From sequence record OR496884.1: a stretch of 64,000 bases of DNA; one strand, written 5' to 3'. The notes beneath the pieces are model-generated. The model worked only from the letters and a program-made list of their open reading frames with translations. It was not told the DNA's origin and made no database searches. The translations under genes and the position numbers were made by a program. Positions 1 through 64,000 of the stretch are shown here, one piece after another (positions within the stretch are counted from its first letter, which is position 1; each line of letters begins with the position of its first letter).

Positions 1-3000
1 GCCATCGGGTTATAATCAGTATCAAACATTGCACTGGATTGATCTTTAACTTCTGCCAGTACCTGATCATATTCAACTTCATCGCCTTCTTTAACATGAA
101 GTTTAAGAACTTGATCATAGTTGACCCTAAACTGATTTATCTTAATAAATGGCGTGGAATTTTTAATTGCGTAATCGTAAGTAATACCAATGGAATCTTC
201 AAAGGTAAATTGATCTTCTATAAGCGCAATTCGAGAAGGTGTTCCTGATTTTAATACGACCCGATTTGGATCAAGTGTATCACGAGTATAGAAAACACTG
301 TCCCAAGCAAGAACCTTACCTTTACCAAATGTTTGACCAACAGAAACATCAGTTACTTTAAAGTGTTTGTGATACTCACCCGCACCTTTACCTATCTCAT
401 AGCCAAGGAAGAATGTGTCTTCAGACCCATCTTCATATTCAACTACAATCCCTTTATCAGTAACTTCTTTTACAGTTCCGTTTTGTTTTGCTACAGAAGT
501 ATAAAGTTCAAAGTTACGATAACCGATCACACTGTCATAAGGAGTACGAAGCGGCGAAGGTTGATAGGACTCTGTTGCCATCCATTGACTAAATTGTACA
601 CCTGAGAAAAGAGATCTTTTTGAATCGTCTATGGTCGAACCATAAACAAGATTCGAAATAACAGACAGTCGACCTGGACTTGTTGTTTTCAAAGAAGGAT
701 CGACGTTACCGGCATAGTCAACAATCTTGGCATCAGACGTTAAGTAAGAAACAAAGCCTGCTTTACCTGAGTCTTTACCTGCTTCAGAAATGATGCCGTC
801 GTAATTAGGAAGTTGACCGCGTGTTCTACGAACCATTGCTTGATCACTTCGTCCAAACGTTCCACCAAATGTCACTTCTTCAATCTGTTTGATCTGGTGA
901 GCTGGGTTAACTTCTTCCACTGGTTGACAAGAACTATCCGTAAGAATAGCCAGCATAATTGATTCAGGGTTAAGGTCAAATGTCTTTTTACCGCCGCCTG
1001 GTTTATTTCTAAACTGTCGGTTAGCCTTTACCATTTCACGATAAGCATGACCTGCAAACCTTTCATACCCTACAATACGCTGCTCGGTGATTTCTACTTC
1101 ATGACCTGCTTCATTATTTAACAACATTTCTATTGCTTTAATAACTAAGTTATCAAGTTCAAGAGGATACTTTCTTTTCTTCAATTCACGCGCATGCATT
1201 GGATCAATGAACTGATCAAACATTTGGTCCATCTCTTTAAAATGAGACGGTTTCACTCGACTGTCATTAACAATAGAGAACCAAACATTAGGATCGTCTA
1301 ATTGAGATCTAGAAAAGTTTTTAATAGCAGGAAGTTTGATTAGACCCGAAAAGATCAATGTTGCTAATTCATCGCGACGATCAAATACCATTCTTTCATC
1401 TGCAAACTGGACCATGTATTCATTAGTGGAAAGGTTTGGTCTGACACCAGGCTCAATAAAACGATGGACAGGTTTCACTCGCTTGATCAACTCGGAGAAC
1501 CCCATCCAATACGCCAAGACCACTACACTCTGGAATTTATATCCATTAATGTAAACAGTGGTATTAGGGACTGGCGCTTTCTCCATTGGGAGACCAATGA
1601 GTTCTTCAATAAAACCTTTTGTTTCACCATCTACAGTGATTAAACCAGAGTTATCAATTAAGACCGGATATCCGTTTTCTTCTCCGACTACCCAAGATTT
1701 GTCATTACAAAGTTTTTTCCATTCCTTATGATTTTCAAGAATGGATCTGGTGTCCAAATTCAATACGAGATCACGAATTGTGATTTCTTTAAATCGTTCA
1801 GCCAGAACAGAGTAATACCAACAAACATTTTTACCAATGACTTCTTGACTACCCAACTTAACTTTAATGGATTTATCCAAATAACTACGTTGGATAATGT
1901 TGGTTTTTAACCAACCACCAAAATCGTCAACACGATAAGGAGAACGTTCTATCATTATCCGCTTATCGTAATAAGTAGACAAGTTAACTTTACGTTTACC
2001 AATTTTACGAATAGGAAGTTCCATTCGAACGTATTGGGAATAGTTCTTTACACCATTGATTGTAAAAGACAAGTCCTCGGCAACTTTAGGAATACGGAAA
2101 CGTCTTGTGGATTGATTACCTTCCCCAATGGGTTGGAATTTAATCGTATAAACGTCATATGCAGAATCAGCAGTAATGATAGATTCGCGTTCCATGTCTA
2201 GGATGGCGATACCGCCACCTTGAGCACCAAACAAAATCGATGCAATGATATCGCGCTCTAAAAACCGTTCAACATATCCGATACCTAAATTACTTGTTCT
2301 GGATTGAAGAACTTCTTTGTTGCTAATAACAACACTGTCTTCCGCAATCTTTTCAGGAACAAATACTAAATCTTCGGGTTTGACGTCAATGATTTCTTCA
2401 AGAGTCCGACCACCAAATTCTATTTCTTTATAGCTGTTAGCAGCATCTGTAAAGAACTCTTTTTCTTTTGTTGTCAATTGTCCACGTTTAGCACGTTTAT
2501 CCAGGATACGTTCAATCGTTCCTGTAGGACTGTATTTTGTTTTCTTAACAGTAACAACAGCGTTCTCTACACTTGCTTGTTCAAAGACGTCGTCTTCGAT
2601 GTCGGTATTAAAGAGTTCTTCAGGGGTTGTTTCGCCGAAATCGGGATCTTCATTTTCCGAAGCATCTCCGCCTCCCTCACTTTCGGGGGGTGGATTGTCC
2701 ACATTAGAAGATCCCTTATTACCGGTGTAAAGGTCAGCCAAACTACCAGGACGATTATCAGTGTCCAGCTTGGGAGCATCTTTAATGTCTGTGTTAGATC
2801 CTCCTTTGCCATCTTCATGTTTATCCTTCCCTTTCGAGGTAACGGCCTCTCCTTCTGATGAAATGCTTTCCTTTTCGGTTTTTCCATTTTTGATTTCCTC
2901 TACCATTGGCGTCACAAGTCCTATTAACGCCAGATAGAACCGTTTAAAATAAATGAACTTTGCATTAGACGGTGTTGTTTCCCCTTCCTTATCTCCAGCG

Positions 3001-3848
3001 CCAATCAAATTGATTAATGTTTGAAGATTAACGACCCAACATTTACCGTCAAATGTAAAAACAAATTCTAATTGAGATTTGGCTTTTTCGGTTAATTTAT
3101 TAAACTGAGAAAACTCAGCAAAGTCATAACCAACCAAAATTCCAAATAAGTCTAATAGCCAAAAACTGCTCTCAGCTTGAAAAGGTTTTAGTGCTTCCTT
3201 TTCATACTTAACAATTTCGGCATCTTTAAAGAATTTACGATAACGTCTAAACGCATCAAATAAAGTTCGATAGCTCGGAAATGAGCGAGGAAGTTTAAAT
3301 TCAACAAATTGATGAACGTCGTGTTGAGCAAATTGATTAACTGCAGTAATTAAATTATGAAGAACGTTATACTGTTGCTGGAAAGAACTAAAGAAAGTAA
3401 ACTGTCGATAAACAACTGGAACTTGAGACATTGCCATGTTATTTACAAGTAGTTCATAATCTTTTCCAATGACAGTATGATAATTACGAGTCCGATAGTA
3501 ATTAAAGTGTCCTGATTCATAGTCTTTAATTTTGGCATTAAAATTAAAAGGGACTTTTTTATGTGTCCCGAGTAATACTTCAAAATCCGGCCAGAAATAA
3601 ATATTAACACGCTTATCAAAATTACTAATAAAAGCTGCTTGGTTACTTGGACCTACTTCATTAGGTAATTGTTGTTGATAATGAATCACAGCGTTACGAG
3701 GAAGCATGACGTCCCCGACGGAACTGTATTTAGGATTAATGATATCATTAACCCGTTCACGTGTTCCCCAAACTTTTAGGAATTGACTATATTGAAGAGC
3801 TTCATTCCCCTCAATACTAAGAAAATCTAATAAAGCATTAGAAATCAT
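1..3848 (-). CDS. Virion RNA polymerase beta subunit, N-terminal part (phiKZ gp178-like); 3' end runs off the window
   Basis: ATG at 3848 overlaps the TGA of the upstream gene (ATGA). I translated most of the frame by hand (about 121-2900) without finding a stop: MISNALLDFLSIEG...YSQYVRMELPIRKIGKRKV...SEAGKDSGKAG...IEDQFTFEDSIGI (RpoB-like FEDS motif). Absent from the ORF track, presumably because no stop codon lies in the window. Confidence 0.9.
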   Translation of the reverse strand, partial: MISNALLDFLSIEGNEALQYSQFLKVWGTRERVNDIINPKYSSVGDVMLPRNAVIHYQQQLPNEVGPSNQAAFISNFDKRVNIYFWPDFEVLLGTHKKVPFNFNAKIKDYESGHFNYYRTRNYHTVIGKDYELLVNNMAMSQVPVVYRQFTFFSSFQQQYNVLHNLITAVNQFAQHDVHQFVEFKLPRSFPSYRTLFDAFRRYRKFFKDAEIVKYEKEALKPFQAESSFWLLDLFGILVGYDFAEFSQFNKLTEKAKSQLEFVFTFDGKCWVVNLQTLINLIGAGDKEGETTPSNAKFIYFKRFYLALIGLVTPMVEEIKNGKTEKESISSEGEAVTSKGKDKHEDGKGGSNTDIKDAPKLDTDNRPGSLADLYTGNKGSSNVDNPPPESEGGGDASENEDPDFGETTPEELFNTDIEDDVFEQASVENAVVTVKKTKYSPTGTIERILDKRAKRGQLTTKEKEFFTDAANSYKEIEFGGRTLEEIIDVKPEDLVFVPEKIAEDSVVISNKEVLQSRTSNLGIGYVERFLERDIIASILFGAQGGGIAILDMERESIITADSAYDVYTIKFQPIGEGNQSTRRFRIPKVAEDLSFTINGVKNYSQYVRMELPIRKIGKRKVNLSTYYDKRIMIERSPYRVDDFGGWLKTNIIQRSYLDKSIKVKLGSQEVIGKNVCWYYSVLAERFKEITIRDLVLNLDTRSILENHKEWKKLCNDKSWVVGEENGYPVLIDNSGLITVDGETKGFIEELIGLPMEKAPVPNTTVYINGYKFQSVVVLAYWMGFSELIKRVKPVHRFIEPGVRPNLSTNEYMVQFADERMVFDRRDELATLIFSGLIKLPAIKNFSRSQLDDPNVWFSIVNDSRVKPSHFKEMDQMFDQFIDPMHARELKKRKYPLELDNLVIKAIEMLLNNEAGHEVEITEQRIVGYERFAGHAYREMVKANRQFRNKPGGGKKTFDLNPESIMLAILTDSSCQPVEEVNPAHQIKQIEEVTFGGTFGRSDQAMVRRTRGQLPNYDGIISEAGKDSGKAGFVSYLTSDAKIVDYAGNVDPSLKTTSPGRLSVISNLVYGSTIDDSKRSLFSGVQFSQWMATESYQPSPLRTPYDSVIGYRNFELYTSVAKQNGTVKEVTDKGIVVEYEDGSEDTFFLGYEIGKGAGEYHKHFKVTDVSVGQTFGKGKVLAWDSVFYTRDTLDPNRVVLKSGTPSRIALIEDQFTFEDSIGITYDYAIKNSTPFIKINQFRVNYDQVLKLHVKEGDEVEYDQVLAEVKDQSSAMFDTDYNPM

Positions 3849-5473
3849 TGTGATAACCCATTGGTCAATGCCCGTAGTAAAAACTCATGTGGTTCTTGTA
3901 CAGGACTGTAAAGAAAATCACCAGCGCCGGAAATATAGAAAATCCGTTTTCCGAACAAATCTTTAATTTCAGTTACTGAGTCTTCTGCCATAATACTGTT
4001 AGCTGATAACTGATCTCCATCAAAGTCACTTCCCGATAATTCAATACGTATATTGGCAATAGACATCCCGTCAAAATAACTTGCGTCTTTTGTATATCCG
4101 GGATAGAAATGAAATTGTGCTATTTCCGATCCATCAATATCGATAAAGGTTCGTTTGCTTGATGTTGCGTTAGTTGGTTTAATAAATACCTTAGAGGGAA
4201 ATATAGAACCAATCCCTGTAATGGGATAACGTGTAATTTGGAGCATCTTGTTATCTTCTATAGCCTTTACAACTTGCATATAGAAGAATTCCATGTACGT
4301 CACTGGTTTTATATATTTACGATCAAATTTTTCATCGAGATCATTAATATCATGAAACAGTGCTACACGTTCCCCGTCATCGTAAACCAATCCAAGGTAA
4401 TGACCGTGAATCTTAATTTCTTTATTACGAAGATTAGGGTTGCTAAATCCATTACATAACGAAACTATACCATCGGCTGATGTGTATTTATCAACAGTGT
4501 ATGGATCAACATCGACATAAACAGATTCGAGTGTTTTAGGGTCAACTAATCTTGCCGAGGTAATACCTTGAGTAAATACGTTTGTTAAAAATCCATTTAA
4601 CAACTCATGCTGAACAACAAGACTGAATCCTAAGAGTGCTTGATATAACCCAATAATGGTAGAATTGGGGTCGCCAGTAATGTTGTCATCCATATTCTCC
4701 ACGGAAACTTTTCTTGCAACAATAACGTTACGAGTAGCGCCATGGATAGAACGACGAGCAACTTTACGCTGCATCATACCACGCTTACCTTCCTGGATCC
4801 CAAAGAAGTAATCGGCAATATTGTTTAATGCTTCTTGTTCACCCCATCTAATGTTATCGTAAACAGGATCTGTTGGATCAGGGTTTCTAATGTTAAGTGA
4901 TTTAGAACGATAGAACAATTTACGATAAAGATCGTTTACTTCATTTTCAGTGACAATACCCGTAGGACCTATATCAATATCACGAAGCCCGGCAGGGTAA
5001 ACTGGAATTTTGGTATGAAGCGCTTTATCAAAAAACTTTTTAGTGACAGTGATTTTCTGAGTCCGTTTAAATGAGTCATTAAAGCTTGGATCAAGTTCAC
5101 CAAAATGAGACATAAAAAACGCGTATCCAGTGTCGCCTTCTAAAGGGTTGGATTTTATGAAATCTTTGACTACCGGATCCCAGGTAGCAAATACCTTACC
5201 TTTTATGATTTCTCCGTAAATTCCTTTAAGAGAAATTAGCGCTTTAAAATACGTTGGATTAAAGACAGGTAAAACAGTATCGATGTATGATTCAGTATTA
5301 TCACGTTCATCAGTACCGACTCTACCAAAGATTTTGGTTGAATAAAGACCTTCTTCATGAAGGTTAGTTGTTTGACCTTCAAACGAATCCCCGCTGGTTA
5401 CCGGAATCATAGTCCGCCAGGGGAATGTATTCGGATCAAGCAAAGTAAAGTTAGTTGGTTTACGACTACTCAT
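3845..5473 (-). CDS. Virion RNA polymerase beta-prime subunit carrying the catalytic loop (phiKZ gp180-like)
   Basis: SGSDFDGDQ matches the NADFDGD Mg-binding motif; QITRYP motif; adjacent to the gp178-like gene as in phiKZ-like phages. Confidence 0.92.
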   Translation of the reverse strand: MSSRKPTNFTLLDPNTFPWRTMIPVTSGDSFEGQTTNLHEEGLYSTKIFGRVGTDERDNTESYIDTVLPVFNPTYFKALISLKGIYGEIIKGKVFATWDPVVKDFIKSNPLEGDTGYAFFMSHFGELDPSFNDSFKRTQKITVTKKFFDKALHTKIPVYPAGLRDIDIGPTGIVTENEVNDLYRKLFYRSKSLNIRNPDPTDPVYDNIRWGEQEALNNIADYFFGIQEGKRGMMQRKVARRSIHGATRNVIVARKVSVENMDDNITGDPNSTIIGLYQALLGFSLVVQHELLNGFLTNVFTQGITSARLVDPKTLESVYVDVDPYTVDKYTSADGIVSLCNGFSNPNLRNKEIKIHGHYLGLVYDDGERVALFHDINDLDEKFDRKYIKPVTYMEFFYMQVVKAIEDNKMLQITRYPITGIGSIFPSKVFIKPTNATSSKRTFIDIDGSEIAQFHFYPGYTKDASYFDGMSIANIRIELSGSDFDGDQLSANSIMAEDSVTEIKDLFGKRIFYISGAGDFLYSPVQEPHEFLLRALTNGLSQ

Positions 5474-5501
5474 TGCTGATGATTCCTATAGAGAGGATGT
5501 A

Positions 5502-8500
5502 ATGGCTAAAAACGATTTTGATATGGATTGGGACGATCCTTTTGGAGGTGAATTTGACCTCGATATGGATTTCGACATGGACCCATATGCAAAGAAAGGA
5601 TTTTTGGGTGGAGTAACTTCAGGATTTTTATCAGGGGTTGTCGATGAGACTGTAGGATCTGGTCCTGCACGCATGCGTACATTAAGAACAATATTACCAA
5701 GTTCTTTTAGCAACGCCCTTGACCGTGTTAGTTACGCCGCCACTAAATATGAAGAACTGAAAACAGACTTTAAAGAACAAAATTATGAGTCAGTTAAATC
5801 GCTACAAAGCATTGCCCGAAGCATTGGCGAGAAGGCTCGTAACAAAGGTTTTGGTAAAACCGCTGATCAATTAGACAACTTTTCAGAGAAAGATTTTTCT
5901 AGTTGGGAAAAGTACGATTACAATTCTGGTCCTACTGTTCCAACCATGGAACAAACAGATGAGTACGATGTTTCCCGTTCTATAGAAGAATCCATGGACA
6001 GTCAAGAAGGAGTAATGTTCCGTCTTGGTGATTCATTAAATGAAATGTCGGCAACTGTTGGTGGGATGTTAAACGGAGCTATTGGAGCCGGTAACCGCCA
6101 ACTTGTTTCAATTGATTCAGGTGTAAAACAATTAATTGATTTTCAGCGTAGCATCCAATTTAAAATGGATCAAGCTAAAGTCAACTTAATGGCAAAAAGT
6201 TATGTTGCGGATATCAAGTTTTATAAGTTCATGGAAAAAGGTATTCATACCGAAATAAGTGAACTAAAGAAAATTGTTATAAATAGCAACAAATCTGATT
6301 ACGAAAAAACATCTCATTTAACTGCTTCTAAAGCATTTATGCGTAATCGACTGTTTAACACAGTCGGTAATCGTGTTGGAGGTCTCTCAGGGCTTCTTAG
6401 AGATCGTTTTGGAGCAGATGCTAGAAAAGGTACCTATGGAGATATAGAAGGGATCTTAGGTAGCTTTGCGGAAGTATTAGAGATGTCCGACGATATGCCA
6501 ATTTCAAAAGGTATGTTGGGGAGTATGGCTGGCAAGCACCTCGCTGGAGCTCTCATTAATAATGCACCGTATTATTTTGAACGAGGGGGTGGTAAAGAGT
6601 GGATTGACAAACTTGCCGAGAAAAACCCAGAACAAGCAGAAGCATTTAAGGAACGTTATAGTCAAGTAACTAATGCCGGTAATAAAATTTCTTATATGGC
6701 TAACAATGCAACCGGGTTGTTTAATTACATGGCTGAAGATTGGCAACCAATAGACGAGATGAAGTATCTTGACTATGAAGATTACTTAGATAATCTACCT
6801 GCTGATAAGAAACCAACACCAAGAGCATTGTGGGAAATTCAAAACGCAGTTGGTAACCGAGCCAAGGCCGGTATTAACAACGTGATGGCTGAAATGACTA
6901 AGGCCAAAGGAACACAATACACTCTTGCAAGGCGTAATGTAAAAGATCTCAATCAACCAGGTATCTGGAAAGAGATGAACAACATTACACTTAATGAAGT
7001 GCTTCCTGGGTTATTAGGTCGAATCCATCAAAGCGTGGAAGGTATCAGAACAGGCGAGATGGGAGAAGCCATTTCTTACTCTTACATGCGTGGGCAATAC
7101 ATGGAAGAAGGTGATCGCAAAACTGCTGTCGCTGCTGACTTGATGCCTTATTCTGATTTTTCACGTTATACTTCCGCTGCATTAGAATTTGTAGATTCAG
7201 TTGATCCTGATAAATTACTTTCAGCTAATGCAAGAAAAGCATTTGCGCTTCAAATAGCTAAAGACGTAGATAAGGAAAAAGGATTTAACCCTTTCTATTA
7301 TCTTGGTGATATCCCAGGGATCACTGGTAGTGTTCAAAACGAAATACATACTGTTATCAAACGTCACTTTGATATTGATGATGACGGTGTGGAAGCCTTT
7401 AAACAGACAACTGGACTTGACCGTGTTAATTTCATGTCAACCATGAAAACTGACATTGCTCAAGAAAGATTAAATCAGGCTGGTGCAAGTGCACAAAACT
7501 TAAAGGAAATCTTTCCGAATGTAGCAGAACGGATTGACCTGTTAAGATCAACCGGGAATGAACAGTTACTCCGAGACATTGGTGTTATCTACACTGAAAA
7601 CGGTGTTGACAAAGTGAACATGGACGTCTTCCATAATCGCTTTGCGCAATTTATGGATAACCCCAACGACCCTGCTTTAAGAGGGATGGGTAAAAACCAA
7701 ACCTTTAAACAAAAAGGAAAGGATTTTACTGGAACTCCATTTACACCAAAACCTAACCCATATACCGAAGTTGAAAATAACAGTTCGGTTGGTATAACTG
7801 GTGAGTTAAACACTACCATGGCTAAGTTAATTGATACCATTAATAAAATGGATAAATCAATTACAACACCTAATGTTTCTGAACTTCCCAACTTGTCGGA
7901 ATATGTAACACCATTAAGTAACCATTTAGATACAATTTCTTCCAATACTGGAAAGATGGAAAGCTTAATGGTAGAACTTCTTGATATTGTCAAAGCAGGT
8001 AAATTGTTTAGTCGTAAACAATCTGCAACTGAAGAGAAACAAGAAGAAAGTGCAAAATCTGGTTTCATGAATAAAATGAAGCAATTCTTGCCTACCAATA
8101 TTTTTGGCAAAGGTTTGGATTTGGTTATGAAAAACCAGCCAATTGTTTTGGGTTCAGTCCTTGGGGCAGTTGGAGCTAATTTTATTAATAACCCTATTTT
8201 AGCTGCTGGTGCTATTGCTGGAGGTGCTTTATTAGGTGCGGTAGTACAACGTTGGGAAAAACAAGATCGTCAAGCTACTGGTGATCAACCTTCTGATGAT
8301 GAAGACATTTTAAATGAGAAAGGAGAAACATTACTTTCTTCTGCTAAATTAAAAGCAGGTCTTTATATTGACGCTATTACAAAAAGAGTTGTCAATACTT
8401 GGTCGGAAATACGAGGTCCAATTTTTGATACGGTTGAAAAAATCGTTATTGGAATTAAAGACCTTGCCGGTAAAATATTTGGCGCTGATGGTAGGGCAGT

Positions 8501-11500
8501 TGTACTTAATGGCCTGCGTCAATTAAAGGAAGCTGGAATAGCTGCCTATAACTTTGTTGATCCCATTGGTCGTATTAAATCCATCATGGCAATGGGTAAA
8601 GAACTTATTTACCAGCAGGACGTTTACGTTCCAGGTGATAAGAATCCTAGACTCCGGGCAATTGGATTTAAAAATAGAGATTACTTTATTGATGACGCAG
8701 GGAGTTATCGTCCTATTTCCGGTTGGAATGAAATTAAGGGTCCTGTCTTTGATTCAGAAGCAAATGAACTGATTTCACAAGAAGAATACGATGCCGGTTT
8801 GATTACCGCAAGTGGTCAGAAAGTAAGAACAGTAAGTGCTTTTGCAGCAAATACCATGTCCGGCGTTGCAGGTCTTGCAAAAACCGGTTTTGAAACTCTC
8901 ATGGCAAAGATGGGTTTCCAGCGACCACAAAGTCAAGAAAACCCAGAAGGTAATAAAGAGGGATCTAAAACATCCCAGATGGCTGGAACAGAACATCGAC
9001 TTGATCGTATCTATGCGTTACTTTCAAAGCAATTTGGAAAAGGTGTAGACAATGATGAAATCGATAGCGGGTTAAAAGGTTCTTTTGCCGATAGATTAAA
9101 TTCATTGGCAGATAAAGCCGCCAAAGCTAAAGAAGAGAAACAAGATAAAACCAACGAAGCTATTCAGGATATCGCCGCCGAATTAAAAGGCGATGATAAA
9201 GAACCAGGAGAAGAAAAGAAACAAGGATTGTTCTCAAAACTTCTAGGTATGTTTGGGTCCATGGGTGGGTTAGCAATGAAATTCATCCGTAACCCTCTTG
9301 GAACGCTCGCTGGCGGTATCCTAGGTTCGTTAGGTGCGTCTGCCGGTAGATTGGGTAAAATCGGTTCTCTGCTGTTCTCAGGTGTTTTGGGTATAGCGTC
9401 ACCTATCTTTAAATTATTAAAATGGGGATTTACTGGATTAGCAAAAGTTATTTCAGCTTCTGCGATGGGTGGATTAGGTTCGCTGCTCGGTACCGGAGGT
9501 GGACGCGGTAGAGGAGGAATACTAGGCGGGCTAGGTAGACAGTTAATGAAATTGCCTACTTGGGGTAAGGTTGCCGGTGCAGCTGCATTAGCTGGTGGAA
9601 GTGTTTACGCTGGTTCTAATTTGTTTAGTTCGGAAGAAGAAGCTGAAGCAGATCCATTTGCAACAGAATCTGAAAAAGAACCTAAACCTTACTACGAACC
9701 CCCCAAGACCGGTGCTGAACAAGCTTATCTTGAACGGCAAACAGCAAGAGAGACTCGTGATAAAGAAAATAACGAATCTTCTTTAGGGTCTGTTGGAAAG
9801 GTAATTGCTGATATTGTTCCGCAGAACTGGTTAGCTAAAAAGGCATTAGGTCTTTTTGGTATGGATGTTGAAAAAGAGCAAGGCGGTAAGATCTTTAGTG
9901 ACGATGGTAAAATGTTCTTGTCTAAACAAGATCGTGATACCTATGAAGATCAACGCGACGGTGTTATTGCCCCAAGTTCATTAACCAGAGATGCTAAAGG
10001 TACATTTTCTATTCAAAAGCAAATTCGTTATGCGCAATACGGTTTACGTAAAGTGGATAACAATTTAGCAATGCGTATTGATCAGCTTGAACAAAATCTT
10101 ATTCCCTATGTTAGTATTATTAATAACAGGGGTGCTTTTAGAGACGATGCTCCAGTTGAAAAAATTGTTAAACAATTTGCAATGGGTGCAGGAAATATTT
10201 CTTACGATCAAGCAAAAACTTGGTTTAGCGCAAGATTCAAACCAATTTTCTTGATTTATAATGTCGGTATTTCAATTGCTCGATTAGGTGATATCAATGA
10301 ATTTGATATGAGTACTTCGCCTGACGTCAGAGCAACGATTGACAGACTGAGAACATCTGTTACTACTGTTGAACCCTTCCCGTTGAAAGTGTCAGTTCAA
10401 ATAGACCCGGACACAGGAATCATGGGTGAATACGCAACCAATGATCGCGTTCAAGAGTTAATGGAAGAACTACGTAAGAAGTTCCCTGAAGATAAAAGTA
10501 CTTTAAAGTTACCCACAGCTGATGAGATGAGAAAGAAAGCGCTCTCTTCAGAACCCAGATCCAGTAATCCTATTGTTGGTGCAGTTCAAGACTTCTTTGG
10601 TAGAACTGCTATGGAAGATCAACAACGGTTATTAGACGAGAAATTCAAAACTCCTAAAGAAGTAAAGGAGATTGATATTTCTGACTTGCATTCATCAACC
10701 GATGCAGCTATGGATCCGTTTACATGGGCAAGGCTAAGTGTTTACGGTAACGTAGATAACATGCCTTGGAGAGTGGATGCTGTACTCAAACTAGAACGTT
10801 ATACTGAAAATCTTTATGCAGTAATGGGTGAAGAGATTAAATTCATTGGACATCCCAAGAAAGTATTGGAATTGTTTAAACCGATGTTTAGAATTGAAGA
10901 CCCTCATGCTGAAGATAGATGGTTGGACTGGTTTGAAAATCGTTTCTTACCTGTTGTTTCTGTTTATATTAAACGTTGTCAATTATATCGTTCTGGTAAG
11001 CCTAGTCGTGTATGGCAACAACTGAGCGCAACTAACAAAGTTGTTATCGCAAGAGAACTTGCTGAAATACGCGTTTTCTATAATGACAATGAAGTTAGTA
11101 TTTGGGATGTCACTGTCGGGCCGTTCCCTAACTCTGTTTCTGGTAATGCAAGTTCAAGAGCTGAGAAGTTTTTGAAAATGTTGGACATTAAAGCCACTGA
11201 AGCAAGATTAAAGGAACCGGAAGTTGAAGAAGAGAAATCAAAAACAGCTTCTGAGAGAATGGCGACAACAAAACCAAACAGTGATACAATTAAAAATAAT
11301 ACCAACCGGTTGTTTGATCGTGTTTACGGAACTAATCGTCAGATTGCTAGTGGAAACGTTAGTATTGGCGGTGGTGGTTCTGGGATGGCGATGGGGGCCA
11401 ATGGAAGTCCAAGTGCTAGCAATTGGAGTCAATCCCTTGGTGATCAAAAAGGTGGACAATTTGATGGTAAATGGGCAGCTGGATTTAATCCTGAATACGC

Positions 11501-12623
11501 TAAGTTAGCTGGTGAAGATAAAGGGATTAAATTTGATCCTGCTGAAGGCGAGCGCCTGATGCTCAACACTATGTTAAAACACGGTATTACAGACAAGAAA
11601 CAGATTGCTCTTGGATTGGCGATGGCCAAGAAGGAGACAGGGAATTATTCGGCTACGGTTGAGAATACCAACTGGAGTGCTCCAACACTTAAAAAGCTGT
11701 TTAGAAACATCCCTGATATGGCAACAGCGCAGAAGGTAGCGTCACTTCCTCCGGCTGAGCGAGCCATGTATGTCTATGGACGAGCTCCTAAAGGACCTAC
11801 ACTAGGTAATGAGAAACCAGAAGACGGTTGGTTATATCGTGGCCGTGGTCTGTTCCAATTAACTGGTAAAGCCAACTATCGTAAATTCCAATCTGAAACC
11901 GGAATCCCGGTAGTTGAAGATCCAAAGTTAGTTTCCGAAAACCCCGAGGTTATGGCAGAGTCAGCTGTTCGGTTCTTAAAGAACAGTAAAGCAATGATGG
12001 ACATTGGTCGTAGTGGTAACTTTGAAACTGCCGTTAGAGGTATTAATGGCGGCAACGCAGTTCCCGGTACTGATGAACGTAGACAGTATTATCAAGAGTA
12101 CCTTCAAAAACTGAACAGTGGGGAATTAAGTGTTCCCTTAACCGTTGAGACACAAGGTGACCTTGAAACACCAGAAACACCTCCATCTGCCCCTGACAAT
12201 GTTACTGATGGTGGAACATTAGGTGGTGATAATCCAAAGAGTAAAGATAAACTTTCTGAACAGTTAAATGCTGCTGATACAACTAGAAATGTTTCTACTG
12301 CTCCTTCGGAATCCGGCAATAAGAAAACATCTGCCGCCGTACCTAATGTTAAGGATATTGTTGAAGCAAGTGATAAACCCACTAAGTCGGAGAGTAAGTT
12401 ACCGGCTGTGGCTACACCTGCTCCTCAGGTCCCAAGCACAATGGCACCGCCACCAGCGATTGCTAAACCTCAAGGCCCAACGGAAGTAACATTACCGGAA
12501 GGTCCACTTAACGTAAAAGATGAACATATGGCAGGTGTCATGACTTCAGTTGTCCAAACATTGGATAGTTTGAATAAGACCCTTGGCCAGTTCAATCGTA
12601 ATAATAACGGCGTTGCGCTGTAA
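5502..12623 (+). CDS. Giant tail-associated peptidoglycan hydrolase / tape-measure-like protein (phiKZ gp181-like) with C-terminal GH19 lysozyme/chitinase domain
   Basis: 2373 aa, divergent from the vRNAP genes; Gly-rich hydrophobic segments; GH19 motifs KKETG and LGNEKPEDGWLYRGRGLFQLTGKANY; Pro/Ala-rich tail. Confidence 0.85.
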   Translation: MAKNDFDMDWDDPFGGEFDLDMDFDMDPYAKKGFLGGVTSGFLSGVVDETVGSGPARMRTLRTILPSSFSNALDRVSYAATKYEELKTDFKEQNYESVKSLQSIARSIGEKARNKGFGKTADQLDNFSEKDFSSWEKYDYNSGPTVPTMEQTDEYDVSRSIEESMDSQEGVMFRLGDSLNEMSATVGGMLNGAIGAGNRQLVSIDSGVKQLIDFQRSIQFKMDQAKVNLMAKSYVADIKFYKFMEKGIHTEISELKKIVINSNKSDYEKTSHLTASKAFMRNRLFNTVGNRVGGLSGLLRDRFGADARKGTYGDIEGILGSFAEVLEMSDDMPISKGMLGSMAGKHLAGALINNAPYYFERGGGKEWIDKLAEKNPEQAEAFKERYSQVTNAGNKISYMANNATGLFNYMAEDWQPIDEMKYLDYEDYLDNLPADKKPTPRALWEIQNAVGNRAKAGINNVMAEMTKAKGTQYTLARRNVKDLNQPGIWKEMNNITLNEVLPGLLGRIHQSVEGIRTGEMGEAISYSYMRGQYMEEGDRKTAVAADLMPYSDFSRYTSAALEFVDSVDPDKLLSANARKAFALQIAKDVDKEKGFNPFYYLGDIPGITGSVQNEIHTVIKRHFDIDDDGVEAFKQTTGLDRVNFMSTMKTDIAQERLNQAGASAQNLKEIFPNVAERIDLLRSTGNEQLLRDIGVIYTENGVDKVNMDVFHNRFAQFMDNPNDPALRGMGKNQTFKQKGKDFTGTPFTPKPNPYTEVENNSSVGITGELNTTMAKLIDTINKMDKSITTPNVSELPNLSEYVTPLSNHLDTISSNTGKMESLMVELLDIVKAGKLFSRKQSATEEKQEESAKSGFMNKMKQFLPTNIFGKGLDLVMKNQPIVLGSVLGAVGANFINNPILAAGAIAGGALLGAVVQRWEKQDRQATGDQPSDDEDILNEKGETLLSSAKLKAGLYIDAITKRVVNTWSEIRGPIFDTVEKIVIGIKDLAGKIFGADGRAVVLNGLRQLKEAGIAAYNFVDPIGRIKSIMAMGKELIYQQDVYVPGDKNPRLRAIGFKNRDYFIDDAGSYRPISGWNEIKGPVFDSEANELISQEEYDAGLITASGQKVRTVSAFAANTMSGVAGLAKTGFETLMAKMGFQRPQSQENPEGNKEGSKTSQMAGTEHRLDRIYALLSKQFGKGVDNDEIDSGLKGSFADRLNSLADKAAKAKEEKQDKTNEAIQDIAAELKGDDKEPGEEKKQGLFSKLLGMFGSMGGLAMKFIRNPLGTLAGGILGSLGASAGRLGKIGSLLFSGVLGIASPIFKLLKWGFTGLAKVISASAMGGLGSLLGTGGGRGRGGILGGLGRQLMKLPTWGKVAGAAALAGGSVYAGSNLFSSEEEAEADPFATESEKEPKPYYEPPKTGAEQAYLERQTARETRDKENNESSLGSVGKVIADIVPQNWLAKKALGLFGMDVEKEQGGKIFSDDGKMFLSKQDRDTYEDQRDGVIAPSSLTRDAKGTFSIQKQIRYAQYGLRKVDNNLAMRIDQLEQNLIPYVSIINNRGAFRDDAPVEKIVKQFAMGAGNISYDQAKTWFSARFKPIFLIYNVGISIARLGDINEFDMSTSPDVRATIDRLRTSVTTVEPFPLKVSVQIDPDTGIMGEYATNDRVQELMEELRKKFPEDKSTLKLPTADEMRKKALSSEPRSSNPIVGAVQDFFGRTAMEDQQRLLDEKFKTPKEVKEIDISDLHSSTDAAMDPFTWARLSVYGNVDNMPWRVDAVLKLERYTENLYAVMGEEIKFIGHPKKVLELFKPMFRIEDPHAEDRWLDWFENRFLPVVSVYIKRCQLYRSGKPSRVWQQLSATNKVVIARELAEIRVFYNDNEVSIWDVTVGPFPNSVSGNASSRAEKFLKMLDIKATEARLKEPEVEEEKSKTASERMATTKPNSDTIKNNTNRLFDRVYGTNRQIASGNVSIGGGGSGMAMGANGSPSASNWSQSLGDQKGGQFDGKWAAGFNPEYAKLAGEDKGIKFDPAEGERLMLNTMLKHGITDKKQIALGLAMAKKETGNYSATVENTNWSAPTLKKLFRNIPDMATAQKVASLPPAERAMYVYGRAPKGPTLGNEKPEDGWLYRGRGLFQLTGKANYRKFQSETGIPVVEDPKLVSENPEVMAESAVRFLKNSKAMMDIGRSGNFETAVRGINGGNAVPGTDERRQYYQEYLQKLNSGELSVPLTVETQGDLETPETPPSAPDNVTDGGTLGGDNPKSKDKLSEQLNAADTTRNVSTAPSESGNKKTSAAVPNVKDIVEASDKPTKSESKLPAVATPAPQVPSTMAPPPAIAKPQGPTEVTLPEGPLNVKDEHMAGVMTSVVQTLDSLNKTLGQFNRNNNGVAL

Positions 12624-12627
12624 TTTG

Positions 12628-12657
12628 CGAGAGAAAGGGGTCTTCCCCTTTCTCTCG
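12628..12657 (+). terminator. Rho-independent terminator-like hairpin
   Basis: cgagagaaagggg-tctt-cccctttctctcg (13-bp stem) followed by a T-run. Confidence 0.85.
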
Positions 12658-12682
12658 TTTTTATTTGTTGTGAGGTTTTACA

Positions 12683-14878
12683 ATGAGCGTCAAAGTCCCC
12701 TTTAAGGACAGTAATTTAATATCGCGTTCATTTAGATTAATGAGTGACGGTATATCAGATCCAGCGGATGCATTGTTACGTTCAGATTACGATTTATATA
12801 CTTCTTTTTTCTCAACAGCAATTGGTGATAACAAATATATTAACCCGTTGCCAGGATTTGGATTGAATACCGATCCTTATCCTAAACCCATTATGCAAAA
12901 CACAATGGGTAACATGGGAAGGTATTATAAACGTATCTTTCATGATAACGCACAAATGGTTACGTTAACAGCAGGTGTTCCTGAATTTACAGGCATGCTA
13001 CAATTCTTGTTGAATATGTTTGATTATTCAGCCGCTACCCTGGTTACAAAAGGTCGGGCACCAAGTTGGGCATTTTATATTACCCAAGCAGCAAGTTCTA
13101 TTGCGTTTTGGCCCGCTCAGTTAGTCGCGACATCCTTTAACTTCTTTGAATATTTAACCAACACACCAAAGAACAAATGGTATTATCATAAGTCAGCAAT
13201 GGGTGCCTATTTAACAGCTTCCCAGGGTATATTTAACGACCTTATGATTGCTGCAGGTTGGACACTGACCGTGTTACCAAAACAAGGTGACACTATTGGT
13301 GAGACAGCAAAACAAAGTACCAATGGTAGTAAAGGTTATGAAACAAGAAGCAGCGCTGCACAATCTAACTTTAGTTATTTAAACTCAATGTTTCCTGATT
13401 CTATTAATGAAGACGGGACAATTGATATTACTAAAGTAGCACTGCGTGGAGTTAGAAAATTCAGACACTTTACTAAAAAGATAAAAGAACTTGATGAAGG
13501 ATCGTCAATACGAAGTGTTGAAGAAAAGGATCTTGCAATTGAAAAGATTCTTCAACGATTAGTTTCTGATGGTAATTTTGTTAACGGTAAAGTGGGTGGT
13601 TATGAAAATAAAGGAACTTCCGATTACTTAATGGCTGAGTTAAAAACAGTTGGCGCACATCGCGGTGATGAAGAAATTGCATTTCCAGAAATTGCATCTA
13701 GTTACACTAACCCAGAACCATATGCTAAAATTAATCCGGAAGATCCTGCCTTTGCCTCTAATACAGGTCTTGGTCAAAATCCGTTAAATGATATTCGTAA
13801 TAAGTTAAGCGCTTACGATAATGCCAACTACGGACTTGACAACAACGGCAGTTCTACTGGTTCCGGTGCAAATCCACCCGACCTTTCCGGTAACGTTCCA
13901 GAAAGTTTTTCAGATGGAAGTTTATCTGAAAATGGATGGTTTACCGAAATTGGTGAATTGTTGTTAGATCAATTCCAAGGTGGGATGGATGGTATTACTT
14001 TTAGAACAGAAGGTAGCGGCCCTGTTAGTGACTCTTTCTCAAGCCAAACAACACAATCTGCTATAGCAGGTGCTTTTAATAATACTGTCCAAGCTGTCTC
14101 TGATTTTAAATTTAATATTGGTGGTGGCGTCACTGGGATTGATATTATTGATGGTTTTATGGGACAGGTCAAAGACGCTGTAGCCGGCGTCGCTGCTGGA
14201 TCTGTTATTGGTAACGTTCCATTAGCGCTGCTTGGTAACTCTCGTGTTGACATTGCTGAACATTGGTCAGACTCTACCACTAATCTTCACACTGAAACAT
14301 TTAATTTTTATTTTGAAGCTCCTTATGCCCACCCTTACTCAATTGCAACAAACGTCTTTTTGCCATTGAGTTTGATTATGCCATTTATTGTTCCCTTTGC
14401 AACTGGCGGCTCTACTTACGGTTCTCCTTTTATATTAAAGGCATTCCAACGAGGAAAATCCATTATACGTTTGGGAATTGTAAGAAACGCAAGTATTACA
14501 TTTGGAGAAGGTCCGTTAGGATTTACTCAAGACATGAAACCACGAAACGTGAGAGTCTCTATTGAAGTAGCCGATCTTGAACAAATCATGGCTGCTCCTA
14601 TTGCTAGGTTAACCAATCCACTTGATTTGTTAAACTTAGCTAAACAGTCTTCTCGATATTTAGGTGATCTTGGTAAATATAACGATTGGGTTAACCGTAC
14701 GGCAGGGGTTGATTATCTTGATACCGTATTGCGTTACAATGACCTTAACCGGCGTTTAACTCGTTTTACAACCGATACCAAAAACTTGTTTAAAGCGTCG
14801 ACTATTGCTAACGTAGTAAGTGATAGTATTGTTGGTGATGTAGCTAGGATATTTACTTCAAGACCATTAAATAGATGA
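12683..14878 (+). CDS. Virion structural protein (phiKZ gp182-like)
   Basis: 731 aa directly downstream of the gp181-like gene; synteny; GVPEF and SPF motifs. Confidence 0.6.
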   Translation: MSVKVPFKDSNLISRSFRLMSDGISDPADALLRSDYDLYTSFFSTAIGDNKYINPLPGFGLNTDPYPKPIMQNTMGNMGRYYKRIFHDNAQMVTLTAGVPEFTGMLQFLLNMFDYSAATLVTKGRAPSWAFYITQAASSIAFWPAQLVATSFNFFEYLTNTPKNKWYYHKSAMGAYLTASQGIFNDLMIAAGWTLTVLPKQGDTIGETAKQSTNGSKGYETRSSAAQSNFSYLNSMFPDSINEDGTIDITKVALRGVRKFRHFTKKIKELDEGSSIRSVEEKDLAIEKILQRLVSDGNFVNGKVGGYENKGTSDYLMAELKTVGAHRGDEEIAFPEIASSYTNPEPYAKINPEDPAFASNTGLGQNPLNDIRNKLSAYDNANYGLDNNGSSTGSGANPPDLSGNVPESFSDGSLSENGWFTEIGELLLDQFQGGMDGITFRTEGSGPVSDSFSSQTTQSAIAGAFNNTVQAVSDFKFNIGGGVTGIDIIDGFMGQVKDAVAGVAAGSVIGNVPLALLGNSRVDIAEHWSDSTTNLHTETFNFYFEAPYAHPYSIATNVFLPLSLIMPFIVPFATGGSTYGSPFILKAFQRGKSIIRLGIVRNASITFGEGPLGFTQDMKPRNVRVSIEVADLEQIMAAPIARLTNPLDLLNLAKQSSRYLGDLGKYNDWVNRTAGVDYLDTVLRYNDLNRRLTRFTTDTKNLFKASTIANVVSDSIVGDVARIFTSRPLNR

Positions 14879-14881
14879 TTA

Positions 14882-14919
14882 AATTACCCTCTAGCCCTTT
14901 ATAGGGCTAGAGGGTAATT
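14882..14919. terminator. Bidirectional terminator between convergent genes
   Basis: 17-bp perfect stem aattaccctctagccct-ttat-agggctagagggtaatt. Confidence 0.9.
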
Positions 14920-14923
14920 ATTT

Positions 14924-16039
14924 TTATGCTTGGAAATTAATTGCTTTTGGAAAATCTTTTAAATAGACGTCAATCGCGCTAGTATCATTAAAAATACCGG
15001 CGGAACAAAGTAACGGATGATATTGAGGAAAATCTTGTAGTAACAATTTAGCAGATTCACTAATGGAATTAACAACTGCCAAATTTGTGACCAATCCAAA
15101 CTCGGTCGCTGACTTATACCAATCAGGCCCACCGACTTCCACTAATAATGTGTTTAATAACACGGCTAACTGCGGATAGTCTTCTTCATAAGTATCGGCG
15201 GTAAAATAAAAACCTGCCAGTGTTCGTTCAATTAAATCAGGATATTGAGCACGGACTTTATTCAACCCTTCTTTACCAATTATTTCCAACATCTTATTAA
15301 TGGATTGAATATCGCCTCTGGCTATGCAATACTCCATGGAATTAATGATAGCGTCGTGATAATCAGACTGGAATAGATATTGATCACCAAAGGTCTCATA
15401 ACTTTGATACATTGCGTTTTCAGCCGCTTGCCGTATCATTGTATTTAATACTGCATTTACGCCGGCAATATTAACTATCCCGGCAAAGGCGCCATTTTCT
15501 TTTCCAAGAAAATTAATGAGTGTTTCACCCACGGACATTTGCCAACCATCACGAATTGATACTTTTGTGCCATCTGCAAAAAACAAACCTGAACTTATGC
15601 CCCCAGTCATGGAATCTAATTCTTTTAAAAATTCATCTCCCATGAGCTGTTTAATGTCACCGGCTGATCCTACGTTAAATCCAAGACCGTTACTGGCCAT
15701 TCTAAGTAATTCACTACTATTAACTTTAAATCCATCTTCATAACTTAATACATTAGATAACTGAGGGTTGTTTAAAATCCCTCCGACAAGATCACTTGCG
15801 CCTTGTATAATCTTATCAATGTTAATAGATTTAAAAGTAGTAACGGCGTTGACCAATCGACTATCAGATTCACTGACTAACGCCACACCGCTATTAGTAG
15901 CTTCACCTACGGCTTTTAATGGATTGATTAGCTGTGAAGTTAATCCACTAACTGATTCACTAATTGTTTTACTTAATGATTCAATTGGGTTACTTTTGGT
16001 AACACCTGAAAATAAACCATCTTGTCCAAGTAAATTCAT
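14924..16039 (-). CDS. Conserved jumbo-phage protein, probably virion structural
   Basis: ORF track 14924..16144; start moved to MNLLGQ because the upstream extension crosses a terminator hairpin. Confidence 0.6.
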   Translation of the reverse strand: MNLLGQDGLFSGVTKSNPIESLSKTISESVSGLTSQLINPLKAVGEATNSGVALVSESDSRLVNAVTTFKSINIDKIIQGASDLVGGILNNPQLSNVLSYEDGFKVNSSELLRMASNGLGFNVGSAGDIKQLMGDEFLKELDSMTGGISSGLFFADGTKVSIRDGWQMSVGETLINFLGKENGAFAGIVNIAGVNAVLNTMIRQAAENAMYQSYETFGDQYLFQSDYHDAIINSMEYCIARGDIQSINKMLEIIGKEGLNKVRAQYPDLIERTLAGFYFTADTYEEDYPQLAVLLNTLLVEVGGPDWYKSATEFGLVTNLAVVNSISESAKLLLQDFPQYHPLLCSAGIFNDTSAIDVYLKDFPKAINFQA

Positions 16040-16073
16040 ATAGATATCCTTAAATAAAAAATAATAAGAATAA

Positions 16074-16105
16074 GTTGTTACCCTAGCTAATGCTAGGGTA
16101 ACAAC
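16074..16105 (-). terminator. Terminator hairpin
   Basis: gttgttaccctagc-taat-gctagggtaacaac (14-bp stem), T-rich downstream on the minus strand. Confidence 0.8.
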
Positions 16106-16112
16106 TGACGAT

Positions 16113-16538
16113 TTATTCGTCTGTATCAGGAGTGATTGGTGCACGGGTTGGTCTAAGATAAGATGTTTCGCTTATCTCAAATTTTTCACCTGTCTCAAGT
16201 TCACATTCTAACCTAATGGTTACTTTGCGAATCTTAAGAATTTTCAATCCTTCTATCAATTTATTAAAGCTTAATGTCTTACTAAAAAAGTAAGCACTGT
16301 TGGCGTTACCAAGACTGGTTCCTCTGGCTTTCTTAACTTCGAAAGATGTTCCAGAGTCATCAGGATGAATAAATCGCAAGTGGTCTGTCATATATGACTT
16401 CCACATTGCCATGTTAACGTTTAAACGTTCCATGACCTTGCGAAACATTCGAGCAGGTGTATCGGTCAGTTGTTCGGTAGGAATGTAATTTTTATTTGTA
16501 CCGAAATTTGCGGTGCCTTTTTCTTTGCTATTCTTCAT
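16113..16538 (-). CDS. Hypothetical protein (141 aa)
   Basis: Coupled to the upstream ORF; core-region position. Confidence 0.6.
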   Translation of the reverse strand: MKNSKEKGTANFGTNKNYIPTEQLTDTPARMFRKVMERLNVNMAMWKSYMTDHLRFIHPDDSGTSFEVKKARGTSLGNANSAYFFSKTLSFNKLIEGLKILKIRKVTIRLECELETGEKFEISETSYLRPTRAPITPDTDE

Positions 16539-17088
16539 AAGCGCTCTCTAAATAAAAATCTAATATGAAGGTGGCGTCGACTAATAATAGTCTATATAAT
16601 AGACTTTCTAAAAACTGTTCTTCTTTTTCATCGATCACCACTCTTATCAGTGGGTTTCCATCAAACCCTGTTACTATATTTTCATCTTCCATATTGACTT
16701 GAATATTAAGAAAATACTGAATGTATTCAAAAAACTCGATTACACTTGATTCGCTTGAATACCAAAGAGAAAAATATTTGGTGATTTGTTTTGAATTTAC
16801 AGATGGATTAGGTGAGACTGTTTCTATCGTATCATTTAGCTTTTTAAAACGCTTGAGCGCTTCTGAGGAGCTTTTTGAATGGACCTGAATATGTTTGAGT
16901 GACCCATAGACAAGATCGTCTTTAAAACTAATTACAGAGCTTTTTAGAATATTGTGTAATGCGACTATGTACTTGTTATTGAAGTAACCTCCTGTAAAAT
17001 CATCCTTGATTAAATCAAGCTGTTTTCTTAGTTTCAGTATTTCACGTTTTCGAAAGAAACTAAACAACATTAAAAATTTCTTTAGCAT
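16528..17088 (-). CDS. Hypothetical protein (186 aa)
   Basis: Long ORF filling the gap. Confidence 0.6.
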   Translation of the reverse strand: MLKKFLMLFSFFRKREILKLRKQLDLIKDDFTGGYFNNKYIVALHNILKSSVISFKDDLVYGSLKHIQVHSKSSSEALKRFKKLNDTIETVSPNPSVNSKQITKYFSLWYSSESSVIEFFEYIQYFLNIQVNMEDENIVTGFDGNPLIRVVIDEKEEQFLESLLYRLLLVDATFILDFYLESAYEE

Positions 17089-17175
17089 AGTTGCTGAACC
17101 TTTTGTTAAAATGAAACTTCACTGTTGTTTACACACAGTGATAATATCTATTTGAATTTTTATGAGGCACTTATA

Positions 17176-17712
17176 ATGTACGATGAAGACATGGAAGATT
17201 CTGGGATTCTTCCTGAGCCTATTGAAAATACGCCAGCAGATATCGCGTTAAAAGAAAAAGAAGAGTTGATGAAGAATCTCCAAACTATTCTTAACAAGGG
17301 AAATAGTAAAGAGACAGAATCTGAGCTAATCAATTGTATTCAAAGAAATCGAAAATTGATGCTGGATGTTGCAACAGCGACGTTTATTAAAAAGCCTAAC
17401 AACTCAAAATTACTGGACTCTATTAACACATTGCTTGCTGGACTTGAAAAGTCAGTTCGTGATGATCGTAAAGAGAAATTAAAAGACAGGGAGCTTGAAG
17501 ATAATAAAACAAGCTTTGCAAGTCTTGTTAATGCCCTTAAAGAAGTTTCTGCTGGTAAGTTAACATTACCTACCTATGATGGACTTGCTTTGATTCTAGA
17601 CCCTCTCAAACCACTTACCGAATTAAGTGACGAAGAACAAATTAAAGAAGAAGAAAAAGACCAGGGTCGTCAAGAAATTGACGTCAGTGAAATAGAAGCT
17701 TCTTTCGATTAA
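17176..17712 (+). CDS. Hypothetical acidic/coiled-coil core protein
   Basis: GAGG RBS before MYDEDMED; ORF track start 17125 is probably too long. Confidence 0.6.
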   Translation: MYDEDMEDSGILPEPIENTPADIALKEKEELMKNLQTILNKGNSKETESELINCIQRNRKLMLDVATATFIKKPNNSKLLDSINTLLAGLEKSVRDDRKEKLKDRELEDNKTSFASLVNALKEVSAGKLTLPTYDGLALILDPLKPLTELSDEEQIKEEEKDQGRQEIDVSEIEASFD

Positions 17713-17722
17713 TTAAAATAAT

Positions 17723-17750
17723 CCTCCAGAGAGCAACTGCTCTCTGGAGG
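17723..17750. terminator. Bidirectional terminator
   Basis: cctccagagagc-aact-gctctctggagg between convergent genes. Confidence 0.85.
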
Positions 17751-17753
17751 TAT

Positions 17754-18485
17754 TTACTCTTTGTAATCAAAAACAGAAACAGGGACAGAGATGATAGTTA
17801 TTTTACCACCTTGAGCAGCATTTAATTTACTGATCAAGGCGCCTGGTGTTTCGCTTTCCATTTCAGTGGGGAGTGCTGTTTTACGCGCATACAACTCAGG
17901 AACAATAAACTTGGTTCCCGTGTTTAATGAATTACCGTACTTTTTCCAGTACGATTCCATGGCTTTTGAAACAAGAAAATTGTATTTAAAAACATAGTTG
18001 TAAGCATGTAAAAAATTAGGTTCAAGATCTTCATCTTTAATAAAGACAAAGTTTAACCCTATCGTAAATTTAATAGCAGCTCGGATAACCGATTCCAGTT
18101 CTCCCTTTTCACTGTCAGATAGCTGATAAGGGAAGGTATTGATAGTTAAATTAAAACTATCCGTTTGAAACATTTTCCCTACACCAAATTCTATTTCACG
18201 TACTATTGGAAACAGATGAGCAATTAGTTTACTTGGAATGGCATAAACCGTATTCAAATCTACCCAGTCTTCCTTACTACGTTTTTCAAACCGAGAGATA
18301 AAAGTTTCTTCAGTAATTCCAAATTCTGGGTATTCATATATGTCATATTTTCGACGTTTATAAATATCCGCAAAATTACTGTTCCAATCAAAATCTTTCC
18401 TGCCATGTTCATTTGCTAATTTATGCAAAATCATCCGGCGAGTATCCCAAAGAGAATCTAGATCGGTAAAAATGTTAATTGCCAT
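17754..18485 (-). CDS. Conserved jumbo-phage protein with HAD-like N-terminal DxD motif
   Basis: MAINIFTDLDSLWDTR resembles HAD motif I. Confidence 0.5.
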   Translation of the reverse strand: MAINIFTDLDSLWDTRRMILHKLANEHGRKDFDWNSNFADIYKRRKYDIYEYPEFGITEETFISRFEKRSKEDWVDLNTVYAIPSKLIAHLFPIVREIEFGVGKMFQTDSFNLTINTFPYQLSDSEKGELESVIRAAIKFTIGLNFVFIKDEDLEPNFLHAYNYVFKYNFLVSKAMESYWKKYGNSLNTGTKFIVPELYARKTALPTEMESETPGALISKLNAAQGGKITIISVPVSVFDYKE

Positions 18486-18488
18486 TTG

Positions 18489-18974
18489 TTACCTCTGATT
18501 TAAAACATTATCAACAATTAACAAACTTAATTGAGGTTTGTTAACAGCAATCAGCAAAATCAATTTTGCAAATGGATCTGCAAGTACCGGGTCGACCCCA
18601 ACCAATGTTTTTAAATCCAAAGAACCATCTAATTCCGAAAAGGAATTCATAACTGTTTTAATGGCGTCATCCGCAAACGGACTTGATTTAGTTCTGATCA
18701 AAAATCTAACTGCGTAATCATAAAGATCTTTGTTTTTACCAAGCAGTTGCATCAAACTGTCTAAAGATTCTTTAAATGATGCGATACTTGTTTCAAAGAA
18801 ATGGGTATTAATTTGTGCCCAAAATTCAAAGCCACCGCTTTGATTTTTTGCTTCTATAGAAATTTCTGTGGCAATTGAATTCACAAGAAATTGAACAGGG
18901 TCATAAAAAAGATTTTGTTCTTTTTCCTCGACCTGAGCTTCTTCATGATTTTGTTTAAATAACCGGTCTCGCAT
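18489..18974 (-). CDS. Hypothetical protein (161 aa)
   Basis: Tightly packed in the vRNAP beta-C operon. Confidence 0.6.
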   Translation of the reverse strand: MRDRLFKQNHEEAQVEEKEQNLFYDPVQFLVNSIATEISIEAKNQSGGFEFWAQINTHFFETSIASFKESLDSLMQLLGKNKDLYDYAVRFLIRTKSSPFADDAIKTVMNSFSELDGSLDLKTLVGVDPVLADPFAKLILLIAVNKPQLSLLIVDNVLNQR

Positions 18975-18977
18975 ACA

Positions 18978-19646
18978 TTACCCCAAGTTATTATCAAGCA
19001 ACTGAGCACGCAACAAGAAATGTGCAGTTCTAAGGGATTTCACACCACTACCATTTTTCAATGATGCTTGCGTTGTTGTAGTACCAGTTTGTATAATGTC
19101 GGACTTGTAACTACGATATGCAGCAATATCACCACCCCGCACGTCGGCCAGTTCTTTAGCCATGGTTTTCAATCCAAGAGAAAGCAACACTTGAATCTCT
19201 GGATTTGAAATACCACCTGCCTTTGAATCCCCAGTTGGCTGACCAGTTAGATCTTCTATTTCATGATCATGTTTAGAAGCACCGAACTTCTTAGCCAATA
19301 GTTGTCGTTGCTTACGTGACTCTGCAATTCCTACAATGGCTGTTTTAGGCGTTTCAAACTCAAGCCCAGTATCTGGGTCAGTAATGATCAATGTCTGTTC
19401 TAGAGGGATATCAAGCTCTTTAGCAAGCTTGCACAGATCGTCGTAGTTAATTGCATTTTCAGGCTTATCGTTTTCTACGAACATTGGAATGAAACCTGAA
19501 TCACAGATACTATTCCAAAATGCTTTAAACTGCTCATCCGTCAATGTTTTAAAAAGGGAAGTGTAGATCTTCCCTCCAAAACCACTGGGTGTAAAACGAT
19601 TAGCTAAGAAAAGAATGTCTGTTTCTATTTCTTTGCGGTTTTTCAT
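18978..19646 (-). CDS. Virion RNA polymerase beta subunit, C-terminal part (phiKZ gp149-like)
   Basis: DLTGQPTGDSKAGGISNPEIQVLLSLGL...ELADVRGGD aligns with the RpoB C-terminal [20 protein letters not shown]...LQEMLTVKSDD region. Confidence 0.85.
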   Translation of the reverse strand: MKNRKEIETDILFLANRFTPSGFGGKIYTSLFKTLTDEQFKAFWNSICDSGFIPMFVENDKPENAINYDDLCKLAKELDIPLEQTLIITDPDTGLEFETPKTAIVGIAESRKQRQLLAKKFGASKHDHEIEDLTGQPTGDSKAGGISNPEIQVLLSLGLKTMAKELADVRGGDIAAYRSYKSDIIQTGTTTTQASLKNGSGVKSLRTAHFLLRAQLLDNNLG

Positions 19647-19999
19647 GATCGTTTCTCATACTTGTAAATAGTTGTACTTTTCTCAGCCTCAGTTGCCTTT
19701 GCTGATACAGCTTCAATAAAAGGATCTGATTCAAAGTTAGCAATAAAGACAACTTCATTTAACTGAGTAAGATACTCTTCAATGGATTTAACAAATACGG
19801 TTTTATTTTTATCATCAGTTGGTTGCTGTTCTAAACCAGGGCAAGCGTACTTGCCCTGAACAGTGACCATTCGAAGTTTGTTATCACCAGCGCGTTTTGT
19901 CAGAAAGCTAGTGAGCCGAGCAAGATAATCTTGTTGATCTTTAACTTTATGAATAAAGTCAGGTTCAACAATTACTAGCACTGAATAGTCATAATACAT
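19643..19999 (-). CDS. Hypothetical protein
   Basis: Between uvsX and vRNAP beta-C; start at MYYDY just after the uvsX stop. Confidence 0.55.
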   Translation of the reverse strand: MYYDYSVLVIVEPDFIHKVKDQQDYLARLTSFLTKRAGDNKLRMVTVQGKYACPGLEQQPTDDKNKTVFVKSIEEYLTQLNEVVFIANFESDPFIEAVSAKATEAEKSTTIYKYEKRS

Positions 20000-20001
20000 G
20001 T

Positions 20002-21468
20002 TTATTTTTTCCAATATGGTTTCTTTTTGTTGACAGCAATTTCCATCAACTCATAAATAGTCAAAGTTTTCTGTTTAATAAATTCAGGGTTATCGTGCCA
20101 GAAGTAAACAGTGTTCTCCAAGATATCGTCAATATCGATTTCTTGTTCTTTAAGCAGTTTATAAAGTTCCTCTGGGCTAACACGCCATTCCCTGGGGAAG
20201 TCAGACCAGAATGTTTGAACATACCAAAGATGGTAGCAAATCTCAATTGCACGTTGCAGTTTCTTGTTTGGATTTTCACCTTCAAGTAGATCCCGTACAG
20301 TTGGTCGTGTCAAGGTAACTTCTGGATACAATGCGCACTGATGTCGTTGAGCGCTACCTACTAATGCAAAATAACCGTTGTCCTTAAGCGTATCGTACAT
20401 AGACAGGTATTCAAGGATACCTTGTTCTTGAGAACCGATAAAAGACAAGTCACCACCAGATTGTCCAGATTTGTTTCTAAATGTGGTCGTATCGTATTTT
20501 ACTAGTTCCGGATTACTTTTTGCATTAGAACAAATTTGAGATTCTTTATCTCTTGGATAAAATACACTGTGATCAGGTTGTTTAAGCACGGTGCCTTTAA
20601 TAATTTCAATCCCAATGTGTGGAAGCTTAAGTATTGCTTTAGGTGCTGCCAACTTCTTATTATGACGAAGGAAAGTGGAATCTTTTTCTTTTGGACGACC
20701 ATCCATATTAATGACGTCAGCAGATTGTGCTATCCAATAAGAACGTATACCAACTCGTGGACCCAGTGTACAAACATCGTTCATTAGAATTCGACGCAGG
20801 TTACCGATTTCCATATCTCGTGTACGTTTCTTGCCGCCTTCATCCATATCCCCTTCATCAAATTGTTTAAACATCAATTTGTCAAACATGACTTCGGAAA
20901 TAGAATCAAAGAGAAACAAAATAGGGTGATGAGTTTTAACACGCTCATTTGTTTTCCGGCTTTGATAAGGAGTTACTAAGAACAAACTTTCATAAGCTTC
21001 TTTATCAGCTTTATCTTTGGAAACTGACAAAGCAGTAATGTTTTTATAAATTTCAAGAACGCGATTGTGAAGTTCAGTACCGTCAACCCCTGCGGAGTTT
21101 GGCATATAGAAGAAACGTTTATCTTCGATATGTTCTTCAAAATACCCAGGAATCCCAAACAACCGATCAATTTCCCCACCGAGACGTTGAACGTCCAATG
21201 TTGATTCACTATCTCCGTAAAGCACAATGGACTTAGAGAATCGATAAAGCACCACAGCGACGTCTTTAACTGCTCGACCCGTCTTCTGGGTGTTATTACC
21301 ACCGGCCAATGCGTTGATTGGCATTAACCCGCCATTCATCATCCAGATGCCGTCATGACTCTTAATCATGCTAGTGGTAAGTAGATCAAATATAGGAGAA
21401 ACATTAAGACCAATTTGCAGATTAGATTCTGCACCATAATCTTTAACAAAATTCAGAGCGGGAAGCAT
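20002..21468 (-). CDS. uvsX: RecA/UvsX-like recombinase (phiKZ gp152-like)
   Basis: Variant Walker A GGNNTQKT, DSESTLD, Walker B LFLFDSIS; synteny with gp149-like gene. Confidence 0.8.
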   Translation of the reverse strand: MLPALNFVKDYGAESNLQIGLNVSPIFDLLTTSMIKSHDGIWMMNGGLMPINALAGGNNTQKTGRAVKDVAVVLYRFSKSIVLYGDSESTLDVQRLGGEIDRLFGIPGYFEEHIEDKRFFYMPNSAGVDGTELHNRVLEIYKNITALSVSKDKADKEAYESLFLVTPYQSRKTNERVKTHHPILFLFDSISEVMFDKLMFKQFDEGDMDEGGKKRTRDMEIGNLRRILMNDVCTLGPRVGIRSYWIAQSADVINMDGRPKEKDSTFLRHNKKLAAPKAILKLPHIGIEIIKGTVLKQPDHSVFYPRDKESQICSNAKSNPELVKYDTTTFRNKSGQSGGDLSFIGSQEQGILEYLSMYDTLKDNGYFALVGSAQRHQCALYPEVTLTRPTVRDLLEGENPNKKLQRAIEICYHLWYVQTFWSDFPREWRVSPEELYKLLKEQEIDIDDILENTVYFWHDNPEFIKQKTLTIYELMEIAVNKKKPYWKK

Positions 21469-21521
21469 ATATATCCTCGTGAAATGTTATGTAACATTAG
21501 CCAATATATGGGAAACAAATT

Positions 21522-22301
21522 ATGGTCGTCGATATTTTTAATCTGGACGCTATTCAAGGATCAGAAGATCTTACTGTTGGTGAGCGTATTAAACTCGCCA
21601 TGGGAGAGTTGTCTTTAGGTGTTGATAAATTCAACGCTAAACATTTTAATAAAAGTATTCATGTGGTGGATTTTCAAAACGCTCCTGCTGTACTAAAAGC
21701 TAAAAATAATTATTTTAAGGTTTCTTTCAAACACATTCCTTCCCCAGTGTTTTTTAATCCCAAGGTAACTACATTTAAAGACTACGTTCATTTAATCCTT
21801 CAAGGGATCGGGGCGTTAAAATTAGCTAACACTCAAGCTGAAGATCTTTATCGCGGTTTAAAAACATTGGCTGCTAAAGGTCAGGTTGTTCATTCTATTC
21901 GTAATAGCCAATTAGTTGTTACTATTAATCAATTGCGTGAACAAGTGCAAGAAAAGATTTCCGACACTAAAACATTTAATCGTCCAGTTCAAGATCACTA
22001 TAAAAACTGGGAAGAATTTGACAGTATTGGAAAAATGTTTAATCAAGAAGTCGAGACACTTTTATCTCGCGATACTGAAATTTTGACTAAGAACATTGAC
22101 GGTTGTGTTAGTATTCTTAAATTGATCAAATCAAAGGTAGATAGTTCAGAAATCATTCTCAATGATATTGAACGTGTTAATCTAAATGATGGAATAAAAC
22201 AGATGGATGAAACAGCAAAATTAGTGGGTGAGTTAATGACCTACATTGCTGAACTGAAAGCTGTGTTTGAACAACAAACTAACCAACTTTTAAAAATGTA
22301 A
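21522..22301 (+). CDS. Probable virion head protein (phiKZ gp153-like by synteny)
   Basis: 259 aa, helical, divergent from uvsX. Confidence 0.5.
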   Translation: MVVDIFNLDAIQGSEDLTVGERIKLAMGELSLGVDKFNAKHFNKSIHVVDFQNAPAVLKAKNNYFKVSFKHIPSPVFFNPKVTTFKDYVHLILQGIGALKLANTQAEDLYRGLKTLAAKGQVVHSIRNSQLVVTINQLREQVQEKISDTKTFNRPVQDHYKNWEEFDSIGKMFNQEVETLLSRDTEILTKNIDGCVSILKLIKSKVDSSEIILNDIERVNLNDGIKQMDETAKLVGELMTYIAELKAVFEQQTNQLLKM

Positions 22302-22306
22302 TAATA

Positions 22307-22335
22307 CCCTAGGTGAACCAATGGTTCACCTAGGG
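22307..22335. terminator. Bidirectional terminator
   Basis: ccctaggtgaacca-a-tggttcacctaggg (14-bp arms). Confidence 0.85.
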
Positions 22336-22351
22336 ATTACTTTGTTTTTAA

Positions 22352-23455
22352 TTACAAATAAAAACAATATTGAGTGTCATTTTGTCCGAGTCGAATCTTC
22401 ATTAGTTCAGCAAATCCTTCTGACCAACGCAACCCGAAATGATCCGATGGTTCTGGAAGTGCTTTACTAAGAACTTTAAACAAATTGTTACGAGCATAAA
22501 TTCCAAGATGGTTTAAGTCAATAGACAAGAAGTCAACTTCCCCGCTCAATGGAATGTGATCTGGAATTTTGTACTCTTTAAGGAAGTTGACAAGATACTC
22601 AACTTCCTTATCCATAATAGCGTGACACGCTTTTGAGTTTGGTGTTAGATCACCAAACAAACGCCAGTTATCTATTCCACCAAAACTAATAAATTTAAAA
22701 TGATTATCCAGAAATGTTTTTACTAGTGAATTGTTAATAAGTGTTTGTGCATATTTTAAATAAGCGTCAGATTCAGAAATCAATTTGCTTTTATAAAGAT
22801 TATTAACCGTTTCATTAATTTTATTCATTCGCTGTTTAATGTCAACAAACTGATTTCCAAAGTAAAGTTTCTTATCGTCTTTACTCATTGGAGTCCGAAG
22901 AATCTCTATGGCATCGGCGCCGTCAAGAATAGCAGGGATCTTATCAAAGCACATAAAGATTTTAAATGGCTTAGTGTTATCTTCTTCATAATCAAACGTA
23001 AGCAGTCCATCAAAATCTTTGATAATGCTAAAGTCTTTAGCTACTTCATCAATACGTTTGTTAACGATATTAGCGATTGCTTTAATTTCCATTCCTGCGA
23101 TGGCAAGAATACCAGAGACACGTGATTCAATAACGTTTTTAATACTGTCGGAAAGCTGATCAGAGTTATCGGTTTGTTCTACGATCAAGTCTTCCGGTTC
23201 AATATCCATGGGTTTATATTTTACCCCAGAAAACGCAGATTCCAACATTTGTGCAAATGTAAGCTGATCGCATTTAACTACACAATCAATAAATTTTGAT
23301 TTAACACCACTTGTTACTTCAATACCATGCGGTCCAGCGGATGCTATGAAATCACCGTTTTCTTTTGTTTCGGTTTTTACTTCACAATCGTGAATAAGAA
23401 ACATCCCGCTGGTATTGAGCAAGGTGATAAAGTTTTCTTTATTAAATTCATTCAT
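22352..23455 (-). CDS. Hypothetical protein (367 aa)
   Basis: Long ORF with AAGGA RBS; no recognised motif. Confidence 0.65.
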   Translation of the reverse strand: MNEFNKENFITLLNTSGMFLIHDCEVKTETKENGDFIASAGPHGIEVTSGVKSKFIDCVVKCDQLTFAQMLESAFSGVKYKPMDIEPEDLIVEQTDNSDQLSDSIKNVIESRVSGILAIAGMEIKAIANIVNKRIDEVAKDFSIIKDFDGLLTFDYEEDNTKPFKIFMCFDKIPAILDGADAIEILRTPMSKDDKKLYFGNQFVDIKQRMNKINETVNNLYKSKLISESDAYLKYAQTLINNSLVKTFLDNHFKFISFGGIDNWRLFGDLTPNSKACHAIMDKEVEYLVNFLKEYKIPDHIPLSGEVDFLSIDLNHLGIYARNNLFKVLSKALPEPSDHFGLRWSEGFAELMKIRLGQNDTQYCFYL

Positions 23456-23533
23456 AGTTAATTATTTCCTTTAGCAATAAACTGTGATACGTATTATTGT
23501 CGGTTTTGTATTAAACAAATTAAAGAAGGATAT

Positions 23534-25654
23534 ATGAAAAATTTCTTTACTTTCTCACCTTCAGTTGAAGAAGTAGGGTCTTTTTACGTTGTTGCCGGTA
23601 TAAACGTCCTAGCAATGGAAGCAGACCTAAAAACCAATTTTGGTACAAGTGTTATTTTTTCTAAATTAGTTACAAAACTTACATCAAGAACATTTAAAAT
23701 ACATCGTTTCTTTATGGTGGAGTTTGCTTGGATTCTTGATCACTTAACAACCCAAAAGGATAAACGGACAGTTAACCGATATCGTGTTGGGATGTTAAAG
23801 TACCGTCAACTTTATGACGAGATTAAAGAAAAGACCTGGATTAAAACCACATTTGAAAAACATCCAAAATACGATCTAGATAAAGCGCTTCAAGAATTTG
23901 CTATTTCTCCATTTGCAGATCAACGTGAATTCTTAGAAGATTACAGTCGTATTAAATACGGGTATCAATTAAAAGGATGTTTGCTTGATGCAGTTGTTGG
24001 CTCCGGAAAGTCACCGACAAGTTTAATGTGGAGTAAAATGATTAGTCCTTATAAGACTTTTATTATCACTCCCCGTAATCTTATTACAACTCCATGGCTT
24101 TTGGAAATTAACAAAGCATTTAAAACTAAAAAGAAAATTTGGACATCAATTGATGGTACTGATATTCTTGACCATTTGGATGCTGATTTCTTTATCATAC
24201 ATAAAGAACAATTACGTGACAACAATTGGGGACATGCAATAAAGGCTGTAACTAAATCAGGAAAAGAACCTGCTAAAGTTATTGTAGATGAATCCCATAA
24301 CTATGCTGAACATAATAGTCTACAGTCAAAAGGGATTGTTGAATTTGGAACAAACAAGTTTATTTCGGACATTTTGTTTATGTCTGGAACTCCTATTAAA
24401 GCTCAGGGTAAAGAAACCTACAGTTTGTTTGCAACCATTGACAAGTTCTTTGATGAAAAAGTTAGAACTGCTTTCTTGAAACTTTATGGTCGAGATAACA
24501 CTTATCTTAATGAGATGCTTGCTCATAGGTTAGGTAGGATTAAATTTACCATCCCAGCTATTACAGAAATGAACAACCCACCTGAACCAGTTGTTATCAA
24601 AGTTAAATTCCCTGGCGTTGAGAAGTTTACATTGAACTCAATTAGACTTGATATGGTTGCGTTTATAAACGACCGTGTGAAGTTTTATAGAGAACACATG
24701 CCTCAGTACATAACTGATTGGGAAGACGTTGTAAAACTGTATAGAAGCATCATATCGAGAGATCCAATAGCGTTACACGAGCTTGATCAATATGTTAAAA
24801 TTGTCCACCATTTTAGAACACATGGATACAACAATTTTACTGACTCTGATAAGAGTAAGTTTGCCGGTCAAGTTGAAAAGCAAATTGAATCCCATTTAAA
24901 AGGTGCTGATCTAAAGTACTTCCGACATATTAAATCTGCTGTAAAATATGTTGGATTAAAAATACGAGGTGAGGCTTTAGGAAATGTATTAGGTAAAGCC
25001 AGAATGGATGCTGTTAAAGAAACCATTCGCCACGCTGATTTACCTACCTTAGTTAATGGCGTTAAAAAGAAAACACTTGTTTACACTTCCTATGTTGAAG
25101 TCATTAAAGAACTTGAAAATCATTTTGAACTCAATGGAATGAAACCTATTGTGGTTTACGGAGATAATTCAAAAGAGATTGACCAAGTTGTTGAAACGTT
25201 TGCTAATGATAAAGATGTAAATCCACTCATTACTACCTTTGCAACATTGCGTGAAGGTAAACCGATGATCATGGCAAATCAAATCATTTTAATGAATTCT
25301 CCCTTTAGGTCTTTTGAATTAAAACAAACCATTGCGCGCATTTATCGCCGTGGACAAGATGAAGAATGTTTTGTTTATTTGATCGATCTTGATACCGGAA
25401 GTGAGGAAAACATCACGTCTCGTTCTATAGACATCATGCAGTGGTCTGCAGAACAAGTTGATCAGTTATTGGGTGGCGGGACGTTCCCTGGACAAAGTTT
25501 CCAAGACATTGGTCCGTTGGACGTATCTGGATTTGAATCAAGAGAATACGCTTGGGACATTGCTAAACTTGATCCCAACCTTGACATTTCTCTGGAATTT
25601 GCAGATCGTTCTGTTCCCGTTTTTAAACGTCAATATATTACCGATATATTTTAA
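23534..25654 (+). CDS. SF2 (SNF2/DEAD-like) helicase
   Basis: Walker A DAVVGSGKS, DESH box, MSGTP (motif III), QTIARIYRRGQ (motif VI). Confidence 0.9.
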   Translation: MKNFFTFSPSVEEVGSFYVVAGINVLAMEADLKTNFGTSVIFSKLVTKLTSRTFKIHRFFMVEFAWILDHLTTQKDKRTVNRYRVGMLKYRQLYDEIKEKTWIKTTFEKHPKYDLDKALQEFAISPFADQREFLEDYSRIKYGYQLKGCLLDAVVGSGKSPTSLMWSKMISPYKTFIITPRNLITTPWLLEINKAFKTKKKIWTSIDGTDILDHLDADFFIIHKEQLRDNNWGHAIKAVTKSGKEPAKVIVDESHNYAEHNSLQSKGIVEFGTNKFISDILFMSGTPIKAQGKETYSLFATIDKFFDEKVRTAFLKLYGRDNTYLNEMLAHRLGRIKFTIPAITEMNNPPEPVVIKVKFPGVEKFTLNSIRLDMVAFINDRVKFYREHMPQYITDWEDVVKLYRSIISRDPIALHELDQYVKIVHHFRTHGYNNFTDSDKSKFAGQVEKQIESHLKGADLKYFRHIKSAVKYVGLKIRGEALGNVLGKARMDAVKETIRHADLPTLVNGVKKKTLVYTSYVEVIKELENHFELNGMKPIVVYGDNSKEIDQVVETFANDKDVNPLITTFATLREGKPMIMANQIILMNSPFRSFELKQTIARIYRRGQDEECFVYLIDLDTGSEENITSRSIDIMQWSAEQVDQLLGGGTFPGQSFQDIGPLDVSGFESREYAWDIAKLDPNLDISLEFADRSVPVFKRQYITDIF

Positions 25655-25664
25655 GGAAACAAAG

Positions 25665-26636
25665 ATGGAATACAGTTCTGCTCATCATGACCATAATCTT
25701 CAACTAATATATGGTTTTGAAAGCTTCTTAGAAAACCCGTCCGAAAATAGTCCTTCAACCGTTTATCTAAAATCAGCTTTATCTCTTCACGGTGTGGGGT
25801 TTGATGCAGTTGAGGGCACAGAAGGTTGGGTAGACCAATTAAAAACAGTTGGGCGACGTTTCTATGAATTTATACTCAGCATCCTCCGAGCAATCAAAAA
25901 CTTCCTGTTCGGTCCAAAAGGAAGTAAAGACGATAAGAAAATCACGACGGCGGTTGCGGCATTGGATGTCACTGCTCGCAAACTTCCTGATTTGATTAAA
26001 CAAGCTGAACCGGAAGTTCAGCAACACGTTGAACAAAAAGTCGAACAGATGGTAGAGGGTATTTCACTTCCTTTTAATGTTGCCAGGGGACATAATAAGT
26101 TCTTTGACAATACTAATGGTGTAGTGACTGATGCATATAAAGCTGCTAAATTAGCCGGAATGGAAATTCCTAATCTTGATCTTGAGATTAAACGTGCTAA
26201 CGAGCTTTATGAAAATCTCCAAAAGAATATTGCCGATATCAAGATTGCAAAGAAATCAGGTGATATGATGGGGGTCGTCAGTACCTTGAGCCAAGCTGCT
26301 TATCTTGGAGGTCTTTATAAAGGACTAAGGGATGAGTATAAAAAGATTCTAGATAAACTTCTCCCTGTATTGGATGCAGCTAACTCTAATACAAAAGGAT
26401 TAGAAGAACGACGTGCTAGTAGTCCTGATGCAGATAAAGCTTATCGTACTTCTCGGAAAGTTACTGTTTTCTTAGCTGATTATGTTCAATCTATGGAACG
26501 CGCTATTAATAATTGTACTAAAAACGTTTCTCGTATTGCCGAGAAGTTTAATAGCATGATTATTAAACTTAACTACGAATCCCCAGCTTCAGATCAATTT
26601 AATGATGTTAGAGATATTGGACAGGCAATTGAATAA
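25665..26636 (+). CDS. Internal head (ejection) protein of the phiKZ paralog families
   Basis: GFESFLE...VEGTEGWVDQLKTVGRRFYEFILSIL pattern with G-x-E prohead-protease-type sites; AAGGA RBS before MEYSSA. Confidence 0.65.
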   Translation: MEYSSAHHDHNLQLIYGFESFLENPSENSPSTVYLKSALSLHGVGFDAVEGTEGWVDQLKTVGRRFYEFILSILRAIKNFLFGPKGSKDDKKITTAVAALDVTARKLPDLIKQAEPEVQQHVEQKVEQMVEGISLPFNVARGHNKFFDNTNGVVTDAYKAAKLAGMEIPNLDLEIKRANELYENLQKNIADIKIAKKSGDMMGVVSTLSQAAYLGGLYKGLRDEYKKILDKLLPVLDAANSNTKGLEERRASSPDADKAYRTSRKVTVFLADYVQSMERAINNCTKNVSRIAEKFNSMIIKLNYESPASDQFNDVRDIGQAIE

Positions 26637-26649
26637 TTGAAAATAAAAA

Positions 26650-26682
26650 AACTCTCTACTCCTCATTGAGGAGTAGAGAGTT
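26650..26682. terminator. Bidirectional terminator
   Basis: aactctctactcctca-t-tgaggagtagagagtt (16-bp arms). Confidence 0.85.
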
Positions 26683-26692
26683 AACTATTATG

Positions 26693-28114
26693 TTATTTTA
26701 AACCTAGTTCTTTTAAAGAGTAAACGCGCAAATTAGCGCAACTGTTAGCGTGAAGATATGTGAAGTTAGGAGTATCTACTACAGTGTAATAAGCAACACC
26801 TGCATCATCATTAAAATCCAAACCAACCCATACTTTAAATTCAGGTATCTTATTTAACAATAGTGAATTAAGCGGACTGCGATCAGGCATGTCATATTTA
26901 ACGGCAAGATTAATTGTAACAGGTTTTAAACATCCAGGTGCAACTACTGGAACCGGAATGGTTAACGTGTTCATTGTAAAATTACTGTTGATTTTCCACT
27001 TACCTTTTTCATCTTGTTCAAACAACAAATGTGTGATATCAACAAAACGATGTTTCATGAATTCATTGTTTTCATCTCGTTTTCTAAAAATTTCATGGTA
27101 ACGAGAAAGATGATGTTGAAAGTCTTTTATCCGATATGACAGTCCTGGAGGATCGATAAAATCCACAAGTACAGGAGAAGCATTAATCCCGATTGCCATT
27201 GAGGCAATTAATTCATTTTTATTAATCACACCAGGTATGACATCAATAACACGACTGATCTCTTTTGATTTGATCATATCAATATTACCGGCTGCCAAAA
27301 TGTTATAAGGATTCGGTTTGTTCTCTCTACAGAAGTTGTAAAGTTTATCAAGTACCACAATGGGTTCTTTTGTAAACAAAGACGAATAATAAACATCTGG
27401 TGTCGCTTTACCGTAATAATTCTTTTGGGGATCTATTCGCCCAAAACAATATTGGCGATAACCCCACTCATCAGGTTGATAAAAAGTAGAATTGTCACCG
27501 GTATTAAAAAACCACCTTGAAGCAGTAACCAATTTATTAAAATCGTTCTCTGGGTTTTTAAAATCTTTGATACTCTCTACTTCCAATGAAGAAGTAGGAA
27601 CATTTGGAAGCTCCAACAATGCTTTAGCAAAATCCATTTGTTTACTGGCTTGCTTACATCCGTCACCACCATTTGCCCAAAGTTCACTTTCTAAAAAGAC
27701 ATTGGGTTCAAGTGCTTGAAACAATTCACGAGCTTTAATTACTATTTGGTTCTCAGCAAACTTTTCAGTAAGCCGGGGCGTTTTTAATAATTTAAATGCA
27801 TTGAAACAATCCCCGATGATGAGAACTTTATCAACGCTTTCTCGTTTTGCATATTCAAGCAGCTCTGTAATAGCAGTTAAACTTACTTCGTGCTCGGTCG
27901 GTAAATTTAATGCTCTTCCAGAAAGAATATTGACTTGGTCCACAGCGATACTTTGTAGCGTCGCTCCGACGTAATAACCGTAACCTGTAGGTGCATTTTT
28001 GATTAGCTTTCGCTTACTTTCTACTGATGCATCATAGGTATAACCATGTCCTCCGGCAATTGCCACACCCCTATCTTTTAGCATTGTGCTACTAAGATAA
28101 TAAACGATATTCAT
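26693..28114 (-). CDS. RNase H-like protein (phiKZ gp155-like), active site possibly degenerate
   Basis: GGHGYTY, ELTAITELL, IIGDC correspond to the RNase HI E48/D70 region; synteny. Confidence 0.65.
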   Translation of the reverse strand: MNIVYYLSSTMLKDRGVAIAGGHGYTYDASVESKRKLIKNAPTGYGYYVGATLQSIAVDQVNILSGRALNLPTEHEVSLTAITELLEYAKRESVDKVLIIGDCFNAFKLLKTPRLTEKFAENQIVIKARELFQALEPNVFLESELWANGGDGCKQASKQMDFAKALLELPNVPTSSLEVESIKDFKNPENDFNKLVTASRWFFNTGDNSTFYQPDEWGYRQYCFGRIDPQKNYYGKATPDVYYSSLFTKEPIVVLDKLYNFCRENKPNPYNILAAGNIDMIKSKEISRVIDVIPGVINKNELIASMAIGINASPVLVDFIDPPGLSYRIKDFQHHLSRYHEIFRKRDENNEFMKHRFVDITHLLFEQDEKGKWKINSNFTMNTLTIPVPVVAPGCLKPVTINLAVKYDMPDRSPLNSLLLNKIPEFKVWVGLDFNDDAGVAYYTVVDTPNFTYLHANSCANLRVYSLKELGLK

Positions 28115-28169
28115 TGTCGATACCTTCTCGGTCTCTTATGCATGGGACATTAAATTGTCTGACTAGTAC

Positions 28170-28592
28170 TTAATCAAGTTCTTCACGCCGACACTTTTGA
28201 TGGAGCTCTCGCCACAACCTAGTGTTCTCTTCACCCAGTCTTTTACTTTGGGTTACAGTTAAGTACAAGTCTTTTTTCAGTAATTCGTTTTCGGTGTTTA
28301 AACGATAGATCATTTTTTGTTGGTCTTTATTGATCCCGAATAACTGATTGATATTTTCTTGTTGTTTAAATATATGTTCATCAATTGTCTTAAAAGACGT
28401 ATTGATGACTCTTGCTTCCATTTGCAGATTCACAAAACGACCTGTGATGCCAATGGCAAAGATCGTGATGATTGTCGCATAGGTCGCAACCCGTGTGATT
28501 AAACGAACGTACCGTTGTTCCGGGTCTTCATCGGACCCGTAAACATATCGGACGATCCTTCTCCCGATTAACTCTCTTATAATTGCAAACAT
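28170..28592 (-). CDS. Single-pass membrane protein with coiled coil
   Basis: TM segment VATYATIITIFAIGITG followed by heptad pattern; GAAGG RBS before MFAII. Confidence 0.6.
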   Translation of the reverse strand: MFAIIRELIGRRIVRYVYGSDEDPEQRYVRLITRVATYATIITIFAIGITGRFVNLQMEARVINTSFKTIDEHIFKQQENINQLFGINKDQQKMIYRLNTENELLKKDLYLTVTQSKRLGEENTRLWRELHQKCRREELD

Positions 28593-28645
28593 GTCACCTT
28601 CCACACTTTCAGTTATTACACATACTCTACCCAAGGAATAACAAG

Positions 28646-29980
28646 ATGTCAAATCTTTATAGTGGTTTTGTTAATATATCGGAATTAAAGTTAAACGGCT
28701 CTGTCTCTCCAATAGGAGAACTGACTAATGAAACCATCACTTATTCAAAAACTCCTGATTATTACTATGTCGAAAATAAACCTTGTGAACTCGTTGGGTT
28801 CCGTGGGATAAATCAGAGTAATCCTGCAAGTCGTTATGAAAAGATCCCGACCACTCATGTTACCCCAGTTATGAATATGATCAACTGGCTTTATGAAGAA
28901 GCGGTCAAAAATAATCTGACTGAAAATTCATTAGTAACATTACAAGCGCTTCAAACTAACTTCTCAGCAGGTTGGGTTTGGAAAGACGTTGCAAATATGG
29001 TTACAAATAACCTTATTTGGTTACCTTCCAGCATCAACTTTACACATGAAGTGGGTGGAGTTATACATGAATTCAAGATCTGGTTTGCGAATGCACTGTT
29101 TGAAGTGGAATTCCCCTATCGTGAAATTTATGTGATTGATCCAATCCCCGTTGACGGCATTGACTTCCTTGCTGAAAATAACTACAAAGAAGTTCGGAAC
29201 CGGTTGTATGAAGAAACTCCCGGTAAACGCCAAGAACGCGAGGACGCCATTGTAGGAACTAAATACCCATACACACGCCGGGAAACAATTCCTTTTGATG
29301 TGTACGATCTTGTTAATAGACCTCAGAAAAACACCGCATTCTGGACCATCATTTATTATGGTAATCCAAACGACGCTGAAGAAGAAGTCTATGAAGCAAT
29401 CCGTAATAGTATTCTTTCTCACTCCCAATACGATGAAAGTAAATGGGAAGAAGTAATCCCAGATTTGTTCAATCCATTGGAGTTTATTTCTATTCCACAT
29501 TGGAATGAACTTGGTCTGGAAAATGAAACTGCTTTAGGATCCACTCTAAGTCCAATTTACACCCACTTGGGTGGCGACGCTCTTGCGAAAAAGTACGCTG
29601 ACTTTTATCCACAGGAGGATATCATAAAATCGTTGCAGATAGTTCCACACCTGTATAAATCAACCAAAATGTCTTTTGTGGGTAAACCTCAGAATAACGC
29701 AGGTCGATCTAAAGTGACCGATATTTTCCCACGATATCAATTGATTCCAGCGACGGATAGTCAAGCGGGGATGATGGGATCGGAGACGATTAAATTTATT
29801 AAAGATTTAGAAGCTATGATAGCTGCAGGTTTTGTTGTAACTCCAGATGGCGTCCCGCCAAAAGGAATTCAACGTGCTATGAAAAACGGTCGTCTTTATA
29901 TTACTAAACGTTCCGGGAAAGTAAAAATTACAATGGTAACGCGTTATCAGTTTATCAAGGACGGTTTGATCAATGAATAA
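28646..29980 (+). CDS. Virion structural protein (phiKZ gp157-like by synteny)
   Basis: AAGGA RBS before MSNLYSG; position next to the RNase H-like gene. Confidence 0.6.
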   Translation: MSNLYSGFVNISELKLNGSVSPIGELTNETITYSKTPDYYYVENKPCELVGFRGINQSNPASRYEKIPTTHVTPVMNMINWLYEEAVKNNLTENSLVTLQALQTNFSAGWVWKDVANMVTNNLIWLPSSINFTHEVGGVIHEFKIWFANALFEVEFPYREIYVIDPIPVDGIDFLAENNYKEVRNRLYEETPGKRQEREDAIVGTKYPYTRRETIPFDVYDLVNRPQKNTAFWTIIYYGNPNDAEEEVYEAIRNSILSHSQYDESKWEEVIPDLFNPLEFISIPHWNELGLENETALGSTLSPIYTHLGGDALAKKYADFYPQEDIIKSLQIVPHLYKSTKMSFVGKPQNNAGRSKVTDIFPRYQLIPATDSQAGMMGSETIKFIKDLEAMIAAGFVVTPDGVPPKGIQRAMKNGRLYITKRSGKVKITMVTRYQFIKDGLINE

Positions 29981-30605
29981 CATTATTCCTTCATTACGCT
30001 CGGCGGGTAAATTTGTAGCGGAAGCACCATTTAATCAAGTGGTTGATGAAACTCGTTTTTACACTGTAGAAGCGATTCGTACAATACCAGAAATGCAGGC
30101 TTTAAAGCTAGATTTGTTTAAACTAGTCTTTCAGCCAGCCGGGTATCCGCAAGAAGAATATCAGCTCCAACTTCAAAATGCAATTGATAATAAAGCGGCA
30201 GTTATTTCTCTAACCAGTAGAGGTAAAGGTCCGGTTTATATTCTTTCTACTTTTTTGAAATCATTTCCAGTTATTGATGGTGTTGTTTACGAACACATTG
30301 CGATTATCGCTAGTTTAGGAGCGTGTCCTCCATCGATGAAAGAAAAGATTAATAATGCAGTAGAACACTTTAATAATTACATTAAAGGAAGTTTTGGGAT
30401 TGATAATCCAAATACAACAATCGGCACAATACCGACCCGCGGATACGTTAGTCGAGAAGAAGCTGTCGCTTGGGAGAATTCAAGGCTTTTAGCAATCAAT
30501 GAAGAACCTTCCGATGCTGTAAAAGTTGCTCAATTGGAAAAAGAAAACATTGAGTTAAAAACTTACATAGCGGAACTTGAAGCAACGATCATAAATAATA
30601 GTTAA
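29973..30605 (+). CDS. Probable virion structural protein
   Basis: Overlaps the upstream gene; C-terminal coiled coil. Confidence 0.55.
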   Translation: MNNIIPSLRSAGKFVAEAPFNQVVDETRFYTVEAIRTIPEMQALKLDLFKLVFQPAGYPQEEYQLQLQNAIDNKAAVISLTSRGKGPVYILSTFLKSFPVIDGVVYEHIAIIASLGACPPSMKEKINNAVEHFNNYIKGSFGIDNPNTTIGTIPTRGYVSREEAVAWENSRLLAINEEPSDAVKVAQLEKENIELKTYIAELEATIINNS

Positions 30606-30613
30606 TATATAAC

Positions 30614-30644
30614 GCTACCCTTCTCCTTTTGGGAGAAGGGTAGC
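30614..30644. terminator. Bidirectional terminator
   Basis: gctacccttctcc-ttttg-ggagaagggtagc. Confidence 0.85.
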
Positions 30645-30657
30645 TATGTATTTAATG

Positions 30658-31344
30658 TTAAGCTTCTTTTTCTGCACGAAGTTTTTCATAACGTCGTTTG
30701 GCAGCATCGCTCATAATCTTTCGCATTTCTTCTGTTCTATTTCCTTTAGGTACTCCGCTGTCAAATTGATTTGGGATTTTGGATCTTCCTTTTTCCAATA
30801 CTTCGGGATAAATGATCCCGGAAATAATACCAGTTATATTGTAACTAAATCCAACACCGTATATAGAACTGATATGGACACAGTGTCTGCTTTGTAAAAC
30901 ATCGGGATGTCTTTCAAAAACAGAGATTTCTTTTTCGCGTTTACCGCTTATTCCAATAGGTCGGTAATAATCATCTTTTATTTGACAAAACTTTTTAGCG
31001 TCAAAAACTGTACTAATGTCTAGGGTGTGGTCAAATGCTTTTGCGGGAACTTCCATTTTCCCATATCCACGTTCACCGTATATTTTCAACAACACTGGAG
31101 AGACTTCCGATATAACAGGTACACCCCCACCGTTTCTAATAATAGCGCCAGTTTTAATCGTAATGTTTAACAGATTTGCTGGATCAATGTCACTTTTAGT
31201 TTCATCCATCATTTTATATAAATTGGTTTTAAACCGATTTAAAATCTGATTCACTTCATAAAGATACAGGACTGGTTCTAAGTCTTTTGATACTTTTGAT
31301 ATACAGTGTTTAATGGCTTCTGCTATTGTGATTTCGTTTATCAT
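30658..31344 (-). CDS. Hypothetical protein with C-terminal NUMOD3-like motif
   Basis: C-terminus RTEEMRKIMSDAAKRRY. Confidence 0.55.
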   Translation of the reverse strand: MINEITIAEAIKHCISKVSKDLEPVLYLYEVNQILNRFKTNLYKMMDETKSDIDPANLLNITIKTGAIIRNGGGVPVISEVSPVLLKIYGERGYGKMEVPAKAFDHTLDISTVFDAKKFCQIKDDYYRPIGISGKREKEISVFERHPDVLQSRHCVHISSIYGVGFSYNITGIISGIIYPEVLEKGRSKIPNQFDSGVPKGNRTEEMRKIMSDAAKRRYEKLRAEKEA

Positions 31345-31792
31345 TGAGAGTCTCTTTCATTACCTTGCTAAATTGATAATAATGAGTTCTGAGTATGCGA
31401 GTATTTTTATGGTAAATAGAAATCTTGTCATCTACCACTCGGTAATCAAATGACGCATTGGACGTTTTAAAACTTCCGCCAAATTCGGAAGGAAGCTGGG
31501 AACGAACATAACGTATTAGATTACGTTCTCGGTGTGTCAATCGCCCATTATCGAAAATGAACAATCTTCCAAATAACCCAATCAACATTCTTTCTTTAGC
31601 ATTAACAGGATTGTTAACGCATTCATCAAATGGAAGGTTATGAATTTTCATTATAGCACGAGATTTATCGGAACGACGCTCGTACTCCACAATTGTTCCC
31701 ACTTCTCCCAGAATTTTTTTGACAATGAATTTATCACCGAATTTAAATTCTGAGACGGAGAGGGGAAGACGATCAGAGATAGATATTGTCAT
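31310..31792 (-). CDS. Hypothetical early protein (160 aa)
   Basis: AAGG RBS; directly downstream of the promoter motif at 31824. Confidence 0.6.
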   Translation of the reverse strand: MTISISDRLPLSVSEFKFGDKFIVKKILGEVGTIVEYERRSDKSRAIMKIHNLPFDECVNNPVNAKERMLIGLFGRLFIFDNGRLTHRERNLIRYVRSQLPSEFGGSFKTSNASFDYRVVDDKISIYHKNTRILRTHYYQFSKVMKETLNDKRNHNSRSH

Positions 31793-31823
31793 TTTAGTTA
31801 CCTTATTCTAGTTATCCTTTTAA

Positions 31824-31840
31824 ATAATATCGGTTTAAAA
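31824..31840 (-). promoter_or_regulatory. Putative vRNAP early promoter
   Basis: Minus strand ttttaaaccgATATTAT, similar to the phiKZ early consensus TATATTAC; one of six intergenic copies. Confidence 0.65.
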
Positions 31841-31861
31841 AGATATAGAACAAAGATTATA

Positions 31862-31887
31862 AGAGACACTCCCTAAGGAGTGTCTCT
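31862..31887 (-). terminator. Terminator hairpin
   Basis: agagacactcc-ctaa-ggagtgtctct. Confidence 0.8.
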
Positions 31888-31895
31888 CATGTTAA

Positions 31896-32654
31896 TTAAC
31901 GACGTTTATTTTTATGCTGGAACTTCTGGGTTACTTCTGTGGTTTTTTCGGCAACGGTATCTTGTTGATCTTGATTTTCACTGTCGCCTTGATCAGTGAT
32001 TTCGGTTTCATCAGTCACATCTTCTTTTTGAGTTTCTTGTAACGTTTCTTCAGTTACTTTTTTCTCTTCTGTAACTGGTTCTTCCACCACCAACTTTACA
32101 GGTTCAGGTTTGATGTAGTTAACGTAAATCTGACCTGCAACTTGTGGATAATTAATAGTGATGATCCCATCGGCAAGCTTGTCGGCCTCAGTCTCTAAAA
32201 GTTCTTCAAACGTCAGATACTCACGTTCAAAATAATATCCTGTTTCAAGAATCGGATCTTTTTCAAGGTCACTGTCTTTAATAACGATCAGATGCAAATT
32301 GCCGGTTTCTTTATTGATATAAAAACCTGGTGTTTTTACAAGAGTAGGATGACCAGTCAAAACCTTTGCATTTTTACCAATCATTACAGAAAGGGGATAG
32401 GTCCGGAAGGTAATTGCTGGCGATGCAAAACCGCGACCAGTGCATTCAAAACTTACTTTCCAGTAAGATTTCTCTGCAACAATCTTTTTAACAAATTCAG
32501 GGTTACTGAAAACAACTTCGCTTTCTTTTAGGTTTTCATAAAGCTTTTTAATTTCAGCAATCTGTGCTTCGTTACCGGTTTTAACCACATCAGCGATTCG
32601 CTTTTTGGCAAACAGATCCAGCAGGAATTGCCAGGGTGTAGGTTTGTTGTGCAT
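31896..32654 (-). CDS. Hypothetical protein with acidic low-complexity tail
   Basis: AAGGA RBS before MHNKPTPW; the ORF track start at 32840 crosses a terminator. Confidence 0.6.
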   Translation of the reverse strand: MHNKPTPWQFLLDLFAKKRIADVVKTGNEAQIAEIKKLYENLKESEVVFSNPEFVKKIVAEKSYWKVSFECTGRGFASPAITFRTYPLSVMIGKNAKVLTGHPTLVKTPGFYINKETGNLHLIVIKDSDLEKDPILETGYYFEREYLTFEELLETEADKLADGIITINYPQVAGQIYVNYIKPEPVKLVVEEPVTEEKKVTEETLQETQKEDVTDETEITDQGDSENQDQQDTVAEKTTEVTQKFQHKNKRR

Positions 32655-32732
32655 TGTCCATTCCTTATCATAAAAGAGGATGTATAACTCAAACTGTTGA
32701 GTCATCATAAAATCAAAAAAAAATAAAGATTG

Positions 32733-32760
32733 AGGTTGCTGGGTGTAACCCCAGCAACCT
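32733..32760 (-). terminator. Terminator hairpin
   Basis: aggttgctggg-tgtaac-cccagcaacct followed on the minus strand by a long T-run. Confidence 0.85.
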
Positions 32761-32763
32761 TTA

Positions 32764-33201
32764 TTACAGTACATTGTCGATTGTTTCAACTTGTACCAGC
32801 TCAACAGTTTCTTTTTGAGCGGGGAAGTATTCAACAACATTCCGGCCGATTGTTTTACAGAGTTTGAAAGAGATCAAACCTGTAACCGCACCAGTGAGCT
32901 TGTTCTGATACGGATGTTCCATGGCCTTGCGGGTTGCGTAGATCAGGGCAACACCGGTCAGAGCTGCTGCTGCGGCGCTGGCACGGGTGCCGGTAGGGGA
33001 GATCAGTTCCAGACCAGTTGCCAGACCAGCACCGATCACGGCACCCATCATGTTGTTGGTCATCCCCAGGGTTTTGTCCAGCTCAACTGCAACAGCGTCT
33101 TTGTTCATACCCATCTCATTGAGCAGAGCGGTTGCTTCGTTAGCCAGGCTCTCCAGACGAACAGTTTCAGCAGATGCTACTTCGACGGTATTGTTTTCCA
33201 T
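32764..33201 (-). CDS. GC-rich early membrane-associated protein (145 aa)
   Basis: AAGGA RBS; Ala/Gly-rich hydrophobic segments; CTG/ACC/GGT codons. Confidence 0.75.
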   Translation of the reverse strand: MENNTVEVASAETVRLESLANEATALLNEMGMNKDAVAVELDKTLGMTNNMMGAVIGAGLATGLELISPTGTRASAAAAALTGVALIYATRKAMEHPYQNKLTGAVTGLISFKLCKTIGRNVVEYFPAQKETVELVQVETIDNVL

Positions 33202-33256
33202 GATGAAATCCTTAATTATTAAAGTAGGTTAAACATTGTTGTTGTTTATCACTTTA

Positions 33257-33273
33257 GTAATATAGGTTTGAAA
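33257..33273 (-). promoter_or_regulatory. Putative vRNAP early promoter (exact TATATTAC)
   Basis: Minus strand tttcaaaccTATATTAC, about 55 nt upstream of the start codon. Confidence 0.8.
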
Positions 33274-33290
33274 GTTTCATCATATTAAAC

Positions 33291-33983
33291 TTATTTATAA
33301 ACACCGGCTTTATGGTGAAAGCGACAAACTGAATAATACAAATCGTTTCCACCAACACAAATTTGATCGCCTTCACGTATTACATTACCACTTTCATCAA
33401 CCCGCAGTACGTGAGTGGCTTTACGTTTACAATGACAAATTCCTTTTAACTCTTTCAATTCTTCAGCGTTAGCCATAATAAATGCTGAAGCTGGGAACGG
33501 TTTCCCTTGAAAGTCATTACGAAGACCAAAAGCTAAAACAGGGATATCAAGATAGTCAACAATATCAGTTAGTTCTTTAACTTGCTTTTCAGTTAAGAAT
33601 TGAACTTCATCGACTAAAAAGCAATCCACCCGTTTATCAAAACTTTTACCAAAGTTAACCATTTGTTCATGTTCAGAGGGTGGGTTTTCAATATGCATTG
33701 CTTTCATAGCAGTAGCTACTCGAACATCAAAATGACGTTCTTCCGCGCCCGCCAGATGAGCCGCTAAATTGAATAGATTTTCTTTTCGATCAAATAAAAC
33801 AGCATTTGCAGATAACCCTGCACGACATTTAACAAACTCTTGCTCTCCGTCGCGATCATCTAAAGCCGGTTTCAGAATAATTGGATTCTGAGCTTGTTCA
33901 CGGTAATTAAAATGACTCATGATCAATGTAGCGGTTTTGGAAGAGTTCATTGGACCAAAATTAAAATAAATCTTTTTAGGCAT
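33291..33983 (-). CDS. tdk: Thymidine kinase
   Basis: GPMNSSKT, FLVDEVQF, FGLRNDF, LKGICHCKRKA, YYSVCRFH; GGGG RBS before MPKKIY. Confidence 0.95.
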   Translation of the reverse strand: MPKKIYFNFGPMNSSKTATLIMSHFNYREQAQNPIILKPALDDRDGEQEFVKCRAGLSANAVLFDRKENLFNLAAHLAGAEERHFDVRVATAMKAMHIENPPSEHEQMVNFGKSFDKRVDCFLVDEVQFLTEKQVKELTDIVDYLDIPVLAFGLRNDFQGKPFPASAFIMANAEELKELKGICHCKRKATHVLRVDESGNVIREGDQICVGGNDLYYSVCRFHHKAGVYK

Positions 33984-33999
33984 TTCGTAATCCCCTTTG

Positions 34000-34269
34000 C
34001 TAAAAATGTCCATGGCTGTTAATGTAAATACTTGAATCAACAACGATGGCGATGACATAAACAACAATTTCTTTATTGCTAAACAATTTATCATCTCTCC
34101 AGTAAAGAGATAATAGATACCAAATAGCAATGGGGTAAGTAAATGTTCCAAATCCTTTTAATATAAAGATTCCAAACATTGAACCTGAAAATGCAGTTAA
34201 AATAGCAAAGACTTTGATTAACGGCTCTACCTCAAACCAAACTTTTAATTGCTTAAAAAAAGTTTTCAT
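34000..34269 (-). CDS. Small multi-pass membrane protein
   Basis: Two to three hydrophobic segments; likely start MKTFFK. Confidence 0.55.
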   Translation of the reverse strand: MKTFFKQLKVWFEVEPLIKVFAILTAFSGSMFGIFILKGFGTFTYPIAIWYLLSLYWRDDKLFSNKEIVVYVIAIVVDSSIYINSHGHF

Positions 34270-34534
34270 ACCCGTAATACCCAAAAATAATAAGAATAAG
34301 TATTCCAAACCCTAGCACATGGTTAGGGTGTATAATAAAGACATCTTTTTGAAACAAGACTTTCCAAATTCTAAATAATAGGAAATAAATTATGACTTCA
34401 CCAACCCATCCAAAACCTAAAGGTTGTGTTAAACAACACAATGGATAGATTAATATTATCATCATTAAATTTATTGGCGCGCGCAAAACTTCCCTTCCGC
34501 TTAATCCTAACTCCTCATTAGTCGGGCCTTTCAT
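34253..34534 (-). CDS. Small multi-pass membrane protein
   Basis: Three hydrophobic segments; likely start MKGPTNEE. Confidence 0.55.
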   Translation of the reverse strand: MKGPTNEELGLSGREVLRAPINLMMIILIYPLCCLTQPLGFGWVGEVIIYFLLFRIWKVLFQKDVFIIHPNHVLGFGILILIIFGYYGYENFF

Positions 34535-34593
34535 ATTTACTCTCAAAATAACAATTATACCACATGATTTCAAAAATAAAACAAAAGGTTAAA

Positions 34594-34619
34594 GAGTAGG
34601 GAGCGATTGCTCCCTACTC
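34594..34619 (-). terminator. Terminator hairpin after chaperonin
   Basis: gagtagggagc-gatt-gctccctactc. Confidence 0.85.
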
Positions 34620-34626
34620 ACATTAA

Positions 34627-36219
34627 TTAACTGGCATAAGAACTATGAGAACGACCCATGATGTTGGAAAGTTTACATAGCGTTTTTGCAGTCGCCCAGG
34701 CACCAGAAAGTGCGGTCAGCGTAGCGGCGGCGTTGTCAAATACCATCGTTGGAGTAGGTTCAATTTCACCTGTTACCAAATCAAGAAATTTTGGTTGTGT
34801 TCCAAGTTTATAATTAACATCTCCTGACAAATATTTATATTGAGCAGTTAGTACATTCAAGAAATCATTGAACAGATCATCATGTTCTTTCTCAATAGTG
34901 TATTCCAGCTTGTCTTTCAACATTGAGGCGGCTTTCAAGTAACCGTAACCAATCCCTGGAAGAATGCCGTAGATCACACCAGTCCTGGCTGCTTTCATGG
35001 CATCTTCATAACGGTAGTAACGTTCACTTGCTTCACTAGGTACTGTACCTGTGACTTTAATGATGATGTTATTACCGGTTAATCGGGAAATACGATCAAA
35101 CAGGTTTTTACCAATAGGCGATTGGCGCTCAATCACGTTCATTACTTCGTATCGCTTTTTAAGCTCCTGTACAAGCTCAAGACACGTATCCTTAACCCAT
35201 TGATCATCTTGGTCAACGATCATTGAATTCGGTCCTAGAATGAATCCTGGACCTGTATAATCAAGTGGTTGATTTTCGATTTCGTGGAAATCACTAACGG
35301 AGTTTACTTTTAGCAATTCACACAAATCTCGAATAACGTTTGAACCAAGTGAACCAGGCGCATTCAATTGATACGGAAGAATGCGTGTTCCAAACTTACT
35401 GTTGACCTGTTTAAACAATGTCACTACGGTTGGATCAAAGTTTCTTGCAATGATAACAATATCACCGTCATACACCTGCTCGCTATCAGGAACTTTTACA
35501 ATGCTAGTCAGGAGCTTGACGTCAACACGAGAGATATGACCATCAACCACAATTACTCGGCACCCTGGATCTTTACTGCAAGTCTTTTGACCTTGATCAT
35601 TGGTTCGAGGGCGAAATTCATCGGTAGCGTAACTACCCAAGAAATAGATGGAGGTATTTCTTTCAACTACATCTTTGGGAAGAGACGGCGTCTTTTGCAA
35701 AAGAACGTTCGGATTATCATATTCACGATAAATGTTCAAAATACGATCAACGATTTCAGACTCGTAATTTGAAGTAGTCATCAGCATGCTTTTGAAAACA
35801 TCGCTGTTGACATCACCAGGAATAGTCATGTCATTCAGAATCTGACGAACTTCTTCAACCCATTTATCAATCAGTCGAATGTTGTTAAAGCTGATCTTAT
35901 TTTTAAAGGTCTCATAAAACTGACCAAGCATAAAGACAGTAGTAGTGGTACCATCGCCGACTTCTACATCAGTTTTAATGGATGGTTCGGTGATAATCTT
36001 TGCAATTGCATTACGTCGAGCTTCGTTAAAATCCAACGCCTTTGCAACACTGACTCCGTCTTTAGTTACTTTTGGAAGATTCTTTTCCAAGATGGTAACA
36101 TAACAACCATCCGGACCCATGGTGCTGGTAACTGCTTGTACTGCATTTTTAACAACTTCATCTACCAGAACTCGGGTGTCTTCTTTATTGGTAAAAGTGA
36201 TTTCGGTAAGAATGGACAT
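34627..36219 (-). CDS. groEL: Phage GroEL-like chaperonin (EL gp146-type)
   Basis: TMGPDG, TKDGVSVA, GDGTTT, RYEDAMKAAR, GILPGIG motifs; no GGM tail. Confidence 0.92.
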   Translation of the reverse strand: MSILTEITFTNKEDTRVLVDEVVKNAVQAVTSTMGPDGCYVTILEKNLPKVTKDGVSVAKALDFNEARRNAIAKIITEPSIKTDVEVGDGTTTTVFMLGQFYETFKNKISFNNIRLIDKWVEEVRQILNDMTIPGDVNSDVFKSMLMTTSNYESEIVDRILNIYREYDNPNVLLQKTPSLPKDVVERNTSIYFLGSYATDEFRPRTNDQGQKTCSKDPGCRVIVVDGHISRVDVKLLTSIVKVPDSEQVYDGDIVIIARNFDPTVVTLFKQVNSKFGTRILPYQLNAPGSLGSNVIRDLCELLKVNSVSDFHEIENQPLDYTGPGFILGPNSMIVDQDDQWVKDTCLELVQELKKRYEVMNVIERQSPIGKNLFDRISRLTGNNIIIKVTGTVPSEASERYYRYEDAMKAARTGVIYGILPGIGYGYLKAASMLKDKLEYTIEKEHDDLFNDFLNVLTAQYKYLSGDVNYKLGTQPKFLDLVTGEIEPTPTMVFDNAAATLTALSGAWATAKTLCKLSNIMGRSHSSYAS

Positions 36220-36248
36220 TCTTTATTTTCCTTTTCTAAATAGAGGAG

Positions 36249-37010
36249 TTAAACAGACTTTAATTCTTGCTTGGTTAAATAATCCAGACCGGCCACCATT
36301 GTTTTCAAAGTTGGCCTTTTAGGTGGGACTGGAACAAATTGTTTTAAATCATATTCTTTTAAAAATTCATCGCTCAACAATGGAGCGTTTTTGATTGTCT
36401 TTGGTGTATCAGAGGTATGAGCTAACTTTAATCCTTCACGAGTCAAAATAATCCAATTGGATTTATCAACTTCCCTAAATATAACACCATCAACAAGTCC
36501 ATTTGTTCCTAGCCAAAGTACATCCATGCCTGTTAAATAAATCGTCTTGCTATCAAACAACCGAGTAACATCAGGAATCGGGAGTCCTGAAGCAATTGCA
36601 ATATCTTTATGACCTTGCTGAGATTGTGCGACTAAATGCGGGAGTACTGAAAACAATTCTTCATGTTCTCGATCGCCTAAATTATAGGCCGGTTCATGTT
36701 GAAACCAAACGGTGTTGGCGTAGGTCAACCGAAGACATTTAGTACCTGTAAACAAATACCAACAAGCACTTGAAATTCTTGAGGTTGCTACGATTACAAT
36801 GTCGTAAGGTTTGGTTTCTAATATCTCTTTAGCAGCCATTGCTGCTGCTATATCCCCACCAGGACTAGAAATATTTAATTTTAAAGCATCTATTTTATCA
36901 ATGTCAACAATGGACACAAATTGTTGAGTAATAAATTTTGCATTGAATGTGTCGTGAACATAAGCAGTATGAAGATTACCCAGAGGTGTTTCATTTTGAA
37001 CATCAGACAT
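36249..37010 (-). CDS. clpP: ClpP-like serine protease subunit
   Basis: ISSPGGD, ISSACW (catalytic Ser position), FQHEP (catalytic His position). Confidence 0.8.
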   Translation of the reverse strand: MSDVQNETPLGNLHTAYVHDTFNAKFITQQFVSIVDIDKIDALKLNISSPGGDIAAAMAAKEILETKPYDIVIVATSRISSACWYLFTGTKCLRLTYANTVWFQHEPAYNLGDREHEELFSVLPHLVAQSQQGHKDIAIASGLPIPDVTRLFDSKTIYLTGMDVLWLGTNGLVDGVIFREVDKSNWIILTREGLKLAHTSDTPKTIKNAPLLSDEFLKEYDLKQFVPVPPKRPTLKTMVAGLDYLTKQELKSV

Positions 37011-37013
37011 CGA

Positions 37014-37259
37014 TCAGCTCCTGTTGGTTTTAGATTTGATAATTGTACTGAGTGTTAAAAGTCCTAATAACAAATGGAAAATAGGCCAGAATAAAACAAT
37101 ACCGAATTGAATCAAAAATGCATATAACTTTTGTTTAAGAGTGTTCCGATGAGGCATTCCAAAACACCACCAGAATCTACCCAAGGATAATAGACCCAGA
37201 TAAAGATAAATAATTACGCCGACTAACCCAGCGAATATTAATAGTAGTGAACTTAACAT
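37014..37259 (-). CDS. Small two-TM membrane protein
   Basis: Two hydrophobic segments; AAAGG RBS; first gene after the promoter motif at 37289. Confidence 0.6.
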   Translation of the reverse strand: MLSSLLLIFAGLVGVIIYLYLGLLSLGRFWWCFGMPHRNTLKQKLYAFLIQFGIVLFWPIFHLLLGLLTLSTIIKSKTNRS

Positions 37260-37288
37260 TTGAAATACCTTTTGTGGATTACATAATA

Positions 37289-37305
37289 ATGATATCTGTT
37301 TGAAA
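37289..37305 (-). promoter_or_regulatory. Putative early promoter
   Basis: Minus strand tttcaaacagATATCAT. Confidence 0.6.
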
Positions 37306-37322
37306 TATTTTAAAGCGTATAA

Positions 37323-37352
37323 AATCCCTACTTAGATATCTAAGTAGGGATT
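37323..37352. terminator. Perfect 30-bp palindrome, probable terminator
   Basis: aatccctacttagat|atctaagtagggatt. Confidence 0.8.
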
Positions 37353-37356
37353 AATA

Positions 37357-37908
37357 TCACAATTGTTTTTGAACCACTTCTTTTGATTCTGGTTTCAATC
37401 CTTGTTTGGTATAGAAATTAAGTTCTTCGTTACCAATAGTTTTTTCCCAAATGTTAAAATCGCATTTATCGGAAGTAAAGCTATCGTGAAAACGAAGATC
37501 CCAATCTTCCCAAGAACCTTCAACTTGAATGTCCGCAAGATTAACTGTTTTTACATTAGTCACGTAAACACGATCAATGTATTCCCTGAGAATTCGAATG
37601 GTCTCAGCGCCACCAATGATCATGATCTCTGGAAAGCTAGCATACTTTTCCAAAACCTTGTCAAAATCATTAAAAACTTCAGCACCAGGAATATGTTCAA
37701 CACGATTACTGAGAACTACGTTAACGCGTCCAGGAAGCGGTTTAACAGGAAGTGAATCCCACGTCTTATATCCCATTACAACGACTTTGTTGAGTGTGTG
37801 CTTTTTAAACCAAGCAAAGTCTTCCGGAATAGCCGGCCATGGGAGTTTATTTTCATTTCCCATTCCACCACATTCATCAACAGCAAAAATGGCACTTACA
37901 ATGCTCAT
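37357..37908 (-). CDS. folA: Dihydrofolate reductase
   Basis: GMGNENKLPW, EDFAWFK, VVMGYKTWDSLPVKPLPGRVNVVLS, IMIIGG. Confidence 0.96.
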   Translation of the reverse strand: MSIVSAIFAVDECGGMGNENKLPWPAIPEDFAWFKKHTLNKVVVMGYKTWDSLPVKPLPGRVNVVLSNRVEHIPGAEVFNDFDKVLEKYASFPEIMIIGGAETIRILREYIDRVYVTNVKTVNLADIQVEGSWEDWDLRFHDSFTSDKCDFNIWEKTIGNEELNFYTKQGLKPESKEVVQKQL

Positions 37909-38417
37909 AGAAATTTTCCTGCGTTAACTGTTCCTGAAACCCAACCTGTTTTAGTGTAGAATTCAACAGCGTCTTTATTTCGACCATCATAGCAAAGAGA
38001 AAGGAATGTAAAGTTTCGCATTCTAGCTGCTCGACCTAAACGTTCCATTAACTCTTTACCGTGACCTTGTTTACGATATCCAGGATTTGTCATGACATAA
38101 GTAATGATCAACTCTTTGGCATAATCATCAACACCGTAGGTGACACGCGCAATGCTAACAAGATTACCCTCATAACGAAGTGCAACCAAATAAATACCAG
38201 CGTGAGGCCAATCAACAAAGAAGAGATCAGAAAGAGTATGAAGAGTGCGATTACGTTTATTACCTTCCTGCTCATATGGAAAAGATCGAAAATTTCTTTC
38301 GTTGTTAAGAAGATCATTTCCCCAAGTTAGAATATTTCCAATTTCAACTTCGGTTAACGCTTCAATTGCAGCTTCATAATCTAACCAGAGAAATTCATAA
38401 TTCTTTTCAATGCTCAT
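37905..38417 (-). CDS. GNAT-family acetyltransferase
   Basis: Motif A YVMTNPGYRKQGHGKELM; motif B NKDAVEFYTKTGW. Confidence 0.9.
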   Translation of the reverse strand: MSIEKNYEFLWLDYEAAIEALTEVEIGNILTWGNDLLNNERNFRSFPYEQEGNKRNRTLHTLSDLFFVDWPHAGIYLVALRYEGNLVSIARVTYGVDDYAKELIITYVMTNPGYRKQGHGKELMERLGRAARMRNFTFLSLCYDGRNKDAVEFYTKTGWVSGTVNAGKFL

Positions 38418-38964
38418 TTTTCATTCGTTCCATTAATTCTTCATGGGTAATCAAACGAGACGTTTCTTCCCCTTTCTTAAGGAAGGAGAGTAACAAACCA
38501 GAAGTGTCCAATTGTTTTTTGTTGGTTAACGTTCCAGTAACAGTTAGTACAACGGGTGAGAAAGTTTGCTTTTCACTGTTCTCATCTGAGGTACAAGCAA
38601 ACCAAATAGCTTGTTTAACTGGATTAATGAATACACCTTCGGGAAGATTCTCTTGACGAACAAACCGTTGTTCATCTTCTAACCAACAAGGAATGTCGTG
38701 ACCAAAATAACGAAGGTCTCTTTCCATTCTTGATTTACCAGTATAGTGGTACTGATGAACTTCATTATCAGGGATAGAGCGAATTTCAGCTACTTCACTG
38801 TCTTCTACCCGACGACTGGAACCTGACCAACTGTTCCCGTTTGGATACATTGCTTTAAGCACTTCACCTGTATGAAGTTTAACGTCGTAGTTTGTTTTAA
38901 AGCGCCAACCATTGTAAGGAAACCAAACACCAGTAACAAATGTTGAATGATTTAATTTCTTCAT
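38407..38964 (-). CDS. Hypothetical protein (185 aa)
   Basis: Coupled in the operon. Confidence 0.6.
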   Translation of the reverse strand: MKKLNHSTFVTGVWFPYNGWRFKTNYDVKLHTGEVLKAMYPNGNSWSGSSRRVEDSEVAEIRSIPDNEVHQYHYTGKSRMERDLRYFGHDIPCWLEDEQRFVRQENLPEGVFINPVKQAIWFACTSDENSEKQTFSPVVLTVTGTLTNKKQLDTSGLLLSFLKKGEETSRLITHEELMERMKNEH

Positions 38965-39609
38965 TTAAACAGCCTCCATGCGTTGTTTAGCGAGTTCCAG
39001 TAGATCACCTATCCCTTTGTATTCATATTGATAGCGATACGCTGGAAAGCGATTTAAGCGATTATAAATGACGAGTTCTTTCATCGTTGGATGAACAGTA
39101 TGGTGGTCACCAAGCGGATTGTCATCTAACAAAAGAATTTCTGTATTGGGATGGTGTTCTTTTAGATATACAATTTTGTCAGGATGTTTAGCAGGATCCA
39201 ACACATGAATACGATCAAATAGATGTTCGATCATAGCTGTTTTCAGCCAACGCTTGGTGTAATTCAACCCTTCTTTGTGATAACCTCGATGTGTACATAT
39301 AACGTAACTAACATGTTCAGGATATTTCTCTTTAAAATCCTGAAAAAATCGCATCGAAGATCGGGTTCCAATTGGTGTTGGTCTAGCGTGCAACATGAAA
39401 TGACCAGGTCTAATAATCTCACGATCAACATGTAACTTGATCTCAAGAGGATAGTTCAGTGTTGATGTATGTTGTTCTAACTCAATTACCTTTTCCAATT
39501 CTTCAAGCATATTGTTTTTAGCAAAGAACTGTTTGATGTTTTCGTTGATATAAGCACCGGTATTAACCAAAGTGTCGTCTTTATCAAATGCTATCACTAA
39601 TTTTTTCAT
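38965..39609 (-). CDS. HAD-superfamily hydrolase (nucleotidase-like)
   Basis: Motif I AFDKDDTLVN, motif II ICTHR, motif IV LLLDDNP; AGGGA RBS before MKKLV. Confidence 0.8.
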   Translation of the reverse strand: MKKLVIAFDKDDTLVNTGAYINENIKQFFAKNNMLEELEKVIELEQHTSTLNYPLEIKLHVDREIIRPGHFMLHARPTPIGTRSSMRFFQDFKEKYPEHVSYVICTHRGYHKEGLNYTKRWLKTAMIEHLFDRIHVLDPAKHPDKIVYLKEHHPNTEILLLDDNPLGDHHTVHPTMKELVIYNRLNRFPAYRYQYEYKGIGDLLELAKQRMEAV

Positions 39610-39633
39610 ATTGTCCCTAAATAACAAAATAAT

Positions 39634-39668
39634 AAAAGGGTATACTGCCACACGCAGTATACCCTTTT
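39634..39668 (-). terminator. Terminator-like hairpin
   Basis: aaaagggtatactgc-cacac-gcagtataccctttt. Confidence 0.75.
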
Positions 39669-39685
39669 TAGTCTTATTTGAATAA

Positions 39686-39871
39686 TTAAAAATGTCCGGA
39701 AGAAAGGTATTTAAATATTACCGCATAAAGCCACCCGACTAATAAAACCGATAATGTTAACAATGAAACAACAAATCGATCTTTATTAATTTTAACTGGT
39801 TTTTTACCACCCATTATTCCAAACCCAATTAAACCAAAAACGGTGAATAAAACAATTAGCAATTCGTTCAT
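39686..39871 (-). CDS. Small two-TM membrane protein (61 aa)
   Basis: Two hydrophobic segments; coupled to the upstream gene. Confidence 0.55.
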   Translation of the reverse strand: MNELLIVLFTVFGLIGFGIMGGKKPVKINKDRFVVSLLTLSVLLVGWLYAVIFKYLSSGHF

Positions 39872-40155
39872 AGGTTCATATAAAGGTAAAGGACCTTAGC
39901 AATGTAAATTCCCAAAACAAAAAACGGGAGCGAATACAAGACCCCAGGGAAAAGAGATTTAAAACTTTCCATAAATGACGGCGTCATCACTTCCAAAACG
40001 GTGGGGCGATGTTTACCGTATACTAGTTCGGCATGAATTTTGTCAGCTCTTACACGACCATAAACTCTAGCCAAAATAATGATCCCAATAATGATTAATG
40101 TTTCAACAAATTCATTAAAAAACATATCTTGGAAAGCGACATTAAAAATTCCCAT
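39868..40155 (-). CDS. Small two-TM membrane protein
   Basis: Hydrophobic segments; start uncertain. Confidence 0.5.
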   Translation of the reverse strand: MGIFNVAFQDMFFNEFVETLIIIGIIILARVYGRVRADKIHAELVYGKHRPTVLEVMTPSFMESFKSLFPGVLYSLPFFVLGIYIAKVLYLYMNL

Positions 40156-40168
40156 AAAACAATTCCTA

Positions 40169-40558
40169 TTAATGCAAAGGTGAAGTTGTAACAATGTTTG
40201 CAACAGTCAAATCAAATTGATCTTTTCGTTTTAAATTTATGATGACGCTTTGAGTGTCCGATTCCGTTGTAAGACGTTTAACATCCAGCGGTGTACTTAT
40301 ATCGTATTGACAATAGTCATTCCAATAGAACATCCAATTATTTTTAACAGGAATAATTAAACATGTCCTTCCACCAATTTTCCCAGAAAAGATTGGATTG
40401 TTATTAATCAGATTAATATTAAACAATATCTTCCGACTATTTATATTTGAAACATAAAACCCCTTTTCTAATCGGGTATTTTCTATTAATGTGGTTGCGT
40501 AAATAAAATCAAACACATTTTTAGCACTAAAGAAAAGATGATCTATTTTTAGTAGCAT
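40169..40558 (-). CDS. Hypothetical protein (129 aa)
   Basis: AGGGA RBS. Confidence 0.55.
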   Translation of the reverse strand: MLLKIDHLFFSAKNVFDFIYATTLIENTRLEKGFYVSNINSRKILFNINLINNNPIFSGKIGGRTCLIIPVKNNWMFYWNDYCQYDISTPLDVKRLTTESDTQSVIINLKRKDQFDLTVANIVTTSPLH

Positions 40559-40579
40559 TGATATTCATCCCTAAATTAA

Positions 40580-40599
40580 AGAGGGATAAATATCCCTCT
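40580..40599 (-). terminator. Short terminator-like hairpin
   Basis: agagggata-aa-tatccctct. Confidence 0.55.
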
Positions 40600-40606
40600 A
40601 CATTTA

Positions 40607-40711
40607 TTATTCTTTTTTATTGTCTTTATCCTTGGAGAAAAATACTCGATATAAAAAGAACCCCATAACAAGATTAAACAATAAATAAAATAGCACAAAA
40701 TAGACAAACAT
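40607..40711 (-). CDS. 34-aa single-TM peptide coupled to thyA
   Basis: TAATG overlap with the thyA stop; MFVYFVLFYLLFNLVMGFFLYRVFFSKDKDNKKE*. Confidence 0.5.
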   Translation of the reverse strand: MFVYFVLFYLLFNLVMGFFLYRVFFSKDKDNKKE

Positions 40712-41802
40712 TAGACCGCCACCGGGAACTTGATTGCAGGACCTACTTGTTCTTTTGAATAGTTGATATATACAAAATCTTCAGGTTGATATTCCACAAT
40801 AGAGTCTCGTTTAACATTCAGTTCAAATTGGCCGACATCATTAAAGACCTCAGGATGGTCTTGCAAATACCCGAGATATTTTTCAACACCATTAAAATGG
40901 TTGTGGTAAAGATGAACATCACTTCCAGAATAAGTTAGGTTTCTTGCAACAAAATTGTGACTCTTGGCAATAAAGTGTGCCAGATGTCCATACATATTAA
41001 AGTTAGCAGGCAAACCCAAAACAGTATCACTGCTTCGCATAAAGAACTGGAGATCAGAAAAGAATTTAGGGACATTTTGTTCGTCCATGTACTTTACAGT
41101 TTCTGGGCCACCACCAAATTTTTCCATTATACTATAAATTTGTGCTATCAGATCAAAATCCTGTTTGTTCACCCATTCCAATCGATCAGTAAATGACATC
41201 GGTTGACAAGTAACAGTCCAGGCAAAATGACAAGGTGTCAGTGCTTGTTTACCTACTTTATAATTTTCTTTTGGTGGTGTTTTGGAATCCGGAATAAAAG
41301 ATGGGTGCCAGCAATTTACCAAAATACGACGGGAAGTGGGATTGTGTTTTAACAGATTCTCAACATAAGCGATTTGATCTGTTTCAGTTCCATCTGGATT
41401 TGGCCAGTGTCGCCACAGGTAACCATAGACCGGTCCAAGTTCGCCAGTTGCATCCGCAAACTCACTCCAAAATGGAACGCCTAGTTTAGCCAGATCTTTT
41501 TCATTGGAAGACCCGCCGAGCATCCAAGTCATTTCTTTACCAGGGTTTTCCGGTTTCAAAAAACGACCTCTTACCAACGGGAATGATTCACGAAGATCAT
41601 GAGTATAAGAAACATGTGAAATGGAATTTACACCAGTTCCTGTACGATCTTCTTTACCATTAGTCACATTAACAAGTTCTGTAAGAAGTTTGGCGTACCA
41701 AAGTTCCCAGCTGTTAATTGCTTTTTCAGCCCAATTGTATTGAATACCCAAAAGGTCATTTTCTTGCATTGTCATTTCCCCTAAATGTTGTTGATCGTTC
41801 AT
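40711..41802 (-). CDS. thyA: Thymidylate synthase
   Basis: DRTGTG, LGPVYG, PTSRR, LTPCH (catalytic Cys), RSSDTVLGLPAN (dUMP-specifying Asn), DVHLYHNH. Confidence 0.96.
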   Translation of the reverse strand: MNDQQHLGEMTMQENDLLGIQYNWAEKAINSWELWYAKLLTELVNVTNGKEDRTGTGVNSISHVSYTHDLRESFPLVRGRFLKPENPGKEMTWMLGGSSNEKDLAKLGVPFWSEFADATGELGPVYGYLWRHWPNPDGTETDQIAYVENLLKHNPTSRRILVNCWHPSFIPDSKTPPKENYKVGKQALTPCHFAWTVTCQPMSFTDRLEWVNKQDFDLIAQIYSIMEKFGGGPETVKYMDEQNVPKFFSDLQFFMRSSDTVLGLPANFNMYGHLAHFIAKSHNFVARNLTYSGSDVHLYHNHFNGVEKYLGYLQDHPEVFNDVGQFELNVKRDSIVEYQPEDFVYINYSKEQVGPAIKFPVAV

Positions 41803-41829
41803 AATTTACCTATGTCAGTAAAAGAGAAA

Positions 41830-42078
41830 TTATCGTCTTCCTTTACGATGGATGTATTTATCATTTATAAAACATTCTGGTGCTCGTGCTCCAAGGTATT
41901 GATTCTTTTTCGGTTGATACATTTTGGTTTTATAACCACGATCTGGGGCTTTAAGATGATGAACATCTAAATCTGTTAAAGTACAAAACGGGAGCGAATT
42001 TATTTTGTTTGTCAAAATAATGTGGAACCCAATACCACCCGCCGCCGTTAGCAAAATACGTTTACCTATTTCTTCCAT
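41830..42078 (-). CDS. Hypothetical basic protein (82 aa)
   Basis: GAGG RBS; fills the gap upstream of thyA. Confidence 0.5.
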   Translation of the reverse strand: MEEIGKRILLTAAGGIGFHIILTNKINSLPFCTLTDLDVHHLKAPDRGYKTKMYQPKKNQYLGARAPECFINDKYIHRKGRR

Positions 42079-42088
42079 TTAACTCACC

Positions 42089-42499
42089 TCACTGTTTCCA
42101 GAAAACAACAAGCGCATTTATTAACATTTTCATTTCTTCAGCGGTAGAAATTTTAATGTCTAGTCCGTCAATATAACGTTCTTGATAATAAGACCAAGTA
42201 TAAGTTTTTATGCGATTATCTAATTTATCGTCAACCCGTTTTGCAATAAATTGAAATTGTAGATACATGTTGGTTTTCATGTATCCAACTTCATCCTTTA
42301 AAAGATGTGATAAATCACCATGGTTAATTCCCAGCATGACTTCCAACATCCCAGGAACCATAAAGTGATCATTATCAGGATGCGTCCCATTGAGTTCTAA
42401 AATACGCGAATAGAATTTACCTTTTGTAAATCCCGGTATTCTTCCATATTCTATTGCGTAAACTTTTTGCAATAAATCTAAATAAAATTCAACTGACAT
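42089..42499 (-). CDS. Hypothetical protein (136 aa)
   Basis: AAGGA RBS. Confidence 0.6.
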   Translation of the reverse strand: MSVEFYLDLLQKVYAIEYGRIPGFTKGKFYSRILELNGTHPDNDHFMVPGMLEVMLGINHGDLSHLLKDEVGYMKTNMYLQFQFIAKRVDDKLDNRIKTYTWSYYQERYIDGLDIKISTAEEMKMLINALVVFWKQ

Positions 42500-42521
42500 G
42501 TTCCGTCCTTGACAATATTAA

Positions 42522-43280
42522 TTAATCACAAATGACCAGTCCGTCTTTTTCAACTGTCATATAAACCATATTATTACTGCCTTTAAGTCGGATTGAATGA
42601 ATCCAAGTTTCAGGTGGAACCACAGACAACATGTTAATAAATTTATTGACTGTCAATGAACTACTCATTACACAATCGATAAACCCTGTAAATTCAGGAT
42701 GTTCTTTTTTGTTTTGTTCGATTCGTAACACACCGGTTGAAAAATCAGTTCCATAAAAAACTGGTGACTGTTTTTGGACTCTAAAATCATCTATTAACAT
42801 ATCTTTAACAACAATTTGATTTAACAAATTTAACAAATCTTTAACAGTGTTAATAGGTTGATCGTTAATGGGTGTGTTAGCAACCTTTGCTTGTTCTTTA
42901 TCGCAAAACTCTTTACACCACTCTTCGTCAAAATGGTTTTGAATGGACTTTGACAATTCAACCAAAGGTCTAAATTCAGTTTCCAAACTAGGTACCGCAT
43001 CAATAACATCTGATAGGGAATCGGTATCTAAAATGAACATAAAAATACTGGATTCAACTTTACTTTCAATTAAAGGACTTACGACGTAAGCCAACGCTTG
43101 TGCAAGATAAACCCTATAAGGTTTCCCTATCCATGGAATGTTCAATATATCTAATTGATTTTTCAGACCAATTGAATATAAACATATATCTCTTACGGTG
43201 TCTTGTTCTGAGATATAATAATTAAAATTTTCAATATTTGATTCAAACTTTTCAACGCCGATATCACGTAAAGTTTTCAT
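42522..43280 (-). CDS. Hypothetical protein (252 aa)
   Basis: AAGG RBS. Confidence 0.6.
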   Translation of the reverse strand: MKTLRDIGVEKFESNIENFNYYISEQDTVRDICLYSIGLKNQLDILNIPWIGKPYRVYLAQALAYVVSPLIESKVESSIFMFILDTDSLSDVIDAVPSLETEFRPLVELSKSIQNHFDEEWCKEFCDKEQAKVANTPINDQPINTVKDLLNLLNQIVVKDMLIDDFRVQKQSPVFYGTDFSTGVLRIEQNKKEHPEFTGFIDCVMSSSLTVNKFINMLSVVPPETWIHSIRLKGSNNMVYMTVEKDGLVICD

Positions 43281-43289
43281 GCCGTTGCC

Positions 43290-43994
43290 TTAATAAGTAT
43301 TAATTGGATTGATAAGAAAATCCCTACCTTTATTTACTCGTTCTTTGATTTTAGCAATTTCTTCTTGTTCGTATTTCTTGAGCATTGAGTTGATCCGAGA
43401 AGACCGAGTAAGTTTAGGGTGATCCAATTTACCTGTATGAATATTGAACCTGGATATTAGTCCTCCGCATTTATCCGGGAACATTGCATTTCCAAAAGAA
43501 ACAATCTCCAATGCATTGTTCCATCCATCCCCCAGTTTCCAATCTGGCATGTGGTCAATATATCCAGCAATCGCCGGTGCAGCTGGATCAGAGTAATGCC
43601 ATCGGAAGTCTCGATCAACTAAATCTAAACTTTGAAATATATCCGTAACGTGGGGTTCCGTGGTGGGTCCAAAATGTTCAAACCCAACCGCCATGACGTG
43701 ACAACTAACCCTTTCCCTTAGTAATTTTTGTATTCTAGTAAAGTGGTCCCTTGCGCATAGTTCCAATCGCCCGGCAACCATAAGCTCGTCAATAACGTCA
43801 CGTATATCACTGGTTACCCCGGTCCCAACCAAAGCCTTAATTGTTATATTGGAATTTTTGTCGTACCAGTTAAAATTAGGGACGACGATTTTGGTTAGAT
43901 GGAAACTATCACTGGATTTCTTATATTTTTTATTGATGTGAGTACTTGCACCATCGGCAACTAAATGTTTTCCGTCAAACGCTATGATAGTCAT
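43290..43994 (-). CDS. Ntn-hydrolase (HslV/proteasome-beta-like) protein
   Basis: N-terminus MTIIAFDGKHLVADG with Thr2 as putative nucleophile; downstream K, GTG and late G-G motifs. Confidence 0.6.
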   Translation of the reverse strand: MTIIAFDGKHLVADGASTHINKKYKKSSDSFHLTKIVVPNFNWYDKNSNITIKALVGTGVTSDIRDVIDELMVAGRLELCARDHFTRIQKLLRERVSCHVMAVGFEHFGPTTEPHVTDIFQSLDLVDRDFRWHYSDPAAPAIAGYIDHMPDWKLGDGWNNALEIVSFGNAMFPDKCGGLISRFNIHTGKLDHPKLTRSSRINSMLKKYEQEEIAKIKERVNKGRDFLINPINTY

Positions 43995-43997
43995 TAC

Positions 43998-44423
43998 TTA
44001 CCTCTTGGAAATAACAAAATCAGAAAACATGTCAAAAAAGGTTTCTTCATCACAAAAACCAAAGTCCAGCCGTTCTTCCGAGAAGTTTAATCTTTCTGGA
44101 TAAACTATTCCGACTAGATAGTTGTTATACGTTGAGTAATCACAAAGAAAATGACATTCATCTTCCAAGCAATATAACAATTTGCGCAAACTCATATCTT
44201 CTTTGCTATTTTCTTCTCCATGGATAATATCGACATAGTCTATTATCGAATTACACCAAGTAAATTCTTTTGGAGTAAATTCATGTTTGATCTTGAACGC
44301 TCGAGGAAGTTCAAGATCTTCTATTACAGTACCTGCGACACCAGCATAAAACAAAATAGCTTCTTTATCAGCAATTTCAATATGATAAGCTTGAAGAACA
44401 TTTTCTTGTGTAATATGTTTCAT
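43998..44423 (-). CDS. Hypothetical acidic protein (141 aa)
   Basis: In the kinase operon; about 28 D/E versus 13 K/R by hand count. Confidence 0.6.
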   Translation of the reverse strand: MKHITQENVLQAYHIEIADKEAILFYAGVAGTVIEDLELPRAFKIKHEFTPKEFTWCNSIIDYVDIIHGEENSKEDMSLRKLLYCLEDECHFLCDYSTYNNYLVGIVYPERLNFSEERLDFGFCDEETFFDMFSDFVISKR

Positions 44424-44427
44424 TGGA

Positions 44428-44820
44428 TTATCCTAAATCAATTTTAACCAGTTTACCTTCATCTGTTTTACAGAACTGGTTAATGTGGGCATCGTTATCC
44501 CAGAACTCAAAATCTAAATCAGATTCTTCCAGGAGTTTACTAAATAACTCTTTATACTCTTCTTTGTTTTCAAGTGGGGTATAACGTTTCATGATCACAA
44601 TCAAACCAAAAGGATCAGCAAAATAAAGTTTAGGTATACCTACCTTTTCTTTATTCTTTCTAATGCATTCCACCTCCCAACGGTTTGCATACATGTTGTT
44701 TGACAGAACTTCAAAGCTAGGTTCCCATACATCCCATGGAGATATTCTCGGAAACTTAATAACAAAGTTTGGAAACATTAACACATGCCGGCATGTTCCA
44801 ATTGCTTTTGGTTTTATCAT
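44428..44820 (-). CDS. Minimal protein-kinase-like protein A
   Basis: GTCRHV, FVIKFPR, NRWE, DAHINQ catalytic loop, VKIDLG. Confidence 0.65.
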   Translation of the reverse strand: MIKPKAIGTCRHVLMFPNFVIKFPRISPWDVWEPSFEVLSNNMYANRWEVECIRKNKEKVGIPKLYFADPFGLIVIMKRYTPLENKEEYKELFSKLLEESDLDFEFWDNDAHINQFCKTDEGKLVKIDLG

Positions 44821-45248
44821 TCATAAACCCCAATGTCGATTTTAACCAATCGACCATATTTATCCCAGCCGTAATTAAACACTTTATTATCTAGAAACCA
44901 AATATCAACGTACTTTGGATCTTCTTTATCTTGTAATAAAGTCAGTCGTTTTGCATAACGATGATAGTCGTCGTAACTATCTTTGACTTCAGTATACTTC
45001 ATCATTACAACAAATATACCAAAGCACCAATGACCAAGTATAACTGGTAGTGCTTCTGGGAATAGACCTTTATACTCTTTAACGACGTTTATTTCTTGAC
45101 GATTAGACTTTAATCCCCTTTTAAAATCTTTCCAAGATGTAGTACGTGGAATTTTAATAACAAAGTCATTAAAAATAAAAACCTGTCTATCTCTTCCGTA
45201 CATGCATTCTTTAACGCCAAACAGTTTCATTAAAATAAAATCAAACAT
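44817..45248 (-). CDS. Minimal protein-kinase-like protein B
   Basis: GRDRQV, FVIKIPR, NRQE, DNKVFN catalytic loop, VKIDIG. Confidence 0.7.
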   Translation of the reverse strand: MFDFILMKLFGVKECMYGRDRQVFIFNDFVIKIPRTTSWKDFKRGLKSNRQEINVVKEYKGLFPEALPVILGHWCFGIFVVMMKYTEVKDSYDDYHRYAKRLTLLQDKEDPKYVDIWFLDNKVFNYGWDKYGRLVKIDIGVYE

Positions 45249-45295
45249 TTGTTTATTCTCCTAAGTAAATAAACAGTATTGTTATGCACGTATTG

Positions 45296-45312
45296 ATAAT
45301 ATCGGTTTCAAA
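45296..45312 (-). promoter_or_regulatory. Putative early promoter of the kinase operon
   Basis: Minus strand tttgaaaccgATATTAT; 31/35 identical to the element at 31824-31858. Confidence 0.7.
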
Positions 45313-45377
45313 AATTATAAAACAAAGATTGTTTGAACCCAACCTTATTCGTATAATAATGACTTAGGTGTAAAAAT

Positions 45378-45968
45378 ATGATTACCGACAGTATTATCCG
45401 ATCAAAAAGAATAAAGGATCCTTTATTCTCATCAGTAAAATTATATCTTGCTGATCTTGCTCAACAAACCCTAGAGAAATTTGGATTAGCTAAATACGAA
45501 GAAATTACCAATAAATATTACAACCTTAAGAATGAAGATGTTCAAATAGAACCGCCCACCCTTTTCCCTAATGGTAAATTGATTGCATGTTTCTTATCTA
45601 GAAAAAGTGGTTTGTTTTATGCAGATGCTGTTCTTCCCACGGTAGAATTAAAAGATATTTTTAGAGACCTTTTAATTTCTATCCCAGAGAAAACTAAGTT
45701 GCAATTGGAAAATGAAATAAGTGCCAATCAAATCAATTTTGGCTGTTTTTTCTTAACCGATCAAAATGTTTATGTCGTTGTGTTAAACAACAATCAGAAC
45801 TCTATTGATAGTGCATACGAAGCCCTAGGATCAATTTATTGGGAAGAGTTGACACTTACCTTGGAACAGGAACAGAATTCGTATAATAAGCTTTCAGGGA
45901 GTTTAAAAGTTAAATCACCCAATATGGTAGAAATGACATTAGGTGTTTATTTTAAAGAACATTTTTAA
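45378..45968 (+). CDS. Stand-alone paralog of the N-terminal domain of the 60796 tail-fibre-like protein
   Basis: Shared DPLFS.+K.+L, K.ED, GK...C, V.LKDIF, I++EEL.L and SG.++V blocks. Confidence 0.7.
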   Translation: MITDSIIRSKRIKDPLFSSVKLYLADLAQQTLEKFGLAKYEEITNKYYNLKNEDVQIEPPTLFPNGKLIACFLSRKSGLFYADAVLPTVELKDIFRDLLISIPEKTKLQLENEISANQINFGCFFLTDQNVYVVVLNNNQNSIDSAYEALGSIYWEELTLTLEQEQNSYNKLSGSLKVKSPNMVEMTLGVYFKEHF

Positions 45969-45979
45969 ACAAAAATTAT

Positions 45980-46009
45980 ACCTCTGTAGACCGCATGGTC
46001 TACAGAGGT
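45980..46009. terminator. Bidirectional terminator
   Basis: acctctgtagacc-gcat-ggtctacagaggt. Confidence 0.85.
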
Positions 46010-46015
46010 TATGTA

Positions 46016-46442
46016 TTAAAAGTAATATGGATTTGCTTTTATTTCTTTAATTCGTATAAGAAAATCTTCCATAGTTATTTTCTTATATTCAACATCTTCA
46101 TCTATATCTGGAGTGAAATCTTTTTCAAGAAACAACCAGACATCTTTAACTTTTTCCGTTGAAAGTTGATATATGTTTGCGTTTTTGACCAGACCAAATA
46201 AAGTGGGTACTATTTTTTTCATCTGTTCGAACTCGACATGAAACAGAATCACCAAAAAACATCTCATTTGGTACCTCTTTATTCAGGTCAGCAAATCCAC
46301 CGTAAATAGGGTCACAACGGAAATCCCTAGACATATCTCGATGTTGATAACTGTCGCGTTTAACAGTCAACAAAAGAGATGTACAGATGCCATCATCTTC
46401 GTTAATTGCGTAATAACCAGAAAGATATTTAAACATGATCAT
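46016..46442 (-). pseudogene. Frameshifted paralog of 46455..46922 (ORFs 46146..46442 and 46016..46267 joined at an A7 run)
   Basis: The N-half is in one frame and the C-half in the +1 frame; both align to the intact neighbour. Junction GAT GAA AAA AAT AGT at 46213-46219. Confidence 0.7.
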
Positions 46443-46454
46443 TTCCTTAAAAAT

Positions 46455-46922
46455 TTAACAACCGTAAAAATCGTCATCAAAAACACGTTTCCAAATTTCT
46501 TGATATTCTTCACGTTCTATCTTTTTCCAGTCTAACACAACGTCACCTTCCCGACGAGACCCACCAGGATTCCGATCTTTGGGGACAAACAACATTACGG
46601 TAAAACATTTATTTGTTCCAGCCCCTGCAACATAAATGTCACAAGAAGACAATAAAGCTTTAATTCTTTCTTCAGTGTCCTCTTTAGTTTTAACGTTACA
46701 AGAAATGGATTCTCCATTAAAATGTTCAGGAAGGTATTTTGTTTTATCTCGAATAAGAGCGTTGCAAAAACCTCCATTGAATGGAATCATTCTAACAGCT
46801 ACCGCCATCTCTTTATGTTGGAACGCGTCATCTCGACGAGTGATAGCCAAACAACGACCACGACTAAATCGCTGTTCACCAATCCCTTCCAGAACAGTCT
46901 CACCAAATAAATATTTAAACAT
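46455..46922 (-). CDS. Hypothetical protein, intact member of a tandem paralog pair
   Basis: AAGGA RBS; MFKYL...R.D.FQH..M...PFNGGF...F.GES+SC. Confidence 0.7.
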   Translation of the reverse strand: MFKYLFGETVLEGIGEQRFSRGRCLAITRRDDAFQHKEMAVAVRMIPFNGGFCNALIRDKTKYLPEHFNGESISCNVKTKEDTEERIKALLSSCDIYVAGAGTNKCFTVMLFVPKDRNPGGSRREGDVVLDWKKIEREEYQEIWKRVFDDDFYGC

Positions 46923-46924
46923 TT

Positions 46925-47407
46925 TTATTCCTTATTAATTTTAACAAAAAGATCGTAATTGCTAAGACCTTTTTCATTGGTGATTTCTTTACCAAACCAG
47001 TCTGGAATATTTGTAAAGTTATTTGCAGACACTTCATCCGGAAACTCAATTTCAGCGATAACCAAGTCACCAAGGTAATAAAAACGATCCAGTTCGATAA
47101 TAACATCATGAAATGGAATTTTTACTCTTTCCTTAATAACCATCTCGGGAGCTGACGACTCTTCATATTTCTGTAGAAATATTTCTACAGAAATAATGTT
47201 TTCATTTTCAGTTCGAACAAGACCTTCCCCTGTTTTAATGGTTTTAAAACAAGTAACATTATTATCCGTTCTATTTTTTTGGTAACGGAATCTAACTTTG
47301 TCTTTGTCGTAAAATTGGCGAATATAAACGGTATTTTCATTAGAGATCAAACCAGATGGAACTTTATCCAAATCAATCAACCAGCGTCGTTCTATTTCAA
47401 GAGCCAT
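46925..47407 (-). CDS. CYTH-domain triphosphate tunnel metalloenzyme
   Basis: EIERRW (ExExK/R), VRFR, KTIK, RTENE, KER, ELDRF, IAEIEF, PDWFGKEIT...SN. Confidence 0.88.
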   Translation of the reverse strand: MALEIERRWLIDLDKVPSGLISNENTVYIRQFYDKDKVRFRYQKNRTDNNVTCFKTIKTGEGLVRTENENIISVEIFLQKYEESSAPEMVIKERVKIPFHDVIIELDRFYYLGDLVIAEIEFPDEVSANNFTNIPDWFGKEITNEKGLSNYDLFVKINKE

Positions 47408-47439
47408 TTTCGTATGTCCTAAATAAATATATTAAAAAT

Positions 47440-47473
47440 ATTAGCTGAACAGACACGTGTCTGTTCAGCTAAT
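47440..47473. terminator. Perfect 34-bp palindrome, probable terminator
   Basis: attagctgaacagacac|gtgtctgttcagctaat. Confidence 0.8.
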
Positions 47474-47475
47474 TG

Positions 47476-47853
47476 TCAAACGGTAAATTTACCCAGATTC
47501 AACTGGTTGTTTTTAGAGATCCACAAACTGATCACGTTGTCGTCGGTACCGTCATCGTAAAAATGTTGATCGGAAGAGGTACAGAGTGAATCGACCAAGC
47601 ACTTCAGGCGCTGTCCTTGTTCACCACCAAGCTTTCGAGCGTGAGCTTCAATTGCTTTGATCATACGAGCAGGGGTTTTCAATTCAGGAGTTTCAATCAC
47701 TATCGGTGGTGTGATCCAATCCAGATCGATCCCCAGATCTTCCACTTCCCCCTTGGTAGCCGACAGGATTACTTTGCTGGGAAGTACCCCCACCTTTGGA
47801 CTTTTAATAGTCCCAACAATGATCTGACCTTCTTTGATACCTTTAACACTCAT
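47476..47853 (-). CDS. Hypothetical early protein (125 aa)
   Basis: AAGGA RBS; host-like codon use. Confidence 0.65.
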   Translation of the reverse strand: MSVKGIKEGQIIVGTIKSPKVGVLPSKVILSATKGEVEDLGIDLDWITPPIVIETPELKTPARMIKAIEAHARKLGGEQGQRLKCLVDSLCTSSDQHFYDDGTDDNVISLWISKNNQLNLGKFTV

Positions 47854-47868
47854 AACGTTTTCCTTTAG

Positions 47869-48309
47869 TTAGCAACCAGAAATATTGGAAAGATCTTCGA
47901 ACGCATCAAGTTCGTCAACAGGATCCCAGTGAACACGAAGTCTACCATCAAATGCTGTTTCAGCAATAACCAAAATTGCTTGGAAATCTTCTTCAGCAAT
48001 TTCAAAACAACGTGGTTCATAATTGGAGTTTTGAAGAATCTTCAACATAGTTTCACGCATTTCCGCTGATCCGGCATGGTCGTCAAACATCAGTTGACAA
48101 AGCTCGTCCAGGTTTTCTACATAATAGTCTACCTGATCAGAAAGATCAAAATTTTCAGACAAACAATCAGGAACTTGGAGTAGCTCTTCTTTGGATTCTT
48201 CTCCAGCAATTAATACCAACGCTGGTGAAATATCACCATCGCGATCAGTATAGACCATTCGGAAAATATTGATCCTGAGTTCCTTTACCGGAAAACTGAC
48301 TTGATGCAT
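47869..48309 (-). CDS. Highly acidic hypothetical protein (146 aa)
   Basis: AGGAG RBS; about 33 D/E versus 10 K/R. Confidence 0.7.
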   Translation of the reverse strand: MHQVSFPVKELRINIFRMVYTDRDGDISPALVLIAGEESKEELLQVPDCLSENFDLSDQVDYYVENLDELCQLMFDDHAGSAEMRETMLKILQNSNYEPRCFEIAEEDFQAILVIAETAFDGRLRVHWDPVDELDAFEDLSNISGC

Positions 48310-48324
48310 TTGGGTTCTCCTAAA

Positions 48325-48678
48325 TTAACCACGCGGTGTGTAAGTCCAATCACCTTCACTTGTTTTAACAACTATTTCCAACACTTCACAGGGATAGCTA
48401 TTCCCGTTATTTGGATTAAATACCATCCAACGCCAATCCTTAGATTGACCAAAACGTATTACTGTACCCGACTTTGGATTACCCAAAGAAGGTCGATCAC
48501 AACCACCACGATTGACAATGACGTTGTTGACCGTCACTTGATCGACTACGGAGGTCAGCCGAATAACCAGGTAGTTGCCTACTTGCCCGGTTTGAAGTTT
48601 AAACGGATCTTGCGGTTCTGCCATGGAGGGAAAACTTACCATCATCAGCATAACCAGGAGTGTTTTCAAAATGTTCAT
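48325..48678 (-). CDS. Secreted/periplasmic protein
   Basis: Sec-type signal MNILKTLLVMLMMVSFPSMA|EP; two Cys; VIVNRGGC motif. Confidence 0.7.
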   Translation of the reverse strand: MNILKTLLVMLMMVSFPSMAEPQDPFKLQTGQVGNYLVIRLTSVVDQVTVNNVIVNRGGCDRPSLGNPKSGTVIRFGQSKDWRWMVFNPNNGNSYPCEVLEIVVKTSEGDWTYTPRG

Positions 48679-48733
48679 GATTTATTCCTTCTGTGTTAAT
48701 TTGACATGATAGAGTTTCCCCTATGTCATGTCG

Positions 48734-49117
48734 TTAAGAATCGTGGAGGACCCTTTCCTTTTTCATTCGATCCAGCACGTCGGTTATCAAAGTCTTGAAA
48801 ATGGAGTTCGGATCTTTAAGAGCAACCATCCCCATCACCATAACTTCAAAAACGTGGTAAATCAATTTTGCATTGTATTCGATTTCTTTTCTGGAGGTAT
48901 CGTGCAATTTACAATATTCATCAATTGCATGTTCAATTGTTTCTTCAGGAATAACAATGTCGTTGTAAGAAGAGTCTTCAAATTTCAACAACAGTTCTTT
49001 GAGATTTTTCCTTCCAAAGCAGTTGCTGACATCGGTGAAAAACTTCATTCTTGTGTCAAAAGGTTCAGACAGAAATCCTGCAAGACCTTCATTCATAAAC
49101 ACACTCAAAATAGACAT
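48734..49117 (-). CDS. Hypothetical protein (127 aa)
   Basis: AAGGA RBS. Confidence 0.6.
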   Translation of the reverse strand: MSILSVFMNEGLAGFLSEPFDTRMKFFTDVSNCFGRKNLKELLLKFEDSSYNDIVIPEETIEHAIDEYCKLHDTSRKEIEYNAKLIYHVFEVMVMGMVALKDPNSIFKTLITDVLDRMKKERVLHDS

Positions 49118-49126
49118 GTTGGTTCC

Positions 49127-49522
49127 TTAAATTTTACGGATGAACACACGCATTGGAAACTCAGAACTGTTTTGACCAGGAACGGAAGTTTTCCATATCG
49201 AAGGACCGTTAGGATTATCCAGGAACCGCGCAAGTAACAGCATGCTGTGAACTTCTTCGTACAGATGAGAATTTTCAACAGCCCAGCGGTAGACTCTTGC
49301 TTCCCAACCGGTACCGTTCAGAATTTCTTCTGCACGATAAGACAGATGTTCTTCCAGGTGTTCCGGGGATTTAAACTTAAAAATACCAAATCCCGCAATC
49401 GGGAACTGATGATCATCTTCCCGAATAATTTCATTTTTATCCAAAAACCGAAACTTATGTTTCAGTCCATAGAGTTTCATTTTGAATTGAATTGAAAGCA
49501 TTTCATCAAACAGTACGTTCAT
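49127..49522 (-). CDS. Hypothetical early protein
   Basis: AAGGA RBS before MNVLF; downstream of the promoter motif at 49584. Confidence 0.6.
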   Translation of the reverse strand: MNVLFDEMLSIQFKMKLYGLKHKFRFLDKNEIIREDDHQFPIAGFGIFKFKSPEHLEEHLSYRAEEILNGTGWEARVYRWAVENSHLYEEVHSMLLLARFLDNPNGPSIWKTSVPGQNSSEFPMRVFIRKI

Positions 49523-49583
49523 GATCATTCCTTTTCTAAATAAAGAGTGAATAGGTGAAAGGATCATTGATCCTTTCACCTTA

Positions 49584-49600
49584 ATGATATTGGTTTAAAA
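49584..49600 (-). promoter_or_regulatory. Putative early promoter
   Basis: Minus strand ttttaaaccaATATCAT. Confidence 0.6.
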
Positions 49601-49611
49601 CAAAATGGAAA

Positions 49612-50109
49612 TTAAACTGGGAAAAAGTGTTTAAACAGATCGGGCCAAGTTTCTTTAATGGTAACCAAATCATCCATCAAAGCAGGAACCCATGCTTGAC
49701 GATTAACAACGTTTTTCATAAAGGCTTGTTTGGTCCCAACAAAAACTGCGTTGAGCTCTCCTTTTTCGTTGTAACGAAGTTGAACGGTCAGCGTGGCTTT
49801 ACCGAAACGTTCCAGGATACTTTTGGGAGTGGAATGACCATAACGATCAACTTTAAGTTCATTGATATAATTTCCACGCAGTTCGGTCTTTGGACCAAAC
49901 GGAGGCATGCCGGAAGTGTCAATACCTTGCAGATACTGAGGTTCTTGATAAACGTTATCGATTTCGATCACAGCGTCTTTTTGTTCTGGGTTTTGCTCCA
50001 GGTATTCATTTACAGCACCCTGGTTCAGATAAAAGCAAACACCGTAAAGTTTATTGTTATTTCGAACAGCAGTCAAACGGAAAAAGTTAGCGTATTTAAT
50101 AAACTTCAT
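49612..50109 (-). CDS. Hypothetical protein (165 aa)
   Basis: AGGGG RBS; host-like codons. Confidence 0.65.
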   Translation of the reverse strand: MKFIKYANFFRLTAVRNNNKLYGVCFYLNQGAVNEYLEQNPEQKDAVIEIDNVYQEPQYLQGIDTSGMPPFGPKTELRGNYINELKVDRYGHSTPKSILERFGKATLTVQLRYNEKGELNAVFVGTKQAFMKNVVNRQAWVPALMDDLVTIKETWPDLFKHFFPV

Positions 50110-50119
50110 TTTAACCCCT

Positions 50120-50521
50120 TTAGGCTTTGAAAATAGGAGAACGAGAATTCATCTCAACAATAAGATGGTTCAATTGATTAACACTGTCATTTAATCGCTG
50201 CATCAGTAAAATATAGTTTTTAATTGTTTCTTCCGGTGTATATTTTTCATTCACTAAAAACGCATTATCTTTAGGATAATAAACACCAGTAGAAAATGGA
50301 TAATTGACCCCTAATCGGTACAACCGTTTTCTTCCAGTAACCCAGCATGCTAAGTGATAATCAAAAGACAATTCTTCTATTTTTATTGTTCGTGATGTAC
50401 TTAACAATGTTGGGATATGTTCTACTGGACCAAATAAAAACGTCATTAATCTACCATAAAGATTAAGGTATTTAAGTTGGAATAACTTAAATTTAAACCA
50501 ATAAAATTTTAGTGTAAGCAT
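50120..50521 (-). CDS. Hypothetical protein (133 aa)
   Basis: TAGG RBS. Confidence 0.55.
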   Translation of the reverse strand: MLTLKFYWFKFKLFQLKYLNLYGRLMTFLFGPVEHIPTLLSTSRTIKIEELSFDYHLACWVTGRKRLYRLGVNYPFSTGVYYPKDNAFLVNEKYTPEETIKNYILLMQRLNDSVNQLNHLIVEMNSRSPIFKA

Positions 50522-50540
50522 ATAAACCTACTATAAGAAC

Positions 50541-50563
50541 CCTCCCTTCCAATGGAAGGGAGG
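50541..50563 (-). terminator. Terminator-like hairpin
   Basis: cctcccttcca-a-tggaagggagg. Confidence 0.75.
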
Positions 50564-50570
50564 AGTTGTC

Positions 50571-51389
50571 TTATTTAGACAAAAGTTTCTTTACCAGAGG
50601 TGACTCTAGATCAAGATCCGGTCTGAGAAAAGAAATAATATTGTTTACTTCATCAATTGTGTAAACAATTTGTTCTTCCTCATAAAGTTGAACTACATCT
50701 TGATTTTCATCGGACAGTGGTGCTGTTTCTTTAACAGGTTTGCTGCGGTCATTCAACCAATCCGAAAGAAAACTGTTGTTGGTGATATAGTCTACAACTT
50801 CCCCTACGTGTTTAAACTTATGGTTGATTTCTGCAAAACTCCCGCCACGACTAAACGGCGGTTTTGTTGCAAGGACAAGTCCTGATTCAATTCCGTTATC
50901 AGAATCAAAATACAGAAACAAACCATCCTTTTTCAGATGTTCGGGAATAAGCTCATTAAACGAATACTCGTCAATGAACTGATTAAAATAATTTTCTTTA
51001 TTATGTAATTGGTAAACCCCGTTACCAACTATCTCAAAGAAAACATTTCCGGCTCGACCTGGTTGATCGTTTACCTGTTTATTGGTAAACGTAATTTCAT
51101 AAGGTAGGGCCGGAAGAGAATTAAAGATCTCTTCCCCTGTAGCAGATTGTCCTAACCTATTAGCAGGAACCCATTGGTGAAGGTCAAAAATGGTAACTCG
51201 ATCATCAGGATGGATGTAACCTGCTTCAACCCAGACTCCCCAGTTACTTTTAAGCCCGCACGTATAAATTGTTTCTCGAAATTCTTCAAAACTAACGCTT
51301 TGAAAAGAATTAATGTCTTGGTGACCATGTGCCACAAAACAAGTTGGAGAAATACGCAAGAATTTAATATCAGACATATCTGACCTCAA
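50571..51389 (-). CDS. Hypothetical protein (about 270 aa)
   Basis: Long ORF coupled to the upstream gene. Confidence 0.65.
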   Translation of the reverse strand: MRSDMSDIKFLRISPTCFVAHGHQDINSFQSVSFEEFRETIYTCGLKSNWGVWVEAGYIHPDDRVTIFDLHQWVPANRLGQSATGEEIFNSLPALPYEITFTNKQVNDQPGRAGNVFFEIVGNGVYQLHNKENYFNQFIDEYSFNELIPEHLKKDGLFLYFDSDNGIESGLVLATKPPFSRGGSFAEINHKFKHVGEVVDYITNNSFLSDWLNDRSKPVKETAPLSDENQDVVQLYEEEQIVYTIDEVNNIISFLRPDLDLESPLVKKLLSK

Positions 51390-52234
51390 AAAGTAGGATG
51401 TGTATGTTCGCTTCCGATCAATTCGTATTTGGAATAGTCCATGTACTGGCGATCAGAAATGATAACGTAATCTTTAAAACGTTCGGTAAGAACGCGTCCC
51501 CAATTCAATTTATCACCGGCTACCAAGTTTTTGGTAGTGTCGTCAAGGAGACGATAAGAAATGGCCGCCGCAGGAAGTGTAAATAAAACATCTGTCCCGG
51601 CTTCCATGTCAGGAACCCAATTTGTAGCCAAATAAGGTAGGTGATAAATCTTAACGTGGATATTCTTGTTCTTAACTGAAAAATGCACCGGCTGACAACG
51701 ATCTACCAGCAACAATGGAATTTGTTCTACTGGAATTTGAATAAAACTTCCTTCAGGATATTCCTTTGACATTTGTTGAGCGGTTGCATAAACAAACTCA
51801 AACATAATGTCGGTGTTAACGACCCACCAGGTTTTACGAGAAGGTTTTACAGTGACCGGTTTGATATTGGAAAGAGGAAGTATGTTATTTTTGAACTCTT
51901 CTTTGCCATCCCACCCCAAACGGAACTCCATCAAATTCATGAGAGTCCGGTTCATATATTCAACAGTTGTCCGAAACAACTCTTGAGAATTATGCCAGGG
52001 GTTTATGAACTTTTTAGGTTCATTGAATTTGAACAAAAAGATTTGTTCTTGAGGTGTGACATGGACGTGGATTTCATCGTCAGGCCAGCCTTCAATAAGA
52101 TCACTTCCTTTGTGTTCACTGACTGATAAAGCGCCGTGATTATCAGGATTGAATGCAGGGTAAAGATATGCTTCGCCCCAGGTATAAGAAAGCTTGGACC
52201 AGTTACTGCTAAGACGGCGCGATACGTTAATCAT
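51386..52234 (-). CDS. Hypothetical protein (282 aa)
   Basis: GGGAG RBS. Confidence 0.65.
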   Translation of the reverse strand: MINVSRRLSSNWSKLSYTWGEAYLYPAFNPDNHGALSVSEHKGSDLIEGWPDDEIHVHVTPQEQIFLFKFNEPKKFINPWHNSQELFRTTVEYMNRTLMNLMEFRLGWDGKEEFKNNILPLSNIKPVTVKPSRKTWWVVNTDIMFEFVYATAQQMSKEYPEGSFIQIPVEQIPLLLVDRCQPVHFSVKNKNIHVKIYHLPYLATNWVPDMEAGTDVLFTLPAAAISYRLLDDTTKNLVAGDKLNWGRVLTERFKDYVIISDRQYMDYSKYELIGSEHTHPTF

Positions 52235-52253
52235 GAATAACTCCCTAAATTGG

Positions 52254-52658
52254 TTATTTGACTAGAAGTTGTTTGATATGAGCTTTGTGCTCTTGTTTTA
52301 CAAGTTCCAGCAAAGTCAGTGAATGTCCTGCTTTACTAAATTCTTCGACATTGATCATAGGAAGCAAATCCTTGTGAAGAATTAAATCTAATTGGGATTT
52401 GGAAACTCGTTTTTCCAGATCCTTTACAACTTCATCTGGAAGATGGTGGGTCCAAATATCCCCTTGGCGAGTAGGGGTCATATGTTCCCGAATATTGATT
52501 TTAGGAATTACCATCCACGACTCATCAACAGAAGGATTGATAGGTGTGATATCAACTTCTATTTGTGTGTTGAATGATCCGCCCATTCGTTGCAAAACAC
52601 GACTCCATGTTCTCCAATAACTGGAGTAAACAAACCAATCTTTATTATCGGACAACAT
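52254..52658 (-). CDS. Hypothetical protein (134 aa)
   Basis: AAGGA RBS. Confidence 0.6.
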   Translation of the reverse strand: MLSDNKDWFVYSSYWRTWSRVLQRMGGSFNTQIEVDITPINPSVDESWMVIPKINIREHMTPTRQGDIWTHHLPDEVVKDLEKRVSKSQLDLILHKDLLPMINVEEFSKAGHSLTLLELVKQEHKAHIKQLLVK

Positions 52659-52680
52659 AGCATTTTCCTTTTATTAAAAC

Positions 52681-52710
52681 AGGAGGTCTTTAAATTAATA
52701 AAGACCTCCT
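52681..52710 (-). terminator. Terminator-like hairpin
   Basis: aggaggtcttta-aattaa-taaagacctcct. Confidence 0.75.
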
Positions 52711-52731
52711 AATTAAAGTTTAATATCGTTG

Positions 52732-53940
52732 TTACTTAACGAAATGCGCTAGCATTAGATTACGACCAGTAATTTCACGAGTTAAAAGGAATCTTGCAAC
52801 TTGTCTATTCCCGTTAGCTGGGTGAAGATAATCTAAAAGTTGGTTAACGCCCAATTCATTAACTTTCTTAATGAATTTAACTACATCCGGGTCTTTGTTC
52901 CAAATTTCAGTAAGCGCTTGTTTTGGGGTTTTAAAACCTAAGGGATGGAGAACCTCATCAGAATCTGTATTGATTTCACGAATTGTTCCGTTTGATTCCA
53001 ACGTAGCGGCACGTTCTTTTGCCAGATTGATACATATTTCGGACAAGTATTTGCGATCGTTAATAGTGGTTCGTTCTTTATCCACCAAATGTGAAAACAA
53101 TTCGATAACTGCTTTTACTTGATCGTCTTCCATCATTTCAATAAATGGAATACATATCCCGGTCTCAACTTTCCTAGGACAAGTTGTTATCAGATGACAA
53201 AGTTCTTTGTAAAGTGCTTCATAAGAACCTTGTAATTTAAATTGTTTCTCTTTTTGTTGAACTTGTTTACCTGGTTTTTCATTGGTATTCCCGCCATGAC
53301 GACAAAACACCTCAATTGTTTTTATCAGTTTATCTCTAATTACTTTTTGTGAATCATTGGGTTTTGGACCATCAAATCCTTCAGTTCCGACCAAATGTTT
53401 CAACAATGACCGATGATAAGCAGGACTAATATTATCAACCAATATAGTTGCGTCACCACCACCTATGGTAGCAAAATCAATAACCATTTTTTCCAGGCTA
53501 GCAATAAGCAAATCGTCAATAACCGGTATTTCCGCGGTAACATTTTCTTCATGCTCATTCCGACTTACTTTGGTCATAGCGTCTGCCATTACCAGTCCGT
53601 ACAGAACAGCACGTTGATGATTATGATGTTGCATTTGAATAGGCATTGAATTTCCGCAATACGCATCAATCACATCTTTTATACAGTCAGTTGGAATGTG
53701 TTGAATTTTTTCTCCAACGGTAATTCCGATCCATTCAGGATCACGACCAGTATCAACCAGGTCTAACAGATCTCCCGCAAACTTAACTGCCAAAGATTCT
53801 GTTGTCTTAACACCAGGCATTTCAACAACCATTACTTGATGATCAGGGAACATACTTTTCAACACGCCAACTACACCTTGAATAGCAGTGTTCTCAGTTT
53901 GTTGGGAAGCTTGGTATTTTTGAAAGCATTTATGACACAT
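52732..53940 (-). CDS. Hypothetical helical protein (402 aa)
   Basis: AAGGA RBS. Confidence 0.7.
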   Translation of the reverse strand: MCHKCFQKYQASQQTENTAIQGVVGVLKSMFPDHQVMVVEMPGVKTTESLAVKFAGDLLDLVDTGRDPEWIGITVGEKIQHIPTDCIKDVIDAYCGNSMPIQMQHHNHQRAVLYGLVMADAMTKVSRNEHEENVTAEIPVIDDLLIASLEKMVIDFATIGGGDATILVDNISPAYHRSLLKHLVGTEGFDGPKPNDSQKVIRDKLIKTIEVFCRHGGNTNEKPGKQVQQKEKQFKLQGSYEALYKELCHLITTCPRKVETGICIPFIEMMEDDQVKAVIELFSHLVDKERTTINDRKYLSEICINLAKERAATLESNGTIREINTDSDEVLHPLGFKTPKQALTEIWNKDPDVVKFIKKVNELGVNQLLDYLHPANGNRQVARFLLTREITGRNLMLAHFVK

Positions 53941-53964
53941 GGTAAATTTCCTTAAAGTAAATGA

Positions 53965-54351
53965 TCAGTTATAAATAATACCGGCAAGATCTTTGTATCG
54001 ATCGGGAAGTCCGTTCACAAGAATTTCAATAATTAATTTATTAAGCTCCTCTTCCCTATTTTCTAAATCCTCAATGTCATAACCAATGAGATTATGCTGT
54101 AAAATATATTTCTTTGTTTGATTTGGAAATTTATAGTTAACCAATCTATTTTGGTTTATTTCAGCTATTAAACTTTCCGACGTTCTGTTATTGCAAATAT
54201 CGCAAGGCACAAACCCCGTTCCATTCAATGTAAAGGCAGAACTTTTATAATGTTGCATCGCAAAAACATCACACGTACTAAAAGCTTTTATGCAACAACT
54301 AGGGTAGCCGTGTAAAATACCATAGACTACCCATTTATCTATTCTTTCCAT
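53965..54351 (-). CDS. Cys-rich hypothetical protein
   Basis: HGYPSCC...GTGFVPCDIC. Confidence 0.6.
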   Translation of the reverse strand: MERIDKWVVYGILHGYPSCCIKAFSTCDVFAMQHYKSSAFTLNGTGFVPCDICNNRTSESLIAEINQNRLVNYKFPNQTKKYILQHNLIGYDIEDLENREEELNKLIIEILVNGLPDRYKDLAGIIYN

Positions 54352-54358
54352 AAATTTA

Positions 54359-54949
54359 TTACGCTGGAATAAATTGACGATGAGTGTGTTTACAAATCCG
54401 GCATTTTCGAATTATTATGGGATTTGTCCAAGAAACCAGTTGAACCTGTACAGCATGACAAGCAGGGCAGACGTGGTGAACTTTACAAACCTGTTCCCGT
54501 CTTTTTGCTAGATTAAGTCCAAACTCACTTGGGTATGCGTCTTTTAGTATCTCAAACATATCTATTTTAGTTTTTGGAATTTCAGACTGGAAACTCCCTT
54601 GTACTAAAATCTTTCTGGAACAGGGTCTTTGAACACGGCATGACGTTAGATTTTTACTTAAGAACATAGGACCGAGATCTAGGACAGAATTGTAGAAATT
54701 GTTTGAATCCAAGAGGACTTTTGCATAAGAATCTTCTTTTGCATCCCCAGTTCCGAGTACCGTCATTACTGCATTACCGATCCCAGATTTTTCAGGAAAC
54801 GCAGAGGTGGTTTCTACGTGTTCTTTACTGATAGGATCAATAAATCGGTGGATAGCTGGATTAGGGGTCTTACCTAAAAATTCCATGAGGTCGCCATACC
54901 AACCTTCATGTCCGGTCGGACAAATAGAAACTATTTTTTTATCAGACAT
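54359..54949 (-). CDS. Protein with C-terminal zinc ribbon
   Basis: CPAC-x18-CRIC. Confidence 0.65.
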   Translation of the reverse strand: MSDKKIVSICPTGHEGWYGDLMEFLGKTPNPAIHRFIDPISKEHVETTSAFPEKSGIGNAVMTVLGTGDAKEDSYAKVLLDSNNFYNSVLDLGPMFLSKNLTSCRVQRPCSRKILVQGSFQSEIPKTKIDMFEILKDAYPSEFGLNLAKRREQVCKVHHVCPACHAVQVQLVSWTNPIIIRKCRICKHTHRQFIPA

Positions 54950-55403
54950 CTTGAGTTTTCTCCTGACTGATAATTTCCAAAAGTTTATCCACGTCTTCTT
55001 TCTTTACTGTTGGTGCAAAGAAAGAAACGACTCTAAGTACATGTTTAGAACTAAACCGTCCCGGTTGGTTAGAAGTATTGTCAGAGATGATTTCGTTAGA
55101 ATTGGTGTTAAATAACTCCAGTAATATTGGACCATCTCCTACCAATGTTTCTAAATCCGTAATAAAGTCTGGGATATTTAAATAATTAAGATCACATTTA
55201 AAACTGGATTTAAGAGTGAGGTTAATTAAACCCCCCTCGCCGTTATCTATAGTTGATTTTGGAAAGAAAGGAACGTCATTAAAAGAAATACTTCCTGTAG
55301 CCAAGCGGTTCACATAAAAACAGGGTGTTATTAGCATTTCATTTTCAAGACCGCGTTTTAATTCTTGTAGTAAATTATCGAGTGCAGGATTTTTAGAAAT
55401 CAT
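54942..55403 (-). CDS. Hypothetical protein (153 aa)
   Basis: Coupled in the operon. Confidence 0.55.
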   Translation of the reverse strand: MISKNPALDNLLQELKRGLENEMLITPCFYVNRLATGSISFNDVPFFPKSTIDNGEGGLINLTLKSSFKCDLNYLNIPDFITDLETLVGDGPILLELFNTNSNEIISDNTSNQPGRFSSKHVLRVVSFFAPTVKKEDVDKLLEIISQEKTQDV

Positions 55404-55433
55404 AAGGTTATTCCAAAACGTTGTTAACGAAAT

Positions 55434-55952
55434 TTAGATTAATTGTTTTAACGTTTCTTTTTGTTCATTGCTCAATGGGGTATTTTTATGTTCCATGAAG
55501 TCAATGATTTTATTAACCTGTTGTTGCGAAAGTGTACTTTCTTGTGTGTTCTTTTGGACGGGCATTTCCCCTGTAAAATCAAAATCAATTGAACTGATTT
55601 CTGGGTTATTAAGGAACTGTGTTTCGGCCTGGTAAAACAACTCTTCGATTTCGGTAACAACTGCGTATTTTTGGATAGGTGTTTTAGTTTTTGAGAACGC
55701 AGGGAAATTACCGGCAGGGATAGGAGCCATTCCAAAACAAAGAACTGAAAAACCTAATTCCAAACTGTAATAACAGTGTAACTGTTTGGATATTAATTTC
55801 CAATCTTTTTCTATGGGTTCAACAAGCCCAGAAATATAGAAATCAGGATTATTTTTAACCACTTCCTTAAATGCATCAACACAATTGTCTTTAAGAATAA
55901 CCGGACGGACACGACGGTCAGAGCAATTAAGAGTAAGTTTACTATAGGACAT
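55434..55952 (-). CDS. Hypothetical protein
   Basis: AAGGA RBS before MSYSKLT. Confidence 0.6.
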   Translation of the reverse strand: MSYSKLTLNCSDRRVRPVILKDNCVDAFKEVVKNNPDFYISGLVEPIEKDWKLISKQLHCYYSLELGFSVLCFGMAPIPAGNFPAFSKTKTPIQKYAVVTEIEELFYQAETQFLNNPEISSIDFDFTGEMPVQKNTQESTLSQQQVNKIIDFMEHKNTPLSNEQKETLKQLI

Positions 55953-55989
55953 GTTATTTTCCTTTTCTAAATAAGGGAGGAAAGAGGGA

Positions 55990-56394
55990 TTAAGTAATAC
56001 TAGGTTTAATAAACTTTTCTTTTGGATTATCAAACCAGTTATCAAATCTTTCCCATTTATTATTTACATATTCAACAATGGGGAAGTCTTTGGTGGAAAT
56101 ATAAAGATTGTTAATTTTACTACACTCTGCATCTTTAAATTTCTTTTGAAGATCGTAGGTAAAACTAGAAAAGTTTTTATTGTATTCCTTTACCATTTGA
56201 AACCATTCTAGTACTGCATTTGATTCACCTTTAATAACGAGCGATGTTTCATCGGCAGAAAAATGGTTTATTTGCAAACCAGGACAAAGCTCAATTAACT
56301 CTTTGTAGATTCCTGTTTTAGCAATCATCATGGTATGAAAAACAGACCCAGTATAAGTATTAACCGGAGCATAAACTTTTAATTCAACGTGCAT
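55990..56394 (-). CDS. Hypothetical protein, paralog of 57561..57989
   Basis: Shared AP....TG..FH...S..+.G....V+.W...EY pattern. Confidence 0.6.
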   Translation of the reverse strand: MHVELKVYAPVNTYTGSVFHTMMIAKTGIYKELIELCPGLQINHFSADETSLVIKGESNAVLEWFQMVKEYNKNFSSFTYDLQKKFKDAECSKINNLYISTKDFPIVEYVNNKWERFDNWFDNPKEKFIKPSIT

Positions 56395-56423
56395 GTTTAT
56401 TTCCTAAATTAATGTGTTATATT

Positions 56424-56642
56424 TTAATAATGTTTAACAACTCCGGTTATTTCAAACCCAAATTGTTGCGCCTGTTCTTTTGCTTGTTCTTTAGGAACAC
56501 TGCCAGGAATAACTAAGTTGACACAACCGCCTGCTGCTTCCAAATTAATTCCATAGCCATGTTTTTTAGCCACAACAGTGGTATTGTTATGGTTCTTAAC
56601 TTCCACATAGGTATAAAGATTCTTTACTAAACTGTAATTCAT
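56424..56642 (-). CDS. Hypothetical protein (72 aa)
   Basis: AAGGA RBS. Confidence 0.55.
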   Translation of the reverse strand: MNYSLVKNLYTYVEVKNHNNTTVVAKKHGYGINLEAAGGCVNLVIPGSVPKEQAKEQAQQFGFEITGVVKHY

Positions 56643-56660
56643 ACGGACAGTCCTTTTAAA

Positions 56661-57116
56661 TTAATTGAATTGGTATTTCACACCAAAAACAACAGCGTTC
56701 CACATTCCATCAACCATAATACTCAGTTTTGGAACTGGCGTTGGAATGGTAAGTTCTATTGCTGCAACAGGAGCAATTCCATGTCCCCAATCTACCCCAT
56801 GATAGGTTCTTTTGTTATCATCAAATTTAGTTCCGGTGTCATAACCGGTAGCCAAACCTAAACGATAACCAACGTTTACCCATTCGGATTGATAAAAATC
56901 ATCACTCCAAGATACTTGAATAGATTGTTTTTCAATGGAGTTCTTTTGCACATAAATAACTGAAAAGTTATCGTACTGAACACCAATAGAAGGATGAATT
57001 TCATTTTGACCTGCTGGGTCGTAATGTTTGCTAAAACCACCTGCGATCAAATACAGATCAGCAGCGTTAACATGACTTGCAAACAGAATAGACAAAACTA
57101 CTGATTTGTATTTCAT
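56661..57116 (-). CDS. Outer-membrane beta-barrel, PagP (Pseudomonas PA1343-type)-like
   Basis: Signal peptide ...HVNA|AD; SKHYDP...NEIH; KNS; GLATGY; GIAP; terminal VKYQF. Confidence 0.7.
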   Translation of the reverse strand: MKYKSVVLSILFASHVNAADLYLIAGGFSKHYDPAGQNEIHPSIGVQYDNFSVIYVQKNSIEKQSIQVSWSDDFYQSEWVNVGYRLGLATGYDTGTKFDDNKRTYHGVDWGHGIAPVAAIELTIPTPVPKLSIMVDGMWNAVVFGVKYQFN

Positions 57117-57168
57117 AGCGTTTCCTTAGTGAAAGGTAGCGAGACATCCCTATCCCGCTACAGATTAA

Positions 57169-57561
57169 TTAATAAATTTGTAACCGATTGGTTATTTTTT
57201 CATAACCTTTGTTTAACTGTTCTAACAAGATTTTTTGGTCATTAGGTTCTAATACCTGCATACCTTCGTTGAAGAATTCAAGAAACTTTTCTTTATCAAA
57301 TAGTTCTTCTCGACTAAACCATTTCTGAGTTCCCTGAAATCCAGGATTATCCCACTTATGCCACGTAACTTGACAGTGTATCGTGTGTTCTTTGTCGTTT
57401 GGAAATATTCGTTTGAGATAATAAATTAATACCATTAAATCTTTATGTTTGTAATGAGCATTAATTTTTTCAATAATTTCGGCATCCCTACCAAAGGACT
57501 TTAAACAAAGTTTGATCATTTCCTTTAGCAACGCGCCTGTCGGGCTGTAATCTGAGCTCAT
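57169..57561 (-). CDS. Hypothetical protein (130 aa)
   Basis: TAATG coupling to the upstream gene. Confidence 0.6.
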   Translation of the reverse strand: MSSDYSPTGALLKEMIKLCLKSFGRDAEIIEKINAHYKHKDLMVLIYYLKRIFPNDKEHTIHCQVTWHKWDNPGFQGTQKWFSREELFDKEKFLEFFNEGMQVLEPNDQKILLEQLNKGYEKITNRLQIY

Positions 57562-57989
57562 TACAGTTTTTCCATATTGGACTGGAACCAGGGAACAGCG
57601 CACGGAAGATCTTGATGGTCTTTTCTTTCCAACCATTTCAGATTTTTCAACTTGACATTGATGCGACCGTATTTGCGCCAATCTCCTTGAAGGAATTGTT
57701 TACGGATATGGTTTTTAACATACTCAACCATATTTTTAGTAGTAGGGTATTCTTCAGCAAACAGATCCAGCCAGGAAATAACTTCTTGTCTGGGACCAAC
57801 CATGGCAAAACTGTGTTCACCACCATGATGAGGGCAGCCGGTGGCATCCGGCGCTAATTGATAAAGATCGTAGTTGTTGTAAAGCAGGTGGAACAGTGCT
57901 TTCCCCGTCACACTAACTTGGGGAGCTGTCAGATCAACACGAACATCTACTGGACCCAGAGTAGTTTCAAAGTCATCTGCTTGATACAT
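57561..57989 (-). CDS. Hypothetical protein, paralog of 55990..56394
   Basis: AGGAG RBS; host-like codons. Confidence 0.65.
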   Translation of the reverse strand: MYQADDFETTLGPVDVRVDLTAPQVSVTGKALFHLLYNNYDLYQLAPDATGCPHHGGEHSFAMVGPRQEVISWLDLFAEEYPTTKNMVEYVKNHIRKQFLQGDWRKYGRINVKLKNLKWLERKDHQDLPCAVPWFQSNMEKL

Positions 57990-58022
57990 AGTTCTCTCCT
58001 AAATTTGAGAATATCTTTTTTT

Positions 58023-58424
58023 TTAAACGGAACGAATGAAAACAAAAGAGGGAAAGTTTTTTGCAATTCCATTTTGACATGTTGTTAGCTGGACAAACCC
58101 GGCATAATCATCATGAGCTACCGAGGCGATTATCCAAGCTTGCCTTCCTTTATGAAAATATTGAGGATTGGCCAGCAAAAAAGATTTTGTCTTTACTTGA
58201 TGCTTATATTTCTTTGGAACATCAAGTTTAGAAAATAAATTAATAACTTCTTCTCTGGAATTGTAAGGCCTAAATCCAGGTCCCCCTATGTGTACCTGAT
58301 AGTCACCGGATTGAACCATTTCATCATCATTTAAAAATCTTGCGGTCCCTTTAATTCCATTGGGAAAAGTATAAGGGAATGGTTTGCAATTTTTTATCTC
58401 TTGGATTAACTGATCAATGGTCAT
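58023..58424 (-). CDS. Hypothetical protein (133 aa)
   Basis: Fills the gap. Confidence 0.55.
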   Translation of the reverse strand: MTIDQLIQEIKNCKPFPYTFPNGIKGTARFLNDDEMVQSGDYQVHIGGPGFRPYNSREEVINLFSKLDVPKKYKHQVKTKSFLLANPQYFHKGRQAWIIASVAHDDYAGFVQLTTCQNGIAKNFPSFVFIRSV

Positions 58425-58443
58425 TTATTATTTTTCCGATAAT

Positions 58444-58833
58444 TTATTGTATGTTATCAAAATCGTCATTAAACAAAACAACAACATCTTTTACTGATTG
58501 GTGAAAATCCTTTTCCAAATTAATCTGAATTTCCTTCCCACGGATTTTAGTGTTCAGAATCCTTGGATTTTGCCCTAAGACAACAGTAATGACATTTTTA
58601 GCAAAGAAGCTATCTTGATCTACTTGGACACATTGTTTACCTAATTGAAAAACAATGTAAATCTCTTCAGAATAACATCTTACCGATGTGTAGAGATCAA
58701 AATTTCCCATAGGCGTTACTTCACAAAAAGTCGGAAGAGGGGCGTTATTTTTAATCAAATAACTTACCCCCATGGTGAATCCAAAAATAAATCCAGTCAA
58801 TTTCTCCGCTACTTTATTGTCGTCTATAGCCAC
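58444..58833 (-). CDS. Hypothetical protein (129 aa)
   Basis: AAGGA RBS, GTG start. Confidence 0.55.
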   Translation of the reverse strand: MAIDDNKVAEKLTGFIFGFTMGVSYLIKNNAPLPTFCEVTPMGNFDLYTSVRCYSEEIYIVFQLGKQCVQVDQDSFFAKNVITVVLGQNPRILNTKIRGKEIQINLEKDFHQSVKDVVVLFNDDFDNIQ

Positions 58834-58879
58834 GATATTTCCTTTTAATTTGGTTTATTAAAAATAATTTAAACAAAAC

Positions 58880-59302
58880 TTAGCGTTTAAATTCTAACAG
58901 TGTTTTTATCACTTGATCATCATTTTTAAGGTCTGGTCGAATAATTCCAACCATTTTCATAACAGCATCAAACCCATAATTTTTGTTAACAAGTATTTCA
59001 TTATTGGTTATGTATGAATACCATAACTTGTGGTTACCGTGTAACCGGCTAAGATCAAACCGAGGGAATTGATCTGAATGTCTAGGTGTCAAAGCTAATT
59101 TATTGTCTGTAAAGAAAAAGATGGTTGTCGATTTCATAACACGAATTTCCATCCAGTCCCAGTTTTTCAACAAATCAACCAGTTCTTTAGGAAATACTTT
59201 AAGACCATGTGTCTTGCTTGTTTTACAATTTATGATGGCGTATTTCGGATAAACACTGACCACAGTTGCCGGATCACGGAAAATCAATTCTTTATTAGAC
59301 AT
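58880..59302 (-). CDS. Hypothetical early protein (140 aa)
   Basis: AAGGA RBS; first gene after the promoter motif at 59347. Confidence 0.6.
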   Translation of the reverse strand: MSNKELIFRDPATVVSVYPKYAIINCKTSKTHGLKVFPKELVDLLKNWDWMEIRVMKSTTIFFFTDNKLALTPRHSDQFPRFDLSRLHGNHKLWYSYITNNEILVNKNYGFDAVMKMVGIIRPDLKNDDQVIKTLLEFKR

Positions 59303-59346
59303 GATTAGAATTCCTTTAATTAATAATACATGTTAATGACATTCTA

Positions 59347-59363
59347 ATAATATCTATTTAAAT
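59347..59363 (-). promoter_or_regulatory. Putative early promoter
   Basis: Minus strand atttaaatagATATTAT. Confidence 0.5.
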
Positions 59364-59563
59364 TATTATGGATATAAATAAAATAAGGAAGGTTATTACG
59401 CTACGCTACATAACCGCTATTTAAGCAAACCCCCTTCCCCTATCCTACCGGATACATCTAGTCACATTATATTGACCATCACACTTAAAAAATAAATATT
59501 TAACATTTTAATATTGTAGCAATATTTCGTATAAGTCAACCAACAATCAACAGGGATAAAGTA

Positions 59564-60697
59564 ATGTCTTATAGCGTTTTCAATCAAACTAAAAATGATC
59601 AACTTAAAGAATACATGTTCTTTGGCCAGAATGTAAACGTCTCTCGTTACGATCAACAGCGTTATCCTATTTTTGAAAAATTGAGTGAAAAACAACTGTC
59701 CTTCTTTTGGCGTCCAGAGGAAGTAGATATTTCCAAAGACCGGATTGATTTCCAATCACTTCCTGATAATGAAAAACACATATTTATTTCTAATCTTAAA
59801 TATCAGACTTTGTTGGACTCCATTCAAGGTCGCTCACCAAACGTTGCTTTTCTTCCAATTGTTTCTATACCGGAATTGGAAACCTGGATAGAAACATGGG
59901 CTGCTTTTGAAACAATTCACTCTCGTTCTTATACCCACATCATCAGGAATATTTTTAATAATCCGGCTGACGTATTTGATGATATTGTTTCAAATAAAGA
60001 AATTCAAAAACGTGCAAAAGACGTTTCTAAATATTACGATAAGTTGATTTATCTTTCTAATCTTTATCATTCAATTGGTCTTGGAACACACATAGTTAAT
60101 GGCGAGACTATTGTAATTAATATGAAGGAGTTAAAGAAAGCTCTTTATCTTGCGATCGTTGCTGTTAATGCTTTAGAGGCAATTCGTTTTTATGTTTCAT
60201 TTGCTTGCTCCTTTGCATTTGCTGAAAGAGAACTAATGGAAGGTAACGCCAAGATTATAGGTTTGATTGCAAGGGACGAGGCGGTTCATTTGACCGGCAC
60301 TCAATGGATGATCAATTTGATGGCTGATGGTCAAGACGATCCAGAAATGCAATTGATTGCAATGAACTGTGCTCAAGAAGCTCAAGCAATAATGAAAGAC
60401 GCCGCCGCCCAAGAAAAAGAATGGGCTGATTATCTTTTTGAAGGCGGTTCAATGATTGGGTTAAATAAAACTATTTTGTGTCAGTATGTTGAATATATTA
60501 CTAACATACGTTGTGATGCAATCAAATTTCCTCGTCCATTCCCAGAAGTTAAAAGTAACCCTATTCCTTGGATAAACTCTTATCTGAGTTCTGATAATGT
60601 TCAGGCTGCTCCGCAAGAAGTTCAGAGCTCTCAATATTTAACTGGTCAGATTGAATCCACAGTGGAAGATGGCGCGTTTGCTGATATGGAAATTTAA
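59564..60697 (+). CDS. nrdB: Class Ia ribonucleotide reductase beta subunit
   Basis: [25 protein letters not shown] (radical Tyr), LEAIRFY, RDEAVH, PQE...QY; closely E. coli-like. Confidence 0.97.
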
Positions 60698-60708
60698 ACA
60701 ATAAATAT

Positions 60709-60743
60709 TAAGGGAACTACTGACATTAGTCAGTAGTTCCTTA
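60709..60743 (+). terminator. Terminator hairpin after nrdB
   Basis: gaactactgac-atta-gtcagtagttc, extended by taagg/cctta. Confidence 0.75.
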
Positions 60744-60795
60744 TATAGTCTCTGTATGGATTTTATGGCTCTTTCAAAGGACAAGGTTACCGAAT

Positions 60796-63700
60796 ATGAC
60801 AACTGAAAAGAAAACGTTTCCTAGGTGGGTTAGAGACCCTTTATTCTCACCAATTAAACAGTTCTTAAATAAACGTTTAAAGTTAATTAATGAACAAGGT
60901 GATTTAGTTGATCAATTACTGGCAAGCGATCGTTATAAACAAATGAAGCCGGAAGACTTTGTAGCGGAAGATGTTTTTAATTCCCTAGATGGAAAGAAAC
61001 GGTTTTGTTTAGTAAGACGGAATAAACAATTTGCCAGAGTAGATCTAGAATTAGAACAAGTTAGATTAAAAGACATTTTTAGTGATCAAAGTGTTCCTTT
61101 TATTTCTTTGGCTAATCAAGCTGAATTTACCCGTAGATTTAAACTAGGTGAAATACAAAACAAATTACTTTATTTAGCTTGGCGTGATGCTTTTGGCGTT
61201 TGTTTTGAAAACGGTAAAATAATGGATCTTGCTGAAACAGATAAGTTGTTTAACCACATCTTCTTTGATGAACTTCATTTAGAGCGTGCAGATGAAACTA
61301 CAATCGATCCTAATACATTAACGAGTGGGGTTATTAGGGTTAATGATAGAAGTTGCTCAGATCAGGTTGTGCACGTTTTTGTAACCGAAAATATTGTTGA
61401 GCAATTAGCCCTTGATCGTATTGTTGATAACTTCCCGACCACAATGATTTTACGCCGTGGTGATAGTTTTAGACATTTAACTAAAATAATGATTGGTGAC
61501 GAAGACGTTACGGGAATTGCGGACGTCTCTTATGTGAGTGACCATAATCGTATTAATGTATCACAAACTACTAACAAGTTAGAAACTATCTTTAAAGCTA
61601 TTCGTGGATCCAGTACTGAAGAGTTGACTGAAAATGTTACAATCAATATTTCAGTTAACTTTATGGGGGAAACATTTACTAAACAAACGGTGGTAGTAAC
61701 AAGGATTGTTCCTGACGTTAATAGTGAGTTAAAATTAGAAGGTTATCCGATTGAAGTAACTGTTCCAAGTGGAAGACAGATAGGAATAGTTGTTAAGGGT
61801 AAATTTAATAACGAGAATGTTAGTTTTACTCAAGCGCCTTCTATGGTGACTAGTTTGGTAACTGGGGTTACATTAACAAGCCAAGGTAGTTATCGAGGCG
61901 GTGTCCTTTATCTTGGAACGTGTAATGCTAATGTTCCGCAGGGTTCATCAGTGAGGGATTTATTAAAAGGAAATTTTGTTTATTTACTTAATGGGATTGC
62001 TCATAACGCAACTGCCTTTGTAGAGTTAACAATCAATCCTTCCAACCCGGATTTACCCGGTTTGATCAATACAACATTGACACCAACGCTATTGGAAGGA
62101 ACGCAAGGAAGTAACGGGAATTTTACATTTGTTAATGAATTAAACAATGTGGTCATTCCAAATACGCAATTAGATATCCCGACTACTGATTTAGGTACTA
62201 AACGTTTAATTAGATTTACTGGATTTACAACAAACAAAGTAAACTACACGTTGTTTAATTTATCAGGTAATCCAGGAACAATTGAGTCAGAATCGGTAAC
62301 GTTTACCACTCGTTATATTGACCCAATCACAGCGATTGTTTATACCAGACAAGATTCAGTTACTTCTAAAGTAATTACATTATCAGACTTGGCGTTAATA
62401 CCTTTATTAGACCAACCTATTTTTGCCGAAAAATATGATTATGGTTTAATGCCGTTTAAACCGTTAATCAATGGTAATCAGGATAACAGTAAAGTTGTTT
62501 CTATCGAGATCATTGATATTAATAACTATGTTAAACCCACTATTTTTGGTAATAAACCAAAAGGGACTTGGCAAGTATTTAATACGGGGACAGAAGAAGA
62601 AACAATTTCGGTAAGTTTTAAAGTAGGTTTTAATGTTGACGAAACTGTTCGATATTTAACTGCTTCTCATGATTTTAAAATTGCCAGTTGGAGTGGAAAT
62701 AACTTAGGTGTTATTCCTAGAGAAATAACTATTTCTGGGAAAGCGGGTGAGTCAGGAGAGTTTACTCAAAGTTTCTTTGAAAACATGACCTTTGCTAATA
62801 CTCGTTTAAATTTCATACCTGAGTTAAGCAATCTTCCACCAGAATTAAGTATTGTAGGAAAAACCCAAAGTAACACGGAATGGTTGAAAGGAAGTTATCA
62901 GTTATTTACAACCGGAAGTTATGTAGGATTTCTAACCTATAGTTTAACCGACGGCACTAATGATGACGATAGTATTAATGTTCCATTAAAAGCAACGATT
63001 CTTCCCGGAGAAGAACTCTTCTTTAATGTAACCGGAATAACGGAATCAAAACCATTATTGCCTGGTGTTATTAATTGCAATGTTCAATACAAAGGTGTAA
63101 ACATCCCGTTAAACGACCCTAGAGTGCGTTTAGAAGTCGAGCTAAGCAATGAAGCGGAGAATGTATTCACTATCGGTCAAACAAGCTCAGAAGGTGTTAC
63201 ATTTAACAGTATTGTAGACAATATTCCAATGGGTGGAAATGTTATTTACGATATGACAATTGAACTCAACTTTATTGATGACTTAGGGGTAACGCAAACG
63301 CGTAGTAAAGAAGTTGCGATTAAACTTTATAGAAATACATTTACTTCTGTTATTGCAACATTTGTTACTAATCCAGTGAAACCAATTATCTCCGATCAAG
63401 TTATTATCATTAACATTAAAGATCCCGATAACGATCCTTTACCCGGAGGATTGTTGGATAGTGTTTTAATCACCAATGATGATAATCAATTAGGTCCTGT
63501 TCAAAGTTACCGTAATGCATTAACTGAGAAACGTGGACAAGCGTTAGGAAACTATGAACTAAAAACAACAACTAACCATTTTGGTGGTAATTTAAATACT
63601 ACACTAAAAATCAATATTGGCGGCAACGTTGTTGATGTTATTGTGCCTGATACTCACGTTCAAATTTCGCCAATTAAATCATTGGCTAGCAATACGGGGA

Positions 63701-63996
63701 TTGCTGTTAATAATGTTAGTAGTGAAATTAACTTTACGTTAAAACAAGATAAGTTAAACAATTTAAACGTTCCAGTTGTCGCAAAACGTATTGAGAATAT
63801 TCGTTTTAGTGATGAGATGTTTAATGATGTTACAAATCTAATTATGATTGATAATAATGGAAATTATAAACTAGATCTTGTTTCTGCAGGATCTGTTGGA
63901 ATTGGTGTAATTGATTTTACATTAATAACCAATGAAATTAATAATACCGAAATACCATGGGAGATCAGCTTAGAAATTAACATGATAAGAGAATAA
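60796..63996 (+). CDS. Large tail-fibre/baseplate-like virion protein with beta-rich Ig-like modules
   Basis: 1066 aa; N-terminal domain shared with 45378..45968; T/N/V/I-rich beta-strand repeats. Confidence 0.6.
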   Translation: MTTEKKTFPRWVRDPLFSPIKQFLNKRLKLINEQGDLVDQLLASDRYKQMKPEDFVAEDVFNSLDGKKRFCLVRRNKQFARVDLELEQVRLKDIFSDQSVPFISLANQAEFTRRFKLGEIQNKLLYLAWRDAFGVCFENGKIMDLAETDKLFNHIFFDELHLERADETTIDPNTLTSGVIRVNDRSCSDQVVHVFVTENIVEQLALDRIVDNFPTTMILRRGDSFRHLTKIMIGDEDVTGIADVSYVSDHNRINVSQTTNKLETIFKAIRGSSTEELTENVTINISVNFMGETFTKQTVVVTRIVPDVNSELKLEGYPIEVTVPSGRQIGIVVKGKFNNENVSFTQAPSMVTSLVTGVTLTSQGSYRGGVLYLGTCNANVPQGSSVRDLLKGNFVYLLNGIAHNATAFVELTINPSNPDLPGLINTTLTPTLLEGTQGSNGNFTFVNELNNVVIPNTQLDIPTTDLGTKRLIRFTGFTTNKVNYTLFNLSGNPGTIESESVTFTTRYIDPITAIVYTRQDSVTSKVITLSDLALIPLLDQPIFAEKYDYGLMPFKPLINGNQDNSKVVSIEIIDINNYVKPTIFGNKPKGTWQVFNTGTEEETISVSFKVGFNVDETVRYLTASHDFKIASWSGNNLGVIPREITISGKAGESGEFTQSFFENMTFANTRLNFIPELSNLPPELSIVGKTQSNTEWLKGSYQLFTTGSYVGFLTYSLTDGTNDDDSINVPLKATILPGEELFFNVTGITESKPLLPGVINCNVQYKGVNIPLNDPRVRLEVELSNEAENVFTIGQTSSEGVTFNSIVDNIPMGGNVIYDMTIELNFIDDLGVTQTRSKEVAIKLYRNTFTSVIATFVTNPVKPIISDQVIIINIKDPDNDPLPGGLLDSVLITNDDNQLGPVQSYRNALTEKRGQALGNYELKTTTNHFGGNLNTTLKINIGGNVVDVIVPDTHVQISPIKSLASNTGIAVNNVSSEINFTLKQDKLNNLNVPVVAKRIENIRFSDEMFNDVTNLIMIDNNGNYKLDLVSAGSVGIGVIDFTLITNEINNTEIPWEISLEINMIRE

Positions 63997-64000
63997 CATA

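Follow-up and report, generated by a model that had tools for sequence, protein, structure and literature searches.

Whether two very short proteins of a jumbo phage, encoded side by side and both annotated as hypothetical, can be kinases, and on what they would act, is the question raised by a locus of the Aeromonas phage AerS_266. The window analysed here is a stretch of 64,000 nucleotides from sequence record OR496884.1, with positions counted from its first letter. AerS_266 is a phiKZ-like, nucleus-forming phage, whose genome encodes two multisubunit RNA polymerases (RNAPs) together with chimallin and PhuZ (PMC10673249). The two genes are:

44817-45248, minus strand: gene B, 143 residues (WNV45996.1, annotated hypothetical), a miniature protein of the protein-kinase-like (PKL) fold and the upstream member of the pair
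44428-44820, minus strand: gene A, 130 residues (WNV45995.1, annotated hypothetical), a diverged paralogue of B

The B stop and the A start overlap by 4 nt (ATGA), and the two proteins are paralogous over their full length (BLASTP E 2e-12, 26% identity), in agreement with an earlier note on this DNA, which had described translationally coupled paralogues of 130 and 143 residues; both lie on the minus strand. The motifs listed there, G-x-x-R-x-V, V-I-K, N-x-x-E and a C-terminal I-D-[IL]-G, were found in both proteins, and the catalytic loops read as claimed, with D-x4-N in B and D-A-H-I-N-Q in A. In an alignment of 113 diverged relatives (mean column identity 16%), these motifs occupy invariant or near-invariant columns, far beyond what would be expected by chance. 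In B, the following elements were delineated:

45257-45262, minus strand: Shine-Dalgarno-like AGGAGA, 8 nt 5' of the B start codon
45000-45209, minus strand: N-lobe of B (residues 14-83), from model secondary structure and family alignment
44829-44891, minus strand: B residues 120-140, with catalytic loop D-N-K-V-F-N, two short strands and Mg-binding D138-I-G140

The N-lobe of B comprises beta1-beta3 with the G-x-x-R-x-V loop and K32, helix C with N49 and E52, and beta4-beta5, and the protein as a whole carries a complete catalytic set (G18, R21, K32, E52, D120, K122, N125, D138, G140). Among the 113 relatives, G18, R21, K32 and E52 (B numbering) are invariant (share 1.00); the catalytic Asp D120 is found in 0.89 of the sequences, with Glu in the others (0.11), and shares of 0.88, 0.69, 0.99 and 0.76 were obtained for N125, K122, the DFG-like D138 and G140, respectively. 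The Lys after the catalytic Asp is thus present in 69% of the family, and in all B-type proteins. As judged from the alignment, K32/E52 in B and K22/E49 in A would form the beta3 Lys/helix-C Glu pair, which is invariant among the relatives, and the Asp and the Asn five residues later that define a PKL catalytic loop are represented by D120 and N125 in B, and in A by D110 followed by N-Q at the Asn position. Several details depart from the eukaryotic type: the G-x-x-R-x-V loop has a single Gly and an invariant Arg in place of G-x-G-x-x-G, the His-Arg before the catalytic Asp is absent, with the two residues preceding D120 unconserved, and there is neither an APE motif nor anything else past the DFG-like motif.

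Both proteins match PHROG 4301 over their full length (B, residues 7-142, E 6.5e-20; A, residues 6-130, E 3.1e-11), as do all relatives tested. This entry is labelled "unknown function", and its profile of 225 positions is longer than A and B, which span positions ~34-169. Family members form at least 425 clusters in the protein library (E ≤ 1e-3) and occur in 126 phage records, with carriers among T4-like, phiKZ-like, 121Q-like and siphovirus genomes. A locus search with a 6-sequence sub-alignment returned three viral loci and no bacterial genome locus, although this narrow pattern says little about prophages. A few relatives are labelled 'serine/threonine kinase' by their submitters; a literature search returned no paper describing the PHROG 4301 family, no NCBIfam model matches the 113 relatives, and neither Pfam nor PADLOC has a model for the family. 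The best explanation for A and B is that they are anciently duplicated members of this large phage-specific family, and that the family consists of miniature protein-kinase-like enzymes.

The fold was assessed on an AlphaFold2 model of B built on the 113-sequence alignment (pLDDT 94.9, pTM 0.85); the single-sequence model was unusable (pLDDT 42). The model contains beta strands at residues 14-17, 21-25 and 29-34, a helix at 39-58, strands at 70-74 and 79-83, and helices at 92-108 and 111-118, that is, the five-stranded N-lobe sheet with helix C and the subsequent helical segment with the catalytic loop by which the PKL fold is recognised. The earlier note's suspicion of a kinase fold is borne out by a Foldseek search with this model, which yielded protein-kinase-like folds exclusively: the best 50 PDB matches are all PKL-fold proteins, among them WbdD (1.2e-4), PRPK (PRPK/Bud32; 7e-4), Cph, Rio2, APH(2'') and PknB, with small-molecule kinases and protein kinases in a similar E range (1e-4 to 5e-3). 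In BFVD, proteins of phages and giant viruses that carry a protein-kinase annotation are among the matches (e.g. from Ralstonia phage RP12, 1.8e-8). At the sequence level, searches of the PDB with the single proteins or a 17-sequence profile gave nothing meaningful, and no Pfam kinase model matched A, B or 17 close relatives at E ≤ 1; two relatives weakly match the ABC1/UbiB atypical kinase model. The family profile obtained sub-threshold scores against PDB sequences, with kinases accounting for 27 of the 30 listed matches; in these, catalytic loop and DFG motif are aligned in register (e.g. TTK, CK1, AceK). Taken together, a kinase fold and ATP-dependent chemistry of A and B are well supported.

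In each protein, a complete nucleotide-binding N-lobe is followed by a stub of two helices, the catalytic loop and the DFG-like, Mg-binding motif, at which the chain stops: the last residue of A is the Gly of this motif, and B ends three residues beyond it. The C-lobe is therefore nearly absent, as had been noticed before, and both proteins lack the activation segment and the later C-lobe helices that complete the lobe after the DFG motif. Being roughly half as long as known kinase domains, and having a few relatives of 270-350 residues, A and B could be taken for decayed, functionless fragments of a former full-length kinase gene. Yet 92 of 135 family members end 0-3 residues past the DFG-like motif, the median length is 127 residues, and most members have 115-150, so the short architecture is a trait of the family and not an accident of truncation. 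The extensions of the rare long forms are heterogeneous, mutually unrelated and contain no kinase C-lobe; the B model is confident and compact; orthologues persist in three phage genera; and comparison with the orthologues of phage ZPAH34 gave dN/dS values of 0.17 for B and 0.11 for A, indicating purifying selection. Decay is already contradicted by this evidence, and we assign it next to no probability.

It is also conceivable, if quite improbable, that A and B are non-catalytic nucleotide binders that retained the kinase N-lobe and act as sponge, decoy or scaffold. Much of the canonical catalytic domain is indeed missing, and phages use small nucleotide-sequestering proteins against signalling defences. 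However, in a family with a mean column identity of 16%, shares of 0.88-0.99 were obtained for the Asp that acts as catalytic base and for the Asn and DFG-like Asp that bind Mg. Conservation of the catalytic base argues against a mere binder, since binding alone would not need it.

Gene A differs from B in its catalytic loop, which lies at the very end of the protein:

44431-44493, minus strand: A residues 110-130, from catalytic loop D-A-H-I-N-Q to the terminal I-D-L-G, the last residues of the protein

It retains G8, R11, K22, E49, D110, D128 and G130, carries an insert of eight residues after beta3, has no Lys two residues past the catalytic Asp, and reads N-Q where relatives read x-N. The catalytic-loop Lys has been systematically lost from the A lineage; the Asn is retained in more distant A-type orthologues. 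A protein is usually classed as a pseudokinase when one or more of three residues, the beta3 Lys, the catalytic Asp and the DFG Asp, have been lost. Because all three are kept in A (K22, D110, D128), the protein would not qualify as one, and the suggestion that the pair might combine a kinase with a pseudokinase is further weakened by the Asn of the distant A-type orthologues and by a purifying selection that is stronger on A than on B. The content of Ser, Thr and Tyr was also compared among 74 proteins (mean 0.153, sd 0.027), with A third lowest at 0.092 and B unremarkable at 0.119; as a depletion like that around the T7 kinase, this signal was too weak and was discarded.

The arrangement of the genes raises the possibility that A and B work only as a pair, the heterodimer considered in the earlier note, with A as a regulatory, catalytically weakened subunit that would pack on the surface of B bared by the missing C-lobe and thereby complete or activate it. 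The ATGA overlap, the loss of the catalytic-loop Lys in the A lineage, and the B-then-A order, which is kept in Chaoshanvirus, Ferozepurvirus and Ludhianavirus phages as well as in a metagenomic contig, are in line with this proposal, and an A-type gene was never seen without a B-type gene. The converse does not hold: AVP1, ACP1, pAEv1810 and CF8 have a B-type gene and no detectable A-type gene. In AhC3_1, the two genes are 2.7 kb apart and in reversed order, in LAh10 an unrelated ORF lies between them, and the majority of the family is single-copy, as in T4-like phages, Erwinia Y3 and Pseudomonas siphophages. Since A also retains its Lys and both Asp residues and evolves more slowly than B, we consider an obligate pair unlikely.

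For the timing of expression, two elements upstream of B are relevant:

45980-46009, bidirectional: intrinsic-terminator-like hairpin with a 13-bp stem, 7 G-C pairs and T-runs on both strands
45296-45308, minus strand: AT-rich promoter-like motif AAAYMKATATTAY (13 nt), 47 nt upstream of the B ATG

The hairpin closes both the upstream minus-strand operon and a divergent plus-strand gene (45378-45968). Within the window, the exact motif occurs five times, in each case in an intergenic stretch and on the minus strand, the strand that encodes the genes downstream of it; with up to one mismatch, there are 10 matches, compared to 3.4 ± 2.0 expected by chance. It is kept at the same position upstream of the ZPAH34 orthologue. 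The strong upstream terminator and the conserved promoter-like motif place B first in its operon, and the claim that the pair heads an operon behind such a motif stands. In RNAP-encoding jumbo phages, conserved AT-rich motifs of ~10 nt mark early operons (PMC7598289), and the motif at 45296-45308 corresponds to the pattern of early genes in phiKZ-like jumbo phages, an AT-rich motif upstream of an operon; judged by its sequence and position, it is probably an early promoter, read by the virion RNA polymerase. A sigma-70 promoter scan (13 matches versus 19.9 in shuffles) was uninformative, as expected, because the phage has its own RNA polymerases.

Downstream of the pair follow two co-oriented genes, which the earlier note had pointed out as an acidic protein and an Ntn hydrolase:

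43998-44423, minus strand: acidic protein of 141 residues, pI 4.56
43290-43994, minus strand: protein of 234 residues, starting M-T-I-I-A-F-D-G

The acidic protein is as described. For the 234-residue protein, the assignment as an Ntn hydrolase found no confirmation: its similarity to the PHROG HslV family is weak (E 0.064) and confined to 25 residues, and it has no PDB profile match. In a conserved-neighbour test, both genes occurred in Chaoshanvirus loci only, and they are consequently no part of a conserved module that includes the kinases, which removes them as conserved partners. Across the contexts examined, which are arrays of small genes of unknown function, no recurrent partner gene was found. 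Nucleotide-metabolism genes lie near family members in several phages: thyA is located ~3 kb downstream in AerS_266, and likewise in LAh10 and L015, while in 2L372X a member is flanked by nrd genes, and in JS10 a member immediately precedes rnlB. In LAh10, the label 'Ser/Thr phosphatase' of a gene upstream of the orthologue was set aside, as the matches support a generic phosphoesterase only (phrog_547 E 5e-40, no Pfam match, weak PDB match). A fusion ('Rosetta stone') test gave no match between any neighbour of A and B and the C-terminal extensions of the long relatives, nor, beyond ~50 residues, among the extensions themselves.

On this basis, we propose that A and B are miniature PKL enzymes, with B as an early, open Ser/Thr-type kinase acting on host or phage proteins and A as its diverged copy, a reading to which we give a probability of roughly 45%. 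Both genes would be transcribed early by the virion RNA polymerase. B would be a constitutively open phosphotransferase of the Ser/Thr type that does not depend on an activation loop, its Lys two residues past the catalytic Asp presumably placed as in the protein kinases aligned by the family profile, and would act in the cytoplasm on host (or phage) proteins, phosphorylating them in the course of takeover or counter-defence. A may still bind ATP-Mg and, its catalytic loop being remodelled, would either serve a different substrate or modulate B.

The main uncertainty concerns the acceptor. With the same fold and ATP-Mg chemistry, A and B may instead phosphorylate a sugar, nucleotide, signalling molecule or antibiotic-like compound as small-molecule or glycan kinases, or work as ATPases in the manner of RIO/Bud32; we regard this as a realistic possibility, though on balance unlikely. 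The elements by which canonical protein kinases bind peptide substrates (activation segment, P+1 loop, later helices) are without exception missing from A and B, and the top PDB neighbours are WbdD, a kinase of a polysaccharide-end sugar, the capreomycin and aminoglycoside phosphotransferases, Rio2 and PRPK/Bud32. The weak ABC1/UbiB matches of two relatives and the nucleotide-metabolism genes near members (thyA, nrd, rnlB) point in the same direction. These neighbourhoods are, however, inconsistent between lineages and may therefore merely reflect the usual clustering of accessory genes; the Foldseek E-values for small-molecule kinases and protein kinases lie in the same range; and the Lys past the catalytic Asp is the arrangement of the protein kinases aligned by the profile.

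In the most far-reaching reading, PHROG 4301 might comprise the smallest self-sufficient kinase units known, of ~120-140 residues and ending at the Mg-binding Asp, which would serve many unrelated phage lineages as promiscuous early kinases in host takeover or counter-defence, with the specialised B/A pair of Aeromonas jumbo phages derived from an ancient duplication. The promiscuity would follow from an active site left open by the missing activation segment and central C-lobe helices. We offer this reading as a rather doubtful conjecture. Should the proteins be active, they would redefine the minimum for catalysis by a kinase fold, at about half the size of the smallest characterised kinase domains and without an activation loop, and would establish a second class of phage kinases beside the T7 type, and a much more widespread one. 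Should they act on small molecules, they would still represent an unannotated enzyme family, present in ~126 phages with sequenced genomes. Whichever applies, ~126 annotations that read 'hypothetical protein' can be improved to 'protein-kinase-like fold, PHROG 4301'. The single-copy carriers include the E. coli K-12 phage MZ501098.1, which makes a descriptive follow-up feasible.

Among known systems, the kinase gp0.7 of phage T7 (T7K; PHROG 2828), the product of an early gene, had been put forward as the functional analogue. It is of PKL type without a canonical DFG motif and promiscuous on host proteins, disarming defences by pervasive phosphorylation; its homologues have a conserved D-P-V and usually a C-terminal shut-off/DNA-binding domain (PMC13645617). 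By analogy, A and B might phosphorylate proteins for host takeover or anti-defence. They differ in having D-[IL]-G (D-Y-G in the family) instead of D-P-V and no C-terminal domain, and PHROG 2828 is not among their matches at E ≤ 0.1; a weak match to the similarly annotated phrog_15752 was obtained for A only (E 0.0056). In structure, the B model matches Autographiviridae kinases at E 5e-4 to 9e-4, no better than unrelated PKL proteins. [quoted passage not shown] Its kinase domain is small yet complete, unlike A and B, which end at the DFG-like motif, and it is absent from their sequence and structure matches.

The antibiotic phosphotransferases Cph and APH(2'') (Foldseek E 7.5e-4 to 3e-3) share the logic of ATP-binding N-lobe and catalytic loop; no relation to A and B was found at the sequence level, and their ~280-300 residues include a C-terminal half, helical and binding the substrate, that has no counterpart in A and B. 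The kinase domain of the O-antigen chain-length regulator WbdD, the best PDB match (E 1.2e-4, 17-18% identity), is a PKL fold that acts on a sugar and not on a protein; it is one domain of a bifunctional kinase-methyltransferase of 400-500 residues and has a full C-lobe. PRPK/Bud32 and Rio2 have no classical activation loop and a reduced C-lobe, and are cellular proteins of tRNA-modification and ribosome-maturation complexes, not phage accessory genes. In structure, they belong to the best matches (E 7e-4 to 4e-3, query-normalised TM up to 0.67), with no relation found at the sequence level. Their matched chains of 223-325 residues run well past the DFG-like motif, the point at which A and B stop.

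The window comprises the final 64 kb of the 243,674-bp genome of AerS_266 (OR496884.1), an Aeromonas phage of the genus Chaoshanvirus. The paper describing it (PMC10673249) places it among the phiKZ-like jumbo phages, lists chimallin, PhuZ and two multisubunit RNA polymerases among its proteins, and makes no mention of kinases. An earlier note, made from the sequence, had read two neighboring genes, here B and A, as a kinase and a possible pseudokinase:

44817-45248, minus strand, gene B (143 aa, WNV45996.1, annotated 'hypothetical protein')
44428-44820, minus strand, gene A (130 aa, WNV45995.1, annotated 'hypothetical protein')

The stop codon of B and the start codon of A overlap in ATGA, and AGGAGA is located 8 nt 5' of the B ATG. 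The two proteins are paralogous (BLASTP E 2e-12, 26% identity over the full length). All motifs listed in the note were found in A and B, and as they are columns kept in distant relatives, they are not chance matches. The note's observation was confirmed, and its interpretation was partly supported.

Residue conservation in an alignment of 113 relatives (mean column identity 16%), as the share of each residue in B numbering
G18, 1.00
R21, 1.00
V23, 0.96
K32, 1.00
P34, 0.97
G45, 0.93
N49, 0.96
E52, 1.00
G77, 0.99
D120, 0.89 (Glu in the remainder)
K122, 0.69
N125, 0.88
G127, 0.90
V135, 0.91
D138, 0.99
Y139, 0.79
G140, 0.76

Structure prediction of B with AlphaFold2 on the 113-sequence alignment yielded a model with a pLDDT of 94.9 and a pTM of 0.85; the single-sequence prediction was unusable (pLDDT 42). 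The model consists of an N-terminal helix, three strands with the G-x-x-R-x-V loop and K32, a long helix with N49 and E52, two further strands, helices 92-108 and 111-118, the D120-N125 loop, two short strands, and D138-I-G140, followed by three residues. In the structure search proposed by the note, the best 50 Foldseek matches of this model in the PDB were all protein-kinase-like folds, so the outcome that would have refuted the note, absence of a kinase fold, did not occur and the search speaks for a kinase fold. They included WbdD (E 1.2e-4), PRPK/Bud32 (E 7e-4), capreomycin phosphotransferase, Rio2, APH(2''), PknB and a lanthipeptide-synthetase kinase domain, with query-normalized TM-scores of about 0.37 to 0.67. 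Against BFVD, uncharacterized Aeromonas phage proteins ranked first; next came an entry from Ralstonia phage RP12 named 'protein kinase domain-containing protein' (1.8e-8), along with numerous kinases of phages and giant viruses. Matches of the family profile to PDB sequences were below significance (E 0.05-1.4), with kinases making up 27 of the 30 chains listed; in these sub-significance matches, the stretch from the catalytic loop to the DFG motif aligned in register with TTK, CK1, KSR2 and AceK, among others. The assignment to the protein-kinase-like fold and its enzyme class is highly probable.

In both A and B, the chain ends at the Mg-binding D-[IL]-G (DFG-like) motif. The early end is a trait of the family: of the 135 relatives with a locatable motif, 92 stop no more than 3 residues from it and a further 13 no more than 10, and the median length in the 113-sequence set is 127 aa. 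With this common stop, the family is devoid of the activation segment and of every C-lobe helix that would come after it. The extensions of the few members of 270-350 aa are heterogeneous, have at most their first ~50 residues in common, and match neither Pfam nor the neighbors of A and B. The Gly-rich loop of the family contains a single Gly and an invariant Arg, and His-Arg before the catalytic Asp is absent in the 113-sequence alignment.

As the residues that bind ATP-Mg and the catalytic base are all strongly conserved on this fold, catalysis is favored over mere binding, and the proteins would perform ATP-dependent phosphotransfer from an open active site without activation loop. That the acceptor is a protein is less certain. 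The Lys after the catalytic Asp, which B and 69% of family members share with the profile-aligned protein kinases, and the precedent of the T7 kinase argue for it; the lack of peptide-binding elements argues against it, as do the neighbors in the fold search that are kinases of sugars or antibiotics or of the ATPase type. A non-protein substrate or an ATPase role is a reading that we consider rather unlikely.

B-type and A-type genes, the orthologues of each in other phages, occur in the order B-then-A in ZPAH34, PS1, LAh10 (with an unrelated ORF in between) and a metagenomic contig with three copies, so the duplication is older than these genera. All B-type proteins retain D-x-K-x-x-N. A-type proteins have an 8-residue insert after beta3 and keep the catalytic Asp, never with a Lys two residues on; the Asn is also kept, with the exception of the AerS_266/ZPAH34 subgroup, whose sequence here is N-Q. 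With beta3 Lys, catalytic Asp and DFG Asp all in place, A falls outside the usual definition of a pseudokinase. Between AerS_266 and ZPAH34, amino-acid identity is 85% for A and 67% for B, and dN/dS is 0.11 and 0.17, respectively, which are rough ratios as dS is near saturation. In AhC3_1, the two genes are 2.7 kb apart in reversed order; in AVP1, ACP1, pAEv1810 and CF8, the B-type gene is present and an A-type gene was not detected. Single copies are the usual state in the family. The note had considered a heterodimer; an obligate one appears unlikely as a general rule. A-type genes were never found without a B-type gene, so A may depend on B. The three copies in the 96.5-kb metagenomic contig share one locus (2247-2639, A-like; 4001-4369, generic; 4379-4852, B-like). 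The Ser+Thr+Tyr content of A (0.092) is the third lowest of 74 window proteins (mean 0.153, sd 0.027), which is reminiscent of the depletion that has been described around the T7 kinase and is too weak a signal for interpretation.

Upstream of B, the following elements were located, the hairpin lying between the plus-strand gene and the upstream minus-strand operon:

45378-45968, plus strand, divergent gene
45980-46009, hairpin with a perfect 13-bp stem and T-runs on both strands, likely a bidirectional terminator

Given these two elements, B needs its own promoter, and the 129-nt spacer upstream of it holds a 13-nt AT-rich motif. Its degenerate pattern, AAAYMKATATTAY, occurs five times without mismatch in the window, with a T-rich stretch before the copies, which are located in intergenic spacers upstream of minus-strand gene runs:

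17141-17153, minus strand, exact copy
31824-31836, minus strand, exact copy
33257-33269, minus strand, exact copy
45296-45308, minus strand, exact copy upstream of B
59347-59359, minus strand, exact copy

Allowing up to 1 mismatch, 10 matches were found, compared to 3.4±2.0 in shuffled sequences (0 of 100 shuffles reached 10). In ZPAH34, the motif is found at the same place upstream of the orthologue, with diverged flanks. According to a review (PMC7598289), all examined jumbo phages that encode an RNAP have their early operons marked by conserved AT-rich motifs of ~10 nt. The five copies may be early promoters used by the virion RNA polymerase, and could serve for mapping early operons genome-wide. 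The need for a promoter, the conserved motif and the rule from other jumbo phages lend good support to the position of B as first gene of its operon, and make the early timing claimed in the note plausible. For the full reading of an early protein kinase that would serve takeover or counter-defense, we estimate a probability of about 0.45.

Downstream of A, the 141-aa neighbor is acidic (pI 4.56), as the note had stated. For the 234-aa neighbor (43290-43994, minus strand, starting M-T-I-I-A-F-D-G), support for the note's Ntn-hydrolase label consists of one PHROG match, to the HslV family, over 25 residues (E 0.064), and the label was not confirmed; the residue after the initiator Met is outside the invariant columns of an 8-sequence alignment. 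Homologues of this protein occur in Aeromonas phage CF8 and a Shewanella metagenome bin. Among the loci compared, both neighbors recur only in that of ZPAH34 (Chaoshanvirus). The next operon upstream contains a second tandem paralogue pair on the minus strand (46146-46442, 98 aa; 46455-46922, 155 aa; BLASTP E 3e-11, 36% identity over the N-terminal 85 residues), adjoined by a gene annotated as CYTH-like phosphatase (46925-47407).

Outside the AerS_266-type locus, the family is found in varied accessory regions, and no recurrent partner gene emerged among the loci compared. In Ludhianavirus phages, the B-type gene directly follows a phosphoesterase gene (LAh10 2782-3390; match to phrog_547 at E 5e-40; its annotation reads 'putative serine/threonine protein phosphatase'), and the two could form a kinase/phosphoesterase pairing; the AerS_266 locus lacks the phosphoesterase gene. 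The T4-like phages JS10 and G4507 carry a single member within a hypervariable accessory region, in Escherichia phage JS10 (3477-3845) 2 nt upstream of RNA ligase 2 (rnlB), and in G4507 (Tequatrovirus, 2983-3363) between an upstream 'putative nuclease inhibitor' gene and a tRNA cluster. In 2L372X, the member lies between nrd genes, and in several jumbo-phage loci thymidylate-synthase-like genes are found a few kb away. In AerS_266 and LAh10, such a gene is located downstream at this distance, and the three-copy contig has a 474-aa thymidylate-synthase-family gene 1.3 kb downstream.

A and B match PHROG 4301 (E 3.1e-11 and 6.5e-20, respectively), which is annotated 'unknown function' and constitutes a separate protein-kinase-like family. 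Among 1.84 billion cluster representatives, 425 proteins matched the family profile at E<=1e-3, nearly all of 110-190 aa, and tblastn with a central member as query found the family in 126 phage records, among them T4-like coliphages, 121Q-like giants, jumbo phages of Erwinia, Ralstonia and Klebsiella, Pseudomonas siphophages of about 58 kb, and BASEL phage MZ501098.1. In four of the records, the family copy is labeled 'serine/threonine kinase' or similar, so the resemblance has already been noticed ad hoc; a literature search found no description of the family or its truncated architecture. A recent study of the T7 kinase (PMC13645617) delimits the family of that enzyme by PHROG 2828, by a D-P-V motif and by a shut-off domain at the C-terminus. 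A and B have neither the motif nor the domain; PHROG 2828 was not among their matches at E<=0.1, and the similarly annotated phrog_15752 matched A at E 0.0056. The curated eukaryotic-type kinase families do not include A and B, as no Pfam or NCBIfam model matches. Absent from every curated domain library searched, the family is real, widespread and uncharacterized, and represents a new variant of the kinase fold, with its ending at the DFG-like motif as the defining oddity.

What the first reader, a model, noticed from the sequence alone, without database searches (positions are those of the whole stretch)
56661..57116. Phage-encoded PagP-like outer-membrane enzyme, possible lipid A remodelling by a lytic jumbo phage
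Seen: cleavable signal peptide, alternating amphipathic strands and terminal VKYQF beta-signal, consistent with a small OM barrel. From memory, it aligns with the divergent P. aeruginosa PA1343-type PagP palmitoyltransferase: YLIAGGFSKHYDP..NEIHPSIGVQY vs YLQTSVYTRHFNP..NNHQDLLGLEY, KNS vs RNS, GLATGY vs GLLQGY, GIAP vs GVAP. His and Asn-Ser sit at the expected catalytic positions. Inference: the phage may acylate host lipid A to block superinfection, stiffen the envelope during a long latent period, or alter the endotoxicity of released LPS.
Basis: partly seen in the sequence, partly recalled or inferred. Interest (0 to 1): 0.78.

Follow-up and report, generated by a model that had tools for sequence, protein, structure and literature searches.

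The report
Phage PagP-like outer-membrane acyltransferase gene
A lytic jumbo phage of the fish pathogen Aeromonas salmonicida carries a small outer-membrane barrel protein related to the bacterial PagP enzymes that add a fatty acid to lipid A; databases already label its phage relatives as PagP, but no phage copy has been tested.

Summary
Window 56661-57116 (-) is a real 151-aa gene of Aeromonas phage AerS_266 (Chimalliviridae, 243.7 kb, virulent), deposited as 'hypothetical protein'. It has a signal peptide, and AlphaFold (pLDDT 93.8) predicts an 8-stranded barrel.

I recovered the real P. aeruginosa PA1343 sequence, anchored by published PA1343 primers.

- Pairwise BLAST to PA1343 is not significant.
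- Profile-profile comparison is significant: 98.1% probability (E 1.4e-13, 118 columns) to the PA1343 family and 91.6% (E 8e-7) to enterobacterial PagP.
- Controls are low: PagL 12.5%, OmpW 17.9%, reversed alignments under 1%.
- Phage S29-x-H31 and K58-N59-S60 align with E. coli T31-x-H33 and K75-D76-S77. They are nearly invariant and sit at the outer rim of the barrel.
- Fold search shows only a generic 8-stranded barrel. OmpA and PagL score above PagP.

This is not new as a class. PHROG 3600 and RefSeq already name homologues 'PagP' in Straboviridae, Ackermannviridae, Lahexavirus and Ludhianavirus phages of Aeromonas and Vibrio. No activity has been shown for any of them.

Verdict: a new member of a known kind. 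Enzyme homology is well supported; the physiological role is inferred. Moderate interest.

The parts
56661..57116 (-). Complete CDS (151 codons plus TAA stop) of the PagP-like outer-membrane protein; WNV46019.1 in OR496884.1
   Evidence: PHROG 3600 E 2.5e-28
57063..57116 (-). Signal peptide, residues 1-18 (MKYKSVVLSILFASHVNA), with the predicted cut after V-N-A
   Evidence: Read from the sequence. The model shows a low-confidence N-terminal helix 3-13 ahead of strand 1. No signal-peptide predictor was available.
56664..57062 (-). Mature 8-stranded beta-barrel, residues 19-151. Strands: 21-31, 40-48, 51-56, 65-76, 81-89, 115-125, 131-138, 141-149.
   Evidence: AlphaFold2 with alignment A1: pLDDT 93.8, pTM 0.83
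57024..57032 (-). Codons for S29-K30-H31. This (S/T)-x-H motif at the outer end of strand 1 aligns with PA1343 T33-x-H35 and E. coli PagP T31-x-H33 (catalytic His).
   Evidence: hhalign alignments. H is present in 53/54 phage-family, 36/36 PA1343-family and 82/82 PF07017-type sequences.
56937..56945 (-). Codons for K58-N59-S60 in loop L2. They align with PA1343 R67-N68-S69 and E. coli PagP K75-D76-S77 (catalytic Asp-Ser).
   Evidence: N59 is in 54/54 and S60 in 52/54 sequences; PA1343 family N 36/36 and S 36/36; PF07017 type D 82/82 and S 82/82.
56979..57005 (-). Codons for N38-E39-I-H-P42-S-I-G45-V. This N-E...P..G motif of loop L1 and strand 2 aligns with E. coli N47-E48-R-P50..G54 and PA1343 N43-N44...G50.
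56664..56693 (-). C-terminal strand 8 with the BAM beta-signal-like end (VVFGVKYQFN). The aromatic residue is second to last.
   Evidence: most family members end in F or L
57123..57127 (-). Ribosome-binding site AAGGA, 6 nt before the ATG
   Evidence: Read
57136..57161 (-). 11-bp GC-rich hairpin between the stop of the upstream gene (57169) and this gene. It may be a weak terminator or a transcript-stabilising element; its role is unknown.
   Evidence: RNA fold -18 kcal/mol, z -3.0 against shuffles. The terminator scan did not list it because there is no T run.

Best explanation
The gene encodes a secreted 133-residue 8-stranded outer-membrane barrel. It belongs to the PagP superfamily and is closest to the divergent P. 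aeruginosa PA1343 type. Shown here: the homology, the predicted barrel, and near-invariant (S/T)-x-H and (K/R)-(N/D)-S motifs. Inferred from standard OMP topology: these motifs lie in loops L1 and L2, at the outer-leaflet rim of the barrel. Inferred mechanism: early in lytic infection the protein is made in the cytoplasm, exported by Sec and inserted by BAM. As in PagP, it would take an acyl chain from a phospholipid that has strayed into the outer leaflet and transfer it to lipid A. The acceptor could instead be another outer-leaflet lipid, such as phosphatidylglycerol. The His/Ser pair would do the chemistry, and Asn stands in for the enterobacterial Asp, as it does in the active PA1343 enzyme. 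The likely benefit is a change to the infected cell's surface. It could keep the outer membrane tight while host envelope synthesis is shut down. It could also reduce adsorption of further phages to infected cells, debris and vesicles. Which benefit applies, which acyl chain is used and which lipid A position is modified are all unknown. The gene is accessory. The sister phage ZPAH34 lacks it, and some phages carry truncated copies.
For: PHROG 3600 'PagP' matches at E 2.5e-28. The 54-sequence family has nearly invariant G26, S29, H31, N38, G45, N59, S60, S65, G87, G91, Y92 and P116. AlphaFold gives pLDDT 93.8 and 8 strands. hhalign of the phage family gives 98.1%, E 1.4e-13 over 118 columns against the PA1343 family, and 91.6%, E 8.1e-7 over 103 columns against the PF07017-type family. 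Controls: PagL 12.5%, OmpW 17.9%, reversed families 0.1-0.2%. The family HMM scores real PA1343 at 38.4 bits. It hit 22 of 401 sampled Gammaproteobacteria genomes; nearly all the hit proteins printed show an x-H ... (N/D)-S pattern (exceptions include N-T, N-C and one with no clear motif), and E. coli, which has OmpA, OmpX, OmpW and PagP, gave no hit. Two bacterial proteins are recognised both by Pfam PagP above its cut-off and by the phage profile (G138:C150 and G239:C36). PA1343 identity is anchored by published primers, and its lipid A palmitoyltransferase role is stated. Reading inward-facing residues from strand parity, the upper half of the barrel is small and apolar (A141, V143, G145, A115, V117, A119, G87, A89, M134, M138). 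The lower half is polar (K147, Q149, E121, T123, R85, N81). That fits an acyl-chain pocket; it is my inference. Gene GC 0.371 equals window GC 0.369. Homologues occur in at least five virulent phage lineages of Aeromonas and Vibrio.
Against: No enzyme activity has been shown for any phage homologue. Pfam PF07017 and NCBIfam do not match this protein or any of the 54 family members. Pairwise BLAST to PA1343 is not significant. Structure search ranks OmpA, OprF, NspA and PagL above PagP, so the fold adds no specificity. The N-terminal amphipathic helix of E. coli PagP is missing. The catalytic Asp is Asn. No expression data exist. All neighbouring genes are ORFans, so context gives no help. A transferase cannot be told from a hydrolase by sequence.
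Confidence: 0.6

Rival explanations
1. The protein is a PagP-superfamily enzyme with a different reaction. It could be an outer-membrane phospholipase or lysophospholipase, or an acyltransferase onto a non-lipid-A acceptor. It would clear mislocalised phospholipids, or weaken the outer membrane to help lysis.
For: It has the same conserved His/Ser and barrel as the best explanation. From general knowledge, E. coli PagP slowly hydrolyses phospholipid when lipid A is absent, and Salmonella PagP also palmitoylates phosphatidylglycerol. The phage family is a separate branch with 16% identity to either characterised enzyme, so specificity may have drifted.
Against: Both characterised relatives, PA1343 and E. 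coli PagP, are lipid A palmitoyltransferases. The gene is not next to recognisable lysis genes.
Confidence: 0.2
2. The protein is a non-catalytic small outer-membrane protein, like lambda Lom or OmpX/Ail/OmpA-type barrels. It would act as a surface decoy, a receptor mask or a structural component.
For: The best structural matches are OmpA, OprF, NspA and Opa barrels. Many phages encode small barrels of unknown role.
Against: Polar loop residues H31, N59 and S60 are nearly invariant across 54 sequences at 18% mean column identity. That is unexpected for a passive barrel. There is no profile similarity to OmpW, and the family HMM gave no hit in E. coli, which has OmpA, OmpX and OmpW.
Confidence: 0.1
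3. The protein is a PagL-like lipid A 3-O-deacylase.
For: PagL (2ERV) aligns structurally at Z 10.7, rmsd 2.8 A over 114 residues, better than the PagP NMR model. PagL-family clusters appear among structural neighbours.
Against: hhalign against a 25-sequence PagL family gives only 12.5% probability over 30 columns. No Pfam PF09411 match was found. The conserved His and Ser lie in the N-terminal half and are about 28 residues apart. From general knowledge, PagL has a C-terminal H-x-S motif instead.
Confidence: 0.04
4. The gene is a decaying or unexpressed passenger with no role in AerS_266.
For: It is absent from the congener ZPAH34. Copies are truncated or split in phages 25, phiAS4 and 65. 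No transcript data exist.
Against: The frame is intact, with a good ribosome-binding site, a complete signal peptide and all motif residues. GC matches the genome. A 92%-identical full-length copy exists in an independent metagenome.
Confidence: 0.04

Closest known systems
P. aeruginosa PagP (PA1343 / PA14_46900), the 'divergent' lipid A palmitoyltransferase (Thaipisuttikul et al. 2014, cited in PMC10374164)
   Same: Both are about 150 aa, with a signal peptide followed directly by an 8-stranded barrel and no N-terminal helix. The shared motifs are (S/T)-x-H, N-(E/N)...G, (K/R)-N-S, G-Y and G-(I/V)-A-P. Profile-profile probability is 98.1% over 118 columns. Both have Asn, not Asp, before the Ser.
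   Different: Identity is only 16% in the profile alignment, and pairwise BLAST is not significant. PA1343 is chromosomal and PhoPQ-regulated, whereas this gene sits in a virulent phage. The long loop L3 (residues 90-114) has a different sequence. The phage protein's activity, chain length and lipid A position are unknown.
Enterobacterial PagP (Pfam PF07017; E. coli b0622; PDB 1THQ, 1MM4)
   Same: The catalytic motifs align: T31-x-H33, N47-E48-x-P50, K75-D76-S77. hhalign gives 91.6%, E 8e-7 over 103 columns. It is an 8-stranded outer-membrane barrel (Z 8.5).
   Different: The Pfam model gives no match. The phage protein lacks the 19-residue N-terminal amphipathic helix. It has Asn for Asp76. 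The spacing from His to (N/D)S is 28 residues rather than 43.
PHROG 3600 and RefSeq phage proteins named 'antimicrobial peptide resistance and lipid A acylation protein PagP' (for example YP_009613204.1 of AS-gz, YP_010668907.1 of D6, YP_009847375.1 of LAh_8, YP_009838383.1 of Vibrio phage YC)
   Same: These are true homologues at 40-52% identity over the full length. The PHROG match is E 2.5e-28. All come from virulent phages of Aeromonas or Vibrio.
   Different: The AerS_266 copy is still deposited as 'hypothetical protein'. Its nearest relatives are in Aeromonas phages Aswh_1 and ZPAH1 (about 230 kb; I did not check their taxonomy) at 52%, closer than the Ludhianavirus phages D3/D6 (placed with Chaoshanvirus in Chimalliviridae) at 47%. 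Its own genus-mate ZPAH34 lacks the gene.
PagL lipid A 3-O-deacylase (Pfam PF09411; PDB 2ERV)
   Same: It is also a small 8-stranded outer-membrane barrel enzyme that uses His and Ser at the outer rim. The structural match is Z 10.7.
   Different: There is no sequence-profile relationship (12.5%). The catalytic residues sit in a different part of the chain.
Phage-encoded surface modifiers and small outer-membrane proteins used for exclusion (T5 Llp, lambda Lom and Bor, O-antigen-modifying gtr and oac genes of temperate phages); from general knowledge
   Same: Each is a phage product sent to the host envelope that changes the cell surface during infection or lysogeny.
   Different: Those act on protein receptors or O-antigen, not lipid A. 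Most are from temperate phages. None is a PagP-type barrel.

Membership tests
PagP superfamily (broad sense: PF07017-type plus PA1343-type) | Secreted 8-stranded antiparallel outer-membrane beta-barrel | tested here: met
   Signal peptide read from the sequence. AlphaFold2 gives pLDDT 93.8 and 8 strands. All top fold matches are 8-stranded OM barrels.
PagP superfamily (broad sense: PF07017-type plus PA1343-type) | Catalytic His (E. coli H33) and Ser (S77), preceded by Asp or Asn (D76), in extracellular loops L1 and L2 | tested here: met
   H31, N59 and S60 align to H33, D76 and S77. They are present in 53/54, 54/54 and 52/54 family members. Their loop positions follow from the strand map plus standard OMP topology, which is an inference. 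Asp is replaced by Asn, as in PA1343.
PagP superfamily (broad sense: PF07017-type plus PA1343-type) | Statistically supported homology to characterised members, above the background for unrelated barrels | tested here: met
   hhalign 98.1% and 91.6%, against 12.5% (PagL), 17.9% (OmpW) and under 1% (reversed).
PagP superfamily (broad sense: PF07017-type plus PA1343-type) | Acyl (palmitoyl) transfer from phospholipid to lipid A | not testable with these tools
   Needs expression and lipid A mass spectrometry. No report was found for any phage homologue.
Pfam PF07017 (enterobacterial-type PagP, strict sense) | Match to the Pfam HMM above its gathering score | tested here: not met
   No PF07017 hit at E up to 10 for this protein, and none at E up to 0.01 for any of the 54 family members.
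Pfam PF07017 (enterobacterial-type PagP, strict sense) | N-terminal amphipathic alpha-helix before strand A | tested here: not met
   The mature chain starts at A19 and strand 1 starts at L21, leaving no room for a helix.
PA1343-type PagP (Pseudomonas) | Family motifs YTRH, NN...G.E, FRNS, GY, GVAP in the same order on a barrel of about 150 aa | tested here: met
   The phage protein has FSKH, NE...G.Q, QKNS, GY and GIAP, aligned column for column. The PA1343 sequence was recovered and primer-verified.
PA1343-type PagP (Pseudomonas) | Direct sequence-level membership (pairwise or single-HMM match at family level) | tested here: inconclusive
   BLASTP E 0.055. phmmer with PA1343 does not reach the phage family directly, though it hits one bacterial bridge, L090, at 1e-6. 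The phage-family HMM scores PA1343 at 38.4 bits. I read it as a sister family, not the same family.
PagL (PF09411) | Pfam or profile match and a C-terminal H-x-S catalytic motif | tested here: not met
   No Pfam hit. hhalign gives 12.5% over 30 columns.

The most novel reading that the evidence does not exclude
Large virulent phages of Aeromonas and Vibrio from at least five unrelated lineages (Chaoshanvirus, Ludhianavirus, Tulanevirus in Straboviridae, Lahexavirus, Ackermannviridae) share a mobile PagP-like gene. On this reading they use it to acylate host lipid A or outer-leaflet lipids during lytic infection. That would be an uncharacterised host-takeover or exclusion function acting on the innermost part of LPS. 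Separately, this phage family is the sequence link showing that the 'divergent' P. aeruginosa PagP and enterobacterial PagP are true homologues with one catalytic (S/T)xH ... (D/N)S design.
Probability: 0.35. Interest if true: 0.65.

Novelty: new member of a known kind. Interest (0 to 1): 0.42.

Why it matters
If the enzyme is active, a strictly lytic phage rewrites lipid A within a 30-minute infection. Phage-driven LPS changes are known for O-antigen in lysogens, not for lipid A in lytic cycles. This could affect four things: how infected cells and their debris bind further phages; how tight the outer membrane stays until lysis; how strongly lysates of a fish pathogen stimulate innate immunity, which matters for phage therapy preparations in aquaculture; and how PagP-type enzymes evolved. 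The practical gain now is modest. The AerS_266 gene can be annotated, and the 'PagP' label on its phage relatives gains a stated basis: PA1343-type homology with the catalytic residues kept.

Tried and rejected
- Single-sequence AlphaFold was useless (pLDDT 31). The alignment-based run was needed.
- Sequence searches against Pfam, NCBIfam and the PDB gave nothing, alone or as a profile.
- The search for related loci could not use alignments A1 or A2, which have no conserved 7-10-residue stretch. The single protein found no bacterial relative.
- The word-indexed protein search added little.
- Fold searches in seven libraries never separated PagP from other 8-stranded barrels. I therefore do not use the fold as evidence for PagP specifically.
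- The original PA1343 paper and the PagP structure paper are not held. PA1343's experimentally mutated residues could not be checked. The E. coli H33/D76/S77 assignment rests on general knowledge.
- A primer-pattern scan of 401 Pseudomonadaceae genomes missed P. aeruginosa. The metagenome scan then found it.
- Promoter and terminator scans were at chance level.
- No RNA run holds the region.
- Neighbouring genes gave no functional context.
- Cluster look-ups of bacterial relatives returned only unnamed MAG proteins. Whether Aeromonas hosts have their own PagP-like gene was not determined.
- Locus L165 comes from an unpublished genome (G040).
- The PagL-like deacylase reading and the passive-barrel reading were considered and ranked low (conservation).

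Full report
**What and where.** The window is 100% identical to Aeromonas phage AerS_266 (OR496884.1, 243,674 bp; host A. salmonicida; genus Chaoshanvirus). That genus was moved into Chimalliviridae, the nucleus-forming jumbo phages. The phage is virulent, encodes chimallin and PhuZ, and has a 30-min latent period and a burst of about 35 at 25 C. Its paper does not mention PagP, lipid or the outer membrane (PMC10673249). The ORF at 56661-57116 (-) is real: 151 aa, an ATG start, and AAGGA 6 nt upstream. It is deposited as 'hypothetical protein' WNV46019.1.

**Anatomy.** Residues 1-18 (MKYKSVVLSILFASHVNA) read as a Sec signal peptide with a V-x-A cleavage site; this is my reading of the sequence. 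A single-sequence AlphaFold run failed (pLDDT 31). With a 54-sequence alignment (A1) the model reaches pLDDT 93.8 and pTM 0.83.
- The eight strands are 21-31, 40-48, 51-56, 65-76, 81-89, 115-125, 131-138 and 141-149.
- With both termini periplasmic, as is the rule for such barrels, the extracellular loops are L1 32-39, L2 57-64, L3 90-114 and L4 139-140.

**Family.** An exhaustive HMMER search of 1.84 billion representatives found 63 relatives. Those whose context or name I checked are phage proteins. Despite 18% mean column identity, several positions are nearly invariant: G26, S29, H31, N38, G45, N59, S60, S65, G87, G91, Y92 and P116. Pfam, NCBIfam and PDB sequence searches found nothing, for the protein or for any member. 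PHROGs places it in phrog_3600, 'antimicrobial peptide resistance and lipid A acylation protein PagP', at E 2.5e-28.

**Testing the PA1343 claim.**
- A 2026 paper lists primers for deleting and quantifying PA1343 (pagP) in PAO1 (PMC13265386 supplement).
- An exact scan of metagenome contigs with the reverse complement of one qPCR primer returned five contigs.
- Three contigs also carry the start-codon primer and both pagP-EXT primers. In L137 I checked the spacing: exactly 945 bp, the paper's wild-type amplicon; L140 and L141 give the same spacing.
- Pairwise BLASTP of the phage protein against it is not significant (E 0.055).

The profile evidence is strong. The A1 HMM scores PA1343 at 38.4 bits. 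In 401 sampled Gammaproteobacteria genomes it hit 22. One hit is a P. fluorescens-group orthologue of PA1343 (L091), which RefSeq misnames 'sn-glycerol-3-phosphate transporter'. E. coli gave no hit.

I built a 36-sequence PA1343 family and an 82-sequence PF07017-type family, then ran hhalign:

| Phage family compared with | Probability | E-value | Columns |
|---|---|---|---|
| PA1343 family | 98.1% | 1.4e-13 | 118 |
| PF07017-type family | 91.6% | 8.1e-7 | 103 |
| PagL family (25 sequences) | 12.5% | 0.0023 | 30 |
| OmpW family (27 sequences) | 17.9% | 0.0014 | 20 (N-terminal, signal-peptide region) |
| Reversed PA1343 family | 0.2% | 0.3 | 40 |
| Reversed PF07017-type family | 0.1% | 0.71 | 43 |

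PA1343 family against PF07017-type family gives only 69%, and the match is partial. The signal is therefore specific and not a general beta-barrel artefact.

Two further points tie the groups together. Two bacterial proteins are recognised both by Pfam PagP above its cut-off and by the phage profile (G138:C150 and G239:C36). Also, phmmer from PA1343 and from E. coli PagP each reaches some of the phage-profile hits. The three groups form one superfamily, and the phage family lies between the other two, nearer PA1343.

**Catalytic residues.** The alignments give these equivalences:

| Phage protein | PA1343 | E. coli PagP (mature numbering) |
|---|---|---|
| S29-x-H31 | T33-x-H35 | T31-x-H33 |
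| N38-E39 | N43-N44 | N47-E48 |
| K58-N59-S60 | R67-N68-S69 | K75-D76-S77 |

H33, D76 and S77 are the established catalytic residues of E. coli PagP. This is general knowledge (Hwang et al. 2002; Bishop 2005); I could not open those papers. Conservation in the three families is as follows:
- His: 53/54, 36/36 and 82/82.
- Ser: 52/54, 36/36 and 82/82.
- The residue before Ser: Asn 54/54, Asn 36/36 and Asp 82/82.

PA1343 is an active palmitoyltransferase, so Asn at this position is compatible with activity. H31 ends strand 1, and N59-S60 lie in L2. That puts them at the outer-leaflet rim, where PagP's active site sits.

From strand parity, I infer that inward-facing residues are small and apolar in the upper half of the barrel and polar in the lower half. 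That would suit an acyl-chain pocket. I could not check coordinates.

**What the fold does and does not say.** Seven structure searches agree on a generic 8-stranded outer-membrane barrel.
- OmpA scores Z 12, OprF 11.7, NspA 10.7, PagL 10.7 and the PagP NMR model 8.5.
- The top Swiss-Prot AlphaFold hit is a PagP from Methylobacillus (TM 0.62), closely followed by Opa and OmpA.
- ESM Atlas neighbours include PagP, PagL and the PA1343-like 'sn-glycerol-3-phosphate transporter' clusters at TM 0.66-0.74.

**Distribution and context.** tblastn finds homologues in 59 phage records from Aeromonas, Vibrio and Stenotrophomonas phages.
- The lineages include Tulanevirus (Straboviridae), Ludhianavirus (listed with Chaoshanvirus among genera added to Chimalliviridae), Lahexavirus and Campanilevirus (Ackermannviridae).
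- RefSeq already names these proteins PagP.
- The nearest relatives of the AerS_266 copy, at 52% identity, are in Aeromonas phages Aswh_1 and ZPAH1 (about 230 kb; I did not check their taxonomy). Ludhianavirus phages D3/D6 are at 47%.
- The genus-mate ZPAH34 has no copy. Its region between nrdB and a thioredoxin-like gene is shorter.
- Phages 25, phiAS4 and 65 carry truncated or split copies.

So this is a mobile accessory gene of large virulent phages, not a core gene. Its GC (0.371) equals that of the window (0.369). The nine neighbouring genes are ORFans, apart from one match to a PHROG of unknown function. Promoter and terminator scans are at chance level. No RNA-seq run holds the region.

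**Literature.** PagP-like genes in phages have been noted only by annotation: Burkholderia phage CSP3 orf72 (PMC10269572) and V. coralliilyticus phages in a 2026 preprint. In both they are discussed as possible lysogenic-conversion factors. I found no experimental test and no discussion for virulent or jumbo phages.

**Mechanism and confidence.**
- Shown: the gene, the homology, the conserved catalytic-type residues and the predicted barrel.
- Inferred: Sec export and BAM insertion; acyl transfer from outer-leaflet phospholipid to lipid A or another lipid; a benefit through outer-membrane barrier maintenance or reduced adsorption to infected cells and debris.
- My estimates: about 0.9 for superfamily membership, about 0.7 for a working enzyme, and about 0.5 for lipid A acylation specifically. 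Overall confidence in the stated explanation is 0.6.
- Rivals: another lipid reaction by the same active site (0.2), a passive barrel (0.1), a PagL-like deacylase (0.04), and an unexpressed passenger gene (0.04).

**Verdict.** Novelty is limited, because the class label already exists in PHROGs and RefSeq for its homologues. What this work adds:
- a primer-anchored check of the PA1343 link;
- controlled profile evidence that the phage family bridges the two bacterial PagP types;
- the residue map;
- the finding that the gene is an accessory shared across unrelated virulent phages.

The earlier-findings look-up returned only this same stretch and an unrelated note, and neither affected the reading. 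Locus L165, from an unpublished genome, was excluded, and nothing here depends on it.

Noticed in passing
L091:1501-1980 (-) and its 90% cluster: Orthologues of P. aeruginosa PagP (PA1343) in the P. fluorescens group are widely named 'sn-glycerol-3-phosphate transporter' in RefSeq and UniRef (840-member cluster). This looks like a propagated misannotation of a 160-aa outer-membrane barrel.
   Followed up: partly
L099/L144 (G138:C150) and L101/L149 (G239:C36): These uncultured gammaproteobacterial proteins are matched both by Pfam PagP (PF07017, above cut-off) and by the phage-family profile. They have x-H, N-E and (K/R)-D-S motifs and bridge the enterobacterial and phage/PA1343 branches.
   Followed up: partly
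window 57136-57161 (-): A stable 11-bp GC-rich hairpin (-18 kcal/mol, z -3.0) lies between the upstream gene's stop and the PagP-like gene. No T run follows it, so it is not a classic intrinsic terminator.
   Followed up: partly
window about 54942-59302 (-), compared with L208 (ZPAH34): This is a run of ten small same-strand genes between nrdB and a thioredoxin-like gene. Nine have no Pfam hit, and only one has a PHROG hit, of unknown function (57561-57989, phrog_37156). The sister phage ZPAH34 has a shorter version lacking several of them, including the PagP-like gene, so this is a variable accessory island.
   Followed up: partly
phage records DQ529280.1 (phage 25), HM452125.1 (phiAS4), GU459069.1 (phage 65); Homologues in these Aeromonas phages align over only 65-81% of the protein, or are split into two annotated CDSs. 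This suggests truncation or frameshift, and that the gene is dispensable.
   Followed up: no
G440:C1:2401817-2402300: One Pseudomonas genome carries a PA1343 homologue interrupted by two in-frame TGA codons, so it is probably a pseudogene.
   Followed up: no
P0001; runs X1 and X2: A 92%-identical full-length copy of the protein occurs on a 3.9-kb metagenome contig. Groundwater and soil metagenomes hold 9-15% of the sampled words of window 56000-58000. Close relatives of AerS_266 therefore occur in the environment.
   Followed up: no
BFVD hits: Small predicted 8-stranded barrels with TM 0.6-0.75 to this model occur in many unrelated phages: Vibrio pVco-5, JSF10 and nt-1, Salinibacter M8CRM-1, Cellulophaga phiST and uncultured Caudovirales. 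Whether they keep the His/Asn-Ser motifs was not checked.
   Followed up: no
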